Assembly: GCA_902563835.1 (NCBI GenBank) | Contig: CACEZB010000004.1 | Coordinates: forward strand, 342 to 64,341 | Source of the DNA: an uncultured SAR86 cluster bacterium | Lineage (GTDB): Bacteria > Pseudomonadota > Gammaproteobacteria > Magnimaribacterales > D2472 | Direction: 5' to 3' | DNA length: 64,000 bases | Shown: one piece after another, positions 1-64,000 of the stretch | Layout: every line of letters begins with the position of its first letter | Numbering within the stretch: position 1 is the first letter of the stretch | Notes under the pieces: model-generated | The model's database searches: none | What the model saw: only the letters and a program-made list of their open reading frames with translations | What the model was told of the DNA's origin: nothing | Made by a program: the position numbers and the translations under genes

Positions 1-2181
1 TACCAATCTTTTCATGACAGTAGGGTGAAGGATATGTGAAATAGCTCTTCCTTGAAGACCTAAAACTAGATCATGTAGTTGAGGGTCTTCATTGGCTCTT
101 CTTCCTGGGCTATATGCAGCACGTTTTTCACTTTGAAGGTACTTAAGTAAATTTTCATCAAATGTAAAAGCATTATTTGATAGAAGTTTTTCTACTATTA
201 GATTCATAGCTTTTTTCTGATCTTCATAAGATACAGCCTCAAAAGGAGTTATATCTATATTGGAATCATTTATAATTCTATTTGAGTAAACTCCTCCAAT
301 GAGTTTAACAACACCATCAAAAAACCTTCCTTTTTCTCTTGTAAGGCTATAGAAAGCAGATCTAAATTCTGAAGATGTTTCTCCGTCAATAAGGAAAATG
401 CTTGGTAGTTCAGCAATTTTCGCATCTAAAATATTAATACGATCTGATGTGTAAGAAATTGGGTCACTAGACATATCATATCTAACATTTCTAGGATCGA
501 TATTCACTCCTGGGGAGGACATTGCATCTCCATCCGTTCCAAAGATATATTCTGGTTGAGAAGACTTTGAAAGAATATCTTCTCTTTCTTCTTCACTAAG
601 ATTTGGAGTATATCCAAACTCAATTGCCCACATGTCATATGAGCCTGGCCCAGAAGGGAAGTAATTTCCTTGAGTAACTCCTTCAGGAGCAAGGTTTATA
701 GGATCGTAGTCCATCACAGAGCCAATGTGGTTATCACCAGTTATCGACACATCATGTATTTCTTCAGCATCATATATCCAACTAGATTTAAAATTATGTC
801 TTAAACCAAGCGTATGCCCAACTTCATGCATAGTAAGGGACACAATCCATTGTTCTAAAGGATCATTATCTTCAGAGTATCCCCATAACTTTCTATATGT
901 ATATCCTCTTTTTATAGCATTAAATTCTTGAACAATATCAGCAGCTATAATTTCACCAGTTCTTGGATTAGCTACACTTGGCCCATATCCCGAATATCTT
1001 GGACTTGGAGTTGAGGCCCATCTCACGACATTATATTTAACATCACCCGCATCCCATTCAGCATCATCAGGCTGTATTTTTGCAACTAATGCATTTTTAA
1101 AACCAGCTCTTTCAAAAGCTTTATTCCATCCTTCAATTCCTTTCACAACAAATGGACGAATTTCTTTAGGAGTTGAATTTTCAACCCAATAAACAATAGG
1201 TTCGACAGGTTCTGAAAGTTCTGCTTCCGGATCTTTTTTTATAAGCCTCCATCTATTCATTAAATCTCTAGCATTATTTGAATCATACGTTGATAAGTCA
1301 GTAACTTTTTCTGAAAAGTAACCAATTCTTTGATCAGCAACCCTAGGTTCAAAATTTTCATCTGGCATTTCTACAAAATTATGAAGACCATCTATAAATG
1401 TATATCTTTTATCAGCAACTGAATCTATTGAACCACTAGCTTTTGGTTTGGGGTTATAAAAACCATACCTAACTTTAAAAGAAGTATTTTTTTCATAGTT
1501 TCTCACTTCATCTATATATGTTTTTGATTCATCTGGTTTACCAAGTATCAAGTTGTAATATTCCATATATTCTTTTGGAATATTTGGGGAAATACTTACG
1601 AGCATCTCACTCAAAAACATTCGATCTATGTTTATCAAGTATTTTGATTCTTCATTAACAATAACAGAAAATCTTCCTAAAAATGCTTCAATAATATTTG
1701 TTATTTTTGATTGTGATATTTTGTTGGATTCGTCATATATAAACTTTGTATTTTTTTTATACAAACCAATATCTTCTTTAAACTTTCTAAATTCGAATAT
1801 AGAACCGTCGCCCAAATCACCTCCGCTAGAACCAGCATCTGTTGGCCCATTTAGAATATAAGTGAAGTAAATGAATTCTTTATTAAGTTGATCTTCATTG
1901 ATGATTAAATAGTATTTATCTTTTTCTGTTTCATGAAGAATTTCCATAAAACCGCTAATAGTAATATATTCACCATCTTCTAAGAATTCTTCTATAGTTT
2001 TGTATTCCTTTTTCTTTTCAGGCTTACCTTTTAGTTTTTTTGACATTACATCATCACTTTTCTCTTCAGGTGAAGTTGCTTTTTTATTATCTTTTGCAAA
2101 CATGCTGTTTGAATAAGTATTCAAACCAATAAAGATTATTGCGAATAAAAATATTTTTAATAGTTTAGATTTATTGTTCAT
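1..2181 (-). CDS. Secreted zinc-dependent metalloprotease (metzincin; DUF5117/DUF4953-type), 3' end runs off the window
   Basis: Not in the ORF track. Manual minus-strand translation from ATG 2181 gives signal-like MNNKSKLLKIFLFAIIFIG; the in-frame motif MHEVGHTLGLRHNF (HExxHxxGxxH) lies at ~790-831, followed by a Met-turn-like SVMDY. Confidence 0.88.
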   Translation of the reverse strand, partial: MNNKSKLLKIFLFAIIFIGLNTYSNSMFAKDNKKATSPEEKSDDVMSKKLKGKPEKKKEYKTIEEFLEDGEYITISGFMEILHETEKDKYYLIINEDQLNKEFIYFTYILNGPTDAGSSGGDLGDGSIFEFRKFKEDIGLYKKNTKFIYDESNKISQSKITNIIEAFLGRFSVIVNEESKYLINIDRMFLSEMLVSISPNIPKEYMEYYNLILGKPDESKTYIDEVRNYEKNTSFKVRYGFYNPKPKASGSIDSVADKRYTFIDGLHNFVEMPDENFEPRVADQRIGYFSEKVTDLSTYDSNNARDLMNRWRLIKKDPEAELSEPVEPIVYWVENSTPKEIRPFVVKGIEGWNKAFERAGFKNALVAKIQPDDAEWDAGDVKYNVVRWASTPSPRYSGYGPSVANPRTGEIIAADIVQEFNAIKRGYTYRKLWGYSEDNDPLEQWIVSLTMHEVGHTLGLRHNFKSSWIYDAEEIHDVSITGDNHIGSVMDYDPINLAPEGVTQGNYFPSGPGSYDMWAIEFGYTPNLSEEEREDILSKSSQPEYIFGTDGDAMSSPGVNIDPRNVRYDMSSDPISYTSDRINILDAKIAELPSIFLIDGETSSEFRSAFYSLTREKGRFFDGVVKLIGGVYSNRIINDSNIDITPFEAVSYEDQKKAMNLIVEKLLSNNAFTFDENLLKYLQSEKRAAYSPGRRANEDPQLHDLVLGLQGRAISHILHPTVMKRLV

Positions 2182-2246
2182 ATATAGTCCTTTAAAAACA
2201 GCATGTAATTCTATCTTAGAAACAATCTTACTGATAGTATATAAGT

Positions 2247-3047
2247 ATGAAAAATTCTTATGCGTTGATAACTGGAGCATCTTCGGGAATAGGCTTGGAG
2301 ATTGCTAAAAATCTTGCTGCAAGAGGCTATAACTTAATTTTAACAGCTCGTAGAAAAGAATTACTTGAATCGCTTGCTAAAGAAATTACTGATAAAAATA
2401 GTATTCACGTTGATCTTATCTCCATGGATTTAAGTAAATATGATGCGCCAAAAGAAATATTTCAATTTTGTCAATCTAAAGACTATCAAATAGATCTTTT
2501 AGTCAATAATGCTGGATATGGCATAAAGACATCTTTTCATAATACAAGCATCGAAGATGAAGAAAATTTTATAAGAGTTTTAGGCACATCTGTAATTATG
2601 CTGACTAAGTTATTTATTCCAAACATGATTAAAAATGGCGGAGGTAAAATAATGATTGTCTCATCAGTAGCATCATTTGCCGCACCTTCAGCAATACAAC
2701 CATTGTATGGCCCTATAAAAACTTTTATGAATAGATTCAGTGATTCCATTAATATTAATTACAAGCATAAAGGAATTACTTCAACATCAGTCTGTCCTGG
2801 CTTTACAGTAACGGGGTTTCATACTGCAAGTGGAGTTCAAGAGCAAATGGATAGAGTCCCTAAGTTTATGGTATTTTCAGCTGAAAGAATTGCCAAAGAA
2901 GCAGTTGATGCAACTTTGGCTGGTAAAAGTCTATGTGTGCCAACAAAAACGTATAAATTTTTAGTATTTATGCTTAAGAATCTTCCACAATCAGTTTTAA
3001 GGTTAATTGGAACAGGGCTCGCTCCAGGAAGATACGATAGAAATTAA
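2247..3047 (+). CDS. Short-chain dehydrogenase/reductase (SDR)
   Basis: TGASSGIG, NNAG and YxxxK (YGPIK) motifs. Confidence 0.93.
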   Translation: MKNSYALITGASSGIGLEIAKNLAARGYNLILTARRKELLESLAKEITDKNSIHVDLISMDLSKYDAPKEIFQFCQSKDYQIDLLVNNAGYGIKTSFHNTSIEDEENFIRVLGTSVIMLTKLFIPNMIKNGGGKIMIVSSVASFAAPSAIQPLYGPIKTFMNRFSDSININYKHKGITSTSVCPGFTVTGFHTASGVQEQMDRVPKFMVFSAERIAKEAVDATLAGKSLCVPTKTYKFLVFMLKNLPQSVLRLIGTGLAPGRYDRN

Positions 3048-3698
3048 TTAAATTATTCCAAGAGCTTGATCTGATACAAAGGGGTTGGAACATCTTTCTG
3101 CTTCAAAAGTAGACATTGGCCCATGTCCTGGAATAAATTCAATCTCTTTACCAAGTGGCCATAGTTTATCTTTAACTGAATTTATTAGCTGGTCATGATT
3201 TCCACCTGGTAAATCAGTCCTTCCAATCGAACCATTAAATAAGACATCTCCAACCAAAGCTAATTTATTAGCTTCATTATAAAAAATTATATGTCCTGGA
3301 GTATGGCCTGGGCAAAAGTAGACATCTAATTTCTCATCCCCAAGCTCAACGATATCTCCTTCATCTAACCAAATATCTGGCTTACAATCTTTAGAAGGTA
3401 GGCCAAACATTTCACCTTGTTTTTGAAGTTCATCAAGTAAAAATTTATCCTCAATATGAGGTCCATGAATTTCTACTTTAAGTATTTCAGATAATTCAGT
3501 TGCTCCCCCAGCATGATCAATATGCCCATGTGTTAAAAGTATTTTTTCTGGAATTAAATTATTGTTTTTCGCAATTTCTAAAAGAATCTCTATATCTCCA
3601 CCTGGATCTACAATTGCGCACTTATTAGTATTGGAACAATAAATAATTGAAGCATTTTGTTGAAAAAGAGTGACTGGTTGAATTAAAGCTTTTAACAT
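3048..3698 (-). CDS. MBL-fold metallo-hydrolase (YcbL/GloC glyoxalase II-like)
   Basis: THGHIDH, PGHTPGH, GDVLF, GRTDLPGG, PGHG motifs. Confidence 0.92.
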   Translation of the reverse strand: MLKALIQPVTLFQQNASIIYCSNTNKCAIVDPGGDIEILLEIAKNNNLIPEKILLTHGHIDHAGGATELSEILKVEIHGPHIEDKFLLDELQKQGEMFGLPSKDCKPDIWLDEGDIVELGDEKLDVYFCPGHTPGHIIFYNEANKLALVGDVLFNGSIGRTDLPGGNHDQLINSVKDKLWPLGKEIEFIPGHGPMSTFEAERCSNPFVSDQALGII

Positions 3699-3733
3699 AA
3701 TTATTTTATAATATATGTTTTAATTATATAAAA

Positions 3734-5455
3734 ATGAATACCAAACATACAGAATCAAAATTATTAACGAGACAGGCATCAAAAGAGGAAAATGATTTAT
3801 TAATTTCAAGAATAGACTCTACTTATGAAGCAGCTAAACTAAGAAATACTTTATATGATAAATCACCCGAAAATTTTCACACCCCAGTAGAGTTTTCATG
3901 GAGTGCTTTTTGGAAAACTTTCATTTATGAAAATTTACCTCCAGTATTTTTTTCACCAATCGCAGCAATTTTTTTAGAAGGATCTCTTTCAAGGGCCTGG
4001 CATGTTTCACAAAACAGAAACCTATGTGCTTTATCTACTCAACACAATCCTTTACTTGCAATAATAATTTCTTGGTTAATTGTATATCCAGGTTCATGGT
4101 TGATGACCATAGCCTTATTCTTGGCATTGTTTACAGACACTCAATTAATTCAAAATATAGATACCTTTCAAATATGTTTGGCTTACTTATGTTTAGTTAT
4201 GAGAAGACTTATTATTTCAGCTAAATATGGATTTTTTAGACCTGAAGAATTAGAAAGACTTTGTCATCCAGCTCCAGAATGGAGTAATGATAAGACACAA
4301 AGAAAATTTATTGGTCAGGGGTGGAGTAATCCTGAGAAATTTCCTGGATTAATTGAAGATGAAATGACATCAGCAATGGATGAAAATGATATATGTCTTC
4401 ATGGCATTCCAATTGAAGTAGATGAAAGTGTTGCTGAGTTAATTTCCAAACAAAAGGGTAGTGATATCTTTTCTGCAAAGACATCCGCAACTAAAGAAAA
4501 AGAAATATCCTCAGCATTTTTTTTATTTAATATTATAAGATCAGTTTATAAAAAAGATTTTGTTTCAGGATTTAGACTTGTACTTTATTCAACAATGTTG
4601 GCAATTATTTTTACTCCACTTTTGATAAAATTTGTCTATGGTGTCTACCTGTTTGGAGATAATGCACTCGAAAAATTTATTAGCTCTATGTCAATTTTTG
4701 GTTTTGTAATATGTTTTCAACTATTTTTCTTTGGGTTGGTTTGCGCTATAGACTTTCAACGAAGAATTGAGACAACAAAAAAATTAGGAGAACTTGTTAG
4801 ATTCCCTGGTATAAAATTCTCCTCTTTATTTGAATCAAAAGATGACACCAATAATAATTCAAGAATATTTATTGATCTTCAAAAAAGGGTAAATGTTTTT
4901 GCATGGATGAATATTAGAAATGTATTAAGATCTTTTGGAGAATCGTATCTTTATAGAATTGAAAGTTATACAGCAATTTTAGTTTTTTACTCTCTATTTT
5001 GTGTTGGTATATTAAATTTAATTGTTTGGACAGAAATGAGACATCATATATCAACTATTTATCTTATAGTTGCAATTATTGTATGCATCTCAGGCATAAG
5101 CATTTATTCAATATTTAAAGCTATAAAACTTCAATCTTTGAGTCAAAAACATAGAGATTTTGTAAGAAATGAAATATTTATTATTGAAGAGGAAATTTGT
5201 GAGCTAGAAGAAGAAAATACTAATGTTCATAGGTTAAATGACCTTAAAAGCTCAAAAAACTTATTAACACAAGTAGATGCAAATATTAACTATAAAGAAC
5301 TAATATATAAACCAACAACTATTATGGGATATTCTGCAAATCCAGGTGTCATTGGATCAGTTCTAGGATTAGTTTTAACTGGTTGTCTTTTTGCTGTTCA
5401 GGGTTTTGTATCTACTGGAATAGAATACGACACTGCTGGTTGGTTTAATTTTTAG
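3734..5455 (+). CDS. Multipass membrane protein; candidate PHTF/GRL-like seven-transmembrane ion channel (7TMIC) homologue
   Basis: 573-aa ORF with 7-8 hydrophobic segments; C-terminal PTTIMGYSANPGVIGSVLGLVLTGCLFAVQGF and internal DLQKRVNVFAWMNIRNVLRSFG resemble PHTF/Gr motifs as I recall them. The CDS is secure; the family call is tentative. Confidence 0.6.
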   Translation: MNTKHTESKLLTRQASKEENDLLISRIDSTYEAAKLRNTLYDKSPENFHTPVEFSWSAFWKTFIYENLPPVFFSPIAAIFLEGSLSRAWHVSQNRNLCALSTQHNPLLAIIISWLIVYPGSWLMTIALFLALFTDTQLIQNIDTFQICLAYLCLVMRRLIISAKYGFFRPEELERLCHPAPEWSNDKTQRKFIGQGWSNPEKFPGLIEDEMTSAMDENDICLHGIPIEVDESVAELISKQKGSDIFSAKTSATKEKEISSAFFLFNIIRSVYKKDFVSGFRLVLYSTMLAIIFTPLLIKFVYGVYLFGDNALEKFISSMSIFGFVICFQLFFFGLVCAIDFQRRIETTKKLGELVRFPGIKFSSLFESKDDTNNNSRIFIDLQKRVNVFAWMNIRNVLRSFGESYLYRIESYTAILVFYSLFCVGILNLIVWTEMRHHISTIYLIVAIIVCISGISIYSIFKAIKLQSLSQKHRDFVRNEIFIIEEEICELEEENTNVHRLNDLKSSKNLLTQVDANINYKELIYKPTTIMGYSANPGVIGSVLGLVLTGCLFAVQGFVSTGIEYDTAGWFNF

Positions 5456-5501
5456 AAAAATGCTATAAAATAGGCATTTCTAATATTAATGGAATATAAA
5501 A

Positions 5502-6146
5502 ATGAATAAAAAAGTATCTAAAGAAGAGGCTTTAGAAGCCGTAAAAAATATTACCAAAGAGATTTCTGAGAGTTCACTTGAGCAAGAGGCGCTTGAGGCA
5601 GTCAAAACATTGATACTTTGGGCTGGTGATGATCCAGAAAGAGAAGGGCTAATAGATACCCCTAAAAGGGTTGTTAAAGCATATAAGGAATTCTTTTCCG
5701 GATATGAAGAAGATCCAGAAGAGATATTAAGCAGAACTTTTGAAGAAGTTGAAGGGTATGATGATGCGGTTATTGTTAGAAACATAAGGGTAGAATCTCA
5801 TTGTGAGCATCATATGGTTCCAATTGTAGGAGTTGCACATATTGGTTATATTCCAAAAAAGAGAGTTGTTGGAATAAGTAAATTGGCAAGATTGGTCGAT
5901 TTGTTTGGAAAAAGACTTCAAACACAAGAAACAATGACTGCGCAAATTGCAGATACGATTGATAAAGTTCTCCAACCAAAAGGAGTTGCGGTAGTTATAG
6001 ATGCTAATCATCAATGTATGAGCACAAGAGGTGTCCATAAAACTGAATCTAGTACTATTACTTCAAGGATGTTAGGAACTTTTAGATCAGATAGTAAAGC
6101 AAGAGAAGAATTCATAAGTCTTATTCATTCACCAAAAAATATTTAA
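5502..6146 (+). CDS. folE: GTP cyclohydrolase I
   Basis: REGLIDTPKRV, SHCEHH, GISKLAR, RLQTQE, HQCMSTRG motifs. Confidence 0.97.
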   Translation: MNKKVSKEEALEAVKNITKEISESSLEQEALEAVKTLILWAGDDPEREGLIDTPKRVVKAYKEFFSGYEEDPEEILSRTFEEVEGYDDAVIVRNIRVESHCEHHMVPIVGVAHIGYIPKKRVVGISKLARLVDLFGKRLQTQETMTAQIADTIDKVLQPKGVAVVIDANHQCMSTRGVHKTESSTITSRMLGTFRSDSKAREEFISLIHSPKNI

Positions 6147-6770
6147 ATGAATAGGTCTCTGGAATATTCCAGTATTAAACCTAACATTCCTATTATTCTT
6201 GCATCTGGATCCGAGAGCAGAAAACAAATGCTTGAAGAAGCAGGAATTATTTTTGAAGTTGTAGTTTCTTCTGCTGATGAAGATTTAATTAAGAATGAAA
6301 TTTCATCATTACCATTTAGTGAGCAGGTAGTTCATCTAGCAAAGGCTAAAGCAAAATTAATAAGTAAAAAATACCCTGCCAATATTGTAATTGGCGGAGA
6401 CCAGATGTGTGTGCTTGGAGAAAAATTGCTTCATAAACCAGGCTCAAAAAATAAAGCCATAGAAAGTCTCAAACTTTTATCAAATCAAACACATTTTCAG
6501 CATAGCGGAGTTTGTATTTATAAGAACAATGATTGTATTTGGGAATATTCTGAGTTAGTTGAACTAAAAATGCATGATCTTAGTGAGCCTGAGATTAAGA
6601 ATTATGTTGAAATGGAAAATCCAATCCATGCAGCAGGATCTTATAAGTTTGAATCTTTAGGATGTAATTTATTTTCCCATGTGGGTGGTTCTTCTTACAC
6701 AGTCAGAGGTATGCCACTAATACCGCTATTAAATGCTTTAAGGGAACTGGGCATAATTGATTTAAAATAA
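6147..6770 (+). CDS. maf: Maf family nucleoside triphosphate pyrophosphatase
   Basis: IILASGSESRKQML, GGDQ, KP, AGSY, GMPL motifs. Confidence 0.92.
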   Translation: MNRSLEYSSIKPNIPIILASGSESRKQMLEEAGIIFEVVVSSADEDLIKNEISSLPFSEQVVHLAKAKAKLISKKYPANIVIGGDQMCVLGEKLLHKPGSKNKAIESLKLLSNQTHFQHSGVCIYKNNDCIWEYSELVELKMHDLSEPEIKNYVEMENPIHAAGSYKFESLGCNLFSHVGGSSYTVRGMPLIPLLNALRELGIIDLK

Positions 6771-6774
6771 TCTT

Positions 6775-7224
6775 ATGAAAACATACCAAATTATAAAAAC
6801 ATTAGGCCCTGAAAATGGATTTACATGTGCATATCGTCAATGGAGAGCTAAATCTGATTGCAAATATATTCATGGTTATAGCTTAGGTTTTAGATTTGTT
6901 TTGGAAGCTACTGAACTGGATGAAAATTCATGGGTTTATGATTTTGGTAGTTTTAAAGAGATACGTAAATGGGTTAAAGATAATTTTGACCATACATTAT
7001 TAATAGCAAAAGATGATCCTGAAAAAGATTTTCTTATGAGTATTGATGATAAAAAAATTGCTAAAGTTATAGAGTTCCCTGATGTAGGTTGTGAAAAGTT
7101 TGCTGAATATACTTTCAATTTTGTTAATGAATATATTTCATCCGAAACTGATGGGCGGGTAAAATTAATTTCAGTTGAAGTTTTTGAGCATGGAGCCAAT
7201 AGTGCAGTATTTAAAAATATTTAA
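6775..7224 (+). CDS. queD: 6-carboxytetrahydropterin synthase (QueD/PTPS family)
   Basis: CKYIHGY, WVYDFG, FDHT, GCEKFA, EHGANSA motifs. Confidence 0.85.
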   Translation: MKTYQIIKTLGPENGFTCAYRQWRAKSDCKYIHGYSLGFRFVLEATELDENSWVYDFGSFKEIRKWVKDNFDHTLLIAKDDPEKDFLMSIDDKKIAKVIEFPDVGCEKFAEYTFNFVNEYISSETDGRVKLISVEVFEHGANSAVFKNI

Positions 7225-8575
7225 TACATTAAATAGTAAAAAAGAAACATTCGAACCTATTGATTCTAAGCATGTGAAAATATATGCATGCGGACCGACT
7301 GTTTATAATTATGCGCATATAGGCAATGCGAGAATGGCTGTTGTTTTTGATACTTTTGTAAGAACGCTAAAGGCTGTTTATCCAAAAGTAACCTATGTAT
7401 CTAATATTACAGATATTGACGATAAGATAATTGAAGCAGCAAAAGAACAAGAGGTTGAAATTTCTCAAATAACAAACAAGTTCACTAAAATTTATAACGA
7501 AGATATGGCAAGACTTAATGTTTTACCGCCAGATGTTCAGCCTAAGGCTACGGAATTTATCCCTGAAATGATTAACTTAATTGAAGATTTGATTAGTAAA
7601 GATTTTGCATATGAAAAAGAAGGACATGTCTTATTTCATGTACCTTTGTATTTAAATTATGGAAAATTATCAAATAGAAATAGGGAAGAACAGATAGCGG
7701 GTAGCAGAATAGAGGTAGCACCTTTTAAAAAAGACCCAGCAGATTTTATTTTATGGAAACCAAGTGATGATACGCAACCCGGGTGGGATTCTCCATGGGG
7801 GATTGGAAGACCAGGATGGCATACAGAATGTTCAGCTATGTCTGAAAAAACACTTGGATTGCCATTTGATATTCATGGAGGAGGAAGAGATTTAATCTTT
7901 CCTCATCATGAAAATGAAATTGCACAAAGCTGCTGCTCTTCGGCAAGTATCGATGATCCAACTTCTTATGCTAGATATTGGATGCACAATGGATTTGTTA
8001 CGATTGATGGAGAAAAAATGTCTAAATCTCTAGGTAATATTATTTTAGTAAAAGACTTAATTGAAGATCACCATGGAGAGGTTATTAGACTAGCACTTTT
8101 ATCATCTCACTACAGACAAGGACTTGATTGGAATGAAAAAATAATCCATCAATCTAAAAAACTATTAGATAAACTTTATGCCATTCTTAAAGATTTAGAA
8201 AATACCAATCAAGATGATTCAATTCAATCAAACAAAGATGTAATTAGACCATTAATGGACGATTTAAATACACCCGGCTTAATTGCAGAATTAAATAAAA
8301 TAGTTAAAGAATTTAGCATGATAAAAGATGATGAAAAGCCAGCTGTTAAATCAAAATTAATCTTTATTGGATCGATACTTGGAATCCTTGGAGATAAAAA
8401 TTTTAATCATGTTTCTGATGAATTTAAAAATAAAATAGAAGAACTAATTCAAAAGAGAACAGAAGCTAAGCAGGATAAAAATTTTGATAAAGCAGATAAA
8501 ATAAGACAAGAACTACTAGACCTAGGGGTTGAAATAAAGGATAGCAGCGACGGAACTAGTTGGAACCTTAAATAG
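7202..8575 (+). CDS. cysS: Cysteine--tRNA ligase
   Basis: CGPTVY, HIGN, GRPGWHTEC, DIHGGG, FPHHENE, KMSKS; start placed at GTG 7202 behind GGAG. Confidence 0.97.
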   Translation: MQYLKIFNTLNSKKETFEPIDSKHVKIYACGPTVYNYAHIGNARMAVVFDTFVRTLKAVYPKVTYVSNITDIDDKIIEAAKEQEVEISQITNKFTKIYNEDMARLNVLPPDVQPKATEFIPEMINLIEDLISKDFAYEKEGHVLFHVPLYLNYGKLSNRNREEQIAGSRIEVAPFKKDPADFILWKPSDDTQPGWDSPWGIGRPGWHTECSAMSEKTLGLPFDIHGGGRDLIFPHHENEIAQSCCSSASIDDPTSYARYWMHNGFVTIDGEKMSKSLGNIILVKDLIEDHHGEVIRLALLSSHYRQGLDWNEKIIHQSKKLLDKLYAILKDLENTNQDDSIQSNKDVIRPLMDDLNTPGLIAELNKIVKEFSMIKDDEKPAVKSKLIFIGSILGILGDKNFNHVSDEFKNKIEELIQKRTEAKQDKNFDKADKIRQELLDLGVEIKDSSDGTSWNLK

Positions 8576-9174
8576 TGGGAATTCATTCAACAATTAATCT
8601 ACCTGAAGCGTATACAGATCTAGATCAAACTCTTAATAGCGCTGATTTAATACTTTCTGATGCTGTTGCTAATGCAACAACTCTTTTTCATACACCAGTA
8701 GTATCTTCAATTAACGGAAAAGAAGTTGTATCAAGAGTGATGGTTTTGAGGGAGTTTAATTTAGCTAATAAAATGATGAGATTTCATACCGATCATAGGG
8801 CCGCTAAAATAAAACACTTTACTGAAAATAATAACGTATCAGTAATTGGTTATGATCCCGATTTAAAAATACAAATAAAATTACAAGGAAAAATTAGAGT
8901 TCATTATGATGATGAGGTTACAGAGTCAGCGTGGAAGGAATCTAATGGACGTTCAAAGAAATGTTATTCAATAAAAGATGGGTCGACAAAAGAAATACTA
9001 GAACCATCTGAATATGATATTAAAGATTTTGAAGTTGAAGATGGTTATAAAAACTTTGCTGTTTTAATTTTTAATTTTAATTCTTTAGAATTTCTATATT
9101 TAAAAAGTTCAGGACATAGAAGAGCAATTCATAGATGGGGGAATGATCTAAAATCAACTTGGTTAGTCCCTTAA
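8575..9174 (+). CDS. Pyridoxamine 5'-phosphate oxidase-like FMN-binding protein
   Basis: FHTPVV, RVMVLR, FHTDHRAAK, HRRA and C-terminal WLVP pattern of the PNPOx-like family. Confidence 0.85.
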   Translation: MGIHSTINLPEAYTDLDQTLNSADLILSDAVANATTLFHTPVVSSINGKEVVSRVMVLREFNLANKMMRFHTDHRAAKIKHFTENNNVSVIGYDPDLKIQIKLQGKIRVHYDDEVTESAWKESNGRSKKCYSIKDGSTKEILEPSEYDIKDFEVEDGYKNFAVLIFNFNSLEFLYLKSSGHRRAIHRWGNDLKSTWLVP

Positions 9175-9230
9175 TATAATAAATAATGTATTATTTATAC
9201 TCATTTTTAAATTTTATAGAGGAGAAAGAT

Positions 9231-9716
9231 ATGAAAAAAATATTTTTATTAAGTATTTTAGTTTTTGCTACAGGTTCTATCTTTGCTGATGGGCACACAG
9301 CAGACGAAAAAGAGGTCTTAAAGGCTTTGGCTGAATATTTTGATGCTAGGAACGCTCAAGATTGGGAAAAAGCTGTCACATTTGAAAGTAAAGCTGGTAC
9401 TTATAATACAAACTCTGATGGAAGCTTCCATAAACCAGTAATAAAACAATCAGCTGAAGATTGGGCTAATTCAAATCAAGGCGGATCTTTAAATGTTTAT
9501 TATCCTGAAGCAGTTATGCTTTCTAAGGATGTAGCTTTTGTTAGATTTTATTATGAGGGTATGACAGAAGTTTCTGGTATCACAAAACCGTATAGAACCA
9601 GAGTAACAATGACCTGGGTTAAAGAAAATGGAAATTGGGTAACTAGAACTCAACATTATTCTGCCGCTGCTTATGGAGGTGTCCATATTTCTCAAGCAAG
9701 CGATTTCCAAGATTAA
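9231..9716 (+). CDS. Secreted NTF2/SnoaL-like (DUF4440) domain protein
   Basis: Signal peptide MKKIFLLSILVFATGSIFA after GAGGAG RBS; C-terminal RVTMTWVKENGNWV..QHYS strand pattern. Confidence 0.78.
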   Translation: MKKIFLLSILVFATGSIFADGHTADEKEVLKALAEYFDARNAQDWEKAVTFESKAGTYNTNSDGSFHKPVIKQSAEDWANSNQGGSLNVYYPEAVMLSKDVAFVRFYYEGMTEVSGITKPYRTRVTMTWVKENGNWVTRTQHYSAAAYGGVHISQASDFQD

Positions 9717-9734
9717 TTATTTTTGATTAATGAT

Positions 9735-9761
9735 AAAACCCTCTTTCATAGAGGGTTTTTT
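9735..9761. terminator. Bidirectional intrinsic terminator
   Basis: AAAACCCTCT-TTCAT-AGAGGGTTTTTT hairpin between the convergent NTF2 gene and tRNA-Arg. Confidence 0.85.
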
Positions 9762-9763
9762 AT

Positions 9764-9838
9764 TGGTGCCCTCTGCAGGAATCGAACCTGCAACTAATCC
9801 TTAGGAGGGATTTGTTATATCCATTTAACTAAGAAGGC
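9764..9838 (-). tRNA. tRNA-Arg (CCU)
   Basis: Reverse complement folds as a cloverleaf: anticodon arm AATCC-CT-CCT-AA-GGATT, T-loop GGTTCGATTCC, encoded CCA. Confidence 0.96.
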
Positions 9839-9910
9839 TTTAAAATTGTTTCTTATTTCATAATAAATAACTTTATAAAAAAATTGAGATCCAATCTATA
9901 ATATATATAT

Positions 9911-11836
9911 ATGAAAATTACTTTACCTGACAAAAGTGTAAGAGAGTTACCAGATGGATCGTCTGGTTATGATATAGCAAAAGATATTGGCCCAGGGTTA
10001 GCTAAATCCGCTGTGGCAATCATTGTTAACGGCGAAAAAAAAGATTTACATGATATTATCGAAAAGGATTCAACAGCGTCAATAATTACAATAGATTCAG
10101 AAGATGGTCTTGAAATAATGAGACACACTCTTACTGCACAGGTTCTAGCAAAAGCTTTAAAAAATCTTTATCCAAAATCTTATTTAGCAATTGGACCAAC
10201 GATTGAAGATGGCTTTTATTATGATATTGAAACAAGTCAATCAATATCAGTAGATGATCTTGAGAAAATTGAAAAAGAAATGAATAAAATTATTTCTTCA
10301 AAATCATCTATAACAAAGAAAATCGCAAGCAAGAAAGATGCATTAAAAGTTTTTAAATCTCTTGAAGAGCCATATAAACAATCAATTATAAATGAATCAG
10401 ATCAAAAAGATAATTTTCAGCTTTATTATCAAGATCAAGATAGTTTTGTAGATCTATGTAAAGGACCCCATCTACCAAATTTGAGTTTTATAGGATCTTT
10501 TAAACTCACAAAGGTATCTGGAGCATATTGGAAAGGAGACTCTAAGAATACTATGCTTACAAGAATTTATGGTACTGCTTGGAATAGTGACAAAGATCTA
10601 AATAAGCACTTAAATTCAATTGAAGAAGCGCAAAAAAGAGATCATAGAAAGCTTGGGAAAGAAATGGATTTGTTTCACTTTCAAGATGAGGCTCCAGGAA
10701 TGGTCTTTTGGCATCCAGATGGATGGACCATTTATCGACAATTACAAAACTTTGTAAGACAAAAGATTGAGAGTAATGGTTATGTTGAAATTAATACACC
10801 ATTAGTAATTGATAGGAAATTATGGGAAGCATCAGGACATTGGGATAAGTATCGAGAAAATATGTTTATCACTGAAATAGATGAAGAACATGCAAATGAA
10901 AAAAGAGTTAACGCATTAAAGCCGATGAACTGTCCTGGCCATGTTCAAATTTATAATCAAGGGACAAAGTCCTACAAAGATTTGCCATTAAGATTTGCAG
11001 AATTTGGTGCCTGCCATAGATATGAGCCATCTGGAACGATGCATGGGCTCATGAGAGTTCGCGGATTTACTCAGGATGATGGACATATCTTCTGTACAGA
11101 GGATCAAATAGAATCAGAAACAGGGCTATTTATAAATTTATTATCCGATATATATTCTGATTTAGGATTTAAAGATTTTAATATTAAATTATCTACAAGA
11201 CCTGAAGTTAGAGTAGGGTCAGATAAAACATGGGATAAGGCTGAGCAAGCACTTGAATCAGCAATAAAAAATTTGGGATACCCATATAAGCTAGATGAAG
11301 GAGATGGCGCATTTTATGGCCCAAAATTAGATTTTGTTTTAACAGATGCAATTGGAAGGGCATGGCAATGTGGCACTTTTCAATTAGATTTTAATTTAGC
11401 AGATAGGTTGGATGCTGAATTTGTTGGCGAAGATGGAAAAAAACATATCCCAGTTATGATTCATAGAGCAGTTCTAGGATCTTTTGAGAGATTTATCGGC
11501 ATTCTTATAGAAAATTATTCAGGTAAGCTACCTTTTTGGCTTGCTCCTAAACAGGTTGTAATAGCCTCAATAGTTTCTGAAGTTAACGATTATGTTATGG
11601 AAATTCAAGAATTATTTAAAAATAAAGGCATCAGGACTGAAGTAGACCTAAGAAATGAAAAAATTAGTTACAAAGTGAGAGAACACAGCTCTAAAAAAGT
11701 ACCTGTTATTTTGGCAATTGGAAAAAATGAAAAAGCTGATAAAACTGTTTCAATTAGAAGAATGGGCAGCAATGATTCCAAAGTTATGGATTTAAGCACG
11801 GCAATCAAAGAAATTTCTAAAGAAAACACCGTATGA
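9911..11836 (+). CDS. thrS: Threonine--tRNA ligase
   Basis: TGS N-terminus, [42 protein letters not shown]. Confidence 0.98.
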
Positions 11837-12027
11837 TTGCAAAAGTTTTTATATTACCAATAAGGTTCTACAGATACTTTATTTCACCCTTATTTCCTCC
11901 AACATGCAGATTTCAACCCACTTGTTCTGCATATGCAATTGAGGTCATTCTAGAAAAAGGGGTTTTTAGGGGCACATTTCTTGCAATACAAAGGGTTTTA
12001 AAGTGCCATCCTTGGCATAATTCTTAA
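11833..12027 (+). CDS. yidD: Membrane protein insertion efficiency factor
   Basis: [18 protein letters not shown] and RVLKCHPW. Confidence 0.93.
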
Positions 12028-12139
12028 TAAAAAACCGGTTTTTTTAGCACCTAAAAAAAATATATTTTTCTATCATATTCTTATATGATATGATTCACAC
12101 ATAATTTATGCGTTCATACGTAGCAATAAAGGGGGTTAT

Positions 12140-15031
12140 ATGAACAATTTTTTAAAAATTACATTTAGTTTTTGTGCATTCTTTTCGCTGGCTTTTTCAA
12201 CGAATATAGTTTCACAAGAAATTGAAGAAGTTGTTGTTACAGCAACTAAAAAGGAAGAGTCTATTCAGGACTTGGCAATATCAATCGAGGCATTTACTGC
12301 TGAAAGCATGGAAGAGAATATGATTGAAGATGCTTCTGACTTACAAGAAGTAGTTCCAGGCTTAATTATCGATAAAGGTATTGGTTCAGGTGCTTCATAT
12401 GCGATTCGTGGTACTGGATCATATGGTGTTGGTGCTGCAGTTGTAGGAGCAGTGGTTGTATCAACTAACGGACATGATGCAGGCACATCATCATTTGCTG
12501 ATATAGGTTTCTTTGATGTTGAGCGTGTTGAGGTTCTTAAAGGTCCTCAAGGTACTCTATTTGGTAGAAATGCTGTTGTAGGTGTTATTAATACCGTTAC
12601 AAAAAGACCAACATCTGAATTAGAAGGAAGTTGGGATGTTTCTATGGGTGACTATGATGCAATAACTTCAGAATTTATGTTGAATGTTCCAGTCTCAGAT
12701 ACAATTAGTGCAAGACTTGCATATACTTCAGTTGATAGAGACGGTTTTTCAACAAACATCCGAGATAATAAGAAATTTAATGATAAGCATGCATATGGAG
12801 CAAGATTATCTGTAGATTTTGACGTCAGTGAAAAAACAAGGATTATGTTGACTGCTGATATGTATAAAACAGATGACAATAGAAATAACATCGGCGCACC
12901 ATTTTGTGAAAGCCACGGCTTGTTAGGTTGTAACCCACTAACACAAGGTAGTCCAAACGTGCCAGCTGACTCAAGAGGTAGTACAGCTGCTTTATTTAAT
13001 GTTGTTGCTGGTTTAAAGCAATCAGCTTACAGTAATTCATATGCTGGTATGCCAACACCGGATAATTTCCGTGAAGCATATTTAACTAGAAGACCTGAGC
13101 AAAATTCAGAATATAATTTCTCTCAGCTACATATAGAGCATGATATAAGCGATGAGCTAATGTTGTCAGCTAAAGTTTCTTATCAAAAGAGATTTTATTA
13201 TCACATGAATGATAATGACTACTCTCATACTACTGCACCATTACCAGGGATTCTTAATGCACAGCTTGGTGCTTTGATTCCTTCAATAGAATGGATGGGT
13301 AGCTTTGGTGGTAACTTTAATGGAAGAGAATATGGATTTACTGAGTTGATTACTGGTGATAGAACTTATGAGTTCTCTCATTCAGACTTCTTTTCAACTC
13401 AAGCAGAAATTAACATAATTTCTAGTTTTGATGGCCCAATGAACTATACAGCTGGTATCTATATGTATGATGGTAGAAACCATAACAGATATCAAGTTCA
13501 AACAGCTGCATGGAATATGACAGGTAACTTTGGTCAACATCCATATGGAGCTGCTTTATATGGTGGCGCTTTTGCTGCATACGGTGGTATACCTTTCTAT
13601 CAAACTTGGGTTCTTGGTGGTTTATCAGGATCTGCAGTTTGTGGGTCTGGTGTATTAGGACCAGTAGCGGCTGCAGTACCTAGTACAGCTAACCCTGCTT
13701 GCTTAAGTGGATTGTTGGCTGCGCAAGGAATCGCACCGTATCATATTCCAACCACAATATCTGGCTATTTAAATGATGACCATGTTAGAACAAAGTCAAC
13801 AGCAGTATATGGTGAGCTTTACTATGATTTAAGTGAAGATACTATGTTAACACTTGGTTATAGATGGAATGATGACGTTGTAAAAGATACTCTTATGACT
13901 TGTTTAACAGACTTTGATTGTCCTCTTTACCCTGCCTCTCAATGGGCTACTGGTGAGTATGGATTTCATCCAAACTATGAAGTGATTGCAAATGATGCTA
14001 CTGCATATAAAGTTTCAGTTAAGCATAATATATCTGATAACCAAATGGTTTATGCTAGTTATACAACTGCTAATAAAGCAGGTGGTACTAACCCAGTTAT
14101 TGGATTAATTCCTGATCCATATGACCCTGAAGAAACAGGTGTTTTTGAAATAGGAACTAAAAGTATTCTATTTGATGGAGCAATGTTATTTAATGCAACG
14201 TTCTTCATGAATGATACTAAAGGTATGCTTATTTCAAATATTGAAAATGCTGGATCAGTTAACTATAACGTTGATGCTGAAATTACAGGTTTTGAAGGTA
14301 ATTTAATAACATATTTAGGTGAAACCACAAGCTTGGATGTGAGCTGGTTACTTGTTGAAAGTGAGTTAGGTGAGGCAACTATGCCTGATCCAATTAACCC
14401 TGGTGGCATAGTAGCGTTATTAGATGTTAATCCAGCGCTATTTATTCCTGGTGTGGGTTGTGCCACAGCAACTGGCATGTGTCCTCCAACTGCTTTTGGC
14501 GGTGGAGTTGATGGATTGCCATTTGATCCAGCTGGCGCTGTTCAATACGGTTATGGTGTTGATTCATCTGGAAATATAATTCCTCTATTTAAATCTGCAG
14601 GTTACTTATGTACTGCACCGTTTAACCCTTTAGGTGGAATTTCGTGTCCAGTGGCACCAGCACAGTTAAGTCTTAGCGGTAATAGCGTGCCTCAGTCACC
14701 TGAGAGTTCATACAGTATTGGTGTTAACCAAGATTTTGCTACAGGCAATGGAATGGTTACAGCAAGACTTGCTTATAGATATCAAGCTGAAAGAGAAGGT
14801 AACGTGTTCAACCAAGATAGAGCAAGAATGCCTGAGACTGATTACATGGATATGAACATTACTTATACACCAAATGATGGTGATTGGTATGTTCGTGTTT
14901 ATGCTAAAAACTTAAATGATGACCAATATGTTGGTACATGGGCTGCTTCTTCTGCATTGCAGGGTGGTGCTCAATTTGCTACATATACTGACCCAAGAAC
15001 TTGGGGTATTCAGTTTGGTTCTAAGTTTTAA
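12140..15031 (+). CDS. TonB-dependent receptor
   Basis: Signal peptide, TonB box EEVVVTA, plug motif RVEVLKGPQGTLFGRNA, C-terminal PRTWGIQFGSKF. Confidence 0.96.
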   Translation: MNNFLKITFSFCAFFSLAFSTNIVSQEIEEVVVTATKKEESIQDLAISIEAFTAESMEENMIEDASDLQEVVPGLIIDKGIGSGASYAIRGTGSYGVGAAVVGAVVVSTNGHDAGTSSFADIGFFDVERVEVLKGPQGTLFGRNAVVGVINTVTKRPTSELEGSWDVSMGDYDAITSEFMLNVPVSDTISARLAYTSVDRDGFSTNIRDNKKFNDKHAYGARLSVDFDVSEKTRIMLTADMYKTDDNRNNIGAPFCESHGLLGCNPLTQGSPNVPADSRGSTAALFNVVAGLKQSAYSNSYAGMPTPDNFREAYLTRRPEQNSEYNFSQLHIEHDISDELMLSAKVSYQKRFYYHMNDNDYSHTTAPLPGILNAQLGALIPSIEWMGSFGGNFNGREYGFTELITGDRTYEFSHSDFFSTQAEINIISSFDGPMNYTAGIYMYDGRNHNRYQVQTAAWNMTGNFGQHPYGAALYGGAFAAYGGIPFYQTWVLGGLSGSAVCGSGVLGPVAAAVPSTANPACLSGLLAAQGIAPYHIPTTISGYLNDDHVRTKSTAVYGELYYDLSEDTMLTLGYRWNDDVVKDTLMTCLTDFDCPLYPASQWATGEYGFHPNYEVIANDATAYKVSVKHNISDNQMVYASYTTANKAGGTNPVIGLIPDPYDPEETGVFEIGTKSILFDGAMLFNATFFMNDTKGMLISNIENAGSVNYNVDAEITGFEGNLITYLGETTSLDVSWLLVESELGEATMPDPINPGGIVALLDVNPALFIPGVGCATATGMCPPTAFGGGVDGLPFDPAGAVQYGYGVDSSGNIIPLFKSAGYLCTAPFNPLGGISCPVAPAQLSLSGNSVPQSPESSYSIGVNQDFATGNGMVTARLAYRYQAEREGNVFNQDRARMPETDYMDMNITYTPNDGDWYVRVYAKNLNDDQYVGTWAASSALQGGAQFATYTDPRTWGIQFGSKF

Positions 15032-15049
15032 TTAATTAGAATAATTATT

Positions 15050-15078
15050 AAAGCCCAGTTTTTACTGGGCTTTTTTTT
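15050..15078 (+). terminator. Intrinsic terminator
   Basis: AAAGCCCAGT-TTTT-ACTGGGC followed by T8. Confidence 0.9.
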
Positions 15079-15093
15079 ACTTATACTTATACT

Positions 15094-15573
15094 ATGAAAC
15101 CCTTACCTTACAATCCTGACTCTGTAATAGTTACTCAAGAAATGTGTGATCATAATGGGCATATGAATGTTAATTATTATTATCAATTGTTTGACAGCAC
15201 ATACACATCATTTTATATAGATGAATTGGGTTTTGATGAGGCCTATATGGAAAGAGGTTTTTCAACATTTACTCTAGAAGATAGTATTCGATATTTAAAA
15301 GAATTTAGATTAAATGATGTTGTGTATCCATCATTTCAATTATATAAAGCAAACAAAAAACTTTTGCACTTTATTGGAATACTTCAAAACAAAGATAATG
15401 AAGTTGCCGCTATTTTTGAAACTGTATTAGGTCATATCGATCTCAACAAAAGAAAGATTGTAAATTTCTCTGACCAAATGATTGAAAATTTATTAAAAGT
15501 TTCTAGTGAACAAAGAAAAATATCAGAATTGCCTTTTGAAGTAAAACTCCATATAAAAGATATTGATGAATAA
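15094..15573 (+). CDS. Acyl-CoA thioesterase (hotdog fold, 4HBT-like)
   Basis: CDHNGHMNVNYY..LFD motif and IRYLKE. Confidence 0.87.
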   Translation: MKPLPYNPDSVIVTQEMCDHNGHMNVNYYYQLFDSTYTSFYIDELGFDEAYMERGFSTFTLEDSIRYLKEFRLNDVVYPSFQLYKANKKLLHFIGILQNKDNEVAAIFETVLGHIDLNKRKIVNFSDQMIENLLKVSSEQRKISELPFEVKLHIKDIDE

Positions 15574-16567
15574 ATTTATTTATACGATATCTCTAATTTT
15601 TATTTTTTATACTCATCTTATTTATGGTTTTGAATTTAGTGCTATGACGCTTAATGCACAGAATTTATTTGATACCACTGATGACTTAAAAAAAGATGAT
15701 AAAGCATACCTGCCTATTGAATTAAAACAATCCAAAGCACATATAAGTTCCTGTAATAAAATAAGAGTTAAATCATGGAGAGAGGAGTGTTTATACCTTG
15801 ACTGGGATAATGAAACCAAAGATATAAAGCTTGCCAACTTGGTTAAGAATATTATTTCATATGATAAAAATGGCCCAGATATTTTAGCACTTCAGGAAGT
15901 AGAGAATATTAATATTCTTAAACAACTATTTTTATTATTAGAACCTTATGGGTATATAGATTATGAGTTATTAGAAAGTAATGATTATCGCGGGATTGAT
16001 ACTGCTTTTATTTCAAAATTTAAAATATTGGATTCAAAACTTCACTACATTACTTTTTCTGGAGAATTTGAAGATAAAGATACTAGACCAATTTTAGATA
16101 TTTCAATAAATATAAATAATAGAAATGTAAAAGTTTATAATGTACATTTTCCAGCTGGTTACCATGATGTTTCAATGAGAATAGACTCTCTTAATTTGCT
16201 TAAAGAACTATTAAATACTCATAACAAACCAACAATTGCTCTGGGTGATTTTAATGTAAATACTAAAGAAGATAATAAGCATAAGATTTATCAATCCCAA
16301 GAAGATAAATGGATTATTGGTCATTTAATTGGGTGCAATGATTGTAAGGGCTCCTATTTTTATAATTATGATAAATCTTGGAGCTTTTTAGATACGATCT
16401 TTATTTCTAAGGATAGGTCTATAAGTTTTATTTCTAACTCAGTTGAAATACATAATACTAAAGAAAATTCATACTTTGATACTGGCAAGCCTATAAGATT
16501 TAATCCTGTAAGTAGAAAAGGGGTGTCAGACCATCTTCCAATGGTTGCAAGGTTTGAATTAAATTAA
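15566..16567 (+). CDS. Secreted endonuclease/exonuclease/phosphatase (EEP) family protein
   Basis: NAQNLFD, ALQEVEN, GDFN, LD, SDHLP motifs; N-terminal signal. Confidence 0.9.
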   Translation: MNKFIYTISLIFIFYTHLIYGFEFSAMTLNAQNLFDTTDDLKKDDKAYLPIELKQSKAHISSCNKIRVKSWREECLYLDWDNETKDIKLANLVKNIISYDKNGPDILALQEVENINILKQLFLLLEPYGYIDYELLESNDYRGIDTAFISKFKILDSKLHYITFSGEFEDKDTRPILDISININNRNVKVYNVHFPAGYHDVSMRIDSLNLLKELLNTHNKPTIALGDFNVNTKEDNKHKIYQSQEDKWIIGHLIGCNDCKGSYFYNYDKSWSFLDTIFISKDRSISFISNSVEIHNTKENSYFDTGKPIRFNPVSRKGVSDHLPMVARFELN

Positions 16568-16579
16568 TTAAAAAAGATT

Positions 16580-16981
16580 TTATCTTTTATGACAATCTGA
16601 GCAATTTAGCTCATTACAAGTTTTATGATTTTTATAGTGTGAGAATGCAAGAATCATTGAGCCTACTACGGTAAAACCTCTTTCACCCGACTCTCCAATA
16701 ATATTTTCTAGAAGAACTGCAAGAATAAGTATTGTTAACCCTAGAATACCTGTTACAAGAAAAGTAATAGTTTGATGATTTTTATATCCTAAACCTAAAG
16801 CAAATAAACTAATTGGAGCAGCCAACATTAATAGCAAATAATGTATAAGTTCACTTTCAATCGTGAATGCAGATACCCCATAAGCCAAGATAACAACTGC
16901 AGGGGCAAAAAAACAATGAATCACGCAGGCCATGGACAAACCCATTGCTAATTTGTCTGAATTTAATTGTGTTTTTATCAT
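16580..16981 (-). CDS. MerC domain membrane protein
   Basis: DKLAMGLSMACVIHC, ELIH, four TM segments, HYKN and a Cys/His-rich tail. Confidence 0.85.
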   Translation of the reverse strand: MIKTQLNSDKLAMGLSMACVIHCFFAPAVVILAYGVSAFTIESELIHYLLLMLAAPISLFALGLGYKNHQTITFLVTGILGLTILILAVLLENIIGESGERGFTVVGSMILAFSHYKNHKTCNELNCSDCHKR

Positions 16982-17009
16982 ATTAGTTTGTTTGGCTTAT
17001 ATTTAAAAA

Positions 17010-17408
17010 TTATTTTCGCCAACCGCCTCTATCAAAGATTCTTAAGTATGTAAGTTGGTCATGATCTGAATCATTTACTACTTTACAATAATCTCCTGAC
17101 TCTACTAAAATAACATCTCCAGCAGATAATTCATATGAATCTTTGTGTTCTATTCCATGAGATGGATTTGTACCATGCCCATCGTCAGAGTTTGTATATT
17201 CAACAATTTCCATAGTGCCTCTGCCATTTGTTATGACATAAACAACATCTGAATCAATAAGCTTGTGGCCTTTAGTCGATTTTCCAGGCTCAATTACAGT
17301 TTTACTTGCAATAATTCTTTGCAGTAAATCATTGGTCCAAACGGTATATTCATCAGTTGATTTTTGTGGTGATCCACCTATTCTAAAATTAGTATATTTT
17401 TTAGCCAT
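17010..17408 (-). CDS. Cupin-fold protein with degenerate metal site
   Basis: IEPGKSTKGH....VVYVITNGRGTM and AGDVILVESG..KVVN cupin motifs; start placed at MAKKY behind AGGAAA. Confidence 0.72.
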   Translation of the reverse strand: MAKKYTNFRIGGSPQKSTDEYTVWTNDLLQRIIASKTVIEPGKSTKGHKLIDSDVVYVITNGRGTMEIVEYTNSDDGHGTNPSHGIEHKDSYELSAGDVILVESGDYCKVVNDSDHDQLTYLRIFDRGGWRK

Positions 17409-17544
17409 ATTAAATTTCCTTGAGACATTATAAGTATTTGTTATGAATATTCTAGTATATATTTTATATAAGGGTGTCGCTATTAGGCATAATTTAATAT
17501 ACTTAATAATCAAAATTCATAAGTTTATAGAGGAGTTAAGCCCA

Positions 17545-18837
17545 ATGAGTAAAACGTATACAAATCCAGAAACAATCGGTCTTCATGCTGGATGGAGAAA
17601 AGATGAAAATACTAATTCAGTAGCAGTTCCAATTCATCAAACATCAAGTTTCCAATTTGATGATTGTGATCATGCTGCTAATTTGTTTGCTTTATCTGAG
17701 TTAGGAAATATTTATTCAAGGATTATGAATCCAACATGTGCAGTACTTGAAGATAGAATGGCAGCACTTGAAGGTGGTGTAGGTGCTTTAGCTGTAGCTT
17801 CGGGTCAGGCTGCTTCAGCATATGCCATTCAGAATATTGCTCGTAAAGGAGACAATATAGTAGCGTCATCGCATTTATATGGAGGCACTTATAACCAATT
17901 CAAAAATCCAATGTCTGATATGGGTATTGAAGTTAGATTTGTAGATCCTGCTGATCCTAATAATTTTGCGGAAGCAACAGATGAAAATACTCGAGCTTAT
18001 TATGGAGAGGTGCTTCCAAATCCTAGCTTTGAGGTATTTCCTATTTCTGAGGTTGCTGAAATTGGACGACCATTAGGGATTCCATTAATTGTTGATAACA
18101 CCGCAGCGCCCGTAATATGCAAACCTTTTGATCATGGTGCGGCTGTCTTAATTCACTCTACAACTAAATTTATAGGTGGTCATGGTACGTCTATAGGGGG
18201 AATTATTGTTGATAGTGGAAATTTTGATTGGGAAGCATTTCCTGAAAGACAACCAGCATTAAATACACCTGATCCTTCATATGGTGGCGCAGTATGGACT
18301 GAAGCTGTAAAACCATTAGGACCAATCGCTTACATCCTCAAAGCAAGAACAACCATCTTGAGGGATATGGGAGCAGCAATGAGTCCTTTTAATGCATTTA
18401 TGTTTATACAAGGTCTTGAGACTCTTGCATTAAGAATGAGGGAACATTCAGCAAATGCAGAAATCGTTGCCAAATATCTATCTGAACATGATTCAGTTGA
18501 AAGAGTTATATATCCATCAGTTATGGATGGTTATGCCAAAGAAAGAGCTGAAAAATATCTTTCCAGAGGAAATGGAGGTTTAATGGGTTTTGAAGTTAAA
18601 GGTGGCAGAGAGTCTGGTGAGAAATTCATCAACGCACTTGAAATGGTATATCATGTTGCAAATATTGGAGACTCACGAAGTCTTGCGATTCATCCTGGTA
18701 GTACGACCCATAGCCAATTAACAGAAGAAGAACTTCTATCTGCCGGTATTACCCCAGGCTTTGTTAGATTATCAATAGGCTTGGAACACCCAGATGATAT
18801 TATTGCTGACTTTGAGCAAGCCTTATCGAAGATATAA
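17545..18837 (+). CDS. metY: O-acetylhomoserine sulfhydrylase (Cys/Met metabolism PLP enzyme)
   Basis: YSRIMNPT, ASGQAA, LYGGT, VDNT, HSTTKFIGGHG, ANIGD, RLSIGLE; GAGGAG RBS. Confidence 0.93.
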   Translation: MSKTYTNPETIGLHAGWRKDENTNSVAVPIHQTSSFQFDDCDHAANLFALSELGNIYSRIMNPTCAVLEDRMAALEGGVGALAVASGQAASAYAIQNIARKGDNIVASSHLYGGTYNQFKNPMSDMGIEVRFVDPADPNNFAEATDENTRAYYGEVLPNPSFEVFPISEVAEIGRPLGIPLIVDNTAAPVICKPFDHGAAVLIHSTTKFIGGHGTSIGGIIVDSGNFDWEAFPERQPALNTPDPSYGGAVWTEAVKPLGPIAYILKARTTILRDMGAAMSPFNAFMFIQGLETLALRMREHSANAEIVAKYLSEHDSVERVIYPSVMDGYAKERAEKYLSRGNGGLMGFEVKGGRESGEKFINALEMVYHVANIGDSRSLAIHPGSTTHSQLTEEELLSAGITPGFVRLSIGLEHPDDIIADFEQALSKI

Positions 18838-18843
18838 TAAGTT

Positions 18844-19359
18844 TTGAGCCAAGAATTAGTTACTTACATAGTTCTTGGATCAAATCAAAGACTTAAAAAT
18901 ATAAAAATTCCTTCATCAACCAAGGTGGAGGAATATCTTTTAGCAAATTTTGATGATAATAATTTAATTGTAAAAACAATAGATAGTTTAGTTTCTAATG
19001 CTAAAGGAAACTTAGTTGTATTGTTGCCACCATCTTCACTACCTAATAAAAAATCAAAAGAAATTCTTAAAAAGATTTCTATGATTGATTTATCGGCATG
19101 GGGCTGGTTTCAATTTAATAAAAAGAATAATGATATTATTCAAAACTTAAAAAAAATATCATCTGCTATGAGAAGTATTCCAAATCTAGAACAGGGAATA
19201 TTTTTTAATAAAAGATTATATTTTTCAGTCGGAGGCATTGGTGCTTTTGGGGCTCAACCTTTTAAGGAAATATCCAAAAGATTTTATTCAAGAATTGATC
19301 CACAAAACCCATTACCACCACTTATAATAAGAACCAAAAATTTAGAATTATTTAAATGA
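18844..19359 (+). CDS. Degenerate GT2 glycosyltransferase-like protein (TIGR04283-like), probably non-catalytic
   Basis: AKGNLVVLLPPSSLP...WGWFQF...IPNLEQGIFFNKRLYFSVGG...EISKR follows the family pattern but lacks HAD and ED. Confidence 0.55.
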   Translation: MSQELVTYIVLGSNQRLKNIKIPSSTKVEEYLLANFDDNNLIVKTIDSLVSNAKGNLVVLLPPSSLPNKKSKEILKKISMIDLSAWGWFQFNKKNNDIIQNLKKISSAMRSIPNLEQGIFFNKRLYFSVGGIGAFGAQPFKEISKRFYSRIDPQNPLPPLIIRTKNLELFK

Positions 19360-19931
19360 ATACAGATCAATTAGTAAGCGCAGAAAATATAGCTTATAAA
19401 ATTAATGACAATAAACTTTTTCATAATATTTCCTTTTTTCTTGAGAAAGGCAAGGCATTACATATCTGCGGGTCAAATGGATCTGGGAAATCTACTTTAA
19501 TTAGAATTATTTTAGGTATAACAACTCAAACCAAAGGTGATATGAACATTTTTTCTGAAAAGAAAATTTGTTATTTAGGCCATAAAAACGCAATCAAGTC
19601 ATATTTGAGCATCGAAGATAATCTTTTGATTATGGGTTTAACAACTCATTCAAATATTAATAAATATATAGACATTCTTGAGTTAAGAGATTGCTTGGAT
19701 GTTATTGTAGGAAACTTGTCTTTTGGACAACAAAAGAAAGTAGCTCTGTTAAGAGTGTTCTTAAATGATTCAGATTTAATAATATTAGATGAGCCATTTG
19801 TAGGATTAGATTCTGATACCCAAGATCTACTAAATCAATTTTTAATTGAAGAATTAAATTCAAAAAAAGGGTTGATATTTACGTCTCATATTAAGTGTGA
19901 AATAAATTCAAAGACAATTAATCTAGAATAA
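19356..19931 (+). CDS. ccmA: Heme ABC exporter ATP-binding protein
   Basis: GSNGSGKST, YLGHKNAIK, LSFGQ, ILDEPF; first gene of the ccm cluster. Confidence 0.92.
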   Translation: MNTDQLVSAENIAYKINDNKLFHNISFFLEKGKALHICGSNGSGKSTLIRIILGITTQTKGDMNIFSEKKICYLGHKNAIKSYLSIEDNLLIMGLTTHSNINKYIDILELRDCLDVIVGNLSFGQQKKVALLRVFLNDSDLIILDEPFVGLDSDTQDLLNQFLIEELNSKKGLIFTSHIKCEINSKTINLE

Positions 19932-20578
19932 TGAAAATATTTTATTTAGAACATTTAAAGCTAAGAAAAAAAACAAGGAATTGGCTTGGGCCTATTTTAG
20001 TTTTTTCACTTATTATGATCGCATACCCATTAACAGTTGAATTTTTACAAACAAACCTTGAGAAGGGCTTTTATTCTTTATTATGGATCTCTATATTATT
20101 ATCTATGATGCTTGCAACTGAAGATATCTTCCTAGAAGATTTCAGCGATGGCACATTAGAGCAAACGATAATATCGAATTCATCATTTCCTTTGTTGATT
20201 GCCAAGAAGATTTTTATATACTGGTTGATGATCGGTGTCCCAATTTCATTTTTAAGTTTTCTTTTTTCTTTAAGTCTAACTCAAGATTTCAACTTAAGTT
20301 TATCAATATTCCCTTTGTCAGTTGTTTCTTCGTATATATTTTTAAATCTTTTTGTATTTGGTAATGCGCTTAGTCTAAATAAAGGTTCTGTTTTAGGTGC
20401 AATCATTACCATGCCATTAGCATTACCAGTTTTAATAATTTTAGGCAAAAGTGTAATTGCTATAGAGTTTGGGATAAATTATGTTGAATTCTTGCTCTTA
20501 TTATTAGGAATCTTATCTATTATAATAACTATAGTACCTTTTATAATATCTTATGTAATTAAAGCTCATTTAGAGTAA
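19931..20578 (+). CDS. ccmB: Heme exporter protein B
   Basis: FLEDFSDGTLEQ, PLALPVLI, six TMs, gene order. Confidence 0.92.
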   Translation: MKIFYLEHLKLRKKTRNWLGPILVFSLIMIAYPLTVEFLQTNLEKGFYSLLWISILLSMMLATEDIFLEDFSDGTLEQTIISNSSFPLLIAKKIFIYWLMIGVPISFLSFLFSLSLTQDFNLSLSIFPLSVVSSYIFLNLFVFGNALSLNKGSVLGAIITMPLALPVLIILGKSVIAIEFGINYVEFLLLLLGILSIIITIVPFIISYVIKAHLE

Positions 20579-20603
20579 AGATTATTCAAGCACACAAGTA
20601 AAA

Positions 20604-21335
20604 GTGATAAAAAGATTTATACATCAATTCGCATCGCCTAAAACTTATTTATTTCAAGTGGATAAGGTATATAGATATATTTTATATATCTCATTAATCA
20701 TTTACTCATTTTCATTGACATGGGGCCTTCTATTTACACCAGAAGATTTTGTTCAAGGAAATTCATATAGAATAATCTATTTACATGTTCCTGCTTCTTT
20801 TATATCGCAATCTCTTTATGCCATCATGGCGATAGCTAGTATTACCTACCTTATATGGAGAGTTAAGCTAGCAGCATATTTTATTATTGCAATTGCACCA
20901 ATTGGTGCCATGACTACTTTCATAGCACTTATTTCAGGATCAATCTGGGGTATTCCAACATGGGGTACATGGTGGCAATGGGATGCAAGGATTACATCAA
21001 CACTGATATTATTTATTATGTATTTAGGACTTATTTCTCTTCATAATTCTTTTAGTAACTACGAAAAGGCAGATAAATTATTGTCATGGTTGGTCATTGT
21101 TGGTTTTGTAAATATACCTATTATTAAAAAATCAGTAGATTGGTGGAGTACATTACATCAGTCTGCTTCGATTACATTAACTGATAAACCATCTATTGAT
21201 CCTTCAATGTTATACCCTTTGATTGGTTGTATAATTGGCTTCTTTGGACTAATTATTTGCTTGGTAATTCTTTCTTCAAAATACCAAATCTTTAAAAGAG
21301 AAAGAAAAAAGTCATGGGTTAAAGAGTATGTTTGA
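20604..21335 (+). CDS. ccmC: Heme exporter protein C
   Basis: IIYLHVP, WGIPTWGTWWQWDAR (WWD motif), SVDWWSTLHQ. Confidence 0.96.
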   Translation: MIKRFIHQFASPKTYLFQVDKVYRYILYISLIIYSFSLTWGLLFTPEDFVQGNSYRIIYLHVPASFISQSLYAIMAIASITYLIWRVKLAAYFIIAIAPIGAMTTFIALISGSIWGIPTWGTWWQWDARITSTLILFIMYLGLISLHNSFSNYEKADKLLSWLVIVGFVNIPIIKKSVDWWSTLHQSASITLTDKPSIDPSMLYPLIGCIIGFFGLIICLVILSSKYQIFKRERKKSWVKEYV

Positions 21336-21495
21336 GTTTGCATTTTCATCTGTTAGAGAGGCTATACACATGAATGGTCATGGTGTATATGTTTGGACTG
21401 TATTTTTAATCGTAATAACTAACATCACGTACTTTTTTATAAGCTATAAAAATAAAATTAATAAAATTAAAAATAAATTAGATGCATCCTCATAG
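21328..21495 (+). CDS. ccmD: Heme exporter protein D (55 aa, below the ORF-track cutoff)
   Basis: Manual translation MFEFAFSSVREAIHMNGHGVYVWTVFLIVITNITYFFISYKNK...; CcmD-type MxGxGxYVW, one TM and a basic tail, between ccmC and ccmE. Confidence 0.88.
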   Translation: MFEFAFSSVREAIHMNGHGVYVWTVFLIVITNITYFFISYKNKINKIKNKLDASS

Positions 21496-21892
21496 AAGAA
21501 AAAGATTATTCAATATTATACTTGTTCTTTTATTTTCAACCTCAGGAATAGGCTTAATATTATATTCTTTAAACAAAAATTTAGATTATTTTTTTACTCC
21601 CACTGAGCTTAAAACCATTAATATTCCAGAAGATAAGAGAATAAAGATTGGCGGAATGGTTTTAGAAAATTCTGTAGTTAGAGAACAATCAAAGGTTATA
21701 TTTACTGTTACAGATTATAAAAACTATATCGAAGTTGTTTATGAGGGTATCGTCCCAGACTTATTTAAAGAGGGTAGCGGCGTAGTTGCATTAGGCTTTA
21801 TGCAAAATGAGACTTTTTATGCACAAGAAGTATTGGCAAAACATGATGAAAATTATATGCCGCCTAATTTAAACATCAATAATGATAATTGA
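21482..21892 (+). CDS. ccmE: Cytochrome c maturation heme chaperone
   Basis: FFTPTE, GIVPDLFKEG, LAKHDENYMPP. Confidence 0.97.
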   Translation: MHPHRRKRLFNIILVLLFSTSGIGLILYSLNKNLDYFFTPTELKTINIPEDKRIKIGGMVLENSVVREQSKVIFTVTDYKNYIEVVYEGIVPDLFKEGSGVVALGFMQNETFYAQEVLAKHDENYMPPNLNINNDN

Positions 21893-23768
21893 GATTTCAC
21901 ATTTCCTATCTATCTTAGCAACAGGCTTATTTCTCCTTGTTGGATTAATATCTTTTATTGCAACTGATACCAAATATATAGCAAACTTAATCAGCAGAAC
22001 TTTTTCCCATGGATTTCTGCTATTACTTATTTCATTTGTTATTTATATATGGTTAGCAATTACAGATAACTTCAGTGTTCAATATATTGCAAATCACTCT
22101 AATACAGAGTTACCAGTTTTTTATAAAATATCTTCTATTTGGAGTGCACATGAAGGGTCAATGTTTCTTTGGATAATATTTATAGGATTATGGGGATTTA
22201 TTTTTAACATCAATATAAAGAATGACGAAGTGTTAAAACCTAAGAGTATTGGCGTTATATCATTAATTTTAGTAGGTTTTTTATTATTTCTACTTTTAAC
22301 CTCTAATCCTTTTGAAATAATATTACCGATTGCACCATTAAATGGTGCTGATATTAATCCGGTTCTTCAAGATCCTGCTTTAGCCATTCACCCTCCAACT
22401 TTATATTTGGGCTATGTTGGCTTTGTTATTCCATTTGCTTGCGCAATCTCATTTTTAATTAATGGAAATCCTGATGTTAGATGGGAAAAGCTAGTTCAAA
22501 AATGGTCAGTATTAGCATGGGTTTTTCTAACAATTGGTATAACTTTAGGTAGCTGGTGGGCATATTATGAGTTAGGTTGGGGAGGGTATTGGTTTTGGGA
22601 TCCCGTTGAAAATGTTGCTTTAATGCCATGGTTAGCTGCTACTGCTTTTCTTCATTCTTTGAGTGTTTCTATAAAATCTTCTCATCTTAGAGTCTGGACA
22701 ATTTTATTATCAATTTCTGTTTTTTCTTTAAGTCTTTTTGGAGCATTTATAGTCAGGTCAGGAATAATTGATAGCGTTCATTCTTTTGCAAATGATCCTG
22801 ATAGAGGCCTATATTTATTAATGTTTATTGGAATAATCTTAATTATTTCTTTATCTCTTTTTATATTAAGATTTTCTATGATTAGACCAATAGGCAATAT
22901 AAAACGTTTTTCAAAAGAGTCATTTATATCAATTAATAATATCTTTTTTGGTTCGTTAATATTCTCGGTGATGCTTGGGGTAACCTATCCACTAGTATAT
23001 GAATACTTATTTGATCAAAAAATAAGTGTTGGGGCCCCTTTTTATAATGCAATATTCATTCCAATAGTATTAATAGCTAGCTTATTTTTGTTCTTTTCAG
23101 TTGACTCTAAATGGTCTCGAAATTTAAATTTTAATTTCTTTAGATCTCCCATAATAGTTTCAATAATTCTTTCAATAGCCTCAGTTATTTTATTGATATA
23201 TTTTTTCCAAACGAATAATTTAACATTCTTGATATCAGTTTATGTTGGATTACTAATAATATTTAGATACTGTATTGAAATATTTAATTCCTTTTATTTT
23301 AAAAAGTTTATTAACCCCTTCAGTGCAATTGCCCATTTGGCACTGGGACTACTTTTATTATCAATATCATTTAATAGCTTGTTAAGTACTGAAAGGGCAT
23401 TAAGCATTAGGCTGGACTCAATAGAAGAATACAAAGATTTAAAAATTTATTTCAAAGATATCAAAGTAGTTAAAAATTCCAATCATGACTCAATAAAAGC
23501 TTTATTTTTTATTGAAAATTCTAGAGGTAATATAGTCGAACTAAGCCCTGAAAAAAGAAGGTATCGCACCAGAGGACAAATTACAACCGAAACAGCAATT
23601 CATATAAGCCCTTTAAGAGATATCTATATAACAATAGGAGACCAACTTGATAACGGTAATTGGGTTGTCAATGTGCAACTTAATTATTTTATTAGATGGA
23701 TATGGTTCTCTGGATGCTTAATGGCGATGGCTGGAATAGTGTTAATATTTTCTAAAAGGAAAGTTTAA
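21882..23768 (+). CDS. ccmF: Heme lyase CcmF
   Basis: HEGS, HPPTLYLGYVG, WAYYELGWGGYWFWDPVEN, SVHSFA. Confidence 0.97.
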   Translation: MIIEISHFLSILATGLFLLVGLISFIATDTKYIANLISRTFSHGFLLLLISFVIYIWLAITDNFSVQYIANHSNTELPVFYKISSIWSAHEGSMFLWIIFIGLWGFIFNINIKNDEVLKPKSIGVISLILVGFLLFLLLTSNPFEIILPIAPLNGADINPVLQDPALAIHPPTLYLGYVGFVIPFACAISFLINGNPDVRWEKLVQKWSVLAWVFLTIGITLGSWWAYYELGWGGYWFWDPVENVALMPWLAATAFLHSLSVSIKSSHLRVWTILLSISVFSLSLFGAFIVRSGIIDSVHSFANDPDRGLYLLMFIGIILIISLSLFILRFSMIRPIGNIKRFSKESFISINNIFFGSLIFSVMLGVTYPLVYEYLFDQKISVGAPFYNAIFIPIVLIASLFLFFSVDSKWSRNLNFNFFRSPIIVSIILSIASVILLIYFFQTNNLTFLISVYVGLLIIFRYCIEIFNSFYFKKFINPFSAIAHLALGLLLLSISFNSLLSTERALSIRLDSIEEYKDLKIYFKDIKVVKNSNHDSIKALFFIENSRGNIVELSPEKRRYRTRGQITTETAIHISPLRDIYITIGDQLDNGNWVVNVQLNYFIRWIWFSGCLMAMAGIVLIFSKRKV

Positions 23769-23771
23769 ATT

Positions 23772-24293
23772 ATGAAATTTTTATTTAAGTCCACAGTCTT
23801 ATTATTACCTTTAGCATTTATAGCAATGTTTTATATCCTTTTGACAGAGGAGGACGCATATCCTGGAACTGATTATAAAACATTTGATGTTCCGAAATTT
23901 CAGCTTGAAAATCTAGAAAATACTAAATTAATTGATAATGATGAAATCAAAGGCAGCTTTATTCTGAATGTATGGGCTAGTTGGTGCATTACTTGTAGAG
24001 TTGAGCACCCATTCTTAATGAATCTTAAAAATCAAGGAATTAAAATAATTGGATTAAATTATAAAGATGAAAGATCCGATGCTATTCAATGGTTGGATAA
24101 ATATGGGAACCCATATGAGATAACAGTTCATGATTTAAAGGGCTCTTTAGCACTCGATCTTGGTGTAACAGGCGCACCTGAAACATTTTTGGTTAGTAAT
24201 GGAAAAGTAGTGGCACATTACCAGGGAGAAGTTAATGATGCTATATGGAGCAATGTATTCTTACCAATCATTAAAGAAAAGGGAATGTTTTAA
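23772..24293 (+). CDS. ccmG: Thiol:disulfide interchange protein CcmG/DsbE
   Basis: NVWASWCITCRVEHP, GVTGAPETF. Confidence 0.94.
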   Translation: MKFLFKSTVLLLPLAFIAMFYILLTEEDAYPGTDYKTFDVPKFQLENLENTKLIDNDEIKGSFILNVWASWCITCRVEHPFLMNLKNQGIKIIGLNYKDERSDAIQWLDKYGNPYEITVHDLKGSLALDLGVTGAPETFLVSNGKVVAHYQGEVNDAIWSNVFLPIIKEKGMF

Positions 24294-24294
24294 A

Positions 24295-24666
24295 ATGAAA
24301 ATGTTTCATATTTTTTTAATCTTAATTTCAGTAAATATTTCATCAGATTCTTTATATGGACTTGAAAATGAAGTAAATGAAACTAGATTTAATAATTTAA
24401 TAAAAGATATAAGATGTCCAAAGTGTACTTCAGGCTCATTATCAAGCTCTAATGCTCCGATATCAGAAGACTTAAAATTAAAAATTGTATCAATGATTCA
24501 GGAAGGTAAAACTGATCAAGAAATAAAGGATTATGTTACATCGAGATTTGGAAAAGAATCATTGTATGAACCAGAATTTAATAATAGTACTTATATTTTA
24601 TGGCTTGCGCCATTTGTAGTTTTATTTCTCGCTTTATTCATTTTTATATTTAGAAAGAAAACGTAA
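24295..24666 (+). CDS. ccmH: Cytochrome c-type biogenesis protein CcmH
   Basis: IRCPKC, SNAPISEDLK, RFG...YEP, C-terminal TM LWLAP. Confidence 0.92.
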   Translation: MKMFHIFLILISVNISSDSLYGLENEVNETRFNNLIKDIRCPKCTSGSLSSSNAPISEDLKLKIVSMIQEGKTDQEIKDYVTSRFGKESLYEPEFNNSTYILWLAPFVVLFLALFIFIFRKKT

Positions 24667-25451
24667 TGCTTCCATTCTATTTGTTAACTTTTTTTGCAGC
24701 TTTACCTATTCTTGCATATGTCCTAGCACAGAAGACCAATAATAAAGGATTGGTTATTGGTTTTACTACAATAGTTCTATCTTTATGTTTGGTAGTATTT
24801 GTTAGTAAATTTGCAATATTGGGAAGTCTTCAAAAACAAATATTAAATAATAAGATTTTTGACCAAATATATGTTGATTCAAAAATTTCAAGTGAGCATT
24901 TAAAAGAAATAGAAACTCTTCTTAATGAGGATGAATTAAAGAATTGGTTAGTTGGACTTACCACCGAAGCAATTAATTTAAATAAGCTAAATTCAGCTGA
25001 AAGTTTAATAACATTCTCTGAAAGGTTTTTTATAACAAACAACGAAAAATTAATATTTTATGGGTTGTATACAAATTTAAGAGATGCAAGATTCCCTGAA
25101 TATAAGGATGTAGTCTTTTCAGTAGATATTAAATCTGACTTACCTTGCTCAATAAAAAGCGGCAATATAGATCTTTTTATAATGAACGGTCCTGACATAC
25201 CAATAGCAAAGAAGGAAATCGATGATATTAAAGACATGATATTAACTAATCTAGATAGTGTGATTCCTGGATTTGATTTGGCATCGGCCCACCTTAACCA
25301 AGAAACAATAGAATTCAATATTAAAATATCTTGTATTGATAATTCTGACTTTTTTTATGTTAAAAATCTCATAGTTTTAAATCAAACTAGTACTGCTAAT
25401 AAATATAAAATTAATTTAAATGAATGGTTAAAAACACCACAAGAGTTATAA
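24666..25451 (+). CDS. Membrane-anchored protein in the CcmI position (divergent)
   Basis: Two N-terminal TMs, helical middle, C-terminal GPDIPIAKK reminiscent of the CcmI C-domain; overlaps the ccmH stop. Confidence 0.5.
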   Translation: MLPFYLLTFFAALPILAYVLAQKTNNKGLVIGFTTIVLSLCLVVFVSKFAILGSLQKQILNNKIFDQIYVDSKISSEHLKEIETLLNEDELKNWLVGLTTEAINLNKLNSAESLITFSERFFITNNEKLIFYGLYTNLRDARFPEYKDVVFSVDIKSDLPCSIKSGNIDLFIMNGPDIPIAKKEIDDIKDMILTNLDSVIPGFDLASAHLNQETIEFNIKISCIDNSDFFYVKNLIVLNQTSTANKYKINLNEWLKTPQEL

Positions 25452-25475
25452 TATATTTAGTAAATAACTCTTAAA

Positions 25476-27674
25476 ATGCAGCTAAAACACATAAAACTAT
25501 CAGGTTTTAAAAGTTTCGTCGATCCAACGAAAATATCATTTCCTACTAATATGGTTGGAGTTGTCGGTCCGAATGGATGCGGAAAATCAAATGTTATAGA
25601 TGCTGTGCGTTGGGTGCTTGGAGAACTTTCAGCAAAAAATCTTCGTGGTGAATCAATGGCAGATGTTATTTTTAATGGCTCTGAAAAAAGAAAACCCTCT
25701 GGACAATGCAGCATTGAACTTCTTTTTGATAATTCTAGCGCCAAAATTGGTGGCGAGTATGCATCTTTTAATGAAGTTTCCATTAAAAGGGTTATGACAA
25801 GAGACGCTCAATCAGATTATTTTATTAATAATACAAAATGCAGGAGAAAAGATGTCCAAGATATTTTTCTTGGTACTGGTTTAGGCCCAAGCTCTTATGC
25901 AATTATCGAACAGGGAATGGTTAGCAAGCTTGTAAGTGCAAAACCAGATGAACTTAGAACCCATATTGAAGAAGCTGCTGGAGTATCCAAATATAGAGAA
26001 AGAAGAAGGGAAACAGAGTCAAGAATTAAACGCACAAAAGAAAATCTCTCAAGAGTAAAAGATATTCGTGATGAAATTGGAAGACTTATTAGAAGATTAG
26101 AAAATCAAGCCAAAGCCGCAGATAAGTACAATCAACTTAAAAAAGATAAAACAAAATTAGAGCTTGATAAAGCTATATTATTTTCGATGGAAGCAAAAAA
26201 TAATCGAGATAAATTACAGAAGAAATTGGATGCGCATAATCGTGACCTGAAAATTAAAAATGCTGAATCAGAAACAATCCAATCGCAAATAGATCAATTT
26301 AGAACTGAAAATGAGTCCCTATTGAGTGAATATGAATTAGCGCAAAAGAATTTCTATGCAGTTGGTGCAGAAATTGCAAAAAGAGAAGCCAATTTACAAA
26401 ATATTAATAAATCAGAATCAGAGACTAAATATAGTCTTCAAAAAGCAAAAGATAATTATGAAAAAGCCAAAGAAACTGAGAAAAATTTTGATGAATTAAG
26501 TCCTAGTGAGAAAGCTATGCATATTCTGGATAGTATCATCCTTACAATAGATAAATTCAATATTAATAATGAAAGTATTAGAGAAAAAGCTATGGAGCTT
26601 AAAAATTTACTTACAGAAATTTTAGATATTGCATCAGCTCAATCTAAAACATTAACTGATGAATATCTTTCTCGTCAAAATGACTTAGAAGAACAAATCG
26701 AGGAAGCAGAAAAACTTAAGAGTTCTATCCAAGATGAAATGAAAGACTTTGTTAGTAAAAGCTCAGATGCAGAGTCAATTCTAGTCGCGCTGAGACAAAA
26801 ACAATCAAAATTTAATGATGAATTAAGAAATCTAGAAAATAAAAAATCTATCGCAGATTTAGACTCTAAATCTATTTCTGAAAAAATAACAAATATTCGT
26901 CTTGAACTTAAAACATATGAAATAAATTTAGATAATTCAAATAAAAAAATTAAGGAAGCTGGTATAGATATTGATACTGTTAATTTTTCAGATTATGAAG
27001 ATACGACATTAGATGAAATCGAAGATAGCTTAACTGCTATAGAGACTAAAATAATTAGATTGGGTGCAATTAACTTAGCTGCACCAGAAGAAATCGCGGA
27101 TGAATCAAAAAGAAAAGAAGAATTAGATGAGCAATACAATGACCTTACAGAAGCATTAGATAAACTTAATGGCGCTATTAAGAAAATTGATAACGAAACA
27201 AAAACAATATTCAAAGATAGTTTTGATGCTGTCAATTTAAAACTTAAAGAGATGTTCCCAAAGTTATTTGGGGGAGGTGTTGCTGAGCTCACCTTAACCG
27301 ATGATGATCCATTGCATGCTGGAGTAGTTTTAATGGCAAGACCTCCAGGAAAAAAGAATTCATCTATTTCACAATTATCTGGTGGAGAAAAAGCTTTAAC
27401 GGCTTTAGCTTTAGTATTTGCTATTTTTGATCTTAATCCAGCACCATTTTGCTTATTAGATGAAGTAGATGCACCTTTAGACGACTTAAACACTCTTCGA
27501 TTTATAAATATGGTTGAAGAAATGTCAAAGTCGATACAATTTATTTTTATTACTCATAATAAAGTTTCTATGGAGCGAAGTGATTATTTAATGGGAGTTA
27601 CAATGCAAGAGGCTGGTGTTTCAAGAATGGTATCCGTTGACGTCAATCAAGCACTCAAACTAGCTGAATCATAA
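25476..27674 (+). CDS. smc: Chromosome segregation protein SMC (shortened, no recognisable hinge)
   Basis: GFKSF, GPNGCGKSN, IIEQG Q-loop, EEAAG, LGAINL, LSGGEK, LDEVDAPLD, ITH; only 732 aa. Confidence 0.93.
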   Translation: MQLKHIKLSGFKSFVDPTKISFPTNMVGVVGPNGCGKSNVIDAVRWVLGELSAKNLRGESMADVIFNGSEKRKPSGQCSIELLFDNSSAKIGGEYASFNEVSIKRVMTRDAQSDYFINNTKCRRKDVQDIFLGTGLGPSSYAIIEQGMVSKLVSAKPDELRTHIEEAAGVSKYRERRRETESRIKRTKENLSRVKDIRDEIGRLIRRLENQAKAADKYNQLKKDKTKLELDKAILFSMEAKNNRDKLQKKLDAHNRDLKIKNAESETIQSQIDQFRTENESLLSEYELAQKNFYAVGAEIAKREANLQNINKSESETKYSLQKAKDNYEKAKETEKNFDELSPSEKAMHILDSIILTIDKFNINNESIREKAMELKNLLTEILDIASAQSKTLTDEYLSRQNDLEEQIEEAEKLKSSIQDEMKDFVSKSSDAESILVALRQKQSKFNDELRNLENKKSIADLDSKSISEKITNIRLELKTYEINLDNSNKKIKEAGIDIDTVNFSDYEDTTLDEIEDSLTAIETKIIRLGAINLAAPEEIADESKRKEELDEQYNDLTEALDKLNGAIKKIDNETKTIFKDSFDAVNLKLKEMFPKLFGGGVAELTLTDDDPLHAGVVLMARPPGKKNSSISQLSGGEKALTALALVFAIFDLNPAPFCLLDEVDAPLDDLNTLRFINMVEEMSKSIQFIFITHNKVSMERSDYLMGVTMQEAGVSRMVSVDVNQALKLAES

Positions 27675-28283
27675 ATGACTACCAATTCAGAAATTTATTT
27701 AATTGGATTAGCAGTATTAACATTTTTAATAATAGTATTTTTGTATATAAGAAAAATTTCGAACTCAAGCAAACTTAAACTTAGGATTGAAGAACAGTCT
27801 GATGCTATTGAATCTCCTGAGGTAGATATCAATAATCAACAATCCTTTGAATATGAGAACAGTAAGGAAGAGCAAGAGTTAGCCATATTAAATTTAATTT
27901 CTGTAGACAGGTCTATGTATGATATAGAACAGATCTTTGGATTTCTTACTAACTATGGTGCAAAAATTAACAACAAATTTTTTTCTTTCAATAATAAAGA
28001 TGGAATGGAAAGATTTAGAGTTATAAATGCACTAAATCCTGGAACTTTTAAAAATGATACAAAGACCTTTGCAATTGCAATTGTTGCAGATCTTATGAAG
28101 GTAGATGATCCATTAGATACAGTAAAACAAATGGTTGAATTTTCTATAAATTTTGCTGATAAATTTCATGCATCCCTTTGCGATGAAGAAAGGACTCCAA
28201 TTACGAAACAGATGATTTCACATATGGAATCCAGGGCTCAAGATGTAGAAAGAATAAAACAACTTTCTAACCATAATGATTAA
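27675..28283 (+). CDS. zipA: Cell division protein ZipA (compact)
   Basis: N-terminal TM plus C-terminal FtsZ-binding-like domain (FRVINALNPGTF, LCDEERTPIT); canonical position after smc. Confidence 0.8.
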   Translation: MTTNSEIYLIGLAVLTFLIIVFLYIRKISNSSKLKLRIEEQSDAIESPEVDINNQQSFEYENSKEEQELAILNLISVDRSMYDIEQIFGFLTNYGAKINNKFFSFNNKDGMERFRVINALNPGTFKNDTKTFAIAIVADLMKVDDPLDTVKQMVEFSINFADKFHASLCDEERTPITKQMISHMESRAQDVERIKQLSNHND

Positions 28284-28300
28284 TAAGGAATGTTAGTTGA

Positions 28301-29587
28301 ATGAATGATCCATGGAAAATTATCAAAGAATTAGAAAGCGATAATAGCCGTTTATTTAAAGAGGGTGTTGTTGAAAATAATTTGAATAATATAGATTTTC
28401 AAGAAGGTCTTTCAATGTGTTTAGATCCACTTATAACCTTTGGAGTAAAACAAGTTCCAGAATCAGAAGAAGATGGAGATGGCTTGAAATGGAATGACTT
28501 CAAGAAAAATGTTTATCTATTAATTGAAAGAAAAAAAACAGGTCATGCAGCTAGAGATTTAATAATTGACTTAATGAGTTCTGCTAAAAAAGATCAATGG
28601 AATAATTGGTATAGAAGAATATTAATAAAAGATCTAAGGTGCGGCGTGAGTGAGAAAACTGTCAATAATGTGGCAAAAAGGATGGATTTAGAATTTAAAG
28701 TTCCAATTTTTTCATGCATGCTTGCCCATGATGGTGCAAAACATCCAAAAAAGATAAAAGGAGATTGTTTAGTTGAATATAAATATGACGGAGTTAGAGT
28801 AATCGCTATAGTTAAGAATGGAAAAGCAACCTTATACAGTCGTAATGGAAAGATATTTCACAATTTCCCCCATATCGAGAATGCTTTAAGTAAATCAGAA
28901 TACAATAATATTGTATTTGATGGAGAAGTTATGAGCGATGATTTCCAAGCTTTAATGAAACAAGTTTATAGAAAATCAGGAGCTCAAACAGATGATGCTT
29001 ATCTTGCTCTTTTTGATATTCTTCCATTGAAAGAATTTAATGAAGGTAAAAGTAAACTTAGTTCAATTGAAAGAAAAGAGGAATTAAATAAATTATCAAA
29101 GAGTTTTGAAAATGCAATTAAATTAGTAGATTATGAAGTAATAAATTTTGATGAAAAGGATGGTCAGGATAAATTTGCAAGCATGAATAAAGAAGCTCTA
29201 GAAAAAGGTTTCGAAGGCTTGATGATCAAACCAAATGATAATTATTATGAATGCAAAAGAAGCCATGCATGGTTAAAAATCAAACCTTTTATTGAGGTTA
29301 CTTTAAAAATTATAGATATTCAGGAGGGTACTGGAAAACATTCCGGTAAGCTGGGCGCATTTCATGTAGAAGGTGATGATGATGGAAAATTCTTTTCATT
29401 AAGCGTTGGAAGTGGTTTAACTGACGAGGAAAGAGAGAAATTTTGGGCATCAAAAGACAAATTAATAGGAAGACTTGTTGAAATTAGAGCAGATGCAATA
29501 ACTCAAAGCATTGAAGGAGAACATTACAGCTTGAGATTCCCTAGATTCAAAAATTTTAGAGGTTTTAAAAAGGATGAAAAAATATAA
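28301..29587 (+). CDS. ATP-dependent DNA ligase (phage/T4-like architecture)
   Basis: Motif I EYKYDGVR, SRNGK, FDGE, FDIL, EGLMIK, KRSHAWLKIKP, VGSG, SLRFPRF; N-terminal domain with KDLRCG; no LigA Zn-finger/HhH/BRCT. Confidence 0.93.
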   Translation: MNDPWKIIKELESDNSRLFKEGVVENNLNNIDFQEGLSMCLDPLITFGVKQVPESEEDGDGLKWNDFKKNVYLLIERKKTGHAARDLIIDLMSSAKKDQWNNWYRRILIKDLRCGVSEKTVNNVAKRMDLEFKVPIFSCMLAHDGAKHPKKIKGDCLVEYKYDGVRVIAIVKNGKATLYSRNGKIFHNFPHIENALSKSEYNNIVFDGEVMSDDFQALMKQVYRKSGAQTDDAYLALFDILPLKEFNEGKSKLSSIERKEELNKLSKSFENAIKLVDYEVINFDEKDGQDKFASMNKEALEKGFEGLMIKPNDNYYECKRSHAWLKIKPFIEVTLKIIDIQEGTGKHSGKLGAFHVEGDDDGKFFSLSVGSGLTDEEREKFWASKDKLIGRLVEIRADAITQSIEGEHYSLRFPRFKNFRGFKKDEKI

Positions 29588-30185
29588 ATTTAATTATTTT
29601 TTATTTCTAATAGCAATTATTTTTATACAATCTTGTGCTACAAGACCGCCAGAAAATCCTGATAACATATGTTTAATTTTTAAAGAGAAAAAAAATTGGT
29701 ATAAGGCAGCAATTAGAAGTGAGAAGCGCTGGAAAATACCACCATATGTCTTAATGTCCTTTGTGTATCAGGAATCAAGTTTTAAATCTGATGCAAGGCC
29801 AGAAAGAGAAAAAATATTAGGTTTTATTCCTTGGTTTAGACCTTCTTCTGCTGTTGGCTATTCCCAGGCTTTAAAAAATACTTGGGAGGATTATAAAGAT
29901 GAGACTGGCAATAGTAGAGCAAATAGGAAAGATTTTAATGATTCAGCTGATTTTATTGGTTGGTATGCAAGTAAAGGATACTATCAAGGTTTTGAAAAAA
30001 CAGACGCTAGATCTTTATATCTTGCCTATCATGAAGGGTATGGAGGCTTTGAAAAGAAAACCTACAGAAAAAAACAGTGGTTGATTAAAGTTGCTGACAG
30101 AGTACAAGCCAAATCAACAAAATATCAAAAACAATATTGGGGATGCGCAAAAGAATTAAAAAGAAAAAGATTTTTATTTTTTTGA
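29574..30185 (+). CDS. Lipoprotein with transglycosylase SLT-like domain
   Basis: Lipobox IQSC, PPENPDNIC, YQESSF, SSAVGYSQA, YLAYHEG. Confidence 0.85.
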   Translation: MKKYKFNYFLFLIAIIFIQSCATRPPENPDNICLIFKEKKNWYKAAIRSEKRWKIPPYVLMSFVYQESSFKSDARPEREKILGFIPWFRPSSAVGYSQALKNTWEDYKDETGNSRANRKDFNDSADFIGWYASKGYYQGFEKTDARSLYLAYHEGYGGFEKKTYRKKQWLIKVADRVQAKSTKYQKQYWGCAKELKRKRFLFF

Positions 30186-33053
30186 CTAAATATTTCTTAT
30201 ATCAAAGTTCAGATTTTTAATTTCTTCAATATAACTTTCACCAGCAATTAATGATCTTTTTGATTCGTTGAATAAGTATTTTCTTGATACTTCAACAAGA
30301 TCGTCAATAGTGCAGCCTTTTACTTTAGATCTAAAGGCTAATCTTTTTTCTTTATCTTTGTTTTCGAGCATACTTTTAAAATCACTTATTGCTTCGCCAT
30401 AAGGTGACAGCGGCTTATCAATGCCAGATATCACACCTAGAATCCCTTCATCTAATTGATCTTGTGAAATATTTTTTATTGACCATTCCCTTGATTTTTT
30501 AAACTCATTAAAAGTTTCACTGCATCTAGGATCGCGATATGAGAAGAATTTAAAAATTTTATTATTTGAATCTTGTATTGCACCAGCACCATATGCGCCT
30601 CCTTTCTCTCTTATAGCTGGATGTAAATACCCCCATTTTAATACTTCTCCAAGTACAGTTAAGGTGGGCGCATCAGGATGAAATGAATCTACTGTAGCAA
30701 ATGCTTCAGCACAATAACAAACCTGAGCACCTGTTATCCATCCAATAGAATTTTCTTGAATATCAAGATAATTTTGAGTTTCAACATTGTTATCAGAGCC
30801 ATCAAATTCAAATTTAATCCTAGTTTTTTCCTGCTCAATAGATGATGCTGTAAAGGTATAAATAGGCGACATTCCTATTTTATTTTTTATTGAAGATAGT
30901 AAATTAATATATTTTATTAGATTATCATTTTCATTAATATTTTTTGATAATTTATTTGTATTTGAAATAAAGTTTAAACCTGAGACCATATCATTTGTTG
31001 CAGCAAGGTTGTTTATTTGCGCTCCAGCATTGCTCATAGCAAGGATATGACCATTTTGAATTAGAGATTTTTCATTATCTGAGTCTATAAAATTTAGCAG
31101 ATCTTTGATTCTATTTTCATTAGTAAAATCAGCTTCTAGAATAGTTTTGATTAATATATCCTGCATTTTGTTTTCATTCATTTCTAGTGATTTTGAAGTA
31201 ATTTTTAAAGCTAATTTATTTTCATTGTTGCCATCACTTGGTAACAGTATAAAATTTGAATAAATACCACCAGTTATAGCTGATTGTATTTTTTGAACTT
31301 CCTCGTAATCCATATTACTGAAGCCTATATTGGTGAGTGTACTTGCAAATAATGAGGCAATTTTGAACTCTTCAGTTGAAAGGTTAGAACATGGATAAAT
31401 TATTGAATGATATGTAATCCCATTTGTTCCAGTTTTATAAAAGTAATTATCTATATTTCCAGTCTTAGTTATAGTTGATTCTGCGTAATTTCTGATATGT
31501 GGAATATCTTCTTTTGTTACCTTTGGAAGCACTTCAGGGTCATCAATAGTTTCTTGTCTTTCTTTTAATTTTGATGAGAGGCTAATTATTTGTTGTTTAT
31601 CCTTTTCTGATAATTTTTTTGATTTTTGGGTAATTTTGTTTTTAATCCTTTCTTCATTCTTATTATTGAACTCTGGATCAGGAATTAAAGCATAATTTAC
31701 TCTATGATTATTTTTAATAATCCTTTCTTCAATTATTTTCTCAATATAATTTTCTTCTTTTAATTTGTCCTTAATAATTGAAAATGATGAATCTAGATCT
31801 AAAACTTTTAGCGGATCATCATTATGAATGCAAGCCGGCAGACAACTTAACATAATTTGAAGACCATAAGGCATCCCAGACCCAGTAATCTCTCTTTGTT
31901 TTATTTCTAATTGATGAAGGGAGGATTCAATAATATTTTTATCAATCCCTTTTTCTACAACATCTTTTAAACAATTCAATATTAAATCTTGGACCTCTTG
32001 TTGTTTATTAGATTCAACTCCCTCTAGGCCTGCTACAAAAACTAATTCTTTGTGATCAGCCTCAAGCCCAGTTAATGGAGAGAGTGATTTCCCAAGATTA
32101 GTTTTCTCAAGAGCTTTCTTAAGTGGCGATGCAGAATTATCTAATAATATATCAGTCATTAAAATTGACTCTAGCAATTCAACAGGGTTATGACTCTCGC
32201 CCAAAAGCCAGCTTAAGACCACATGATGATTGTTCTCATCATTTGGCATTGGATTATAAAATTCTTCAACAGTTTTGGGAGAAGTTATCCTATCTTCATT
32301 TTGAACATTAATTGATTGATTGGATGGCTCAAAATTAGTTAATACATTTTCGTTTATAAAACTTTGTAGTTCATCAACATCAATATTTCCATATGAAAAG
32401 AAAGTAGCGTTTGAAGGATGGTAATGTTTTTGATGGAAGTTGACTAAATTTTCATGAGTAAGGTCAATAATATTTTCTGGGTTTCCACCGCTATTATGTT
32501 TATATGTAGAAGATGGATATAAATGTTTTGATAATCCATGCCATAGTTGACTAGTTACAGTGCTCATAGCACCTTTCATCTCATTAAATACGACCCCTTT
32601 AACTTCTAATTCACTATTTATATTTTCTTGATCACTAAATTCAAGTCTATGACCCTCTTGATAGAAATCTAATTTATCTAGATTGGGGAAAAAGGATGAA
32701 TCAAGATATACACTTAGCAGGTTTTTAAAATCTTTATCATTAAGTGTAGCAAATGGATATGCAGTCCAATCGCTAGATGTAAATGCATTCATAAAAGTAT
32801 TAAGTGATCTTCGTATCATCATAAAAAATGGGTCCCTAACAGGATATTTTTTAGATCCACAGAGTGCGGTATGTTCTAATATGTGTGCAACACCGGTAGA
32901 ATCTTCAGGTATCGTCCTAAAAGCAACCATAAATACTTTTTCATCGCTATTAGAATCTAAATGAATATGCTTGCAATTAAATTCAGATTCAGTATATATT
33001 TGTGCATTGAGGTCTAATAATTTTATAAATTTTTGGTCTTCTAAATTAAACAT
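30186..33053 (-). CDS. M16C (insulinase family) metallopeptidase, presequence-protease-like
   Basis: GVAHILEHTALCGS (HxxEH), FMNAFT, GVVFNEMKG, REKGGAYG, SYRDP. Confidence 0.95.
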   Translation of the reverse strand: MFNLEDQKFIKLLDLNAQIYTESEFNCKHIHLDSNSDEKVFMVAFRTIPEDSTGVAHILEHTALCGSKKYPVRDPFFMMIRRSLNTFMNAFTSSDWTAYPFATLNDKDFKNLLSVYLDSSFFPNLDKLDFYQEGHRLEFSDQENINSELEVKGVVFNEMKGAMSTVTSQLWHGLSKHLYPSSTYKHNSGGNPENIIDLTHENLVNFHQKHYHPSNATFFSYGNIDVDELQSFINENVLTNFEPSNQSINVQNEDRITSPKTVEEFYNPMPNDENNHHVVLSWLLGESHNPVELLESILMTDILLDNSASPLKKALEKTNLGKSLSPLTGLEADHKELVFVAGLEGVESNKQQEVQDLILNCLKDVVEKGIDKNIIESSLHQLEIKQREITGSGMPYGLQIMLSCLPACIHNDDPLKVLDLDSSFSIIKDKLKEENYIEKIIEERIIKNNHRVNYALIPDPEFNNKNEERIKNKITQKSKKLSEKDKQQIISLSSKLKERQETIDDPEVLPKVTKEDIPHIRNYAESTITKTGNIDNYFYKTGTNGITYHSIIYPCSNLSTEEFKIASLFASTLTNIGFSNMDYEEVQKIQSAITGGIYSNFILLPSDGNNENKLALKITSKSLEMNENKMQDILIKTILEADFTNENRIKDLLNFIDSDNEKSLIQNGHILAMSNAGAQINNLAATNDMVSGLNFISNTNKLSKNINENDNLIKYINLLSSIKNKIGMSPIYTFTASSIEQEKTRIKFEFDGSDNNVETQNYLDIQENSIGWITGAQVCYCAEAFATVDSFHPDAPTLTVLGEVLKWGYLHPAIREKGGAYGAGAIQDSNNKIFKFFSYRDPRCSETFNEFKKSREWSIKNISQDQLDEGILGVISGIDKPLSPYGEAISDFKSMLENKDKEKRLAFRSKVKGCTIDDLVEVSRKYLFNESKRSLIAGESYIEEIKNLNFDIRNI

Positions 33054-33062
33054 ATAATATCT

Positions 33063-33596
33063 ATGAAAAATACAACAATTCTAACAAGCTTAATACTTCT
33101 AATTGGATGTTCAACCACTTATTCTAATCTTAAGATTGATTCAATTGAGACTTTTAATCTAGATAATTATAACGATTTTAATATAAAGATAAATGATTCA
33201 AGTATTAGCGCAGATGTAAACCCCATTGTTCTTGAAAAATTCAAACAAAAATTAAAAAATGCAATTGAAGAGAAAGGATTGCAATATAAAAAAGATTCAA
33301 ATTTAGTATTTGATATTAACTTTACTACAAAAGATGTAGTAGAGTCTGACAGGTTGGGCTATTATCCTCCAAATGCTACCTTTATTCATTCAAATTACTA
33401 TAGGTATAACTATGCTTTTAGAGATCATGTCTATACTTTTACTAATAACATTTTAAGAGTAAATTTAAAAGATATTGAACAGGATAAGACTGTTTGGACT
33501 GTTGTTACTGTATGGAGAGACGGTTCAAGCAGATCAATTTCATCAGAAGATGCTTCAAATGTTCTTGTTGATGAAATAATGATAAGTTTTTTATAA
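33063..33596 (+). CDS. Lipoprotein, DUF4136-like
   Basis: Lipobox LIGC; size, aromatic-rich loop and LRVNLKD..KTVW pattern. Confidence 0.68.
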   Translation: MKNTTILTSLILLIGCSTTYSNLKIDSIETFNLDNYNDFNIKINDSSISADVNPIVLEKFKQKLKNAIEEKGLQYKKDSNLVFDINFTTKDVVESDRLGYYPPNATFIHSNYYRYNYAFRDHVYTFTNNILRVNLKDIEQDKTVWTVVTVWRDGSSRSISSEDASNVLVDEIMISFL

Positions 33597-33604
33597 ATTA
33601 AGTT

Positions 33605-35320
33605 GTGTTTAAAAAATTTGCAGCATTTTCCATAATATTTTTTTTATTATCATGCTCTGACAATCAAGCGCTAGATATTGATGTGCCTTCAACCTCTAAA
33701 GTTGAAAAATTAATAGAACATTCCAAAGAATTTGAACGACAGGTTATATCATTTAATACACCAGGAGGAAAGATTCATTTTGCAATTGGGTTCGGTATTG
33801 CAAATTCAATAATGGTGGAAGGGGATGGAGGAAATATTATTATTGATGCCTCAGATAGTGTTTTTGAAGCTGAAAAAATTTATTCCTTATTTGCTAAACA
33901 AAACTCCAATCCTATAAAGGCAATTATATACACCCATAACCATGGCGATCATACCTTTGGAACTGCATATTATTTAAAGAATCAAAAAGAAAAACCACAA
34001 ATAATAGCGCATGAAGATACAGATTATTATGTTCAAAGGATAATGGGTATTTTGAACCCAATTATTACTCAAAGAAGTACAAGAATGTTTGGAACACTTC
34101 TTCCCAAAGAAGACTTTATTAATGTTGGCATTGGGGCGAGTTTAAATGTATCGAAATCTCCAACCGGATATATAAAACCTGATATAACTTTTCAAGATAC
34201 TTTAAAGACAAATATTGCAGGAATAGAAATTGAACTCTACCACGCCCCAGGAGAAACAGATGATCAGCTATTTGTTTGGCTACCAAATCATAAATCTTTG
34301 ATGCCAGGAGATAATATTTATAAAACATTTCCAAATTTATATACCATAAGAGGGACCACGCACAGAGATGTAATAGGTTGGATAAATAGTATCGATCATA
34401 TGCAATCATTTGAGCCAGAGTTTCTTTTTCCAAGTCATACGAAGCCGGTAGTTGGAAGAAATAAAATCAAGGAAGTGCTTATAGTTTATAGAGACGCTAT
34501 TCAGTATATTCATGACCAAACAATTAGACTAATGAATCAAGGGTACTATCCAGATCAAATTGTTGAGATGGTTGAGTTGCCTGAGGATATCTCAAACTCA
34601 CCTTATTTATATGAGTTTTATGGAACAGTAAGATGGTCTGTTAAAAGTATATTTAATGGATATCTTGGATGGTTCAATGGAAATCCTTCAGAATTAGATC
34701 CATTATCTAGAGAGGAAAAAGCTAAAAGAGTTTCTAATTTAGCAGGTGGTAATGACAATTTATTAAGCCAATTAAAAGCAGCTGTTAAAGATGAAGATAT
34801 GCAATGGGCTCTCGAACTAAGTGATTATTTAATTGCTTTAGATTTTTTTAATGATGAAGTTAAAAATTTAAGACAACAAGCATTAATATATGAAGGTTCA
34901 AGATCATCTAATCCTAATAAAAGAAATTATTTTTTGACATCGGCATTGGAACTTCAAAAGGGGTTTAATGGATTTCCTATTTCAGTAACCAATGAAGAGC
35001 TATTAGAAGAAATTTCAATAGATACATTTTTTGATGTCCTTTCTGTTAGATTTAATCCCAAGAAGCATAATAATGATATTTTTAGGGTATGTTTTAATTT
35101 CTCTTCTGGAGTAACAAAAAATATTACTTTAAGAAACAGCGTTGCAGTTATATCAAATTCTAAACAAATAGATTGCAATATTTCTATTCAAACTAAAGAG
35201 GAAGAGTTTAAGAAAATATTAATGGGTATTGGTAACCCAGTTGCTTCAATAGCTTCAGGAAATATTACTGTAGAAGGTGGTAATATTGCTTTTTTAGAAT
35301 TTTTAACTAAGTTTCAATAA
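33605..35320 (+). CDS. Alkyl/aryl sulfatase (SdsA1/BDS1-type MBL fold with SCP2-like C-terminus), lipoprotein
   Basis: Lipobox LLSC, THNHGDH, PGETDD, PNLYTIRG, PSH, EFYG, YLGWFNGNP. Confidence 0.92.
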   Translation: MFKKFAAFSIIFFLLSCSDNQALDIDVPSTSKVEKLIEHSKEFERQVISFNTPGGKIHFAIGFGIANSIMVEGDGGNIIIDASDSVFEAEKIYSLFAKQNSNPIKAIIYTHNHGDHTFGTAYYLKNQKEKPQIIAHEDTDYYVQRIMGILNPIITQRSTRMFGTLLPKEDFINVGIGASLNVSKSPTGYIKPDITFQDTLKTNIAGIEIELYHAPGETDDQLFVWLPNHKSLMPGDNIYKTFPNLYTIRGTTHRDVIGWINSIDHMQSFEPEFLFPSHTKPVVGRNKIKEVLIVYRDAIQYIHDQTIRLMNQGYYPDQIVEMVELPEDISNSPYLYEFYGTVRWSVKSIFNGYLGWFNGNPSELDPLSREEKAKRVSNLAGGNDNLLSQLKAAVKDEDMQWALELSDYLIALDFFNDEVKNLRQQALIYEGSRSSNPNKRNYFLTSALELQKGFNGFPISVTNEELLEEISIDTFFDVLSVRFNPKKHNNDIFRVCFNFSSGVTKNITLRNSVAVISNSKQIDCNISIQTKEEEFKKILMGIGNPVASIASGNITVEGGNIAFLEFLTKFQ

Positions 35321-35321
35321 A

Positions 35322-36542
35322 CTAAGAATTACCTGAAGGAATATCTTTATATGCTAATCCTTTATCAGCTCGAGGTTCTTGAGGAAGACCTAATACTCTT
35401 TCAGCAATAATATTTCTAAGAATTTCATCTGTACCACCTGCTATTCTCATACCTGGGGCTCCTAGCCAAGCCATTTGAAATTTTTTAATATCTGGATCAT
35501 CAGTTTTAAGCATTCCTGCCATATCTAGTGAATCAATTCCAAAATTACCAATATCTTGAAGTTTACCAGCGCTAACAATTTTTGTAATAGAAGCCTCTGG
35601 TCCAGGTGTATCTCCTTTTGAAAGGGCAGACATAGTTCTTAGTTTAGTATTTTTTAAACCACTTTTTTCACAGTACCAATCAGCAATAGATGATCTAGCA
35701 GCTTTGTTATTTAATAAAGGTTCTCCTAGACTATCTTGAGTCTTAGCCCATCTAAAAGCATCCTCCACATCTACACCATCAGCATCTCCAACTGCTAGTC
35801 TTTCATTCATTAGGGTAGTAATCGCAACCTTCCAGCCATCTCCAATTTCTCCAAGTCGTTGAGAGTCTGGTATTTCAACATCAGTAAAATAAACTTCATT
35901 AAAACTTGAGCCACCAGTTATTTGTTTTATTGGTTTTACTTCGATACCAGGCGATTTCATATCAACAAAAAAGAAAGTAAGGCCTTTATGTTTTTCAAGT
36001 TCTGGATCATGTCTAACTACTAAAATCCCATAATCTGAAAAGTGTGCACCCGATGTCCATACTTTTTGACCATTAATAATCCATTTATCACCATCTTGTA
36101 CTGCTTTACTTCTTAATCCAGCAACATCGGATCCAGCAGACGGCTCAGAGAATAATTGACACCATATTTCTTTACCCTCTGCCATAGGAGGTAAATATCT
36201 TTCTTTTTGTTCTTCAGAAGCATATTGCATCATAACGGGTCCGCACATTCCTAATCCTATTTCAAAGATACCCTTAGGAACGTCAAATTTAGATTCTTCA
36301 TTTGCCCAAATGATTCTTTCTATTGGTGAAGCACCTATACCTCCATATTCTTTTGGCCAATGCAGCATTGCCCAACCAGCATCATATTTTTTCTTTTGCC
36401 ATAATTTTGCTTCTTCAAGAACATCTTTATTTGCAAAAGACGGCTCTTTTGAAGCATTGTCTTTATGTTTAGCATTTTTTTCTAGCCATTCTCTGCAAGT
36501 TTTTCTAAATTTAGCTTGTTCTGGTGTATCGTTAAAATCCAT
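35322..36542 (-). CDS. Acyl-CoA dehydrogenase
   Basis: WCQLFSEPSAGSD, NGQKVWTS, FNEVYF, TLMNER, IAGGTDEILRNII. Confidence 0.94.
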   Translation of the reverse strand: MDFNDTPEQAKFRKTCREWLEKNAKHKDNASKEPSFANKDVLEEAKLWQKKKYDAGWAMLHWPKEYGGIGASPIERIIWANEESKFDVPKGIFEIGLGMCGPVMMQYASEEQKERYLPPMAEGKEIWCQLFSEPSAGSDVAGLRSKAVQDGDKWIINGQKVWTSGAHFSDYGILVVRHDPELEKHKGLTFFFVDMKSPGIEVKPIKQITGGSSFNEVYFTDVEIPDSQRLGEIGDGWKVAITTLMNERLAVGDADGVDVEDAFRWAKTQDSLGEPLLNNKAARSSIADWYCEKSGLKNTKLRTMSALSKGDTPGPEASITKIVSAGKLQDIGNFGIDSLDMAGMLKTDDPDIKKFQMAWLGAPGMRIAGGTDEILRNIIAERVLGLPQEPRADKGLAYKDIPSGNS

Positions 36543-36552
36543 ATTTATATTC

Positions 36553-37665
36553 CTAATTAATATTTGATTGTTCTAAACTAATCACTAACTTCTCTCTCCA
36601 ATTACTCAATGAACCTATATTTAATGATAAAAGCTTTGATCTTCTATAAAACATATGACAATCATATTCCCAAGTAAAACCATTTCCCCCATGTGTTTGA
36701 ATATTTTCTTTTGAGCATAATTGGAAAGCTTTTGTAGCACTAACTCTTGCTGTGGCAGACGCTGAAGGTAAATCAGAAGCATTAGTCGATAATGCCCATG
36801 CAGCATAATAACAGTTAGATTTGGCTAACGTTAAAGCTACATACATATCTGCAAGCTTATGCTTTATAGCCTGAAAAGATCCAATTGGTCTGCCAAAAGC
36901 ATATCTTTCTTTTGCATAGTTAATCGCCATATCTAACGATGCTTGCGAACCACCAATTTGTTCATATGCAAATAAAACAGCTGCTTGGTTGATTAATAAT
37001 TCGTAAAGATCCCAGCCACTTCCATCATCTCCTATAAGATCACATTTAGCATTTTCAAAAGCAATTGAAAAATGACCTCTACTTTCATCTATATTTTCTT
37101 GGTGTTCAACAGTTACCCCAGACGAGGACAAATCAACTAGTTGAAGAGAAATACCATTATTTGTTTTACATACTACTATTGTATGTGTTGCTATTTCCGC
37201 ATCTGGGACTCCAATTTTTTTGCCATTTAGAGTTCCATTTTCAGATAAAGTTTCAATATTATCAGATGTAGGAGCTTGAAATGATTCAGTTATAGCTAGC
37301 GTACCTACGACTTCACCGCTAACAAGTTTAGGGAGAAGATCTTTTTTAATCTCATCACTTGCATAATTTATGATTGCTTCAGTGAATAAATATACTGAAG
37401 AAGAGAATGGAACAGGAGCAAGAAATCTACCTAGTTCTTCAGCAATAACACATAATTCAAGGTGACCTAAACCAAGCCCACCATAATCCTCTGGTACTCT
37501 TATGCCTGTCCAGCCCAAATCTACAATCTTTTTCCAAAGCTCTTTGTCGACTTTATTACTGTTTTCAAGAACAGATCTATTTCTAGAAAGTGTTTGTTCT
37601 TTATCGAGAAACTTTCTTGCTTCTTGCTGAAGAAACTTTTGATCATCTGAAAAGTCTAAATTCAT
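36553..37665 (-). CDS. Acyl-CoA dehydrogenase family protein (probable partner subunit)
   Basis: ERYAFGRPIGSFQAIKHKLAD, IQTHGGNGFTWEYDCH; lacks the GGTxE segment. Confidence 0.92.
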   Translation of the reverse strand: MNLDFSDDQKFLQQEARKFLDKEQTLSRNRSVLENSNKVDKELWKKIVDLGWTGIRVPEDYGGLGLGHLELCVIAEELGRFLAPVPFSSSVYLFTEAIINYASDEIKKDLLPKLVSGEVVGTLAITESFQAPTSDNIETLSENGTLNGKKIGVPDAEIATHTIVVCKTNNGISLQLVDLSSSGVTVEHQENIDESRGHFSIAFENAKCDLIGDDGSGWDLYELLINQAAVLFAYEQIGGSQASLDMAINYAKERYAFGRPIGSFQAIKHKLADMYVALTLAKSNCYYAAWALSTNASDLPSASATARVSATKAFQLCSKENIQTHGGNGFTWEYDCHMFYRRSKLLSLNIGSLSNWREKLVISLEQSNIN

Positions 37666-37735
37666 TAATACACTACTAAGTTAAGGTAAAATAGATAATT
37701 ATTATATGCTAAAAAAAGTTTATTTTTAATTAGAT

Positions 37736-38377
37736 ATGGATAGAGATATAAAAGTTAATAAAAAACTACCCTCATATCTTGAGAGAGCGGGGAGTGGCGG
37801 GCTGCTTGTGGGCTTTATATATGTGGTTGCTTTTATGAGTATATTGTTATTAGGTATTTGGCAGACCTTTGAATCAGAGAACAATAAATCTACTTTAACA
37901 AGCATTGATGAAAGAATTTCATTAATCGAAGAGCAAATTAATATAGTTGATGAGACTAACAATGACTCTATGACTGATATAACATCTTCAATTCAGTTTC
38001 TTGATAAAGAAATTAGAAAATTATGGGATTTAAGTAATAAAAGAAATAAAGTAGATATTAAAAAATTGACTGAACAGCTTACCAATCTCGATAAATTATT
38101 TTCTAAACTACAAAAAGATGTTGAAGCAAATCAATTAAATCTAAACTCTATGAAAAAAAATATTGATTTAAATTTATCTAAAATTGATGAGTTAGGGCTC
38201 TCTGCAGAAGATTTACAGTCATTAAGACTTAGTCTCAGCAACATCAATACCCAATTAATGCTTCTAGACGATTCTGTGCAAGCATTAAATAATTATAAGA
38301 ACCAACTTAATCAAGTAATTTTAGAAATTCAAACTCAGGTATCTAGCATCCAAAATCAATCTATCGGTAACAATTAA
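37736..38377 (+). CDS. Membrane-anchored coiled-coil protein, unknown function
   Basis: One TM followed by a long heptad-rich region (DKEIRKLWDLSNKRNK). Confidence 0.7.
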   Translation: MDRDIKVNKKLPSYLERAGSGGLLVGFIYVVAFMSILLLGIWQTFESENNKSTLTSIDERISLIEEQINIVDETNNDSMTDITSSIQFLDKEIRKLWDLSNKRNKVDIKKLTEQLTNLDKLFSKLQKDVEANQLNLNSMKKNIDLNLSKIDELGLSAEDLQSLRLSLSNINTQLMLLDDSVQALNNYKNQLNQVILEIQTQVSSIQNQSIGNN

Positions 38378-38420
38378 CCATAAAATTGACAATCATAGTA
38401 AATAATAGTTTTATAGGGTT

Positions 38421-38633
38421 ATGAATAAATTTGTTCTACAAGTTTTCTTATTTCTAGCTTTTATACCGCTTGCTATTTTAATAGGATATGGCGTTCTGGT
38501 AATAGCGCCAATTTTTTGTTGTTTTCTTGCAATTAATTCATATAAGTTTAACAATTATAGGGAAATGTATATTTGGATGGGCTTTGGAGTTTTATCCTTT
38601 TTACTTGCTTTATATATGTTGGGGGTTTTATGA
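38421..38633 (+). CDS. Small hypothetical membrane protein
   Basis: 70-aa hydrophobic ORF; TTGACA promoter-like hexamer upstream; ATGA-coupled to the next gene. Confidence 0.65.
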   Translation: MNKFVLQVFLFLAFIPLAILIGYGVLVIAPIFCCFLAINSYKFNNYREMYIWMGFGVLSFLLALYMLGVL

Positions 38634-39028
38634 GATCATTAATTGCAAGATCAATACTTGTAATATTAGGCGGCACTATGGTCGCTATGGCACTAATCAC
38701 AATTTTTTCTCCTGAAGTTGGTAATAGATTTTTGCCACCAGTTGAGTTAGGTAATGCTGCTTTATCTACAATGATTAGAACTTATGCAGGTTTTTGGTTG
38801 GGTTGCGGCTATCTTACAATTAGATTTGTATATTCATCTTCTAAAGTACAAATAGGAAGTGTTTTGTTATATATATTTGGATGTATGATTATAGGTAGAT
38901 TAGCAAGCATATTTTACGATGGATATAATATTCATTCCTTGATAAGTTTGGGCTTAGGGATTTTATTATTCTTATCACTTTATACAGTTCATCAATTAAG
39001 AAAAAATCAACTAGATTACAATCTTTAA
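38630..39028 (+). CDS. DUF4345-like membrane protein
   Basis: Four TMs, IRTYAGFWLG and GRLASIFYDG patterns. Confidence 0.7.
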   Translation: MRSLIARSILVILGGTMVAMALITIFSPEVGNRFLPPVELGNAALSTMIRTYAGFWLGCGYLTIRFVYSSSKVQIGSVLLYIFGCMIIGRLASIFYDGYNIHSLISLGLGILLFLSLYTVHQLRKNQLDYNL

Positions 39029-39081
39029 AACACAAAATATTTTTCACTAAAAGAACATAACTATATATAATGCATAGGCTT

Positions 39082-39166
39082 GGGGATGTGGTGGAACTGG
39101 TAGACACGCTTGGCTTAGAACCAAGTGCCGCAAGGCGTGGGGGTTCGACTCCCTCCATCCCTACCA
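39082..39166 (+). tRNA. tRNA-Leu (UAG)
   Basis: Anticodon arm CTTGG-CT-TAG-AA-CCAAG, long variable arm GCCGCAAGGC, GGTTCGACTCC, encoded CCA. Confidence 0.96.
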
Positions 39167-39175
39167 AATATTATT

Positions 39176-39808
39176 ATGAGCATGAATAAAGTTGCAATTT
39201 TTGGGAAAAAAGACTCAATAGCTAAGTATGATCTTACTGACAATAAACCAGTATGGGTCGGGGAATTACCTAAAGGACAAATACCATATGTAATTGCTCA
39301 ATATGAGAATTATATTCTTGTCTTTAGTTGGGCTTGGTTTGGATCAAAAATGATTCATTGTTTTCGAGAAGATTCTGGTGACTCTTTATGGTCACATTAC
39401 CAAGAAACATTGCACAGCTCGATGATCCCATTTCTCCCTCATACTTTTGAAAATCACATGTACTACTTAGCATCTTCAAAAGAGGTAGCAAAATTATCAT
39501 GGGAGACTGGAAAGATTGTTTTTAGAAAAAGATTTAAAAAATCAATTTTTAATCAATATGGGTTAGGAATAATATCTGATGAAGTAGTGTTAATATCAAA
39601 AAAAGATGCATTAATTGTTAATAAAGAAACAGGTGATACAAAATCATATCCTGAACTTGCCAAGAAATTAAACTTAAAAGAAATAACTTCAGCATTAGGA
39701 AACGGAATCACATTTATGTCTTTAATATCTTTAACTCACCCTCAAGCTACAGATGGCGGAGTTTATGGCGGTGATGGTGGAGGTGGTGGCGGAGATGGCG
39801 GAGGATAG
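39176..39808 (+). CDS. Hypothetical protein, PQQ-like beta-propeller repeats with Gly/Asp-rich tail
   Basis: Repeating DSGDSLW, ETGKIVF, ETGDTK blade-like motifs; start moved downstream of the tRNA. Confidence 0.6.
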   Translation: MSMNKVAIFGKKDSIAKYDLTDNKPVWVGELPKGQIPYVIAQYENYILVFSWAWFGSKMIHCFREDSGDSLWSHYQETLHSSMIPFLPHTFENHMYYLASSKEVAKLSWETGKIVFRKRFKKSIFNQYGLGIISDEVVLISKKDALIVNKETGDTKSYPELAKKLNLKEITSALGNGITFMSLISLTHPQATDGGVYGGDGGGGGGDGGG

Positions 39809-39836
39809 ATCTATATATAACTAAAAGGAATAAAAT

Positions 39837-40334
39837 ATGGAACCAGATTTTAGAGCATTACAAGTTTTGGCTGAAGTATCGCTTGGTATTGTTGGGTTTT
39901 CTGCAATACTCATAGGACTCAGTAGATCAAAGAAAGGATTTAGCAAACCAGATAATTTTAGAATACAACTATTAACCTTTTCTGCATTTGGGGCAATGTT
40001 TTGTGCTCTTTTGCCATTTGCAATTTTTAACCAAAATAATATAGATTTAAGCTGGGCAATTGTAAATTGGACATTATGTTTATACTCAACAATAGGGCTT
40101 TTAATTTTTCCAAGACGAGTTTTTGATTTAAGAAGAGAGGGATATAAGGACTTGTTTCCATTCAAGATTATCGCCTTACAAGTTGGAATATTAATAACTA
40201 TATTCATTTTGTCAGGATCTATGATCTTGGGTTTGATTGATCAGAAAAATAATTTTTATATATTCTGCTTAATGTTATTTATTGTTCAAAGCACTGTTGC
40301 ATTTATTAGAACGATGTTTGTGAGAGTTGAATAA
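39837..40334 (+). CDS. Hypothetical multipass membrane protein
   Basis: AAGGAA RBS, about five TMs, LAEVSLGIVGFSAI N-terminus. Confidence 0.72.
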   Translation: MEPDFRALQVLAEVSLGIVGFSAILIGLSRSKKGFSKPDNFRIQLLTFSAFGAMFCALLPFAIFNQNNIDLSWAIVNWTLCLYSTIGLLIFPRRVFDLRREGYKDLFPFKIIALQVGILITIFILSGSMILGLIDQKNNFYIFCLMLFIVQSTVAFIRTMFVRVE

Positions 40335-40338
40335 TTTG

Positions 40339-40467
40339 TTTACAAAACCTTGATTATCTATATACTCTTAATTGTGAAAAATTTATTGATACATCGAAGC
40401 CGGGGTCAGTCAAGTTAGCTGGTTCTGTTCTTTGTTGAATTTGACCCAGCAGTTGCTGGGTTTTTTT
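40339..40467 (+). promoter_or_regulatory. Putative promoter plus transcription-attenuator leader of the TonB receptor gene
   Basis: TTTACA-N16-TATACT; uORF 40374-40418; terminator CCCAGC-AGTT-GCTGGG-T7 overlapping the alternative helix GGGTCAG/TTGACCC. Confidence 0.6.
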
Positions 40468-40485
40468 GTTTTGGAGGATTAAATT

Positions 40486-42867
40486 ATGAACAAAATAAAT
40501 TTATTTAAATGCTTCTTTCTTTTGATACCAATTTTGCTGGTTGCTCAAGAGCAGGAAGTTGAAGAGGTTATTGTTACTGCTAATAAAAAAGCTGAAACTG
40601 TTCAAGAAATACCAATGAATATTTCTGTGATTACCGAATCAGCATTAGAAGAAAGAGGAATAATGAACCCTGAAGATTATTTAAGATCTATCGCAGGTGT
40701 ATCTACACCAGGTGGCTCTAATTATTATACCTTTAGAGGATTAAATACTTCGACTTCACAGCGTTCCTCAGGAACCACTTCAACTTATATAGATGAAGTA
40801 AGTGGTTCATTAATGGGATTATTTGATGTTGAAAGAATAGAGGTTCTAAGAGGACCTCAAGGAACGTTATATGGTTCAAATGCTATTGGTGGAACTATTA
40901 GATATATTACAAATAAACCAGATTCAAGTGCATCTTATGGAAAGATAAGAGTTGGATATGGTAACAAAGTAAAAGCTGATGACCCTGAAACAAGTATTGA
41001 AATGATGTATAACCTTCCTCTTTCTGATAGTTTAGCTGTTAGAGCTGTATATTCTCAGTTAGTTTCACCTGGAATATATAAAAATATTCAAACTGGTAAT
41101 ACAGTAGGTGAAGAGGATGACTCACAGCTTATGGTGACATTAGCTTTTGATGATGGTGGTAAGCTTACTGGAAGTTTAAGATATATGAATGTTAATAATA
41201 AAGCATACGGTATATTAGAACCTGGTCAGAGCAAGCCTGGAAGTGCTGATGTTTATGTTTCAGACTGTCCGCAGGCTTCAAGTTGGTGGTATAACTGGGA
41301 TGGAGATCCTACTTGCGCACGTTTAAGTGCTATTTCTAATTTTGCAGCCACAGAGGCTGATTATCCTAATGGCAGCTCTGTTCTTACTAATTATGATCCA
41401 AGATTTGCACATGCATTGGCTGTGGATGAGAATGAGGATATTACTAAAGAAGTATTTATTGCAAATATTAAATATGATTTTGGTGTTTTTGATGCAAATT
41501 TGATTATTTCTGATAAGACAACTAGTGAAGACGCTGTGACAGATTGGGCTAGAATTGATATGGATGATTATGTTCCGGCACCACTGATTGTAGATGGTGA
41601 TGAATATTACCAAGAAACAACAGAGCTAAGATTAGTATCTAAGCCTGGAAAGTTTGAGTGGACGGTTGGATATTATAATTACAAGTTTAATGAAGAGCCA
41701 AACTCAATCTCACAAACTCAATATGCAATTGATGAGTATTGGTTAGATTATGTTACTTCAATAGCTGCAGGTGTTGATCCAGCTGTATATGATGCTACTG
41801 CTTATTGTCCTCCATTTTGTGAGGGGCATTTAGGTTACCCGTATCTATATTATGCTTCATATACAGAATATAACGAGCAAGAAGAAACATCTTTATATGG
41901 GCAGTTTGACTATAACGTAAATGAAAAATTAACTCTTACATTTGGTATAAGAGATTATGAAATTAAAGATAAATCTAAATCATATCAATATGGTATTTTC
42001 TATATGGATAGTAATGGATGCGATGGAAATGATCCTGCAGGAACAGATTGTTCAGAGTTATCTGGAAAAGAAGCAGATACAAGAATGAAATATGCAGCTA
42101 GCTATAAAATTAATGATGATTTAACTTTATATGCTACAAAAGCGGCAGGGTACAGGCCTGGAGGCAACCAATCTCCTCTTCCTCCTTTTTGTAGTAGTGA
42201 TGAAACTGCACAGGAAACATGGGGGCCAAGATTTAATTCAGATGAAGCTGAGACAACAGAATTTGGTGTTAAATCGAGAGGTCAAAATTATACAGCGAAT
42301 GTAACATATTTCGATGTAGCTTGGGATGGCATTATTATTTCTGTAACCCCTGGTTGCGGTTGGTCATATAACTTTAATGGCGGTAAAGCTGAAACTTCTG
42401 GTTGGGAAGTTGATTTTACTTATGCATTAAATGATGAAATTTCTCTTGATTTTGCTGGAAGCTCTATGACAGCAGAAACATCAATAGACATAGCTTCTTT
42501 GGGTGCTGCAGCTGGCGATAGATTGCCAAATACTGTTGAAACTCAATGGAATTTAGGACTTGTTTATGACACTACAATTATGTCATATCCATCATATGCG
42601 AGACTTGATATGAATTATTATGGCGATAGTTTTAATACTTTTGCAGAAAATCCAAATACAAGCTCTCCTGACTATACTAAGATTAATTTTAATTTAGGGT
42701 TAGATATAAACGAAAATTCAAAATTACAATTATCAATAGATAATTTAACCGATAAAAGAACTGAAGCATATATTTATGCTGTAGATGACACATCTTGGAG
42801 ACCAAGAAACTGGATGCAGTGGATTCCTCCAAGAACTGTATCAGTAAAGTATAGCTATAGCTTTTAA
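40486..42867 (+). CDS. TonB-dependent receptor
   Basis: EEVIVTA TonB box, RIEVLRGPQGTLYGSNA, C-terminal PRTVSVKYSYSF; GGAGG RBS. Confidence 0.96.
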   Translation: MNKINLFKCFFLLIPILLVAQEQEVEEVIVTANKKAETVQEIPMNISVITESALEERGIMNPEDYLRSIAGVSTPGGSNYYTFRGLNTSTSQRSSGTTSTYIDEVSGSLMGLFDVERIEVLRGPQGTLYGSNAIGGTIRYITNKPDSSASYGKIRVGYGNKVKADDPETSIEMMYNLPLSDSLAVRAVYSQLVSPGIYKNIQTGNTVGEEDDSQLMVTLAFDDGGKLTGSLRYMNVNNKAYGILEPGQSKPGSADVYVSDCPQASSWWYNWDGDPTCARLSAISNFAATEADYPNGSSVLTNYDPRFAHALAVDENEDITKEVFIANIKYDFGVFDANLIISDKTTSEDAVTDWARIDMDDYVPAPLIVDGDEYYQETTELRLVSKPGKFEWTVGYYNYKFNEEPNSISQTQYAIDEYWLDYVTSIAAGVDPAVYDATAYCPPFCEGHLGYPYLYYASYTEYNEQEETSLYGQFDYNVNEKLTLTFGIRDYEIKDKSKSYQYGIFYMDSNGCDGNDPAGTDCSELSGKEADTRMKYAASYKINDDLTLYATKAAGYRPGGNQSPLPPFCSSDETAQETWGPRFNSDEAETTEFGVKSRGQNYTANVTYFDVAWDGIIISVTPGCGWSYNFNGGKAETSGWEVDFTYALNDEISLDFAGSSMTAETSIDIASLGAAAGDRLPNTVETQWNLGLVYDTTIMSYPSYARLDMNYYGDSFNTFAENPNTSSPDYTKINFNLGLDINENSKLQLSIDNLTDKRTEAYIYAVDDTSWRPRNWMQWIPPRTVSVKYSYSF

Positions 42868-42872
42868 CCGAT

Positions 42873-42908
42873 AAACCCCTTACAACAACTATGTTGCTAA
42901 GGGGTTTT
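42873..42908 (+). terminator. Stem-loop/intrinsic terminator after the TonB receptor
   Basis: AAACCCCTTA-CAACA...TGTTG-C-TAAGGGGTTTT. Confidence 0.75.
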
Positions 42909-42956
42909 AGTTTAAGATATATATTGCAAAAATAAACATAATTTTCCAACACATAT

Positions 42957-44315
42957 ATGTCAAAAGGATTTATCTTATCTGATGAAGTTCTCAATCATGA
43001 GATCAACAATCCTGCGTATAAAGAAAAATATAACTTTAATCCTAATGATCAATTAAACGATTTAGATTTATTTACAAAAGGTCAGCCCTTTAGTCTTTAT
43101 AAAGATCTTAGAGAAAACGCTCCTGTTTTTTATCATGAACCTATGCCCACAGACCCAGAACCAGGGTACTGGGTTTTAACAAGATATGAAGATATAAAAT
43201 ATGTTTCAATGAATCCAAAAATATTTTCATCTCAATATGCAACTGGAAATTTATTAACGCTCGGAAGAGAAGATAATAGACACCCTAAATTATTTAAATC
43301 AACTATAGATCATATGCTTAATCTCGATGGTGAAATGCATCTTGGCTTAAGAAAAGAACATATGCCTTTTTTTAAACCTGATTATATTAATGACCTGCGA
43401 AAAAAAGTATCATCAAAAGTTAGCTTATTATTAGATAATATTGCGCCTTTAGGAGAATGTAACTTAGTAAGTGAAGTCTCCCAACAATTGCCGATATTTA
43501 CACTTTCAGAAATTTTAGGAATACCTGAAGAAGATAGACAAAAATTAGTATCTTGGATGGAGTTTTTAGAATTAGCTCAGTATTTCACTTATGAAATGAT
43601 AAAAGAACAAAATGAAGGTAAAACAGACTCAACCCCTGATCCAGCAATGATAGATATGTTTAATGCAATGGTTGATGAGATGTTTGATTATGGAAGATTT
43701 ATTTTAAATAGCAAAAGAGAAGATCCATCGGAAGACTTATTAAGTGCAATAGCAAATGCTGAAATAGAAGGTGAGAAGTTATCACAAGAATTTTTAGATG
43801 GATCTTGGTTGCTAATTATTTTTGCAGGAAATGATACGACAAGGAATACTTTGAGCGGAGGCATTAAACTTTTATATGACAATCAAACACAAAAAGAACT
43901 ATTAATAGATGATTTGGAACTTCTTCCTAATTTTGTAAATGAAACAGTTAGATGTGTTTCACCAGTAATTCATATGAGAAGAACAACTCTTGAAGAAACA
44001 GAAATAAATGGACAAAAAATTGGACCTCATGAAAAAATAGCACTTTGGTATGGTGCAGCAAATAGAGATCCAGAAATTTTTGAAAATCCAGATGATTTTA
44101 ATATTTTAAGAGAGAATGCAGATAAACATCTTGCATTTGGCTTTGGAAGGCATTCATGTATAGGTAAGCCAGTTGCATTAATGCAATTACAAGAATTTTA
44201 TTCACAATTTTTAACCAGATTCCCTGATTTTGAGATGAATGGTAAATGGAAAGTTGCTCCAAACAACTTTGTTCATGCTATACAAGAGATGCCAATTAAA
44301 TTTTCTCCAAAATGA
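42957..44315 (+). CDS. Cytochrome P450
   Basis: I-helix AGNDTT, ExxR (ETVR), AANRDP, heme motif FGFGRHSCIG. Confidence 0.97.
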   Translation: MSKGFILSDEVLNHEINNPAYKEKYNFNPNDQLNDLDLFTKGQPFSLYKDLRENAPVFYHEPMPTDPEPGYWVLTRYEDIKYVSMNPKIFSSQYATGNLLTLGREDNRHPKLFKSTIDHMLNLDGEMHLGLRKEHMPFFKPDYINDLRKKVSSKVSLLLDNIAPLGECNLVSEVSQQLPIFTLSEILGIPEEDRQKLVSWMEFLELAQYFTYEMIKEQNEGKTDSTPDPAMIDMFNAMVDEMFDYGRFILNSKREDPSEDLLSAIANAEIEGEKLSQEFLDGSWLLIIFAGNDTTRNTLSGGIKLLYDNQTQKELLIDDLELLPNFVNETVRCVSPVIHMRRTTLEETEINGQKIGPHEKIALWYGAANRDPEIFENPDDFNILRENADKHLAFGFGRHSCIGKPVALMQLQEFYSQFLTRFPDFEMNGKWKVAPNNFVHAIQEMPIKFSPK

Positions 44316-45586
44316 GAATCCCATATAGATTCAAAGTTATTTTTTTATCATTCATTGCTGTATTTATTTGCTATATAGATAGAGTAAATATTTCTGTAGC
44401 AATCATACCCATGCAAGAACAATTTGGGTGGTCTGAATTACAAGTAGGAATAGTTTTAGGAACTTTCTATGTTGGATATATGATTAGCATGACTTTAGGT
44501 GGTTATCTAGCAGATAAATATGGAGGCAAGAAAGTTCTTGGCTATGCATTAATAATTTGGTCATTATTTACAATTATCACTCCATTTTTTGCATACAGTG
44601 GATTATGGTGGCTTATTTTTATAAGAATCTTATTAGGTTTAGGAGAAGGGGTAACCTTTCCGGCTTGGCATTCTATTTATGCCAGATGGATTCCATTTAA
44701 TGAAAGAACAAGGGCAGTAGGTTTTACCAATAGCGGAATAGCAGCAGGTACAGTATTTGGATATGTTGTAGCAGCTATCATAATAGCGAATTATTCTTGG
44801 GAGTGGGTTTTTTATTCTTTTGGGCTAATGGGTATATTTTGGTACTTATTTTGGCAGAGAATTGTTACATCTTATCCAGAGGATAATAAAAATCTATCAA
44901 ATAATGAATTGCAATTAATAAAAGCTGAAGCACCCTCAAATTCAACACCTCCGTCAATACCATTTCTAAAATTAATTAAAAATTGGCCTTTCTTAGCAAT
45001 AGCAGTTGCAACTTTTTGTAATAATTGGGCTTTATTCACATTTATTTCTTATTTGCCAAAATTTATCAATGCTCCAATTGCTGATGGTGGAATGGGTATT
45101 GATTTAGGATCTAGTGCATTTATTTATTCATTATTAATGCCAAGTCTTGTTGCGATGTTTTCACTTATTTTAGGTGGTTATATATCAGATAGTTTTATAA
45201 AAAAAGGATATAAGGTAATTAATGTTAGAAAAACTGTTAATTCAATTGGATTTTTTGGATCAGCTATTTTCTTATATTTAATTTCTCTGCAAGATACTTT
45301 ATTCAATGCAATTTTTTTATTATGCCTAATTCAACTCTGTACAGGTATTTGCGCAGGAGGATTTGGAGTAAATCATGCTGATTTAGGTCCAAAATATACA
45401 GGAACTTTAGTTGGTATTTCTGGAAGCATAGGTATGATAGCAGCGATTTTCAGCCCAATGGTTGCAGGCTTGGTTCTCGAAGTTACTAGATCCTGGGATG
45501 TTATATTTTATATTTGTTCTGGTATTTTATTATTTGGCGGCCTTTTTTATCTTAAATTTGGAAGCGCTGACAGACAATTTAGTTAA
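44312..45586 (+). CDS. MFS transporter, anion:cation symporter (ACS) family
   Basis: YIDRVNISVAI, GGYLADKYGGK, GLGEGVTFPA, WIPFNER, VRK, NHADLGP. Confidence 0.9.
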   Translation: MRIPYRFKVIFLSFIAVFICYIDRVNISVAIIPMQEQFGWSELQVGIVLGTFYVGYMISMTLGGYLADKYGGKKVLGYALIIWSLFTIITPFFAYSGLWWLIFIRILLGLGEGVTFPAWHSIYARWIPFNERTRAVGFTNSGIAAGTVFGYVVAAIIIANYSWEWVFYSFGLMGIFWYLFWQRIVTSYPEDNKNLSNNELQLIKAEAPSNSTPPSIPFLKLIKNWPFLAIAVATFCNNWALFTFISYLPKFINAPIADGGMGIDLGSSAFIYSLLMPSLVAMFSLILGGYISDSFIKKGYKVINVRKTVNSIGFFGSAIFLYLISLQDTLFNAIFLLCLIQLCTGICAGGFGVNHADLGPKYTGTLVGISGSIGMIAAIFSPMVAGLVLEVTRSWDVIFYICSGILLFGGLFYLKFGSADRQFS

Positions 45587-46085
45587 TCGATTTCATCTCC
45601 TGAAAGAAGTTAAAAATCTCTTGGCTGGATCTATCTCTTGCCGTTCTCCATTCTGTTGTATTTGAATTATTTAAAAGGTTTTTATTTTTATCAAACACTA
45701 AAACTCTTGGAATTCCCTCGGCTGAAGGTATTCCATATTCTTCCATTAATTCCATATTAATTTCATATCTTTTAACGTCTATATATAAAATTTGAAAGTT
45801 TTTGTCTATGTAAGATTTAATTTTAGGTATATTCATGGTACCTGAAAAAATTCTACAATCTGGACACCAATTAGCCCCAAATATTAATATTGGTTGTTTA
45901 TCAGACTGAATTGTTGTATTTATAAATTTATTTAAATCATTAACAGAATAAACTTTTCCATCATACGGCAAAGGAAGAGGTGTGGTTAATATATCACTAT
46001 CATCAAGCATTATTTCTCCGTTTAATGTTAGACAAAATAAAAAAATGTATGAAATCGTATAATATTTTATTAAACTTTTGTACAT
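45579..46085 (-). CDS. Thioredoxin family protein (exported)
   Basis: FGANWCPDC and GIP cis-Pro loop; N-terminal signal. Confidence 0.88.
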   Translation of the reverse strand: MYKSLIKYYTISYIFLFCLTLNGEIMLDDSDILTTPLPLPYDGKVYSVNDLNKFINTTIQSDKQPILIFGANWCPDCRIFSGTMNIPKIKSYIDKNFQILYIDVKRYEINMELMEEYGIPSAEGIPRVLVFDKNKNLLNNSNTTEWRTARDRSSQEIFNFFQEMKSIN

Positions 46086-46140
46086 ATTAGATAAATAGAT
46101 AATATTACTATATTGTAATAAAAAAATTGGAGTATATAAG

Positions 46141-46554
46141 ATGATTTGGGTAATAAGACTATATTTACTAATAATGGCATTTATATATGCTTTGATTGGA
46201 GTATGGGCATTACTTGACCCATTATTGGGAGCGCTTGATCAAGGTTATCCTTCATTTTTGAATGCAGTTGGTTTATCAATAACATCTCCGTTAGGTTACT
46301 CAGAAATTGCTGGTATATATGGAGGCTTGAATCTATGTATTGGTATTTTATGTTTAATTGGAATCTTTAAAAGAGATTTAGGAATTTTTGCAATTAAATT
46401 TATTACATTTCTAGTTGGCTCTATTGCTCTAGGAAGAATACTCTTTTCTTTTCTTCCAACAACACCTAGTTTCTTTAATTCATATTTTGTCTTTGAGGTT
46501 TCGGCTTTGGTAATAGGTATATTTTTAATATATATGAGCAAGAAATTAGACTAA
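46141..46554 (+). CDS. DUF4345-like membrane protein
   Basis: Four TMs; SEIAGIYGG, ALGR, FE patterns. Confidence 0.68.
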   Translation: MIWVIRLYLLIMAFIYALIGVWALLDPLLGALDQGYPSFLNAVGLSITSPLGYSEIAGIYGGLNLCIGILCLIGIFKRDLGIFAIKFITFLVGSIALGRILFSFLPTTPSFFNSYFVFEVSALVIGIFLIYMSKKLD

Positions 46555-47499
46555 TTTACTTAAACTTAATAAATATCCAAAATAACCACTAACAAGCAAT
46601 AAGCCCATAAAACGAATCATCAAAATATTTATATATTTTGATGAGGATAGGGCAACAAATAGAATAAAAATTATTGTAGCAACTATCATTATTAAATAAT
46701 CACGTTCAAGTAAAAGCGATTCAAGTTGCACCATAGAAAAGAAACCAATAATTGGAACAACTAGTGTGATATTTAAAACATTTGAACCGATTACATTTCC
46801 AACAACCATATCAGTTTTTTTCTTTAGCAAAGCGCTAATTGTTGCAGCCAATTCTGGCAAGCTTGTGCCAATTGCAATTATTGTTAAGCCAATAATTAAT
46901 TCAGAAATATTTAGTAATATTGCAATATTCTCTGCATATATAACTGCGTATCTAGATCCAAAAATAAGTGCTAGTAAACCTGTAATTAAAAAAATACTTA
47001 CAATAAGGTTGCTTTGAGATGATTCATTATCTATGTTGCTAAGGTTATCCAGAGATTTATATTTAAAAATTACATATAAAAAATATAAAAATACAATTAA
47101 TAACAATACACTTTCAATTGGTGATATTTGTAAATCTTGCAAGCAAAGACCAAGTACTAGCGCAGATATTAAAAAGGGTAAAAATTGAGCAAAAGGAGCA
47201 TTCTTTGGCTTAAAAGATATTCCAATACAATAAACTCCAAATATCAAAGCAATATTAGAAATATTTGATCCAACCACAGTGCCCATTGCGATACTTTCAC
47301 TTTGATTTAAAACAGAAGAAATTCCAACAAAAATTTCTGGCGCAGATGTTCCGAGAGCTACAACGGTTAAACCAATGGTTAATTCATTTACTCCAAATTT
47401 TTTTGCTAACACAGAAGAACTGTCTACAAATTTATCAGCACCCCATATTAAGATAGCTAAAGAAAATCCTAAACCTATGAAATTTATAAGAAAATCCAT
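46546..47499 (-). CDS. Calcium/sodium antiporter (YrbG/CaCA family)
   Basis: Two alpha repeats GTSAPE...GSNISN and GTSLPE...GSNVLN. Confidence 0.94.
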   Translation of the reverse strand: MDFLINFIGLGFSLAILIWGADKFVDSSSVLAKKFGVNELTIGLTVVALGTSAPEIFVGISSVLNQSESIAMGTVVGSNISNIALIFGVYCIGISFKPKNAPFAQFLPFLISALVLGLCLQDLQISPIESVLLLIVFLYFLYVIFKYKSLDNLSNIDNESSQSNLIVSIFLITGLLALIFGSRYAVIYAENIAILLNISELIIGLTIIAIGTSLPELAATISALLKKKTDMVVGNVIGSNVLNITLVVPIIGFFSMVQLESLLLERDYLIMIVATIIFILFVALSSSKYINILMIRFMGLLLVSGYFGYLLSLSKLV

Positions 47500-47593
47500 G
47501 AAACAATTTTACCTTAGTTATTTGTTAAATAGATTATGTTTCAACAATTTAAAATAATATAATTGATAATTAATTTTAAAGAAGAGGCAAATA

Positions 47594-48391
47594 ATGAAAA
47601 TAGATAACTTGTTCAATATTCAAGATAAAGTAGCCATTGTTACAGGTGGCTCAAGGGGAATTGGTGAGATGATTGCGGCAGGCTTTTTAGCAAATGGTGC
47701 TAAAGTCTACATTTCTGCAAGAAAAGCACCCGCCTTAGTTGATAAAGCAAAAGAGCTTTCAGATAAATATAATCAAGAATGCATTCCTATATCTTGTGAT
47801 TTAAGTTCTATGAATGGGATAGAAGAATTCACTAATGAAATTCAAAACAAAGAAAAAGGAATAGATTTTTTAATTAATAATGCTGGAGCAGCATGGGGAG
47901 AGCCATTGGAAAGTTTTTCTGAAGGTGGTTGGGATAAAGTAATGGATTTAAATGTTAAATCTTTATTCTTTTTGACTCAAAAATTTAAAAATCTACTTTT
48001 AAATAACGCTTCAGTAGAAGATCCATCAAGAGTTATCAATATTGGCTCAATTGATGGGTTAAATGTCCCGTCTATGGAGACATATTCATATGGTGCATCA
48101 AAAGCAGCAGTTCATCATTTAACTAGAGTGTTAGCAGCAAAATTAGTAAAAGAAAATATTCTGGTCAATGCAATTGCTCCTGGCCCATATCCAAGTGCTA
48201 TGTTAGGTTCAGCTGTAAATCATGACTATTCTGAAATTGCTAAAAGAAACCCGAGGAAAAGGGTAGGCACCCCAGAGGATATGGCAGGATTGGCTATATT
48301 TTTATGTTCTAGGGCTGGAGCCTATACAGTTGGAGAAACCATAACTTCAGACGGAGGTATTGTTAAGACCGCTAGTCATAATTTGAGTTAG
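47594..48391 (+). CDS. SDR family oxidoreductase
   Basis: TGGSRGIG, NNAG, YGASK. Confidence 0.93.
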   Translation: MKIDNLFNIQDKVAIVTGGSRGIGEMIAAGFLANGAKVYISARKAPALVDKAKELSDKYNQECIPISCDLSSMNGIEEFTNEIQNKEKGIDFLINNAGAAWGEPLESFSEGGWDKVMDLNVKSLFFLTQKFKNLLLNNASVEDPSRVINIGSIDGLNVPSMETYSYGASKAAVHHLTRVLAAKLVKENILVNAIAPGPYPSAMLGSAVNHDYSEIAKRNPRKRVGTPEDMAGLAIFLCSRAGAYTVGETITSDGGIVKTASHNLS

Positions 48392-48394
48392 TTA

Positions 48395-49297
48395 TTATTT
48401 TTGAGCTTCTTTGAACGCTTTTGTAATTAAATCTTTCATCCAGATATGACCCCCATCACCTTCATCGCTTTTATGCCATATCAAGAAATATTCCATAGAT
48501 GGTATTTCAATTGGGATTTCAACAAAAGATAAATTATTTCTTTTTGCAAAACTTCTAGTTGCCATTAATATTAAATCCGTTGACTTTATAATTGGAGGTG
48601 CAATTAAAAAATGCTGACATCTCAAAGCAACATTTCTTTTTAAACCAATTTTATCTAGCTCCATATCTATCATATGTTCTCCCATTTTTCTTCGAGAAAC
48701 ATGTAGATGCTTTTCATTGATAATATCTTCAATTGTTATATTTTTGATTTTTGAAATACTATGACCGTCTCTATGAATTGCTACAAAGTCGTCTTCAAAG
48801 ACTTTTGATGAATTTATTTCATTTGAGATAGGTATTACCGGATCTACAACAAAGTCAAGATTGTTTGTTGAAAGAGCATGGACTTGATCAGCTCTTTTAT
48901 AAGCATAACTACCTAGAGAAATATTAGGCGCACTCCCATGGATTTCTTTCATTATAAAAGGTAGGACTCTACTCTCAGATATATCACCCAATGACAATTT
49001 AAAATTTCTTTTTGATGAAGCAGGGTCGAAGGTATCAGGTTCATTTACGCTTTGTTGAATTAAAGTAAGTGCATTTTGAATATCTGAGATTATATTTTCT
49101 GTTTTTTGAGTAGGCACCATGCCGGAACCTGTTCTAACAAATAGATCATCATTAAATTTATCTCTTAATCTTGATAATGCATTACTTACTGCTGGCTGAG
49201 TAATACCAACCACTTCGGCAGCTTTTGTTAGACTTCCTTCTGTATATATTGCATTTAATATTACAAATAGGTTTAGATCAAATGAGCTAATTTTCAT
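48395..49297 (-). CDS. LysR family transcriptional regulator
   Basis: FDLNL...SLTKAA...TQPAVSNALSRLR...LFVR HTH; divergent from the ACAD gene. Confidence 0.95.
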   Translation of the reverse strand: MKISSFDLNLFVILNAIYTEGSLTKAAEVVGITQPAVSNALSRLRDKFNDDLFVRTGSGMVPTQKTENIISDIQNALTLIQQSVNEPDTFDPASSKRNFKLSLGDISESRVLPFIMKEIHGSAPNISLGSYAYKRADQVHALSTNNLDFVVDPVIPISNEINSSKVFEDDFVAIHRDGHSISKIKNITIEDIINEKHLHVSRRKMGEHMIDMELDKIGLKRNVALRCQHFLIAPPIIKSTDLILMATRSFAKRNNLSFVEIPIEIPSMEYFLIWHKSDEGDGGHIWMKDLITKAFKEAQK

Positions 49298-49460
49298 CTT
49301 AGAAATTCCAAATAATCTAAAACAAACATTACCTTAATATGTTTATCTTCATATAGATTTGTATGTGACATACAGCTATTATAGAAATAGAAACCATTAT
49401 TACTATTCATAGTATTTATAATAGTAACAAAATTTTTAATATAACGGGAGACTAAAGCAC

Positions 49461-50678
49461 ATGATGCCTGAACTGAGACCAGAAGCAATTGAATTAGTAG
49501 AAAAAGTTAAAACTTTCATTAAAGACGAAGTTAAACCACAAGAACATGTTTTTCATGAACAAATAGTAGAAGGAGAAGATCGTTGGAAGACTTATCCAAA
49601 AGTAATTGATGAGCTAAAAGAAAAAGCAAGATCAGCTGGGCTTTGGAATTTATTTTTACCTGAAAGCGAATTCGGTGCTGGACTTACAAATTATGAATAT
49701 GCACATTTAGCAGAAGAAATGGGTAAATCTCATATAGCCTCTGAGGCTATGAATTGTAGCGCGCCTGATACTGGCAATATGGAAGTTATTGCTAGATATG
49801 GTAATGAGCAACATCAAGAAGAATGGTTACAACCATTGTTGGATGGCAAAATTAGATCAGCCTTTGGGATGACAGAACCAGGTACGGCATCATCTGATGC
49901 TACCAATATGCAAGCAACAGCAGTTCTTGATGGGGATGAATATGTTATTAATGGTGAGAAATGGTGGACATCAGGAGCAGGCGATCCTAGATGTAAGATT
50001 ATTATTTTTATGTGTGTTACTAATCCAGACAACCCAAAGCATCAAAGACATTCAATGATACTAGTACCAATGGAAACTGAGGGAGTCGAAATTCAAAAAA
50101 TGATGCATGTATTTGGATATGATGATGCACCTCATGGACATGCTCATATGAAATTTAATAACGTTAGGGTACCTAAAGAGAATTTACTTTTAGGTGAAGG
50201 CAGAGGATTTGAAATAGCTCAAGGTAGACTAGGGCCTGGAAGGATACATCATTGTATGAGAGCTATAGGTGTTGGAGAAATTGCATTAGAGTTAATGTGC
50301 AGACGAGGCATTGACCCAACTAAAATTGCTTTTGGAAAAAATTTAGCAAATTTAGGCGCTAATTTTGATTACATTGCTGAATCAAGAATGGAGCTTAATG
50401 CTGCAAGACTTTTAACATTAGATGCTGCTATAAAGATGGATACTGTAGGTAATAAAATTGCAGCCAGTGAGATAGCCCAAATAAAGGTTTACGTTCCTAA
50501 TGTTGTATTAAAAATAATAGATAGAGCAATTCAAATTCATGGAGGTGAGGGCGTTTCACAATTAACTCCACTAGCATCTATGTATGCGCATATGAGAACA
50601 CTTAGATTAGCTGATGGACCTGATGAAGTTCATAGAAGAGCGGTTGCTAGGTATGAGCTTGGCAAATATATGAGTTAG
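49461..50678 (+). CDS. Acyl-CoA dehydrogenase (ACAD10/11-like)
   Basis: [47 protein letters not shown]. Confidence 0.95.
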
Positions 50679-50683
50679 AGAAC

Positions 50684-52081
50684 TTGTCTAATAACTTAAT
50701 TTTTTACGACACAGAAACAACTGGAATTCATAAGGATTTTAGTCAGATAATTCAATGTGGTTCTATTCTTACAGATACTGTATTTAACGTTAAGGGAGAA
50801 CAGAATATTAATAGCAGACCATTACCATGGGTAATACCCCAGCCAATCGCTATGCTTACTAATAAAAAAATAAATTCTTTTACTTCTAACACATCTCATT
50901 ATCAAATGATGAAAGACATACAATATCAATGGAAAGAATGGTGTATTGAACGCCCATCTATATTTATTACTTATAACGGACATGCTTTCGATGAAGAATT
51001 AATTAGAAGGCAATTTTGGTGCAATCTTTTGGAGCCCTATATCACCAATACTAATCAAAATGGAAGATTAGATTTAATGTTAATGATTCACAACATAGCT
51101 TCTTTTTTTTCAGATGAAATATCAATTCCTTTATTTGAAGATGGTCCTGCTCTAAGTATAAAACTTGAACATTTAGCAGATAAACATGGCATAGACGTAA
51201 GTGATGCTCATGATGCAATTTCAGATTGTCAATTTATGATTGGTTTATGTAAGGTGATAAAAGAGAAGATTCCAGATGTATTTGAATCTTTTTTAAATAT
51301 ATCTACTAAAGAGGGTATTAAAAATCTTCTATACACTGGTGAGTTTCTTGCGTTGGGAGAAGTATATAGACGCCATCCTTTTAAATACCCAGTTGTTATT
51401 TGTGGTGCAGATAATTCTAGGCCTAATGAAATATGCTTTTTTGATTTAAGCTTTGATCCTGATGAAATCATTGATTTAGATTTCACTGAAATTAATAAAA
51501 TGATTCAATCTGGATCAAGAGATTTGCCATTAAAAAAGTATAAAATTAACAAAACTATACCAATATGCTCTAGCAAGCTTCTTACAAAAAATAATCATTT
51601 TGATATTACTCATGATGAACTGCAGAGGCGTGCTGATATTGTTAAAGCTAATAAAGATTTTTTTACAAAAGTTTCACAAGCAATGGAAGATAGAATTATG
51701 AATTTTCCAGAACCTAGCTATGTTGAAGGTACTATTTATTCTGGTGGATTTCCATCATATAGAGATCAAGATTTAATGAAAGAATTTCATCTTTCAGATG
51801 AGCCTGAACAATTAATTAAAATTTCAAGAAATTTTGAAGATGAACGCTTTCGTTTATTAGCTGAACGAATCATATGTAATGAATATCAAATAGATATTCC
51901 ACAAGATATAAAAGGTAGATATGACGACCTTATACATGAAAGAGTTCAAACAGAAGGTAAATGGGGCTCTGTTGATAAAGCTCTTCAAGAAATTGACAAG
52001 TTATTAGATGAAAAACATGATCAAGAAGATATCAATATTCTGAATGCAACGAAAGAAAAACTCTTATCTATGAAGAATTAA
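50684..52081 (+). CDS. sbcB: Exodeoxyribonuclease I
   Basis: DEDDh motifs YDTETTG, YNGHAFDEE, HDAISD; IYSGGF; 465 aa; TTG start. Confidence 0.88.
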   Translation: MSNNLIFYDTETTGIHKDFSQIIQCGSILTDTVFNVKGEQNINSRPLPWVIPQPIAMLTNKKINSFTSNTSHYQMMKDIQYQWKEWCIERPSIFITYNGHAFDEELIRRQFWCNLLEPYITNTNQNGRLDLMLMIHNIASFFSDEISIPLFEDGPALSIKLEHLADKHGIDVSDAHDAISDCQFMIGLCKVIKEKIPDVFESFLNISTKEGIKNLLYTGEFLALGEVYRRHPFKYPVVICGADNSRPNEICFFDLSFDPDEIIDLDFTEINKMIQSGSRDLPLKKYKINKTIPICSSKLLTKNNHFDITHDELQRRADIVKANKDFFTKVSQAMEDRIMNFPEPSYVEGTIYSGGFPSYRDQDLMKEFHLSDEPEQLIKISRNFEDERFRLLAERIICNEYQIDIPQDIKGRYDDLIHERVQTEGKWGSVDKALQEIDKLLDEKHDQEDINILNATKEKLLSMKN

Positions 52082-52083
52082 AA

Positions 52084-52830
52084 ATGAAGAAATTGAATAT
52101 TTATTTTTATTTATTCTTATTTATTAGTTCTATAAATACCTCTAATATTAAAGCAGATGTATATTTAGAGAATTTTAGTTTAGTTGATGTTTTAAAAAAT
52201 GGTAGAAGCTTAATGAGTCTTGATTATGGACTTCATTATTTAGAGCTTCAATCGAATGAGCAAAAGAAATTATTTATAGGTGTTCATGGGAGCAATAGCG
52301 AAGGGTATGAGTGGATATATCCTTATTTGACTATAGATTCATTGGCGACTTTGATGACTTTTTTTCGCTACAACGATAATTTTTGTCCAAATAGAGCTTA
52401 TCAAAAACTTAATAATGAAATTAATTCAATATTAGATAAAAACAAGAATGTTGATCAAGTTATATTAATGGGTCATAGCTATGGAGCAATGATAGTTTCA
52501 ATGTTCTCTGATAAGTGGACTAGTGAGACGCCTTTAATAATACATACAGTTGCAGGACCTTTAAATGGACCAGTATCATCAAATCTTAGATCCGGGCTTT
52601 TTAGAAATATATGTGATTATTATCCTCCTAATACGATCAGAGATAATGTAGTTTTTTATCAATGGAGAACAATCAAAGAATTAGATGGAGCATTTAATAA
52701 TTTGGAATATGATCCTCAGATTATTGATTTAAAAGGTAGCTTAGTTACCAGACTGCCCGATACTTATAATGGAATGAGGTTAGGGCATAATTGGTCATTA
52801 AGTTGGGTAGCAGAGAAGATTGCAGAATAA
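52084..52830 (+). CDS. Exported alpha/beta hydrolase
   Basis: GVHG oxyanion motif, GHSYG nucleophile elbow, LGHNWS; signal peptide. Confidence 0.78.
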   Translation: MKKLNIYFYLFLFISSINTSNIKADVYLENFSLVDVLKNGRSLMSLDYGLHYLELQSNEQKKLFIGVHGSNSEGYEWIYPYLTIDSLATLMTFFRYNDNFCPNRAYQKLNNEINSILDKNKNVDQVILMGHSYGAMIVSMFSDKWTSETPLIIHTVAGPLNGPVSSNLRSGLFRNICDYYPPNTIRDNVVFYQWRTIKELDGAFNNLEYDPQIIDLKGSLVTRLPDTYNGMRLGHNWSLSWVAEKIAE

Positions 52831-52834
52831 ATAA

Positions 52835-52911
52835 TGGTGGGCGAGGAGAGATTCGAACTCCCGACTTCCTGCGTGTCGAGCAGACACTCTAACCAACTGA
52901 GTTACTCGCCC
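52835..52911 (-). tRNA. tRNA-Val (GAC)
   Basis: Reverse complement GGGCGAG...TCTGC-TC-GAC-AC-GCAGG...GTTCGAATC...CTCGCCCACCA. Confidence 0.94.
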
Positions 52912-52979
52912 AAATTGAAAGTAATTTTACACAAAAAATCGTATTGGGCGACATTATATCCAGTATTTAATAATTATTT

Positions 52980-53420
52980 TTAGATTTTGGAAAGATAATC
53001 ATCAAGCCTAGATTGATTCATTACAAATACCGATTTAAATTGTGTAGCTGCTGTCTTAATAGTATCTAAGTTTGATTTATCATTTCCAACCTGGATAACT
53101 CCAACCATCGCCATCATCACATGAGGAGTGCACTGATAAACATAAACTCCTGGTATATTGAAATCAATTGTAATATCTCTGCTAAGGTCACCGTTCCAAG
53201 CTTGTGCATTATTTGGAATCATTGAGGAAATTGATGCTGAATTATGTGCAGCATCAATAGATTTAAAGGTAACACTATCTCCAGGATTAATTTTTAAAAA
53301 AGCAGGCTCAAAAACCATTACTCCCTCAGTCCCCTGATTAAGCATTTTTACAATATGATTTGCTGAATATAAATTAATTTGAAAGGACAATATTACAATT
53401 AAAAGTATTATTTTGTTCAT
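52980..53420 (-). CDS. Pseudoazurin-type blue copper protein
   Basis: VKMLN, MVFEP, AAHNS, YQCTPHVMMAM (His/Cys/His/Met ligands), signal peptide. Confidence 0.92.
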   Translation of the reverse strand: MNKIILLIVILSFQINLYSANHIVKMLNQGTEGVMVFEPAFLKINPGDSVTFKSIDAAHNSASISSMIPNNAQAWNGDLSRDITIDFNIPGVYVYQCTPHVMMAMVGVIQVGNDKSNLDTIKTAATQFKSVFVMNQSRLDDYLSKI

Positions 53421-53523
53421 CTAAACTCCAATGGAAAATTATTATGTTTTTAAATATTTTATGTTTTTAATTTATACTAAAAAGATATATTATTAGCATA
53501 ATTTATATATAAGGATTTATAGA

Positions 53524-54729
53524 ATGAAATCAATAAAAATCAATAACATTTTAATACTTAGCTTTATCATTATGCCGATGATCTTATTTAAGGTGCAGGC
53601 ATCCCCTGGTGAATATTGGGATGAAGCGTTACCAGAAGATAAGGGTATTTCAAGTGACAAAGTAAATAAATTATTTGATTTATCTTTTGAAGACGATGCA
53701 ACTCAATCAGTCGTTTTAATAAAAGATGGTGTTTTAATTGCGGAACGTTATGCTGACGGGTATGACAAAGATTCGTTTGGCACATCTTGGTCAATGGCAA
53801 AAAGCTTTTATGCTGCATTAATTTTAATTTCAGTAGATAAAGGTGAAATAGGAAGCCTAGATGACAAAGTATCTAAATATCTAGATTATTTTAATGATGA
53901 TCGTTCTGTAATAACTATAAGACAACTATTAAATATGTCTAGCGGTCTTGAATACCCTGAAACACAACATGAAATGATGTTTTTTCAACCAGATCATTTG
54001 GAGTATTCGAAACAAGTAAAACTTGAAAAAGAACCTGATACTCTTTTTGAGTATAACAACGTTAATTCAATGCTTTTAGGAGATATTCTTTTACAAGCAA
54101 CTGGCAAGAAGGCAGATGTTCTTTTAGAAGAAAGAATATTAGATAAACTTGAGGTAAAAAATAAAACTTTATGGAGGGACTCTAAACAAAATGTTCTTAC
54201 ATATTGTTGTATAGACATGACAGCTAGAGATTATGCAAGATTTGGACAATTATTTTCAAATAGCGGTGCCTGGAAAGATGAGCAGATCATTTCTAAAGAA
54301 TTAGTAGATGAAACATTTCAATATGTTTGGGATACGCCCAATTGGTGGACAGATTATAAAAGAGGGTATTCTTTGCATTGGTGGGTTTCTAGGTATAGTG
54401 AAGACTCTAAAATCTTTAATGCAAGTGGAAGATTCGGACAATATATTTTTGTAGATAGAGAAAATGATATTGTGTTTGTAAGGATTACAAAAAATACTCC
54501 AGCAGAGGGACCAATTCAAGATTGGTCTAGATTATCTTGGTTTACTTGGATCAATAATGTTGAATTTTTAATAGCCTTTTTTCAAACCCTTGAAAGTTGG
54601 GGGATTGTTAAAATAGGTGCAGACAGCAATGTAAAATCACCTAGCACAAGGGAAGATGGTGCATCAAAAGAATTTTATAGAGATTATGAGTTAGTAATGG
54701 ATGCTATGGCTGATCTTAGTCGGAGTTAG
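53524..54729 (+). CDS. Serine hydrolase (beta-lactamase/AmpC-like family)
   Basis: SMAK (SxxK), LLNMSSG, FEYNN, ASGRFGQ; signal peptide. Confidence 0.92.
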   Translation: MKSIKINNILILSFIIMPMILFKVQASPGEYWDEALPEDKGISSDKVNKLFDLSFEDDATQSVVLIKDGVLIAERYADGYDKDSFGTSWSMAKSFYAALILISVDKGEIGSLDDKVSKYLDYFNDDRSVITIRQLLNMSSGLEYPETQHEMMFFQPDHLEYSKQVKLEKEPDTLFEYNNVNSMLLGDILLQATGKKADVLLEERILDKLEVKNKTLWRDSKQNVLTYCCIDMTARDYARFGQLFSNSGAWKDEQIISKELVDETFQYVWDTPNWWTDYKRGYSLHWWVSRYSEDSKIFNASGRFGQYIFVDRENDIVFVRITKNTPAEGPIQDWSRLSWFTWINNVEFLIAFFQTLESWGIVKIGADSNVKSPSTREDGASKEFYRDYELVMDAMADLSRS

Positions 54730-54910
54730 TATTTAATTCGTTTACTTTTTTTAGATAACTAGCCATATCTTTTTTCCATTCTTCTAGATAATAACCATCA
54801 TTACCATGTTTATTTAGATACCTTAAAAAGACTCTACCAGATTCATCTTCAAACCCTGGTTCAAATGGCTCTCCAGTTAATTTATTTGGTCTTTTAAATT
54901 GATTATCCAT
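54716..54910 (-). CDS. Small hypothetical protein (64 aa)
   Basis: ATG overlaps the stop of the upstream permease (TAATG); globular-looking composition. Confidence 0.55.
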   Translation of the reverse strand: MDNQFKRPNKLTGEPFEPGFEDESGRVFLRYLNKHGNDGYYLEEWKKDMASYLKKVNELNTNSD

Positions 54911-56676
54911 TAGGTCCAAACAAACAATATCATAGGAATCGAAACTAAAATTATAAGAATATCCATAGGCAAGCCTAATCTCCAATAGTCTGTGAATTTA
55001 TAGTTTCCTGGACCCATAACCACTGTATTACATTGATGCCCAATCGGTGTTAAGAATGCACAACTAGCTCCAACCGCAACCACCATTAAGAAAGGTTCAA
55101 TTGCATAGCCAAGCTCTAAAGCAATTCCTGTAGAGATTGGCGCCATTATTACTGCTGTTGCAGCATTGTTAATTATGTCAGTTGTAGCCATTGTTACTAC
55201 TAAAATAGTAAAAAGTATCCAAAATAAACTTACATTTGATGCGTATTCAGATATTGAACTTGCTATTACATCGCTAAGCCCTGTAGTCTGCAACGCTGTT
55301 CCAATTGGAATCATTGCTGCTAGCATGACTATTATTGGCCAATCTATTTCTCTATAAAAATTACTGTCTATAATTTTTATTCTTGCAAAACCTAAAACAC
55401 AAAGTAAAAAGGCAGCAGCAGCACTCAAATAATTAAATGAAACTAAAAAAATAGACAGAGAAAAGAAAATTAATCCTTTAAGAAGTCTACTTCTGCTTGG
55501 AATAGTTTGAAGCTCTCTTTGACGTAAAGGCATTAAACCTAAATGCTTTATTTTATTAGAAACATCTTCTTCATCCAGATCTCTAACTCCTAAAAGCAAA
55601 ACATCACCTGATTTAAATGTTTCTCTTGTTAATCTCGTTCTATACTTTGATCCTTTTCTCCATAAGCCTAATAAATTTAACTCTTCAAAAGCTAGTTTAA
55701 GAAAAAAGTCATACTTTCTTCCTATTAGTCTTGATCCTGGTGTAATCATTACTTCTATTTCCTCAAGATCATCTTCATCAAAAGAATGTAATTCTTTAGG
55801 TATAGAAAAACCAAAAACATCTAAAATATTACCAATATCATCTGGCGGGGTTTTAATAACTAATATTTGACCAGATTTTATTTGCATATTATTTTGTACT
55901 TTCTTAACCGAACCATTTTCAGAAACAATTCCTAGAATCTCTGTATCTTCACCAGCTTGTTTTTTAAATTTATACAAAGTCATACCAATTGCTGAGCTTC
56001 CATCATTTACACATACTTCAAATAAATATCCTTTAAGATTAATTAAGTGCTCGGTCTTAGAGCCAGTATTTCTTAATAAGATGAATTTATTACCCAGAAG
56101 CGCGATAAATAATATGCTTAATAAAGTAATTACTATTCCAACATATGAAAAGTCAAAAAAATTAAAGCCTGAAGAAGAGATAGTTGCCTTATACTCAGAA
56201 ATAATAATATTTGGAGGAGTTCCAATAGCAGTGTTCATTCCACCTAAAATACAAGCAAATGCTAATGGCATTAAAAATTTTGAAGCATGCCATTCCATTT
56301 TTTGACAGATATTTAGAGTAATAGGCAACAAGATTGCTAATGCTCCAATATTATTAATAAACGAAGAAAGAATTGCAGCAATAAACAAAAGGCAAACTAA
56401 AAATTGAAATTCAGTAAACGTTCTTGTTCCAATTAATTTTCCTACCAAACCTGTCAGACCGGAATTTTTTAAACCTTGGCTAATTATCAATACAAGTGCA
56501 ACTGTTACTACAGCAGGATGTGCAAATCCAGCAAATGCATCATTGGCAGGAATTATTTCAAGTACTACAAGTACAAATAAAGCACCAATAGCTAACGCGT
56601 CATATCTAACCTTACCCCAAATGAATAAACCTAACAGGGCTATAAGTGTTGCAGATAATAAAACTTGATCGTTCAT
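54910..56676 (-). CDS. SLC13/DASS family permease with TrkA-C domains
   Basis: GFAHPAV, SSFINN, IGTPPN, DIINNAAT, FLTPIGHQCN, GPGNYKFTDY. Confidence 0.93.
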   Translation of the reverse strand: MNDQVLLSATLIALLGLFIWGKVRYDALAIGALFVLVVLEIIPANDAFAGFAHPAVVTVALVLIISQGLKNSGLTGLVGKLIGTRTFTEFQFLVCLLFIAAILSSFINNIGALAILLPITLNICQKMEWHASKFLMPLAFACILGGMNTAIGTPPNIIISEYKATISSSGFNFFDFSYVGIVITLLSILFIALLGNKFILLRNTGSKTEHLINLKGYLFEVCVNDGSSAIGMTLYKFKKQAGEDTEILGIVSENGSVKKVQNNMQIKSGQILVIKTPPDDIGNILDVFGFSIPKELHSFDEDDLEEIEVMITPGSRLIGRKYDFFLKLAFEELNLLGLWRKGSKYRTRLTRETFKSGDVLLLGVRDLDEEDVSNKIKHLGLMPLRQRELQTIPSRSRLLKGLIFFSLSIFLVSFNYLSAAAAFLLCVLGFARIKIIDSNFYREIDWPIIVMLAAMIPIGTALQTTGLSDVIASSISEYASNVSLFWILFTILVVTMATTDIINNAATAVIMAPISTGIALELGYAIEPFLMVVAVGASCAFLTPIGHQCNTVVMGPGNYKFTDYWRLGLPMDILIILVSIPMILFVWT

Positions 56677-56687
56677 TGGCCATTAAT

Positions 56688-57773
56688 TTATTTAGGCATA
56701 GATTCAACATAAAGAGATGTAGAAGGATATGCAAATTCAGATTTATTTTCTTTAACTATTTTCATTATATTGAAAATTAATTTTTCTTTAACCTGATTGA
56801 ATGCTGCAAAACCCATTGGATCCGCATATGCAACTATTAACATATCTATTGAACTACCTCCCAACTCGACAATTCTTACAACAGGATCTAGATCACCTTC
56901 TGTTGTAAAATCATTACTTGAAATGATATATTTTTTTACATCATTTCTTATGGATTCAAGCTGTTCTACGCTTGTTGAATAAATTAAATTAATTTTCCAA
57001 TTAATTCTTCTATTAATCATTTCACCATGGTTTATAACTTTTACATCTGAAAGATCCTTGTTTGGGATTACCATTGGAGCTGTATCAAATGTTCTTATAA
57101 CAGTTGACCTAAAGCCTATACTTTCTACAATCCCATGTAATTGTCCGCTTACCTCAATTCTGTCACCTGGTTGAAATCTATGTTCACCAATAATAAGTAT
57201 TCCAGATATAAGATTTTTAAAGAAATCTTGTGCTCCTAATGCAACCGCAACTGAGAAAAGTCCTAATCCAGCAACTAGAGGCCCAATTTGAATACCAAAG
57301 ATATCTAAAATTATTGCAATACCTATTACCCATACAATAAATTTAGAAGCACGCTCTAACCACATTTGCATTGATGCAGTTAACCATGAGCTTGTGGAAA
57401 GAGCTTCAAAGATTGGTTTTACACTATTTGCTAGAACACTAAAAATAGTAAAAATTACAAATGCTTTAACTATATTGGTTGCTATATCACCAATTACTCC
57501 TGACAAAGGAAGTATTAATGTGCATACATAAAGGGCTATTGTTATTGGCACTAAACCAATTGGCTTTTTTAGAGCATTTAAGATCTCATCATCAATTTTT
57601 GAATCTGTTTTATCAGCAAGTTTTGTAAACGCATTTAAGATTACAGAAATAATAAAACTTCTAAATAAAAATGCTATTAATATTACTATTAACGATAAGA
57701 TGATAGAGCCAAGATCTATACCAAGAAAACCGCTATTCCAAACATCTATTACTAAATTGTTAAAATTTTCCAT
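56688..57773 (-). CDS. Small-conductance mechanosensitive channel family protein
   Basis: VALGAQDFFKNLISG, FQPGDRI, GIVESIGFRST, IPN, FAYP. Confidence 0.93.
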   Translation of the reverse strand: MENFNNLVIDVWNSGFLGIDLGSIILSLIVILIAFLFRSFIISVILNAFTKLADKTDSKIDDEILNALKKPIGLVPITIALYVCTLILPLSGVIGDIATNIVKAFVIFTIFSVLANSVKPIFEALSTSSWLTASMQMWLERASKFIVWVIGIAIILDIFGIQIGPLVAGLGLFSVAVALGAQDFFKNLISGILIIGEHRFQPGDRIEVSGQLHGIVESIGFRSTVIRTFDTAPMVIPNKDLSDVKVINHGEMINRRINWKINLIYSTSVEQLESIRNDVKKYIISSNDFTTEGDLDPVVRIVELGGSSIDMLIVAYADPMGFAAFNQVKEKLIFNIMKIVKENKSEFAYPSTSLYVESMPK

Positions 57774-57832
57774 ATAAATATATTTAAAATCCTATTTTAT
57801 GTTGATTTTATACTTTTAACAAAAAGTACGAT

Positions 57833-58534
57833 TTATTTACTTATCCTATCTTTTATAAAATATGGCAAGTAAATCAAATAAAAGACAGCAATTGCTAAAG
57901 GAGTGGTGTATAGAATATGTAATGGTGGATCAGGGAACATATCCATCAACGAAGCTCCATCAGGTTTTGCAATCAAGTACCAGAAATTTGCTGGTTCACC
58001 TAATAAAATATTAATAGCATAAACAATAGGCAATAAAATAAATAAAGTAATTGCTGTTACTTTTAATATATCCTTGCCATATGGACGGTTTCCTAAACTA
58101 ACAGTTGCATACATTATTCCAACAACTATCATTCCATGACCGATCATAAAGAATATGTAATCTAAATCATGATGGCTTATATCTGGCGTAAGAATTGCCA
58201 TGGTTGCACCACCTAACCCCCAAAAGAAAGCGCATAGATATAATATTTTTGGACCACCTAATAAAAATATAATTAAAAATATTTCTGAAAGATCACACAT
58301 ATGCAGGGGGATTGTTTCTCTCCAATCATATGGATTGGCCAAAAGATATAAATCTTTATATGGCGAGATAATGACATGTAAAAAAATTATGGCAGCTATA
58401 ATTTTACTCATTGTAGATTTTTGATCTTCTGTTTTATTTTTATAAAATTTTGGCAATAAAACAGATACAACTATAACCGTAGCTATTGTTATAAGATGAA
58501 CAGTCCCAAACATTGCAAATGGTGTGCCAAACAT
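57833..58534 (-). CDS. TIGR02206/YwaF family membrane protein
   Basis: FGTVH, PLHMCD, ILTPD, FMIGH, ANFWYL..KP. Confidence 0.85.
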   Translation of the reverse strand: MFGTPFAMFGTVHLITIATVIVVSVLLPKFYKNKTEDQKSTMSKIIAAIIFLHVIISPYKDLYLLANPYDWRETIPLHMCDLSEIFLIIFLLGGPKILYLCAFFWGLGGATMAILTPDISHHDLDYIFFMIGHGMIVVGIMYATVSLGNRPYGKDILKVTAITLFILLPIVYAINILLGEPANFWYLIAKPDGASLMDMFPDPPLHILYTTPLAIAVFYLIYLPYFIKDRISK

Positions 58535-58577
58535 TACTCTTTACCTATCTGATTAATTTTTAAGATTATATTATTTT

Positions 58578-60557
58578 TTAGTTTAATTTTAAAATATCTA
58601 ACAACGTGCCTTCAGTTAATATTGCTGGCAATATTTTTGATTCTTGCATTCCAGGCTTCCAATATATATAAAGTGGAACCCCATTTCTATTATATTTTTC
58701 TAAGGTTCTTAAGATCTCATTATTTTTATTTGTCCAATCAGCTACAATATATTCAATATTATTTTCTTTGAGATATTGTTTTACCTTAGGCCTAGAAAGG
58801 GCAATTTTGTCATTGGCTTGACATGTTATACACCAAGCAGCAGTAAAATTAATTAAATATGCTTGGTTATTTTTTTTAAAATTTTCTTCAATATTTGAAT
58901 CCCAGACACCATATTCAGAATATTGGTTTACAGAACCTAAATTAGTATCTCCTTTCTCACCAGATGTTATATATACTCCTTCAAAAGAAATTGTTGTAAG
59001 GATTAATACCCAAATAAGAAGTTGTATTTTTTTATTTGTTATTTTTAATGTTAACCAGAATAGACTAGAAATAATAAGAATTGAAATTAATAAACTAATC
59101 ACTAAATTTGAATTTGTTTGCAGACTAAAAACCCATACAAGCCATAAAGTTGTAGCAAACATTGGAAAAGCAAAAAACTCTTTTAATGTAATCATCCATT
59201 TACCAGATTTTGGTAATAATTTAATTAGGCTTGGGTTGATAGATAAAATAAAGTAAGGCATTGCAAAACCTATTCCTAGTGATGCAAATATTGGCATTGT
59301 AATTGCAGACGGTTGAACTAATGCATATCCAAGGGCAGCCCCCATAAATGGAGCTGTGCATGGCGAGGCCACAATAACAGCAAGCACTCCTGTCAAAAAA
59401 GATCCGCTAACATTATTTGATCCAATGCCACCAAGTCTAGTTAAAGATGAGCCGATATTTACATCTGTTAATAAGATCATACCTATTAAGAACATTAATA
59501 TGCTTAACATAGCAACTATTATTGGTGACTGTAGTTGAAAACCCCATCCAAGATAATTCCCTGTCTGTTTTAAAATTATAAGAGATAAACCAATTAGCAG
59601 GAATGATATTAAAACACCTAAACAAAATGATAATGCATGTAATCTTATTTTTAATTTTGATTGATTCCCTAAAGAAACGAAACTTAAAATTTTTAAAGAA
59701 ATTATTGGAAATACACAGGGCATCAGATTCAATATCAGGCCGCCTAGAAATGCAAAAATAATTGCTTGTAAGAAAGTAATTGATAATGCTTGTAGTTTCT
59801 TATCATTTACCTCAGCATTTATTAAAAATATTTCATCACCATTTACCGATAAAACTCCACTAATAGAACTTAGGTTTGATATCCCTTCAATAATAGGTAC
59901 TTTTAGCAACCAATTATTTTCTTCTTTCGTAAGTATCTGTATTCCAGGATGATCTACAATATTTTGATTATCTATAAAAAATGTAATTAAATTAATTTGA
60001 TTGTTATAAGAAAATCTTAATTCAATGAACTGACTATCAATTTCAGCAAGAACAGGTAATGTTATAGAAGGGACTAAATCATTCCATGCTATCAATTCAT
60101 TATCTATTATAATTTCATCTATTGAGGTTTCTATTAATGCTTTTTCAGGTACACAAACATCATCACATATCAAAAAATCAATATTTAATTTTATTTTTGA
60201 ATTTAAAGAATCCTTTTTAATATATTCAAATGGAAATATTACAAAATTCTTATAACCATAAGTCATCAATGGTTCGTATGGAATGAGTTCTGGTCTTGGC
60301 CATTTAATTTCACCAATTTTTATATTTTCATCAGTATCCCATTGAATTTTTATCGGTCCGCCTGAATCGCCAGGATTTTTCCAATAGGTATGCCAATTTT
60401 TTTGCATATCCATTTTTATCCCAATTAGATTATTTTTATTTTCAGATTCTGGATAATTAAATTTAACTAATGAAACATTTGCATGACCAGTATTTACTGG
60501 TTCAGCTTCAATAAAAATGAATAATGTAAATAAGAAGAATATTTTTAGTAGCTTCAT
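58578..60557 (-). CDS. dsbD: Protein-disulfide reductase DsbD family
   Basis: WHTYWKNPGDSG, CDDVC, NLMPCVFP, ASPCTAP, FTAAWCITC. Confidence 0.92.
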   Translation of the reverse strand: MKLLKIFFLFTLFIFIEAEPVNTGHANVSLVKFNYPESENKNNLIGIKMDMQKNWHTYWKNPGDSGGPIKIQWDTDENIKIGEIKWPRPELIPYEPLMTYGYKNFVIFPFEYIKKDSLNSKIKLNIDFLICDDVCVPEKALIETSIDEIIIDNELIAWNDLVPSITLPVLAEIDSQFIELRFSYNNQINLITFFIDNQNIVDHPGIQILTKEENNWLLKVPIIEGISNLSSISGVLSVNGDEIFLINAEVNDKKLQALSITFLQAIIFAFLGGLILNLMPCVFPIISLKILSFVSLGNQSKLKIRLHALSFCLGVLISFLLIGLSLIILKQTGNYLGWGFQLQSPIIVAMLSILMFLIGMILLTDVNIGSSLTRLGGIGSNNVSGSFLTGVLAVIVASPCTAPFMGAALGYALVQPSAITMPIFASLGIGFAMPYFILSINPSLIKLLPKSGKWMITLKEFFAFPMFATTLWLVWVFSLQTNSNLVISLLISILIISSLFWLTLKITNKKIQLLIWVLILTTISFEGVYITSGEKGDTNLGSVNQYSEYGVWDSNIEENFKKNNQAYLINFTAAWCITCQANDKIALSRPKVKQYLKENNIEYIVADWTNKNNEILRTLEKYNRNGVPLYIYWKPGMQESKILPAILTEGTLLDILKLN

Positions 60558-60584
60558 TTCTTTATTATTTCTTTAATGCCATTA

Positions 60585-60603
60585 GGGGTGCATTATGCAC
60601 CCC
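60585..60603 (-). terminator. GC-rich hairpin downstream of hsp20 (terminator or stabilising stem)
   Basis: GGGGTGCA-TTA-TGCACCCC inverted repeat; U-tract is poor. Confidence 0.6.
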
Positions 60604-60623
60604 CATTTCCACTTTGTGGAGTA

Positions 60624-61076
60624 TTATTTATTTGAGATTCTTTTTGGTGATTTAATCTCAATCATTCTAGGTTTTTTTTCATCAGGAATGATTTTTTCTA
60701 GATTTACAGTTAATAACCCGTTTACTAGTTCTGCTCCTTGAACAACAACATCTTCAGATAATGTGAATTGTTGCTTAAAAGCTCTTTGAGCAATTCCTTG
60801 ATATACAACCTTATTTTCTCCATTTACTACCTCAGTTTTTGGTCCGTCGTAACTTACCGTTAAAACTCCATCGGCAAGCTCGATTTGAATATCATCTTTT
60901 GACAAACCAGCAACTGCAATTTCAATAGCAAAAAAATTACCATCTTTACTTATGTTGTAAGGTGGATAGCTTGAAGAACGATCGTTAGATTCCGAAAGTC
61001 TTTGCAATCTATCAAATAAAGGTTCAAACCCTAATACGCGAGTGGTAAAAAATGGATCAGTAAAATTAAGTATCAT
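60624..61076 (-). CDS. Small heat-shock protein Hsp20 (IbpA-like)
   Basis: GFEPLF, YPPYNI, IEIAVAG, GIAQRAF, NGLL, IPDEKKPRMIEI. Confidence 0.95.
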   Translation of the reverse strand: MILNFTDPFFTTRVLGFEPLFDRLQRLSESNDRSSSYPPYNISKDGNFFAIEIAVAGLSKDDIQIELADGVLTVSYDGPKTEVVNGENKVVYQGIAQRAFKQQFTLSEDVVVQGAELVNGLLTVNLEKIIPDEKKPRMIEIKSPKRISNK

Positions 61077-61163
61077 AATAGTCCTCCTTATAAGCGACTT
61101 TATTTATGTGTATCTTTAAAAAAGCATACACTCGTTAATGCGAGAATCCGTTATGGCATTCTC
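61077..61163 (-). promoter_or_regulatory. ROSE-like RNA thermometer in the hsp20 5' UTR
   Basis: Three hairpins; the last pairs GUCGCUU (ROSE U(U/C)GCU motif) with the SD AGGAGGAC. Confidence 0.75.
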
Positions 61164-61256
61164 ATCAATTAATATTTATAGGCAATTTTAGCTTTTTCAA
61201 CCTTTATTTTTTTTGTTAAATAAAATATGCTTATCTAAATAATTTTTATAATAAAA

Positions 61257-61658
61257 ATGATCAAAAATATAATAACTTTTACATTACTCATAATTTTAAT
61301 CTCTTTCGATATCAATGCAGATGGCGATGAAGTAGTTATAGAAGAAGGGCAAAAATGGTCATTAGAAAAAAGAAGCAATAAATTATCTCCAACAAATAGT
61401 AAAGTCTTATATTTTTTTTCAACTGATGCATATAATACCTATCATGCCAGGATATTTTCAGACTTATATATAGTTGATGGAAGAAATTTAGTAAGACTGA
61501 ATACTGGCGATAAGATAGAAGTCATTCAACCAAAACATCAATCAAGGGTATATGAAGTTAAACTACTATCTGGATATGAAAAGGATAGAAAGTATTTTGT
61601 GATAAAAGAAGATTTGTTAAATGATTATAAATTAGTTGAAAAAACAAATGAAATATAA
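61257..61658 (+). CDS. Hypothetical exported protein
   Basis: 133-aa ORF with signal peptide; overlaps the next gene. Confidence 0.65.
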   Translation: MIKNIITFTLLIILISFDINADGDEVVIEEGQKWSLEKRSNKLSPTNSKVLYFFSTDAYNTYHARIFSDLYIVDGRNLVRLNTGDKIEVIQPKHQSRVYEVKLLSGYEKDRKYFVIKEDLLNDYKLVEKTNEI

Positions 61659-62112
61659 AAAACAATACTATTACTTATGCATGTTATTTTTTATATTTTC
61701 ATGCACAAATATGTCATATCGACCTGATGTTGTAAGCAAATCTGATGCTCAAAAGCAACAATATGTAGTTTTAGGATCTATTTTACAGATAACAAAAGTT
61801 ACCATTGAAGGTGATAGAGAGACGGGTGCTGCTGCCGGGGCATTAATAGGAGCAGCAGCTGGAGAAAGTGTTACTGACTCTGAACCTGAATCGGATATTG
61901 CTGCAATAGTTGGCGGGCTTGTAGGCTCAAAAGTTGGAGCAGAAGTTGGTTCGAATCTTACAAAAAAAGATGGAGTAGAATTATTAATTAAAACTGACAG
62001 TGGAAAGCTGATCTCTATAATTCAAGAAATTAGTAAATATAATTTTGAAATAAATCAAAAAGTACAAATTATTAAAAGAAATGGAAAATCAAGAGTTCTC
62101 CCTTTTGATTGA
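61648..62112 (+). CDS. Outer-membrane lipoprotein with glycine zipper (SlyB/Pcp-like)
   Basis: Lipobox IFSC, GAAAGALIGAAAG and GGLVGSKVG zippers, GVELLIK...IIQ. Confidence 0.85.
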   Translation: MKYKKQYYYLCMLFFIFSCTNMSYRPDVVSKSDAQKQQYVVLGSILQITKVTIEGDRETGAAAGALIGAAAGESVTDSEPESDIAAIVGGLVGSKVGAEVGSNLTKKDGVELLIKTDSGKLISIIQEISKYNFEINQKVQIIKRNGKSRVLPFD

Positions 62113-62552
62113 TGAGCTCTGAATTATCATCTTTAATTTATAATAAAGCATTAGACATTCTTTCAAGAAGAGAGCACTCTGCACATGAGCTAAAATTAAA
62201 ACTACATAAAAAATATGAAGCAATTTCTGAAATTGAAGAAGTTATTACCAAATTAGAAAGCAATAATTTATTAAATGATTTTAGGTTTGCTGAAACATAT
62301 GCTCGTATTAGGAAGAGAAAAGGTTTTGGCCCAAATAAAATTCATTATGAGCTTACAAATAAAGGTATTAAGGAATCCATTTCAAATGAAATAATTTCAG
62401 CTGAAGATGGATGGGCGCATGCCGCATTACAAGCATTTAGAAAAAAATACAGAGATGGAATTTCTGAAGATACAAAAGAAAGATTAAAACAAAAAAACTT
62501 TCTTCATAATCGAGGTTTTAGTTTTAAAGAAATTGAATCAGTTTTTAGTTAG
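62112..62552 (+). CDS. recX: Regulatory protein RecX
   Basis: LSRREHS..EL..KL, LNDFRFA, GFGP, FLHNRGF. Confidence 0.92.
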   Translation: MSSELSSLIYNKALDILSRREHSAHELKLKLHKKYEAISEIEEVITKLESNNLLNDFRFAETYARIRKRKGFGPNKIHYELTNKGIKESISNEIISAEDGWAHAALQAFRKKYRDGISEDTKERLKQKNFLHNRGFSFKEIESVFS

Positions 62553-62573
62553 GACATGTTATGATTTATTGCT

Positions 62574-64000
62574 ATGTCTTATGAGGTTTTAGCAAGAAAA
62601 TATAGACCAACAAACTTTGAGGAAGTTGTTGGACAAGAGCATATTGTCAAAGCTTTAACTAATGGTATCGAGCAACAAAGAATTCACCAAGCATTTATTT
62701 TTTCAGGAACCAGGGGGGTTGGAAAAACAACTCTTGCAAGAATTCTAGCTAAATGTCTAAATTGTGAAAAAAAAGATATCCCCGTTACTATTCCTTGTGA
62801 TAAATGTTCAAATTGCGAAGAAATAAAATCTGGAAGAAATATAGATTTTCTTGAAATTGATGCTGCCTCAAATACACAGGTAGATAAGATTAGGGATCTT
62901 ATTGAGACTGTTGAATATAAGCCAGCTAAAGGAAGGTATAAGGTATATTTAATAGATGAAGTTCACATGCTATCAACTCAGAGTTTTAATGCTCTTTTAA
63001 AAACCCTTGAAGAACCTCCACCTCATGTAATATTTATTTTTGCAACCACAAATCCAGAAAAGATTCCTAAAACAGTTCAATCTAGGTGTTTGCAACTAAA
63101 TTTAAAGACAGTTAATGAAAAACTATTATCTAAACATATTCAAAAAATATTAAAAAAAGAAAAAATAAATTTTGATGATGAAAGTACTTTTATGATCTCT
63201 AGTTCTGCAAAAGGCTCAGTAAGAGATGCTCTTACCTTTTTAGATCAAGCACTTGCTCATGGAAAAGGAGAGCTCAAACAAGATGATGTTAAGAAGCTTT
63301 TAGGAACAATAGATGACTCACTATTAATTGACCTTATTGATGGGGTTGTAGATGGAGACGGCAAAAAAGTCTTTAATACTTTGTATGAAATTGAGCAATT
63401 ATCTCCTGAATACGATTCAATTTTAAAAGATATAATAGCGATGCTTCACCAGATATCATTAGAACAAGTTTTAGAGAATTCCAATATTGATCATATTAAA
63501 GAGATGGCTACAAAGGTTGATAATGAGTTTTGTCAATTATTGTATGAAATAGCTATGAATGCTTATTCTAAATTTAATGTTCATCCCAATCCAAAAGAGG
63601 CATTAGAGATATGTCTTCTAAGAATGTTAACTTTTAATCCATTGAATAAATTATCTGAGAATTCATCAAACAAGCCTATAAAAGAAAAAAAAAATTTAAA
63701 AACAAATAACTTAAAAGAAAAAAAATCAGATAAAACTAAATTACACTCATCAGACAAACCAATCGCCTCTAATGAAGATTGGATTAATTTTTTTAATACA
63801 AAAAAAATGAGCCCATTTGCTAGAAATTATTTCGGAAACATGTCTTTTAAAGATTTTGATGATGGTTCTATGACTTTATTAGTTAATTCTGAGTCTAGTG
63901 AAATACCTGAAAATATTCTCTCAGAATTTAAAGCTATTTTAAAAGAATTATTTTCAAAAGAAGTTGAAGTTAATTTTGAAGTTGGTACTGTAATAGATTC
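62574..64000 (+). CDS. dnaX: DNA polymerase III subunit gamma/tau (runs off the window)
   Basis: Not in the ORF track. Manual translation MSYEVLARKYRP...GTRGVGKTT...EIDAAS...IDEVHML...LKTLEEPP...SRC. Confidence 0.97.
   Translation, partial: MSYEVLARKYRPTNFEEVVGQEHIVKALTNGIEQQRIHQAFIFSGTRGVGKTTLARILAKCLNCEKKDIPVTIPCDKCSNCEEIKSGRNIDFLEIDAASNTQVDKIRDLIETVEYKPAKGRYKVYLIDEVHMLSTQSFNALLKTLEEPPPHVIFIFATTNPEKIPKTVQSRCLQLNLKTVNEKLLSKHIQKILKKEKINFDDESTFMISSSAKGSVRDALTFLDQALAHGKGELKQDDVKKLLGTIDDSLLIDLIDGVVDGDGKKVFNTLYEIEQLSPEYDSILKDIIAMLHQISLEQVLENSNIDHIKEMATKVDNEFCQLLYEIAMNAYSKFNVHPNPKEALEICLLRMLTFNPLNKLSENSSNKPIKEKKNLKTNNLKEKKSDKTKLHSSDKPIASNEDWINFFNTKKMSPFARNYFGNMSFKDFDDGSMTLLVNSESSEIPENILSEFKAILKELFSKEVEVNFEVGTVID

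Follow-up and report, generated by a model that had tools for sequence, protein, structure and literature searches.

In a SAR86 bacterium, the smc gene found in the window analysed here (the whole stretch of DNA studied, 64,000 nt) encodes a genuine, condensin-type Smc orthologue that has lost its hinge. The gene is a single frame of 732 codons plus stop (25476..27674, + strand); the ATPase motifs at both ends are intact, the arms are about half as long as usual and a short tip stands in place of the distal arms and the hinge. The explanation that we favour, and consider somewhat probable, is a short-armed condensin capped by this tip and acting as a dimer together with ScpAB. It would be the only SMC-type condensin ATPase of the cell, derived from an ordinary gammaproteobacterial Smc of 1160–1180 aa.

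The smc locus and the condensin partners

The ORF list and its translation, together with a motif scan, confirm an earlier note according to which the frame is unbroken and the N- and C-terminal head motifs are complete. The Pfam domain SMC_N spans residues 3–716 (E 2e-60), and the TIGR02168 model matches in two stretches with 818.1 bits (cut-off 567.35); the first of these aligns residues 2–379 with model positions 1–374 of 1181. The N-terminal half of the ATPase head (residues 1–165, 25476..25970, +) carries the Walker A motif GPNGCGKS at residues 31–38 and the Q-loop IIEQG at 143–147. Its C-terminal half (residues 566–732, 27171..27671, +) carries the signature LSGGE at 634, the Walker B motif LLDEVDA at 660 and the H-loop THN at 693. 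In the alignment with full-length Smc the five motifs are invariant. The boundaries of the head halves, as well as those of the tip, are approximate and uncertain by about 20 residues. Solved Smc head chains in the PDB are matched at E 1e-105; 5h66_A covers residues 2–201, 5h66_B and 3kta_B belong to the C-terminal half, and the head-plus-joint chain of Pyrococcus Smc (5xei_A) matches residues 482–731.

Among 1.84 billion representatives, the nearest relatives outside SAR86 are Smc proteins of 1150–1180 aa with approximately 40–50% identity, and these possess an SMC_hinge domain. In the phylogenetic tree the SAR86 proteins form one side of a branch against non-SAR86 Smc (support 99 with 50 rows, 100 with 59 rows), and both the tree and the source names identify the protein as gammaproteobacterial. 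The gene order smc-zipA-ligase is kept. The zipA gene (27675..28283, +, 202 aa; Pfam ZipA_C, E 2.8e-12), a marker of the synteny of the gammaproteobacterial smc locus, begins one base past the smc stop. It is followed by a gene for an ATP-dependent DNA ligase of 428 aa (28301..29587, +; DNA_ligase_A_M, E 1.7e-23, plus an OB_2 domain); in one family of the order (f4) a search with PF01653 found the NAD-dependent ligA beside smc instead. In public sources these proteins are named 'recombination protein RecF' or 'AAA family ATPase'.

A search for scpA and scpB, proposed by the earlier note, found each of them in 97 of 104 SAR86-order genomes and in 57 of the 57 high-quality ones, with the two genes adjacent. 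In the genome under study, which is 73% complete, neither ScpA nor ScpB was found, and both are present in a SAR86 genome (G085) whose Smc is 98% identical. ParB occurs in five of the five genomes searched, including the genome under study. MukB occurs in none of these five; therefore, nothing else would be left in them to cover the condensin role.

Absence of the hinge and of the distal arms

The hinge is in textbooks the dimerisation site, a DNA-binding site and possibly the site of DNA entry of SMC complexes. In the 732-aa protein, a Pfam scan, a custom HMM and a motif scan all bear out the earlier note, which had seen neither a globular hinge nor a GX6GX3GG-like motif nor a CXXC. The Pfam scan, likewise suggested there, returned no SMC_hinge match even at E <= 1. 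On the genome level, PF06470 was found neither in the own genome (73% complete, 31 contigs) nor in any of the 104 SAR86-order genomes, 57 of them of high quality, and the same search gave no match in the control genomes of Caulobacter and Bacteroides, both of which we take to carry a hinge-bearing Smc. Because of these missed controls we added a custom hinge HMM of 179 positions, built from the 139 nearest full-length homologues. It found nothing in the 732-aa protein and no match at E <= 0.01 among 31 SAR86 Smc (best E 0.19). Positive controls ranged overall from 1e-47 to 1e-62, and two shorter hinge-bearing Smc from outside the training set gave E 1e-60 and 7e-47. Cysteines are located only at residues 35, 78, 122 and 659, and neither CxxC nor G-x6-G-x3-GG occurs in the protein.

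The alignment delimits what is missing. Residues 1–338 and 395–732 map onto residues 1–338 and 839–1176 of a 1176-aa Smc; 338 residues at either end are collinear, one-to-one, with Smc of 1160–1176 aa. Approximately 500 central residues of the full-length protein are replaced by a tip of 57 residues, and the distal arm is lacking by about 152 and 160 residues from the two strands, respectively. The hinge and these matched outer parts of the arms were probably lost in an ancestor of the SAR86 order.

One could suspect an assembly deletion or a decaying pseudogene, the more so as the source assembly is incomplete and distributed over 31 contigs. However, a matching short gene is present in 99 of 104 independent genomes of the order, and the best 120 protein clusters are all 732 aa long, come from several sources and include contigs of up to 1.37 Mb. 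A 6345-nt contig from one run covers the gene from end to end, showing 9 differences and 0 gaps, and a 1245-nt contig from the run of a second, separate study crosses the tip without gaps. A near-identical full-length form is absent among proteins of 402–1281 aa; the earlier note had named full-length smc in near-identical genomes as a finding that would speak against it. Furthermore, the gene has an open frame with every motif preserved, and its dN/dS does not exceed about 0.06. The independent genomes and contigs, the intact frame and the low dN/dS refute a deletion or pseudogene, to which we assign practically no probability. A low-depth contig joining position 26467 to 26823, by which 355 bases are skipped, was rejected: its shorter side comprises 21 letters, the number of skipped bases is not divisible by three and the contig probably belongs to another organism. 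RNA libraries yielded contigs that span the gene only in part (e.g., 26386–26557); they were not taken as expression, because the pieces are short and DNA can be present in libraries of this kind.

An ABC head with a coiled coil and a small apex other than a hinge is also the layout of RecN, which dimerises via the end of its coiled coil, and of Rad50/SbcC. By this resemblance, the protein could have given up chromosome organising for the job of a RecN- or Rad50-like ATPase in repair or tethering, and for SMCs lacking a hinge it has been proposed that they may 'perform a different function' (Sussfeld et al., PMC12153180). But the best Rad50 model reaches 57.9 bits, far under its cut-off of 700, and Rad50/SbcC have a zinc hook, for which CxxC is lacking here. 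The partners of Rad50/SbcC are Mre11/SbcD, whereas the SAR86 lineage retains ScpA and ScpB, the partners of condensin, in every high-quality genome. The lack of MukB in the five genomes searched, which would leave the condensin role otherwise uncovered, and the unaltered smc-zipA synteny also argue against a changed job, which we judge very improbable.

Arms, tip and dimerisation

The N-terminal arm strand (residues 166–338, 25971..26489, +) corresponds one-to-one to residues 166–338 of full-length Smc and contains the conserved Q290/Y294/G297 site; its only glycines are G169, G202 and G297, and prolines do not occur. The C-terminal strand (residues 396–565, 26661..27170, +) aligns to residues 840–1009 of the 1176-aa Smc and contains the conserved GAINLAAPEE site (residues 530–539). 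With 173 and 170 residues the strands are matched in length, compared to about 340 in the usual case, and they are nearly free of Pro and Gly and show heptad-type periodicity. Between them lies the tip (residues 339–395, 26490..26660, +). The earlier note had described an amphipathic helical segment joining the arms at ~26496–26670; the segment is real, and its helicity is predicted from the sequence only. It starts with a conserved LSP-x-EKA and continues with a short amphipathic segment and an N/S/G-rich loop, which is variable and in some genera 5 residues shorter; a second amphipathic segment, ending in a conserved QSK, follows. The heptad-type amphipathic periodicity of residues 343–360 was matched by 3.4% of 2000 shuffles, that of residues 367–394 by 0.9%. 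A profile of the tip region had no significant match among PDB sequences, the best hits (E 0.17) being unrelated helical proteins. The tip is acidic, with a net charge of -5, and therefore cannot replace the DNA-binding surface that is ascribed to the hinge.

Heptad-type periodicity, few Pro and Gly residues and strands of matched length together suggest that the two strands fold back onto each other. They would form an antiparallel coiled coil of about 24–26 nm, roughly half the usual length, which the helix-loop-helix tip would cap.

As the earlier note had proposed to check, the shortening is conserved among relatives and the gene is under purifying selection. The dN/dS values are 0.012 and 0.017 for the N- and C-terminal halves of the head, 0.030 and 0.061 for the N- and C-terminal arm strands and 0.053 for the tip, calculated from 18 unsaturated pairs (dS 0.05–0.33) that are not independent of each other. 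For all 15 sequences of the genus dS was saturated at about 1.4, in a calculation that excluded pairs lacking a finite dS. The short Smc proteins of the order fall into three classes, 727–736, 809–827 and 995–996 aa, with strands of approximately 173, 215 and 305 residues. In the 995-aa form the arms have been re-lengthened by matched duplications of 120 and 143 residues. The idea of a streamlined condensin with half-length arms, as put forward in the earlier note, holds for the condensin type, the arm length and the missing hinge. Streamlining as such is too simple, because close relatives with equally small genomes carry the re-lengthened form.

How two molecules are held together is the point at which the possible readings diverge. 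The tip could be a mere hairpin cap, with the molecules unjoined there and the dimer held by the arms, the ScpA bridge and the ATP-engaged heads, resulting in a clamp or rod with an open tip. The tip sequence differs between families of the order (f4 has a tip distinct from that of f2/f3). Such divergence is expected for a simple turn and, judged from the sequences, would be odd for a fixed dimer interface. Moreover, arm contacts are reported to dimerise hinge-less Smc of B. subtilis (PMC5526789). Within the family, however, no other part of the distal arms is as well conserved as the tip: S342, P343, E345, L375, L379 and Q389 do not vary among 16 sequences from 8 genera, P343 being the one invariant proline of the tip, and adjoining arm residues vary. 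Outside the tip, the distal region has no residue that is invariant across the 8 genera. The duplicated 995-aa forms likewise keep the LSP...QSK motif well conserved only at the true, new tip (residue 461), and the copy that now lies within the arm (residue 341) has decayed. For a simple turn, some 50 conserved residues would be superfluous, and an arm of half length leaves fewer sites for arm-arm contacts to hold a dimer. We consider the hairpin cap rather unlikely. A dimer prediction with two copies of residues 270–465, run without controls, gave scores of 0.28, 0.42 and 0.27 relative to a mark of 0.42 and speaks for neither reading.

In the favoured explanation, a condensin with a dimerising tip, two Smc molecules would line up next to each other in a short rod. 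This rod would be held by arm-arm contacts, by the tips forming a small helical bundle and by ScpA, with ScpB, bridging the heads, and a ring, much smaller than usual as supposed in the earlier note, could be closed in this way. Loading would take place through ParB at parS, and DNA capture and translocation, possibly as loop extrusion, would be driven by the usual ATP cycle of the heads.

Known systems and the place of the SAR86 Smc

Compared with bacterial Smc of the B. subtilis/Pseudomonas type (TIGR02168, about 1160–1190 aa), the SAR86 protein is an orthologue by score, tree and synteny. It has identical head motifs and 338 + 338 collinear head-proximal residues, and its lineage has ScpA, ScpB and ParB. 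In contrast to the former it has no hinge, only the acidic, predicted helical tip on arms of about half length.

The supposition of the earlier note that shortened SMCs may already be known proved correct: a cluster of hinge-less SMCs with an antiparallel coiled coil, abundant and widespread in ocean metagenomes and occurring without a regular SMC alongside, is described by Sussfeld et al. (2025, Environ Microbiome 20:65, PMC12153180). They place it near the base of the Actinobacteria, with the annotation Actinomycetes. With an SMC head and a coiled coil in which hinge and CXXC hook are absent, the SAR86 Smc fits the description of this cluster; by source names and tree it is gammaproteobacterial, unlike the actinobacterial placement given there. 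Neither the main text nor the three supplementary text files of PMC12153180 contain the term 'SAR86', and 'hinge', 'Actinomarin' and 'COG1196' are absent from these three files. ScpAB, classes of arm length and a tip motif, as analysed here for SAR86, are not treated in the relevant parts of that paper. Hinge-less SMCs of the ocean have been on record since 2025, with an assignment to Actinobacteria and with SAR86 unmentioned in the texts named above, and our literature search found no report on the Smc of SAR86.

A 906-aa Smc (P0240) likewise gives no Pfam or custom hinge match and has SMC_N intact. Its loss of the hinge was independent, because the tree places it among full-length Smc and away from SAR86. 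Clusters of SMC_N proteins of 736–919 aa from Actinomycetota, Spirochaetota and Minisyncoccota were seen in the ESM Atlas and serve as leads only.

The closest engineered counterparts come from B. subtilis (Burmann et al. 2017, PMC5344682). There, replacing the hinge by the unrelated zinc hook of Rad50 allowed normal growth, and the fold of the dimerisation domain was called 'surprisingly uncritical'. Mini-Smc with a wrong arm length hydrolysed ATP and remained stuck at parS. These constructs, Mini-Smc and Smc(Zh), share with the SAR86 protein short arms, an unrelated module in place of the hinge and a kept ATPase. They are laboratory proteins that still have a hinge or zinc hook, whereas the SAR86 Smc is natural and has no known dimerisation fold. 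The published modes of arm length are 163, 238 and 341 aa, and the shortest functional engineered arms measure 253–267 aa (PMC5344682), as compared to about 173–190 aa in the SAR86 Smc. A half-length arm is thus not guaranteed to be functional, because B. subtilis mini-Smc of the wrong length fail to leave parS.

The bacteria of the SAR86 order are very abundant in the ocean. They have kept Smc, ScpA, ScpB and ParB with the hinge gone and the arms halved, and so they provide a natural lower bound for a condensin and a natural experiment on the role of the hinge. The current names, RecF and AAA family ATPase, hide this condensin. The arm-length constraint and the dispensability of the hinge rest so far on engineered B. 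subtilis proteins, and the three discrete length classes of the order, one of them re-lengthened, are material for studying both a periodic constraint on arm length and the dispensability of the hinge. We tentatively suggest, as a possibility somewhat short of an even chance, that the order represents a natural series of arm lengths in a functioning condensin whose ring is closed without a hinge. The lineage-specific helical tip (here LSP-x-EKA...QSK) would then be a new dimerisation module, and arm length would have changed only in matched, quantised steps. If this is true, the hinge would be dispensable for Smc-ScpAB in nature, and the arm-length rule found with engineered B. subtilis proteins would also govern evolution.

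The smc gene and what it has lost

The smc gene occupies window positions 25476–27674 (+) as a single unbroken reading frame of 732 codons, as seen in both the ORF list and the translation, and its G+C content of about 30% matches that of the remaining window. Pfam SMC_N covers residues 3–716 (E 2e-60). Walker A (residue 31), the Q-loop (143), the signature motif (634), Walker B (660) and the H-loop (693) are all present, and none of them varies when the protein is aligned with full-length Smc. Cysteines occur only at residues 35, 78, 122 and 659, and a motif search of the whole sequence found neither CxxC nor G-x6-G-x3-GG. Pfam SMC_hinge gave no match to the protein even at E <= 1. The earlier note had described an uninterrupted ORF with intact N- and C-terminal head motifs and with no globular hinge, zinc hook or GX6GX3GG-like motif; on these grounds, that description is correct.

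In two stretches, the protein reaches 818.1 bits with the NCBIfam model for the chromosome segregation protein SMC (TIGR02168), whose cut-off is 567.35; with the models for Rad50 and other SMC-like proteins it stays far under their thresholds. Solved Smc head structures align to both of its ends (E 1e-105). In an exhaustive homologue search among 1.84 billion representatives, 139 of the best 150 proteins measure 1100–1250 aa and are about 40–50% identical to it; both long homologues that were scanned carry SMC_hinge at residues 524–627. The source names of near-identical proteins include "SAR86 cluster bacterium". The gene follows cytochrome c maturation genes and is itself followed directly by zipA and then by a DNA ligase gene. 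We regard it as virtually certain that this is an ortholog of Smc which has lost its hinge.

The extent of the loss follows from a joint alignment. Residues 1–338 pair one-to-one with residues 1–338 of full-length Smc, and residues 395–732 correspond to its last 338 residues, for instance 839–1176 of the 1176-aa protein P0125. A custom hinge HMM places the hinge of P0125 at residues 491–678 (about 188 residues). Missing are thus about 152 residues of the distal N-strand, the hinge of about 188 and about 160 residues of the distal C-strand; therefore a matched hairpin was lost, with 57 residues in its place. The custom model, trained on the 139 nearest full-length homologues, was built because a genome search with PF06470, which found no match in any of 104 genomes of the SAR86 order, found none either in Caulobacter and Bacteroides, two control genomes that we take to encode hinge-bearing Smc. 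It detects two independent hinge-bearing Smc of 990–1003 aa (7e-47 and 1e-60), and among 31 SAR86 Smc it has no significant match, the best one having E 0.19.

Some observations concern the neighbouring genes. Pfam recognizes nothing at E <= 0.001 in the 261-aa ORF that lies between ccmH and smc (24666–25451, +); judging by its position, this ORF could be the one that ends the cytochrome c maturation cluster. The zipA gene (27675–28283, +) encodes just 202 aa. In other bacteria, ZipA has a linker ahead of the FtsZ-binding ZipA_C domain; since this domain already lies at residues 71–186 here, the linker appears much shortened. The ligase gene (28301–29587, +) specifies an ATP-dependent enzyme of 428 aa with DNA_ligase_A_M and OB_2 domains, at a position where gammaproteobacteria normally have the NAD-dependent ligA. 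A search for PF01653, the adenylation domain of NAD-dependent ligases, gave no match in the subject genome (73% complete) or in three further genomes of its family f1 (95–97%); in G033, a relative from family f4, the domain is present immediately beside smc. This suggests that LigA was replaced in place within f1.

Spread across the SAR86 order and length classes

The subject assembly comprises 991 kb in 31 contigs and is 73% complete, and the earlier note had raised an assembly deletion, recognizable from full-length smc in near-identical genomes or reads. A protein-cluster search of 5.8 billion proteins spanned lengths of 402–1281 aa, so that a near-identical full-length Smc would have shown up; yet every one of the best 120 clusters has 732 aa (87–100% identity), and these clusters come from several sources with contigs of up to 1.37 Mb. 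A short smc was detected at E <= 1e-40 in 99 of the 104 genomes, a set made up of the subject genome and relatives of at least 85% completeness, and in 54 of the 57 high-quality ones. Near-identical DNA is present in 14 public sequencing runs from 9 studies, and one of these runs is possibly the source of the window. In one run, a 6345-nt contig extends over the complete gene and shows 9 differences from it but no gap, and a 1245-nt contig from a different study passes through the region that replaces the hinge. An assembly artefact or a pseudogene can therefore be practically dismissed. In run X1, a low-depth contig joins position 26467 to 26823, so that 355 bases are omitted; its shorter side comprises only 21 letters, and it probably derives from another organism or is a chimera.

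The exact ORFs of the retrieved loci form three length classes. Proteins of 727–736 aa occur in the subject's genus, six further f1 genera and family f4, those of 809–827 aa in families f2 and f3, and those of 995–996 aa in genera g11 and g16 and some species of g12 and g13, all within f1 (loci L070–L076 of the relatives G088, G065, G075, G079, G093, G067 and G070). In trees calculated from shared alignment columns only, one branch separates all SAR86 Smc from outside Smc (SH-aLRT 99 with 50 rows, 100 with 59 rows). This topology fits a single hinge loss, which would have preceded the radiation of the order. P0240, a 906-aa Smc from outside SAR86 with neither a Pfam nor a custom hinge match, groups among full-length Smc and hence lost its hinge independently.

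In the 995-aa form, the segments run N1-N2-tip-C2-C1. The N side is longer by 120 residues and the C side by 143, a matched pair of additions that arose by duplication of the adjacent arm segments; the copies have diverged to 26–51% identity for N1/N2 and 28–51% for C1/C2, depending on the lineage. The LSP motif has decayed within the arm (residue 341) and is conserved at the new tip (residue 461). This class is dispersed over the tree, requiring at least three changes, and in both g12 and g13 sister species differ by the 263 residues. Repeated gain, repeated loss or exchange may account for this pattern.

The tip, selection and partner proteins

The tip (residues 339–395, window 26490–26660) opens with a conserved LSP-x-EKA. 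Residues 343–360 show a heptad-type amphipathic periodicity that 3.4% of shuffled sequences match. A variable loop rich in N, S and G, which in some genera is shorter by 5 residues, leads to a second periodic stretch at 367–394 (0.9% of shuffles) with a conserved QSK at its end. Those positions of the distal region that never vary among 16 sequences from 8 f1 genera cluster here (S342, P343, E345, L375, L379, Q389), only three lying beyond the tip. Residues 166–565 contain just seven prolines and glycines in total, the invariant P343 included, and the tip is acidic (11 D+E versus 6 K+R). A sequence comparison of the tip with solved structures gave nothing significant (best E 0.17). Judged from these sequence features, the tip would be helical and form a hairpin cap.

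The tip differs in other families of the order. In family f4 (732–736 aa; loci L065–L069 and L021–L024) it carries a conserved aromatic and glycine-rich FW-x2-GY-x2-G-x-G, which MAFFT aligns under W-x2-A-x-E-x2-LG, the hinge start of full-length Smc; the correspondence could be coincidental or mark a remnant of the hinge.

For 18 within-genus pairs, which are not independent of each other (unsaturated dS 0.05–0.33), dN/dS was 0.012 in the N-terminal head, 0.030 in the N-terminal arm, 0.053 in the tip, 0.061 in the C-terminal arm and 0.017 in the C-terminal head. The shortened protein is thus under purifying selection, a point that the earlier note had proposed to check.

The same note had proposed a search for scpA and scpB. 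Neither was found in the subject genome, which is itself incomplete, though each is present in 97 of the 104 genomes and in all 57 high-quality ones, the two genes being adjacent; both are encoded by G085, which has an Smc 98% identical to the subject's. ParB was found in the subject genome and all four relatives searched, and MukB in none of these five. As far as searched, the short Smc is therefore the lineage's only SMC-type condensin and has kept its usual partners. That it retains condensin function is likely. That it has switched to a repair role is improbable, since ScpAB is kept and, as far as searched, no other protein would cover the condensin role.

A possible mechanism and its relation to known SMC proteins

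According to PMC5344682, the arm of B. subtilis Smc has 344 residues and measures about 47 nm; scaled from these figures, the SAR86 arm would be about 24–26 nm long. In the same organism, replacing the hinge by a Rad50 zinc hook allowed normal growth, so that the dimerisation domain is called "surprisingly uncritical" in its fold (PMC5344682). Arm-to-arm contacts contribute to dimerisation of a hinge-less Smc (PMC5526789). Together, these reports make a working hinge-less Smc plausible. Against easy optimism on short arms counts that engineered mini-Smc of the wrong length hydrolysed ATP, yet stalled at parS (PMC5344682).

We somewhat favour a short, rod-shaped dimer, whose heads would be closed by ScpAB and whose far end would be held by the conserved tip plus arm contacts, with ParB as loader and the unchanged ATPase as driver. 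That the tip itself dimerises is about as likely as not. The main rival, in which the tip is merely a cap and the complex stays open at that end, appears rather unlikely.

The suspicion of the earlier note that shortened SMCs might already be known proved right. Sussfeld et al. 2025 (PMC12153180) report an abundant, monophyletic "hinge-less" cluster of ocean SMCs without CXXC. They assign it to Actinobacteria, whereas the SAR86 Smc is gammaproteobacterial, and SAR86 is not named in the main text or three supplementary files. A literature search found no paper on the SAR86 Smc. Burmann et al. (PMC5344682) started their arm-length survey from hinge alignments, which made it blind to hinge-less proteins. 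The concept itself is no longer new, but the SAR86 case should surprise SMC specialists and is directly testable: it is an independent, gammaproteobacterial lineage of hinge-less SMCs, a kind first published in 2025.

Follow-up and report, generated by a model that had tools for sequence, protein, structure and literature searches.

In a lineage of SAR86, an abundant marine bacterium, the gene for the NAD-dependent DNA ligase LigA has very probably been replaced in situ by an ATP-dependent ligase gene from a T4-like phage, the product of which is now the only ligase detected in the lineage and its replicative one. The gene lies in a window of 64,000 nucleotides, the whole stretch of DNA analysed here, from an uncultured SAR86 cluster bacterium. 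In the mechanism that we propose, ligA would have been swapped, ORF for ORF, in the operon-like array smc-zipA-[ligase]-SLT for an ATP-dependent ligase gene that a T4-like marine phage had supplied. By homology with Pmar-Lig of Prochlorococcus, this enzyme would adenylate itself on Lys161 with ATP, pass the AMP to the nick's 5′ phosphate and, with the DNA encircled, close the nick, and it would act on Okazaki fragments and repair nicks alike. The computational tests of the original prediction, which had proposed such a replacement, all gave outcomes in its favour, and it is supported.

The ligase is encoded on the forward strand by an ORF spanning exactly 28301–29587 (428 aa, ATG start). Judged by its sequence, the protein is an ATP-dependent DNA ligase of the Pmar-Lig (AD-Lig P)/T4-like three-domain type. 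A helical DNA-binding domain (residues 1–140 approximately; 28301–28720) is followed by a nucleotidyltransferase, or adenylation, domain (residues 149–328; 28745–29284; PF01068 DNA_ligase_A_M, 1.7e-23), in which the codon of the motif I lysine, Lys161, occupies 28781–28783, and by an OB-fold domain of the OB_2 type (residues 342–420; 29324–29560; PF14743 DNA_ligase_OB_2, 1.4e-11), which contains motif VI, LRFPRF. The four motifs on which the assignment had been based, KYDG, EGLMIK, WLKIKP and SLRFPRF, are all found in the translation. Alignment of 12 ligases revealed that K161, D163, G164, R166, D207-G208-E209, E305, G306, K310, K326 and K328 are invariant, as are R412, F413 and P414 in the motif VI region. 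The closest solved structure is that of Prochlorococcus Pmar-Lig (6RAU; E 1.2e-136, query residues 6–428 against chain residues 10–442). Sequence homology aligns the amino-terminal 140 residues or so with the DNA-binding domain of this structure, in agreement with the domain predicted there; this part of the protein is covered by no family in the Pfam search, and its residues 6–124 give a weak match (E 5.9e-4) to the 136-aa chain 5wfy_A. Also as anticipated, the ORF lacks both the polymerase and nuclease domains of LigD, the Pfam search returning the ligase and OB domains only, and a signal peptide, its N-terminus, MNDPWKIIKELESDNSR, being hydrophilic. By analogy with the Prochlorococcus homologue, for which ATP-dependent nick sealing has been shown (bioRxiv 10.1101/2020.05.11.089284), the window ligase is expected to use ATP and to seal nicks. 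The GC content of the gene is 30.7%, and its GC3 of 19.8% falls among the values of the neighbouring genes (18.7–21.3%); its composition agrees with that of host genes, and the gene is an old, domesticated one.

The ancestry of the ligase was analysed with two trees: a careful one containing 15 family ligases, in which the backbone among the viral sequences has support of only 85–90%, and a large one containing 28 family ligases, built by a quick LG+G4 search in which branch support came from SH-aLRT only. Omitted from the large tree were rows shorter than 400 aa (L027, L030, L032, L041, L059, L079, L080, L081 and L083), L082 (27% identity), representatives outside 400–480 aa, and nine exact duplicates (L021, L022, L025, L026, L042, L049, L057, L060 and L069). 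The 28 family ligases group together in a single clade (SH-aLRT 100; 100/99 with the 15 family ligases), and this clade is nested in two successive grades composed solely of viral (IMG/VR) sequences, with support of 98 and then 93. On these phylogenetic grounds, the SAR86 ligase has a single origin, nested among phage sequences. The clade of Prochlorococcus ligases is separate from that of SAR86 (support 100), and the acquisitions were therefore independent.

Outside the family, the closest relatives in sequence come from IMG/VR contigs that bear T4-type replication genes, in keeping with the viral origin originally proposed. The contig of L018 carries a T4-type clamp loader and a piece of the polymerase, that of L019 UvsX and a gp41-like helicase, that of L021 a gp32-like SSB and that of L028 gp46/47-like nuclease subunits. 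The ligase gene sits inside T4-like replication modules on four of the six contig groups checked, and these neighbouring genes suggest that the uncultured contigs belong to T4-like phages. The nearest clusters in the protein atlas are 93–100% viral. Among cultured phages nothing is close, the 30 matches listed of 2214 having 29–34% identity to the SAR86 ligase, 34% being the best. The phage-to-cell direction of transfer is suggested by the nesting and by rooting with distant phage ligases.

A donor among the bacteria, such as Prochlorococcus or another bacterioplankter, or a transfer in which phages took the gene from SAR86, would be compatible with the moderate support of the viral backbone and with the status of the IMG/VR contigs as predictions; moreover, relatives at 48–57% identity occur in Prochlorococcus, in an alphaproteobacterial clade and in several further MAGs. 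We nevertheless consider it unlikely. The relatives on T4-type contigs are closer to the SAR86 ligase (57–64% for fully matched genes, although L028, at 52%, is no closer) than are the Prochlorococcus genes (52–53%), the Prochlorococcus clade stands apart while the SAR86 clade falls within the two viral grades, and the phage relatives are embedded in replication modules. The alphaproteobacterial clade, which has two ATP ligases, may represent a third case of such replacement; an in situ swap is not shown there, since in three more distant relatives (L123–L125) the LigA loci share no flanking gene with its ligase locus.

The distribution of the two enzymes was surveyed in 82 genomes belonging to the order (SAR86) with PF01653 (the NAD-ligase adenylation domain) and PF01068. 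LigA was found in 40 genomes, the present ATP ligase in 36, neither in six and both in none; the two enzymes are mutually exclusive across the order. In a first set of 41 genomes, LigA was absent from the window's own genome and from all 24 others of its genus and present in every one of the 16 genomes from the remaining three families, and the ATP ligase was present in the window's own genome and 19 of the 24 and in none of the 16. The family set of 49 genomes (48 at ≥85% completeness and the window's own) divides into 23 with PF01653 only, 23 with PF01068 only, none with both and three with neither. The last three, G053, G066 and G003, reflect assembly problems at the locus: the contig of G053 begins inside LigA, so that with it LigA is counted in 24 of the 49 genomes, the locus of G066 is a chimeric join and that of G003 also lacks the SLT flank. 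PF01068 matches just once in each of the family's 23 ATP-ligase genomes; in the window's own genome, this match is the ORF described here. Six genomes of the genus have neither ligase, four of them being 72–78% complete and the locus being unassembled in the other two, G003 (90%) and G066 (94%). Later lateral transfer spread the gene within the family, with at least four changes of state.

The search for LigA in this genome and its relatives, proposed with the original prediction, returned no NAD-ligase adenylation domain in the window's own genome (73.2% complete, 31 contigs) or in any of the 27 other genomes of the genus, seven of which are ≥90% complete. Further checks covered five genomes, the window's own and four relatives that are 90–97% complete. 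A full-length LigA query matched none of the five at E ≤ 1, the one-contig assemblies G064 and G073 included. Ku (PF02735), which the original prediction had described as missing next to the gene, was found in none of them, and neither a LigA remnant nor a second ligase was found in the four relatives. The ATP ligase is non-accessory because LigA is absent, and, as near-complete genomes of the lineage reveal no DNA ligase besides it, the sealing of Okazaki fragments and repair nicks is assigned to it; its replicative role is inferred on this ground.

It might be argued that the chromosomal ATP ligase serves repair only and that another, unrecognised enzyme seals Okazaki fragments, the ligase searches having covered the PF01653 and PF01068 families and the LigA query. 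This is very unlikely: genomes of 1.2–1.3 Mb that are 90–97% complete hold no second member of either ligase domain, the ATP ligase gene occupies the operon position of ligA, and the Prochlorococcus homologue out-sealed the low-light ND-ligase by more than 10-fold (bioRxiv 10.1101/2020.05.11.089284). The suggestion that a LigA is hidden in the 27% of the window's MAG that is unassembled, making the ATP ligase an accessory repair enzyme, draws on the incompleteness of that 31-contig assembly and on the Neomarinimicrobiota record RS350, which has a 694-aa LigA as well as a relative of this ligase. Accessory ATP ligases alongside LigA are common. The suggestion is nevertheless close to refuted, as the ancestral ligA slot already holds the ATP ligase, LigA is missing from all 28 genomes of the genus, no genome of the order has both enzymes and the full-length query was negative in the five genomes, one-contig assemblies included. 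The absence of LigA from the window's own organism rests on the occupied locus and on the relatives. A hypothesis of NMN recycling, in which loss of LigA is paired with loss of PncC/CinA, was not supported, PF02464 matches tracking genus and not ligase type: the matches, all weak (E ~1e-5), occur in 8/10 genomes of g1, 5/5 of g11 (LigA type), 2/2 of g13 and 12/12 of g16, and in 0/3 of g10, 0/9 of g12 and 0/2 of g17.

Replacement of ligA within its own slot is recorded in the arrangement of the locus. On the forward strand, a short form of smc (25476–27674; 732 aa; TIGR02168, 1.3e-245) lies immediately upstream of zipA (27675–28283; 202 aa; ZipA_C, 2.8e-12), the left flank of the slot. As predicted, the ligase gene follows after 17 bp; this spacer (28284–28300) contains a Shine–Dalgarno-like AAGGA, read from the sequence, with a putative function only. 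The right flank is a gene for an SLT_4 lytic transglycosylase (29574–30185, forward strand; PF19489, 7.2e-73), the start of which overlaps the end of the ligase gene by 14 nt, and a conserved neighbour encoding a PreP-like M16 peptidase lies downstream on the reverse strand (30186–33053). The order smc-zipA-ligase-SLT-PreP is found at all 21 ATP-ligase loci, from 20 genomes, and smc-(zipA)-ligA-SLT at all ten LigA loci examined. The gene smc is present at each of the 31 loci compared and SLT flanks LigA or the ATP ligase in all of them; zipA flanks the ligase in 21/21 ATP-ligase loci and was detected in 9/10 LigA loci. These shared flanks bear out the predicted in situ replacement. In three pairs of LigA and ATP-ligase genomes, DNA homology stops near the 3′ end of zipA (in two pairs, 25–50 bp before it) and restarts 30–35 bp into SLT in two pairs and at about 300 bp in the third, G061/G062. 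The ligase is kept at 72–97% identity at the same position in 20 other genomes, which places the observation far beyond chance. In G019 (96% complete), one frameshift splits the ligase gene; we read this as an assembly error, unproven, because the adjacent PreP gene is split too.

Derivation of the gene from a prophage, from a chimeric assembly or from misbinning of a phage contig into the MAG, to which the viral contigs of the closest relatives outside the family and the viral atlas neighbours might point, is refuted by synteny, for the ligase lies mid-contig with host-like composition among cellular genes (ccmF, smc, zipA, SLT transglycosylase and PreP peptidase) and no phage genes, as the prediction of no prophage context had it, in an 18-kb stretch that is collinear in seven genomes, and the same arrangement recurs in the 20 other genomes, one- and two-contig assemblies included. 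A promoter and terminator scan of 25000–30600 was uninformative: promoter-like sites numbered 30, where 26.8 were expected, and the forward strand had no terminator. Pieces of the ligase ORF are present in contigs from four metatranscriptome runs of four studies, where DNA carry-over is possible; one is 264 nt long with no mismatches and another, of 394 nt, spans the ligase/SLT junction. The RNA-library contigs cover only parts of the stretch, and the matches record presence in RNA libraries, short of proof of transcription.

The textbook rule is that bacterial replication uses an NAD-dependent ligase. To our knowledge, the only described exception is high-light Prochlorococcus, reported in a preprint. 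The kind of replacement is already known from that 2020 preprint and hence is not unprecedented; in the literature we found no report of such a ligase replacement in SAR86. What is new is that the phage-type enzyme is the sole ligase, that a single locus is occupied by LigA in some members of a family and by the ATP ligase in others, and that an alphaproteobacterial clade looks like a further case. SAR86 constitutes a second, independent and cleaner case, in which sister species differ only in the ligase of the slot. With a core replication function very probably taken over by a phage gene, the retention of NAD-dependent ligases becomes a comparative and experimental problem. We see an even chance that cofactor type is an exchangeable, selected trait among bacterioplankton of the surface ocean, that ligases of T4-like phages have independently displaced LigA in at least three unrelated streamlined lineages (the D2472-type SAR86 family, the alphaproteobacterial clade and high-light Prochlorococcus) and that the SAR86 cassette moves between genera by recombination in the conserved zipA and SLT flanks. 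LigA-type and ATP-type species would then coexist inside SAR86, the textbook rule would fail for a large fraction of sunlit-ocean cells, and nature would have provided an experiment on the reasons for which other bacteria retain NAD-dependent ligases. In PMC9771814, AAA076-P13 and D2472 are given as SAR86 genera, and Pelagibacter and SAR86 together as 22–24% of cells. HIMB1674, the one SAR86 isolate that we found in the literature, is from a different family (PMC11582366), which our survey predicts to be LigA-type.

Comparison with known ligases sets the SAR86 enzyme apart from the accessory bacterial ATP ligases (LigD/LigC of NHEJ, LigB and periplasmic LigE), with all of which it has the PF01068 core in common; the NCBIfam models for LigD, LigB and LigE match far below their cut-offs. 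An NHEJ ligase of the LigD type was rejected in view of the lack of Ku in the five genomes, the absence of Pol or PE domains and a TIGR02779 score of 96.6 against a cut-off of 227.75. LigE is a periplasmic minimal ligase of about 260–290 aa with a signal peptide and no DNA-binding domain; it was rejected for a protein of 428 aa with an N-terminal domain, no hydrophobic N-terminus and an NF006592 score of 74.9 against a cut-off of 200. With bacterial LigA the enzyme shares the genomic slot and presumably the cellular job, but only the nucleotidyltransferase superfamily core of the protein; it lacks the Ia, zinc-finger, HhH and BRCT domains, and its expected cofactor is ATP, not NAD+. The T4 ligase (gp30 type) has the same succession of helical DNA-binding, NTase and OB domains (6dt1_A, E 1.3e-13; the 6DT1 record is T4 DNA ligase), whereas the SAR86 gene belongs to the host chromosome and forms part of a cell-division/replication operon. 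In Salmonella and E. coli, T4 ligase can substitute for the ligase of the host.

The closest parallel is Pmar-Lig, or AD-Lig P, of high-light Prochlorococcus marinus (PDB 6RAU, 6RAS, 6RAR and 6RCE; NAR 2019, PMC6698739; bioRxiv 10.1101/2020.05.11.089284), which matches over the full length and is of equal length, with the same three domains. There too LigA has been described as replaced by an ATP ligase, located at the chromosomal position of the relatives' full-length ND-ligase (bioRxiv 10.1101/2020.05.11.089284), and both hosts are streamlined, low-GC bacteria of the surface ocean. The two belong to different phyla, and the ligase gene lies downstream of recA in Prochlorococcus but between zipA and SLT in SAR86. 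High-light Prochlorococcus additionally has AD-Lig B, in some cases Lig W, and fragments of a truncated ND-ligase (bioRxiv 10.1101/2020.05.11.089284), of which we observed examples 249 and 255 aa long; in SAR86 this ligase stands alone, with no such fragments in the domain search of the window's own genome or in the LigA query of five genomes. Finally, in contrast to Prochlorococcus, LigA and the ATP ligase alternate in SAR86 among close genera, and the gene has spread laterally within the family.

The gene at 28301-29587 on the forward strand, uninterrupted over 428 codons, encodes an ATP-dependent DNA ligase. Pfam recognises an adenylation domain (PF01068, residues 149-328, 1.7e-23) and an OB_2 domain (PF14743, residues 342-420, 1.4e-11) and no further domain, and the protein scores only far below the cut-offs of the NCBIfam LigD, LigB, LigC and LigE models. 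Its best matches among solved structures are 6RAU, 6RAS, 6RAR and 6RCE (E values from 1.2e-136 to 8e-135), which the available text of the NAR 2020 review assigns to Pmar-Lig, the ATP-dependent ligase of Prochlorococcus marinus. Since these matches span query residues 6-428, they cover the N-terminal DNA-binding domain too; T4 ligase (6DT1) is matched at an E value of 1.3e-13. Across a 12-member family alignment there is no variation at the motif I lysine, K161, or at the residues of motifs III, IV, V and VI. What the original prediction observed of the gene and its flanks proved right in every detail.

The ligase gene starts 17 bp after zipA (27675-28283, 202 aa), with AAGGA before its ATG, and zipA is preceded by smc (25476-27674, 732 aa). 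The final 14 nt of the ligase gene are shared with the start of an SLT_4 transglycosylase gene (SLT), beyond which a PreP-like peptidase gene lies on the opposite strand. The ZipA protein is very short, with 24.6 bits against the equivalog cut-off of 119.65, and its C-terminal FtsZ-binding domain is recognised. The SMC is likewise a short form; TIGR02168 (1181 positions) matches it in two stretches, and its Pfam listing contains no SMC hinge family. In four relatives (G075, G077, G059 and G047) smc encodes some 1000 aa with an additional internal segment, and the short form recurs in G058, G061 and G062.

Comparison with relatives reveals that this is the position of ligA, the gene for the NAD-dependent ligase. 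In all 10 LigA loci examined, six of them in other families and four in the window's own, LigA lies between smc and the SLT gene, and zipA was detected in nine; the order smc-zipA-ligase-SLT-PreP is found in 21 of 21 ATP-ligase loci (20 genomes, four genera). These common flanks uphold the claim that ligA was replaced in situ. An 18-kb stretch from ccmF to an alkyl sulfatase gene is collinear in seven genomes representing both ligase types. For three pairs of a LigA and an ATP-ligase genome, homology at the DNA level stops near the 3' end of zipA (in two pairs, 25-50 bp before it) and resumes within the SLT gene at 30-35 bp in two pairs and at about 300 bp in the third (G061/G062). Breaks so placed between conserved flanks show a swap of ORF for ORF, and the base composition of the ligase gene (GC 30.7%, GC3 19.8%), equal to that of its neighbours, marks the replacement as old.

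The assembly that holds the window (as contig 4) comprises 0.99 Mb in 31 contigs at about 31% GC; it is 73.2% complete and gave no match to the LigA profile PF01653, which found a match in 11 of 14 well-known genomes used as a control. The profile is matched in none of 24 further genomes of the genus and in all 16 from the order's other three families, and the window's ligase is the mirror image of this, occurring in 19 of the 24 and none of the 16. The four families of this genome survey agree with the four family-level SAR86 lineages described in the available text of PMC11582366. Within the family, 48 genomes of at least 85% completeness plus the window's own divide into 23 with PF01653 only, 23 with PF01068 only, none with both and three with neither; each of the 23 ATP-ligase genomes, the window's included, contains exactly one PF01068 match. 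All three genomes with neither ligase have assembly trouble at the ligase locus itself: a contig of G053 starts within LigA, leaving residues 363-720; G003 is missing the SLT flank as well as the ligase; and the locus of G066 is a chimeric inverted join. At this join (L122, on contig G066:C3), PreP residues 1-398 lead directly into residues 57-203 of SLT, after which residues 498-955 of PreP lie on the opposite strand; the 94%-complete genome thereby loses its ligase slot, and the join is likely to be an assembly artefact. Over the whole order, 82 distinct genomes comprise 40 with LigA, 36 with the ATP ligase, six with neither and none with both, a distribution that bears out the proposed replacement; four of the six are 72-78% complete, and the others are G003 and G066. 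A full-length family LigA used as query at E ≤ 1 found no match in the window's genome or in four relatives (90-97% complete, two of them single-contig). Ku, which had not been seen beside the ligase, is absent from all five genomes searched. A frameshift interrupts the ligase gene of G019; the adjoining PreP gene is broken as well, so that indel errors in this assembly are the likely cause.

The same ligase, at 72-85% identity, is found in public records of Gammaproteobacteria bacterium TMED225, TMED226, SAT84 and MED709 and of Gamma proteobacterium SCGC AAA076-P13 and AAA168-P09; AAA076-P13 and D2472 are SAR86-cluster genera in the available text of PMC9771814. The family of the window is probably that of D2472. 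Three genera of the family are mixed: g13 (G058 ATP type, G059 LigA), g14 (G061 ATP type, three LigA) and g16 (11 ATP type, G075 LigA). A tree of ThrS from 30 genomes, a single gene some 12-23 kb from the ligase locus, with an outgroup that is not clean and groups named post hoc, requires at least four changes of ligase type and rejects a single clade of ATP-type genomes (AU p 8e-70). The LigA proteins of G059, G047 and G075 branch as in ThrS, which suggests vertical descent. The ATP ligase of G058 is nested inside those of g16 (100/100), and a tree that unites the g16 ligases to its exclusion is rejected (AU p 4.6e-11). Taken with the type changes on the ThrS tree, this indicates that the ATP ligase has been transferred from genus to genus and has displaced LigA anew; recombination through the conserved flanks is a plausible route. 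In the one-contig genome G061 (L120, L143), placed in g14, the ThrS match spans only residues 1-338 and groups with g1/g15 instead of with the other g14 genomes, and the genes flanking the ligase (smc, zipA and SLT) show the same distance as in g14. Recombination in this region, a damaged gene or a chimeric assembly could explain this.

Cultured phages yielded 2214 matching records, only distantly related (best identity 34%). In IMG/VR, 15 loci encode ligases 41-64% identical to the window's, several beside T4-type replication genes: a clamp loader and polymerase piece (L018), a UvsX-like recombinase and gp41-like helicase (L019), a gp32-like SSB (L021) and gp46/47-like nuclease subunits (L028). 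The ligase neighbours on L023 and L024 match only families of unknown function or glycosyltransferases, and the 159-kb L029 carries a 52%-identical ligase, with a NifU-like auxiliary gene and a tail-spike-like gene (1145 aa) nearby. A quick LG+G4 search on 110 rows, with three ligases of cultured phages as the root, gave a tree in which the 28 SAR86 ligases all fall in a single clade (SH-aLRT 100); this clade is nested in viral-contig sequences (93, then 98), and the Prochlorococcus ligases (100) and four alphaproteobacterial ligases (100) make up separate clades. A careful mixture-model tree of 22 rows again places the SAR86 clade (100/99) within a viral grade, with backbone support of 85-90. 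The nesting is the basis for the direction of transfer, from phage to cell, which accords with the predicted viral origin. On these trees, we conclude that the SAR86 lineage acquired its ligase from a T4-like phage in a single capture, separate from that in Prochlorococcus.

LigA also appears to be missing from an alphaproteobacterial clade with small genomes (among G082-G108); PF01653 is absent from the records AG-337-B08, AG-896-A16 and Rickettsiales MED657. Of the first 25 relatives of AG-337-B08 listed (0.8-2.0 Mb, kinship and completeness not given), 24 are without PF01653 and 21 have PF01068; the 16 remaining all have LigA. The PF01068 ligases here are of two kinds, about 440 aa (Pmar-type) and about 530 aa, with one or two per genome. 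In four records, AG-337-B08 (L063), MED657 (L076), MED768 (L077) and AG-896-A16 (L078), the gene for the shorter kind sits between the same cellular genes: an SPL-like radical SAM gene and one for a 244-aa protein on one side and an MMPL transporter gene on the other. This clade may represent a third independent replacement of LigA. Within the group, a LigA adenylation match occurs in G098 alone, a relative of G082; its 661-aa frame falls in the length class of LigA from one SAR86 family (661-663 aa) and could be bin contamination. One Neomarinimicrobiota MAG has LigA plus a relative of the window ligase. Ligases of this type on a 2.5-kb Aliarcobacter sp. contig (L059, 72% identity) and a 12.7-kb Pacearchaeota contig (L061, 57%) probably come from fragments of SAR86 or viral DNA that were misbinned, and are probably not true genes of those taxa.

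The finding proved real, and its interpretation as a replacement of ligA holds. From its exclusivity and position we infer that the ligase is replicative; pieces of its ORF in contigs of four metatranscriptome runs lend this weak support. A full-text literature search, covering main texts, found no report of ligA replacement in SAR86, and a term search of the available text of two SAR86/Magnimaribacterales genome papers returned neither DNA ligase nor 'replication'. The kind of replacement is already known from one preprint (bioRxiv 10.1101/2020.05.11.089284), in which high-light Prochlorococcus, termed the first such bacterium, is without a full NAD-dependent ligase and has in its position AD-Lig P (Pmar-Lig), an ATP-dependent enzyme with more than 10-fold the activity of the low-light NAD-dependent ligase. 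In agreement with this account, the complete record of Prochlorococcus SS51 contains the NAD-dependent ligase only as fragments of 249 and 255 aa. In the available text of the NAR 2020 review, Pmar-Lig groups with some 20 'proteobacterial and cyanobacterial' sequences and is still termed accessory. SAR86 provides a new, independent and unusually clean case, and the analysis adds to the Prochlorococcus precedent a sole ligase, cassette-like alternation within one family and a probable third lineage.
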